Positions 1 through 7,327 of a DNA stretch of 7,327 bases are shown piece after piece. The stretch lies in assembly GCF_006345805.1 (NCBI RefSeq), contig NW_021828902.1:1-7327 (forward strand), given 5' to 3'. Numbering within the stretch: the first letter of the stretch is position 1; every line of letters begins with the position of its first letter. Under the pieces are notes generated by a model. The model did not search any database. It saw nothing but the letters and a program-made list of their open reading frames with translations, and was not told where the DNA came from. The position numbers were made by a program, and so were the translations under genes. Source of the stretch: Octopus sinensis. Its lineage: Eukaryota.

Positions 1-97
1 AGTCAGTCTGTGTGTCGGTCCGTCGGTCTGTCGGTCTGTCGTTCTGTCTGTCTGCCGGTCTGTCTGTTCGTCCACCTGCCTGTATGTCCGTTTGCCT
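1..97. repeat. Degenerate (TCTG/TCGG)n tetranucleotide microsatellite
   Basis: Repeated gtcg/gtct/tctg units, e.g. gtcggtctgtcggtctgtc and tctgtctgtctg; runs off the window start. Confidence 0.8.
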
Positions 98-255
98 GCA
101 TGCGAAAATTTCTCTCCCCACCCCCCCATCTTTTTCTTCTCTACCTCTTCGTTTCTCTCGTCCACATTGTTCCCCCCCCCACCCTCTATCTCTCATTCTC
201 TCCATCTTCCGCATCAGACACACACATGCTCGCGCGCGTGTATGTACTTTATGTT

Positions 256-287
256 GTGTATGTATGTATATATATATATATATATAT

Positions 288-322
<35 letters not shown>

Positions 323-384
323 GGCAAGTATGTGTAGGTGTGTATAAATACAAATATAGCATATACATGCATACACCCCCCCAC

Positions 385-415
<31 letters not shown>

Positions 416-504
416 AAGAAAGAGAGAGAGATTGATAGATAGATAGATACAAACATAAATAGACAGACAGACAGACAGACAGACAGATAGATAGGCAGAC
501 AGAC

Positions 505-543
<39 letters not shown>

Positions 544-556
544 TAGATAGATAGAT

Positions 557-598
<42 letters not shown>

Positions 599-620
599 TG
601 ATAGATAGATAGATAGATAT
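256..620. repeat. Compound microsatellite (TA)n-(GA)n-(GATA)n-(GACA)n-(GATA)n
   Basis: (TA)n ~267-319 and ~384-398, (GA)n ~398-430, GATA ~434-448, GACA ~461-541 with GATA interruptions, GATA ~541-619. Confidence 0.97.
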
Positions 621-720
621 TGGTCATCAATCATATACGCACCTATATTTATCTATGTATATATATATATCATAAATTAACCTTTGTATCTATCTACATA
701 CTTACTTACCAGCACACCGA

Positions 721-1021
721 CATACAAACACACATACATACACATACACATGCTTGTATGTATGTGTATATATATATGTATATATATATGTATGTGATGA
801 AACTGCGTGTTGGCCTCCTTGTCTTAGTTTTTAATATTTATCCTTTAATCTACCGTTCCATCTCACTCTGTCCATGTATTTACCTACCTTCCACACACAC
901 ACACACGCACACACACACACACACACACATACACACACATACTCTCTCTCTCTCACACACACACATGTATCATGTATGTCTTCTTTTCTTTTTCTTTTGT
1001 TCTCTTTTTAGCAATATGAAA

Positions 1022-1055
<34 letters not shown>

Positions 1056-1200
1056 TATATCCATATATATATATATACATATATATGTGTGTATGTACTC
1101 CTCTGTGCGTGTAAATATATATATATATATATATCTTATATGTGTATGTGTGTGTGTGTGTGAGTGTGTGTGTGTGTGTATGTGAGTGCATGTATATATG
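721..1200. repeat. Compound microsatellite cluster (CATA)/(TATG)/(CA)/(CT)/(TA)/(TG)
   Basis: CATA/CA ~721-750, TATG/TA ~755-795, (CA)n with (CT)n ~892-965, interrupted (TA)n ~1022-1135, (TG)n ~1141-1190. Confidence 0.93.
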
Positions 1201-1329
1201 TAATGAGAAAGCAAGATAGGGAGAGGGAGGGAAGGAGAACTGCGGTTTATTGCTGACTAGTTTTTAAGTTCTGCTTTTTTTTTTTTACAATAAGTGATTT
1301 TTATCAATCGTCTATGATCCCTTTTTGCC

Positions 1330-2172
1330 TACACACGCACACACACATACACGCACACATGCATAGGTATGTATGTATGTATGTATGTATGTATGTATGT
1401 ATGTATGTATGTATGTATGTATGAATGTATGTATGTATGTATGTATGTATGTATGTATGAATGTATGTATGTATGTATGTATGTATGTATGTATGTATGT
1501 ATGTATGTATGTATGTATGTATGAATGTATGTATGTATGTATGTATGTATGTATGTATGTATGTATGTATGTATGAATATACGTATGAATGTATGTATGT
1601 ATGTAGTATGTATGTATGTATGTATGTATGTATGAATTATGTATGTTGTATGTATGTATGTATGTTGTTGTATGTATGATGTATGTATGTATGTATGTAT
1701 GTATGTATGTATGTATGTATGTATGTATTGTATTATGTTGTATGTATGTATGAATGTATGTATGTATGTATGTATGTATGTAATGTATGTATGTATGATG
1801 TATGTATGAATGTATGTATGTATGTATGTATGATGTATGTATGTATGTATGTATGAATATACGTATGAATGTATGTATGTATGTATGTATGTATGTATGT
1901 ATGTATTATGTATGTATGTATTGAATGTATGTATGTATGTATGTATGTATGTATGTATGTATGTATGTATGTGTATGTATGTATGAATGTTGTAATGTAT
2001 GATGTATGTTATGTATGTATGTATGTATATGTTGTATGTATGTATGTATGAATGTATGTATGTATGTTATGTATGTATGTATGTATGTATGTATGTATGT
2101 ATATGTATGTAGGTATGAATGTATGTATGTATGTATGTATGTATGTATGTATGTATGTATGTATGATGTATG

Positions 2173-2204
<32 letters not shown>

Positions 2205-2260
2205 TGTATGTATGTATGATGTTTGCGTGTATGTATGTATATTTGTATGAATATATGTAT
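1330..2260. repeat. Long (TATG)n array preceded by a short (CA)n
   Basis: (CA)-like ~1330-1360, then ~890 bp of TATG units from ~1367; nearly pure to ~1575, increasingly interrupted afterwards. Confidence 0.98.
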
Positions 2261-2289
2261 ATCTCTGTGTGTTACACAAATATATACCA

Positions 2290-2560
2290 CGTCATCATCA
2301 TCATTGTCGTCAACATCTCCATCCTACTCCTCCTATCCCTCCCTATCCTCCCCCTCTTCCTCCTCCACCTCATGATCATCATCTTCATCGTTGTCATGAT
2401 CATGAGCATCCTACTTATCATGTTTATACGCAATGTGCATCACCACTCACGGCATTACTATTTTTACCACCATTGCTACCCATCACCGCTATCACCAACA
2501 TCAGCAGCCTATCAACCATCACCACCATCTCTACTCCACCAGAACCATCACCTTCAAATT
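2290..2560. repeat. Degenerate trinucleotide low-complexity tract (CAT/CCT/CAC)
   Basis: tcatcatcatca, cctcctatccctccctatcctcc and caccaccatc motifs with 3-nt periodicity. Confidence 0.75.
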
Positions 2561-2919
2561 CTACCAATGCCACTATCCAAAGGTACGAAATCAATTAAGA
2601 TGATGATCTATAATGTACTCTAACAACTTTCAACAGCAACAAACAATATTTGTAGGAAGCGAATTTGTGAAAAATAAGAAAGAGTAACCAGTACTGATAA
2701 TCAACATATTACAACCCCACAAACAACATCAACAACAAGAATTATGGCATCAGTAGTGGAAAGAAACTATCCTTTAGCACTCTGGACTTTCTCTAGAAAT
2801 GTTTACCCTGTCACTGCCATGTTAATACAAGGGAGAAAACTCATGAGGCAACATGATGCTCCTACAGTTTGCTAAAGGTTAAAGCAAGACAAAAAGAAGC
2901 AATATTACAATTATTCTTA

Positions 2920-3143
2920 GGCGAGGAACTGGAAGAATCGTTAGCATGCTGGGGAAAATGCTTAGCTGCATTTCGTACGTTTTTAGGTTCTGGCTTAAAA
3001 TTCTTTTCCGAGGATAGCTTTGACTTTCATCCGTTCGGAGGCGATGAAATAAGTAGCAGGTATTCATTGGGGTCGATATAATCGACTTAGCCCGTCCCCA
3101 CCCCAAAACTGCTAGCCTTGTGCCAAAATTTGAAATTAATATT
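2920..3143 (+). mobile_element. tRNA-derived SINE, full length, diverged, tail type A (copy 1)
   Basis: Head GGCGAGGAACTGGAAGAATCGTTAGCATGCTGGG-AAATGCTTAGC, core CTTTCATCCGTTCGG-GTCGATATAATCGAC, tail GCCTTGTGCCAAAATTTGAAATTAATATT. Aligns by eye with the reverse complement of the copies at 3588-4482. Resemblance to octopus SINEs is from memory. Confidence 0.88.
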
Positions 3144-3155
3144 CAAATTATTCTT

Positions 3156-3377
3156 AGCTAGCAGAATTGTTAGTACGCTGGGAAAATTCCTTAACCACGT
3201 ATCGTTCGTCTTTACGCACTGACTTCAAATTCCATTGCGCGGTCGGCTTTGACTTTCGTCCGTTCGGCGTCGATAAAATAAGTACCAGTTGATTACTGGG
3301 GTCGATGTAATCAACTACCCCACCACGATCCCACCCACAAATTTGTTAACATTGTTCCAAACCTTGAAACCGATATT
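3156..3377 (+). mobile_element. tRNA-derived SINE, near full length, tail type A (copy 2, head-to-tail with copy 1)
   Basis: AGCTAGCAGAATTGTTAGTACGCTGGG head, B-box-like GACTTCAAATTCC, core GTCGATAAAATAAGTACCAGT-ACTGGGGTCGATGTAATCAAC, degenerate tail TTGTTCCAAACCTTGAAACCGATATT. Confidence 0.87.
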
Positions 3378-3382
3378 AAAAT

Positions 3383-3586
3383 AATTTCTTGTAAATTTGG
3401 AATAAGCGCAACAATTTTGAAATGGGGGAGAAGATCGATTATTTCGTCCGGTGTATTACTGGTATTTTGTTTTATCAACTTTTGAAAAGATAAAATGCAA
3501 AGTCAATCTCGGAAGGAGTTGAACAGAGACCGTGAAAAACTGTCGTAAGCATTTTGTCCGACGTTCTAATAATTCTGCTAACTTCC
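3383..3586 (-). mobile_element. tRNA-derived SINE, strongly diverged (copy 3, tail-to-tail with copy 2)
   Basis: Plus-strand ACTGGTATTTTGTTTTATCAAC, GCAAAGTCAATCTCGG, TAAGCATTTTGTCCGACG and TTCTGCTAACT match the minus-strand copies downstream; ends approximate. Confidence 0.8.
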
Positions 3587-3587
3587 A

Positions 3588-3945
3588 AATTATTTCAATT
3601 TTTTGCTATAAGGGCAGCTTGGAGAGATGGGGATGAGTCGATTACATCGATCCCAGTGTTCAACTAGTGCTTATTTTATTGACCCCGAAAAAGATGAAAG
3701 GCAAAGTTGACATCGGCGGAATTTGAACTCAGAACGTAGCGGCAGACGATATACCTATTTCTTTACTACCCACAAGGGGCTAAACACTGAGAGGACAAAC
3801 AAGGACAGACAAATGGATTAAGTCGATTATATCGACTCCAGTGCGTAACTGGTACTTAATTTATCGACCCCGAAAGGATGAAAGGCAGACGATATACCGC
3901 TAAGCATTTCGTCAAGCGTGCTAAATATTCTGCCAGCTCGTCGCC
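3588..3945 (-). mobile_element. Host SINE (tail type A) interrupted by a nested insert (copy 4)
   Basis: Head at 3945-3899 (sense GGCGACGAGCTGGCAGAATATTTAGCACG). Body resumes at 3755-3588 with B-box-like GAGTTCAAATTCC (3730-3718). Removing 3756-3898 restores a contiguous full-length element. Confidence 0.9.
3756..3883 (-). mobile_element. Nested head-less SINE module, tail type C (128 bp), flanked by a 15-bp direct repeat
   Basis: Core plus tail (sense TTTGTCTGTCCTTGTTTGTCCTCTCAGTGTTTAGCCCCTTGTGGGTAGTAAAGAAATA) lying between identical GGCAGACGATATACC at 3741-3755 and 3884-3898. Confidence 0.85.
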
Positions 3946-3961
3946 TTAATATCAATAATAT

Positions 3962-4079
3962 CCCGAAAGGATGAAAATCAAAATCAAACTCCACGGAATT
4001 TGAACTCAGAACGTAAAGTCGGACGAACAACCGCTAAGCAATTTGCACGCCGCGCTAACGATTCTTCCACCTCGTCACC
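3962..4079 (-). mobile_element. SINE 5' half, 3'-truncated (copy 5)
   Basis: Sense head GGTGACGAGGTGGAAGAATCGTTAGCGCGG, B-box-like motif at 4007-3995; stops just after CCTTTCGGG with no tail. Confidence 0.87.
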
Positions 4080-4251
4080 TTAATATTATTTTCTACTCTA
4101 GGCACAAGGCCCGAAATTGTGGGGGAGAGGCCAGTCGATTAGATCAACCCCAGTGCGCTGCTGGTACTTAAGTTATCGACCCCGAAAGGAAGAAAGGCAA
4201 AGTCGACCTCGGCGGAATTTGAACTCAGAACATAAAGACAGACGAAATACC

Positions 4252-4356
4252 TATTTCTTTATTACCCACAAGGGGCTAAACACAGAGGGGACAAACAAGG
4301 ACAGACATAGGTATTAAGTCGATTACATTGACCCCAGTACGTAACTGGTACTTAAT
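4252..4356 (-). mobile_element. Nested tail-C module (105 bp) between two identical 79-bp repeats
   Basis: Same tail as 3756-3820 with few differences; 4173-4251 is identical to 4357-4435. Confidence 0.82.
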
Positions 4357-4397
4357 TTATCGACCCCGAAAGGAAGAAAGGCAAAGTCGACCTCGGC

Positions 4398-4473
4398 GGA
4401 ATTTGAACTCAGAACATAAAGACAGACGAAATACCGCTGAGCATTTCGCCCGGTGTGCTAACGTTTCTGCCAG
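4398..4473 (-). promoter_or_regulatory. Internal RNA polymerase III (type 2) promoter-like A and B boxes of the SINE head
   Basis: Sense TGGCAGAAACG about 10 nt from the 5' end resembles the tRNA A box. GAGTTCAAATTCC resembles the B box (imperfect) and is identical in four places. Activity not shown. Confidence 0.65.
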
Positions 4474-4502
4474 CTCGCTCCCTTGTTACCTTGATATTAA
4501 CA

Positions 4503-5545
4503 AGCACTACCTCCACCATTGCTACTACCACCAACACCAACATCACCATCAAAATACACCACCACCACCGGCACCACCGTAACACCAACATCGCCACTAC
4601 AAGATGCACCACCACCACCACCACCACCACCACCACCACTACCACCATCATGATCATAATGATCATCACCATCACCACCATCATCACCATCACCACCACC
4701 ACCACCACCACCACCACCACCACCACTGCCATCACCTCTATTACCGCCACTGCTATACATTCAACACCAACATCAACATCAACTTCTCACCATCAATAGC
4801 ACCCCCACCATCACCACCACCACCACCAACACTACCGCCATCACCACCACTGCCACCGCCTACATCATCCCCACCACCACAACAACAACCACAAATACTA
4901 ACATTACTATCAACATCAAAATCACCAATAAAACCACCACCACCGCCACCACAACCACGACCATCACCACCACCTATATCACCACCGCCGCTAAAACCAC
5001 AACCATCAACATCACCGATACCACCACCGTTACCACAACCACCACCATCATCACCATCTATACTACCACCGCCACCTATACCACCACCGCTACCACAACC
5101 ACCACCATCACCACCACCGCCACCACCATCACCACCACCTATACCACCACCGCCACCACCATCACGACCTACTATACCGCTACCACAACCACCATTATCA
5201 CCACCAATACCACCACCGTAACCACAACCACTACCATCACCACTTAATATACCGCTACCACAACCACCACCATCACCACCTATACCACCACCGCACCACA
5301 ACCACCACCATCATCACCACCTATACCACCACAGCCACCACAACCACCACCACCGCCAGCACCTATACCACCACTACAACCACTACCATCACCACTACCT
5401 ATACCGCCACCGCCACCACAACTACCACCATCACCACCTACTATACCGCCACCACAACCACCATCATCACCACCACCTATACCACCATCACCTCCAAATC
5501 ACCACCTATACCACCACTGCCACCACAACCACCACCATCACCAAC
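4503..5545. repeat. (CAC/CAT)n array grading into a ~36-42 bp minisatellite
   Basis: Pure (CAC)n at ~4607-4645 and ~4691-4725; from ~4960 a recurring unit similar to CCACCTATACCACCACCGCTACCACAACCACCACCATCA. Confidence 0.95.
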
Positions 5546-5660
5546 AGGAGTAATCAGTCTCCTCTTCTATAAAACATCAAAAACTAAGTTTAGTTCATTA
5601 AAACCCTATTTACAGCCTTCACCTTCCCCCCATGCCCCTCCCCAACGTCATACATACGTT

Positions 5661-5900
5661 ACACACACACACACACACACACTATCTCTCTCTCTCTCAC
5701 GCTCTCATCCCACACTTGCTCTCCTCCACTTCCTCCTCCTCTTTCATATTTAAACTTTAACTTGACTCACCTAATTCTTACACACCTCATATATTCTCTC
5801 CCGCTTTCCTCCACCTTCCTCCTCTTCCTCCTCCTCCTCCTCCTCCTATTTATCTTCCTCCTATTCGTCTGTTTCCCACTTCTCTCTCTCTATCTGTCTG
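5661..5900. repeat. (CA)n-(CT)n and (CCT)n pyrimidine-rich microsatellites
   Basis: (AC)n 5661-5682, (CT)n ~5686-5698, (CCT)n ~5816-5846, (CT)n ~5880-5891. Confidence 0.85.
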
Positions 5901-5949
5901 TTGTCATAAGTTCGCATCACCTTAGTATTTCGTTTCTCATTTTTGTCAG

Positions 5950-5966
5950 TTATTATTATATTTTAC

Positions 5967-6003
<37 letters not shown>

Positions 6004-6059
6004 TTATTATTAATATTATTATTATTGTTTTTATTATTATTACCATTATTATTATATTA

Positions 6060-6103
<44 letters not shown>

Positions 6104-6151
6104 ATTATTATTATTGTTATTATTATTATTATACCATTATTATTATTATTA

Positions 6152-6201
<50 letters not shown>

Positions 6202-6457
6202 ATATTATTATTATGTTATTATTATTATTATTACCATTATTATTATTATTATCATTATATATTATTATCATTATTATCAGTATTATTATTATTATTATTA
6301 TTATTATTTCATTATTATTAGTATTATCATTATTATTATTATATTATTATAATATTATTGTTATTATTATCATTATTATTATTATTATTATATATTATTA
6401 TTATTCTTATTATTATTATTATCATAATATTATTATTATATTATTATTATTATTATT
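5950..6457. repeat. (ATT)n trinucleotide array, ~500 bp
   Basis: Continuous TTA/ATT units with sporadic ATC/GTT/ACC variants. Confidence 0.98.
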
Positions 6458-6566
6458 TGGTTCCTTTTACATGATCCTTTTGCATCTTTCTTTTCGTCGT
6501 ATTTTCTTCAATATCTATTATATTTCTTCGCTTTTCCTTTCTTCCTCATCGTTTGTCATTTTTCTT

Positions 6567-6686
6567 TCATCTTCATCTTTTTCATCTTCATCTTCGACGT
6601 TGTCGCCATCGTCGTCGTCGTCGTCATCATCATCACCATCATCGCCATCACCATCATCGTCATCATCATCATCATCATCATCATCG

Positions 6687-6725
<39 letters not shown>

Positions 6726-6737
6726 GCGTCGTCGTCG

Positions 6738-6779
<42 letters not shown>

Positions 6780-6790
6780 CCACCACCACC

Positions 6791-6857
<67 letters not shown>

Positions 6858-6917
6858 GCGTCGTCGTCGTCATCGTCGTCGTCATCACCATCACCCTCAC
6901 CATCACCATCTTCATCA
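6567..6917. repeat. (CAT)n array with (CGT)n and (CAC)n variants
   Basis: In-phase TCA/TCG/CCA triplets throughout. Confidence 0.97.
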
Positions 6918-7048
6918 TACACACACTGTCGTTCTTCCTTTTTCTTTTTTTAAATAAATTTCCAGCCATATTTAGAGTGGCGTCGCTCTTCTTTGTAAGT
7001 TAATATCACTCGGAAAGAAAAAAAATAGTTGTAGGCAGTGAAGTCGAT

Positions 7049-7141
7049 ATTGTTGTTGTTGTTGTTGTTGCTGCTGTTGATGTTAGTGGTGGTGGTGGTA
7101 GTAGTGATAGCTGTCATCGTCGTCGAAATAGTAGCAGTCGT
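7049..7141. repeat. (TGT)n/(GGT)n/(AGT)n degenerate trinucleotide tract
   Basis: ttgttgttgttgttgttgttg, ggtggtggtggtagtagtg. Confidence 0.85.
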
Positions 7142-7253
7142 TATGAAAATGGTGGAGTGGTGGAGGAATCTGTAAGGATAGAGCGAACTAAATAATTCAA
7201 TATATTTTCGATTACCTAATTTTTTTACATTTCAAACCAATTACCCAAACGGT

Positions 7254-7327
7254 CGAGGTTAACGCAGACATTTCATCTTCTTTGGGATGGATGGATGACT
7301 GACCAGTTAGTTTCTGGAGTCGATAAA
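7254..7327 (+). mobile_element. Old degenerate SINE core of the same family, running off the window end
   Basis: Motifs in family order: CGAGGT (7254), TTTCATC (7271), GGG, ACCAGT-5nt-TCTGG (7302-7317), AGTCGAT. A possible decayed head begins near 7151. Confidence 0.55.

Follow-up and report, generated by a model that had tools for sequence, protein, structure and literature searches.

A tail-C SINE of Octopus sinensis is probably both the passenger and the landing site of a Tx1-like LINE

Target-specific LINEs are thought to shelter in repeats supplied by the host or by another transposon. The nearest precedent for the elements described here is the crocodilian pair SINEU and Tx1-Mar, presented in the passages cited as a group of Tx1 LINEs and a SINE with a common target in a Mariner DNA transposon (Kojima 2015, PMC4494074). 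The octopus elements resemble this pair in having a target within a repeat common to LINE and SINE, two preferred regions used by different LINE families, and tandem insertions. In both, the preference of the SINE is at most as strict as that of the LINE (13-90% in crocodilians, PMC4494074). In contrast, the SINEU heads are derived from U1/U2 and the partnership runs through the common target (PMC4494074), whereas in the octopus the tail is also common, and the octopus target is not Mariner-N4 but the passenger SINE and its sister families, entered at one base. What is new, as far as the sources cited extend, is that the target is the passenger SINE itself. Full-text literature searches returned no LINE targeting its own partner SINE; an entry in Repbase, Dfam or SINEBase, which lay outside their scope, is possible.

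Other APE-type LINEs of the L1 group that insert sequence-specifically into multicopy repeats include Tx1L in Tx1D (Xenopus), Keno, Kibi and Koshi (PMC4494074). As given there, they enter a DNA transposon, U2 genes or microsatellites, and in no case does the LINE itself multiply its target, as the octopus LINE probably does. R2 and its SIDEs, R1Bm and SART1 are comparable, in the sections cited, in their uniform 5' joints, explained by pairing of the cDNA with target sequence that the RNA carries, in internally deleted passengers, and in accurate priming helped by downstream target bases (PMC3774820, PMC7265360). In those accounts, however, the protein sets the site, with no switching between near-identical copies. 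R2 further has a restriction-like endonuclease and an rDNA target (PMC3774820), whereas the octopus partner LINE has two ORFs and an APE domain, which rule it out as an R2-type (RLE) element. Head-to-tail arrays of part of a SINE are also described for squamate SINE-derived satellites and bivalve tandem SINEs, where unequal recombination or repeated insertion is given as the cause and no site-specific partner LINE is named in the text cited (PMC10702118, PMC11481361). By description, a putative tRNA-like head, a central block and interchangeable tails are shared with the octopus SINEs OK, OR1 and OR2 and with CORE and Meta SINEs (PMC4824008, PMC4758252, in the parts cited); three motifs of the SINE were absent from two supplement files of PMC4824008. 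The main text of a report on 13 recently active L1-Tx1 families in an octopus contains neither 'target' nor 'nested' (PMC13282606).

The window, that is, the whole stretch of O. sinensis DNA analysed (7,327 nucleotides of contig NW_021828902.1), carries on its minus strand two composites, each consisting of one SINE head, a tail-C unit and a restart at base 48. Base numbers throughout refer to a natural 231-nt SINE copy. The sequence-only reading had placed tail-C junctions at the same nucleotide of two host SINEs, and both were recovered at those positions: the tail end AAAGAAATA lies at 4260-4252 and 3764-3756, followed by SINE base 48 at 4251 and 3755, so that the junctions are 4252/4251 (composite 2) and 3756/3755 (composite 1). 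The downstream units end in tail B in composite 2 (motif 4112-4093) and in a decayed tail A in composite 1 (3620-3592). The features, in the order in which the minus strand is read, are as follows.

4483 to 4499, minus strand: likely duplication of 17 bp enclosing composite 2 in full, with 14 of 17 bases identical to 4088-4072 (by eye)
4436 to 4482, minus strand: composite 2, SINE head, bases 1-47, with A-box-like TGGCAGAAACG at about 4472-4462 (matched by eye against the consensus)
4252 to 4435, minus strand: composite 2, upstream unit, bases 48-231, ending in tail C
4089 to 4251, minus strand: composite 2, host remainder from base 48 onward, with B box at 4224-4214 and tail B
3962 to 4079, minus strand: older SINE from the same superfamily, truncated at the 3' end; its site 48 (4032) is decayed and unoccupied
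3899 to 3945, minus strand: composite 1, host head, bases 1-47, with T19 typical of tail-A hosts
3884 to 3898, minus strand: composite 1, 5' copy of the 15-bp target duplication (3' copy at 3755-3741), both copies with A53
3756 to 3887, minus strand: composite 1, 5'-truncated tail-C insert, bases about 100-231
3592 to 3755, minus strand: composite 1, host remainder from base 48 onward, with B box at 3728-3718 and decayed tail A

Composite 1 has the classic form of a target-primed insertion, with a 15-bp duplication, a rare variant in both copies (A at base 53, present in only 3 of 359 aligned units), a truncated insert and a 4-nt microhomology at its 5' joint. In composite 2, the upstream unit is host-derived over at least bases 48-108, because it shares T67 and T108 with the host and the rare base-108 variant occurs in 2 of 363 units, both in this composite; its remainder is of tail-C type. 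The 17-bp duplication likely arose when the tail-B host landed directly before an older SINE head. Three further old SINEs of the same superfamily were observed at 2920-3316 (plus strand) and 3435-3578 (minus strand), and nine SINE units in both orientations lie within 1.6 kb, flanked by long microsatellites.

Across genome assembly G000, the 25-nt end of tail C occurs exactly 88,011 times (control 0), with GGTAT next in 39,763 cases. Tail C closes a complete SINE of about 231 nt, since most free copies have their own head (56 of 74 begin at base 15 or earlier) and a 7-23-bp duplication whose first base adjoins the tail (a script detected it in 46 of 80). The first 100 exact tail-C ends on contig C1 comprised 63 with free flanks, 33 at base 48, 3 at base 15 and 1 before a head; under a softer alignment the same ends gave 60, 35, 4 and 1. 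The earlier statement that tail C never occurs with its own head or a free flank is thus true inside the window only and false genome-wide, and the idea of a dedicated headless module aimed only at related SINEs gives way to that of a complete SINE with about 60 of 100 unselected ends in non-SINE flanks. Frequent free genomic flanks, which the sequence-only reading had named as counting against its proposal, are thus observed for most ends; 33-35 of 100 lie at base 48. Strict site specificity is a property of the LINE described below, and the SINE shows a relaxed version of it.

The element displays the hallmarks of a SINE: it is dispersed and short, with variable target duplications and 5' truncations. 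Box-like motifs lie at bases about 11-21 (A) and 75-85 (B), by eye against the consensus, and the 3' tail is common to a LINE over an alignment of about 40-60 nt. Within the window, ARAGORN and Rfam returned no tRNA, only microsatellite noise, and Rfam gave no U1/U2 snRNA match. A hairpin in the tail was set aside as evidence; it folds in 4 of 4 tails tried, yet no better than in shuffled sequences (z -0.6 to 1.0).

Base 48 sits between the A and B boxes, and the proposal of a fixed target in this interval is supported by 24,351 exact tail plus base-48 junctions in G000 (reversed-pattern control 0), counted with a slightly shorter tail prefix plus bases 48-58. Two other C/GATA-like sites in the same SINE (the slash marks the boundary) gave 30 and 14 junctions. 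Furthermore, a sample of 200 kb drawn from 20 unselected places contained 350 GGTAT words, of which the SINE site supplied 20, yet this site takes 33-35 of 100 unselected tail ends. It is very unlikely that a loose endonuclease motif (C/DRTAW) is the only rule and that the SINE is struck merely through its abundance. Such a motif is seen in the free targets, which are non-random (C at -1 in 20 of 46, p=5e-5; T at +3 in 38; A at +4 in 37), and bases 48 and 15 both fit it. However, the two other fitting sites receive about 800- to 1,700-fold fewer junctions, and the LINE stands at base 48 in 53 of 53 copies although this site makes up 6% of GGTAT words, which rules out the motif as the sole rule for the LINE. 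The loose motif may describe the free-flank SINE copies. In about a third of these, the duplication opens with TATA, often in TA microsatellites; a partner LINE targeting TA was not found among the elements met in this analysis.

The downstream unit of 164 junctions read ended in tail C in 119, tail B in 28 and tail A in 7, and was unclear in 10; most hosts thus belong to the tail-C family itself. This sample is pattern-enriched, as composites beyond the first 100 were picked by exact match and intact hosts are favoured. Non-CpG divergence was measured against a column-wise yardstick in 26 headed composites whose hosts had tail B, tail A or an unclear tail. The insert body diverged by 0.038, the host body by 0.082 and the head by 0.083; free monomers gave 0.037 and 0.049 on the same yardstick. 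The insert was younger than its host in 13 C-B pairs (p=0.0005) and in 57 C-C pairs (p=0.003), and host variants were hardly common to different loci (at most 4). Since the inserts are younger than their hosts and the hosts belong to several families, these data fit most base-48 junctions being separate insertions into resident copies, as had been suggested for the two composites in the window.

An improbable alternative is that a SINE dimer or multimer arose on one or a few occasions and was then amplified as a unit through its last tail. Duplications do flank whole composites, although an earlier insertion of the host itself would be just as likely to leave them. Composites headed by a copy with C at base 48 (C48) carry G at the downstream base 48 in 16 of 16 cases, and the six C-A composites combine heads that look young (0.029) with old tail-A bodies. 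Against a single fixed dimer, the second outcome that the sequence-only reading had named as contrary to its proposal, stand the three or more host tail types, the unequal ages of the units, the scarcity of host variants common across loci and the 5'-truncated inserts inside full hosts, such as composite 1; moreover, unit amplification leaves a LINE at the same base unexplained. No usable correlation was obtained in per-locus divergence between the head and the insert or host body. Hosts were also searched for a second head; 4 of 93 were flagged, and in none of these did a host head directly precede an insert head.

Tandem duplication at the DNA level, by slippage or unequal exchange as in SINE-derived satellites, is most doubtful as the origin of the arrays. 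Two or more private variants were common to neighbours at 26 of 60 inner junctions and 17 of 93 first junctions (random pairs, 3%), and the rare junctions near base 120 also make arrays of their own, with a period of about 100-110 bp (G000:C29:6445458-6447467, C30:10342227-10342453 and C1543:12873-13124). However, at 48 of 93 first junctions the neighbours have no private variant in common, and duplication is unable to create junctions between a tail-C unit and a host with tail A or B (35 of 164 junctions) or to fix a boundary at one base. DNA-level duplication likely lengthens arrays and does not start them. Separate insertion thus remains the main source of junctions; head replacement or occasional movement of whole composites, plus local duplication, also contribute, as indicated by the young C-A heads, the 16 of 16 downstream G and the variants common to neighbours.

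The sequence-only reading had also predicted a partner LINE, not seen in the window, that would end in the same tail and enter the same site, and such an element was found. It was first met at locus L018, where the 3' end of a LINE, its tail resembling tail C, is joined to base 48. This LINE (LINE-48) is 5,364 bp long, with a CCHC ORF1 and an ORF2 of APE-RT-zinc type that is open in a natural copy. ORF2 of the copy at L204 contains Exo_endo_phos (PF03372), RVT_1 (PF00078) and zf-RVT (PF13966) domains, so that its endonuclease is typed as APE; zf-CCHC (PF00098) in ORF1 scored above cut-off, and a short C-terminal piece had no Pfam match. The closest solved relatives of ORF2 are L1 ORF2p and the L1 endonuclease. 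A CCHC zinc knuckle in ORF1 is a feature of the Tx1 clade, and homologue, cluster and atlas look-ups returned no named Tx1 element. Architecture and behaviour support a provisional classification as Tx1-like. At about residue 143 of the L204 ORF2, an endonuclease motif reads GDSN in LINE-48, GDFN in L1 and GDFT in the sister LINE family described below (family 2).

Insertion of this LINE is strictly specific. The best 30 DNA matches (40 scored among 351 candidates), obtained with a query ending short of the junction, all join base 48. The exact LINE tail pattern has 139 matches in G000, with T(G/C)GTAT next in 129; the first 30 comprise 29 LINE ends, 29 of 29 at base 48, and one free SINE. All 53 distinct LINE copies read stand at base 48. 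The family is young, its copies lying a median of 0.8% apart while their hosts lie about 4% from the yardstick. Each of the 21 full-length copies read is preceded by a SINE head and carries bases 48-63 again, as a 16-nt repeat, at its 5' side, with base 48 identical on both sides of the LINE in 21 of 21. The LINE-SINE joint is also spanned, with more than 31 letters on each side, by contigs of two further runs (organisms A and B), and nearly so by a third, so the joint is not peculiar to this assembly.

The SINE is likely carried by a LINE of this kind, because the 3' end and the commonest insertion site are common to both. The young LINE ends in AAATT with the tail variant CAAT, whereas SINE junctions end in AAATA, mostly with TAGT, and CAAT is the SINE tail variant least often at base 48 (2 of 18). 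Because of this mismatch, the mobiliser of most SINE junctions was probably an older relative, which was not found in the analysis.

We consider it probable, with good confidence, that the tail-C SINE borrows the endonuclease and reverse transcriptase of the Tx1-like LINE to enter resident SINE copies at base 48. ORF2p would bind the common tail and nick the bottom strand between bases 47 and 48. Reverse transcription would begin exactly at the tail end, probably aided by a few read-through bases pairing with the primer, and a cut of the top strand about 15 bp downstream would leave an overhang able to pair with the matching part of the SINE cDNA. The nick, the start point and the second cut are deduced from the duplications. 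The insert would thereby join in register, giving one head followed by 184-bp units with no second head; pairing further along would copy more of the host, as in composite 2, or replace its head. With the site regenerated, arrays could grow by re-insertion and local duplication, and the free-flank SINE copies would likely stem from sister LINEs whose targets are looser or different. Several observations count against the base-48 model: about 60% of SINE ends lie off-site, part of the junction count reflects local duplication, the tail of the young LINE does not match that of most SINE junctions, and LINE and SINE differ in their use of C48 hosts, which hold 32 of 53 LINE copies but only 244 SINE junctions against 24,351. 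The young heads of the C-A composites also fit whole composites moving as units.

For a LINE that targets base 48, its own passenger SINE would be a self-renewing landing site. The shelter would then be the SINE that the LINE likely copies, so that target supply and passenger load are coupled, and each base-48 insertion splits the A and B boxes of a SINE. It would also explain in concrete terms how a dispersed SINE can give rise to short arrays by the tens of thousands.

Another sequence pattern (125 matches) led to the sister LINE, family 2, with protein identity to LINE-48 of about 65% in the endonuclease and 78% in the RT. Family 2 and a 1.75-kb ORF1-only derivative are both joined at AGAAAC, that is, SINE base 15 in the A-box region. 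The derivative forms head-to-tail arrays inside SINE base 15, with the target sequence starting every unit (L255-L273, e.g. G000:C2:193350638-193362800 and C3:86302742-86308027). Among the 30 best 3' matches of family 2, 5 are at base 15, 17 in an unrelated dispersed repeat, 3 in a third sequence and 5 elsewhere. The 17 lie at one site of the dispersed repeat or at the element's own copy of that repeat, and 3 are tandem; the base-15 type has 4 hosts. The dispersed repeat spans several hundred bp (L344-L351, L315-L337), and its one site, entered by most family-2 copies, is empty in L319 and L328. Endonuclease DNA is 97-100% identical across the target groups (92% in one copy), and every element has its own target at its start. 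The 5' ends of L353, L354 and L357 seem to carry one, two and three stacked blocks of 15-17 nt, respectively, which resemble the targets of other copies and look like a record of former insertion sites. Such near-identical young copies with open frames at unrelated fixed sites provide a natural test of how new target specificities arise in APE-type LINEs.

These features bear on a tentative reading, possible though not the one we expect to hold, in which the LINE drives insertion and RNA sets the target: the flank of the transcript (3' read-through and 14-17 nt at the 5' side) would pair with the DNA, and the site would be inherited within each lineage. Near-identical family 2 endonucleases at unrelated fixed sites, each element starting with its own target, are in line with it. 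So is the behaviour of LINE-48 haplotype groups 2 and 3, which occur in C48 hosts in 9 of 9 cases against 5 of 12 for group 1; no endonuclease residue separates groups 1 and 2 at informative columns. Bases 55 and 61 of the 5' repeat often travel with the LINE lineage rather than with the host, and SINE tail variants are tied to the first flank bases (TAAT with G in 13 of 17, CAAT in 0 of 16; p=5e-6). Additionally, SINE junctions are almost absent from C48 hosts (244 versus 24,351) although C48 accounts for 19 of 53 monomers and 32 of 53 LINE-48 copies. Pairing as a helper has precedents in the R2 5' heteroduplex (PMC3774820) and in R1Bm and SART1 (PMC7265360), in the parts cited.

On the other side, the endonuclease mainly sets the target in general, according to the passages cited (PMC4494074). 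The two main family 2 groups differ at 4 endonuclease residues, two of which (117 and 198) belong to loops that lie close to the DNA; the hairpin loop with residue 198 has a known role in selectivity and affects nicking in L1 (PMC1950540, as cited in part). However, one copy at the second family 2 target carries the loop residue of the first group, and copies elsewhere share the residues of the second group. The C enriched at -1 of free targets is a base with which the RNA would be unable to pair, and the haplotype links may be founder effects in small samples, with 15 linked columns tested. Host and LINE distances (hosts over 310 nt; host 0.019, LINE 0.010) gave a Mantel p of 0.34 with 13 loci and low power.

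A bolder version, which we think rather unlikely on the present sequence comparisons, would make these LINEs RNA-programmed: a weak endonuclease would be steered by 14-17 nt of target sequence on the element's own transcript, and the G48C variant of the SINE would represent escape and then re-targeting. The insertion site would then be a heritable, switchable trait, with one lineage locked on the SINE that it mobilises, in a loop in which the passenger builds the landing sites of its driver. If the flank decides, these elements would amount to a compact system for RNA-addressed insertion that could be of interest in genome writing.

The C48 subfamily is almost never entered by SINE copies and is preferred by the youngest LINE-48 lineages, a pattern for which escape followed by re-targeting is possible. 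C48 and G48 monomers show no difference in age (0.029 versus 0.035, p=0.35). Overwriting of base 48 by the RNA was not supported, as LINE hosts with a C junction carry the C48-linked marker pattern (G71 in 1 of 32 versus 6 of 21).

Further elements with related tails and other junctions were observed at L201, upstream of a LINE-48 copy, and at about 650-700 on the minus strand of L094, which suggests more families in this LINE group. Upstream of the array at L013 lies a fragment that we take to recall the end of an R4/Dong-type LINE, and the flanks of L020 presumably hold a different SINE, entered at GGTAA.
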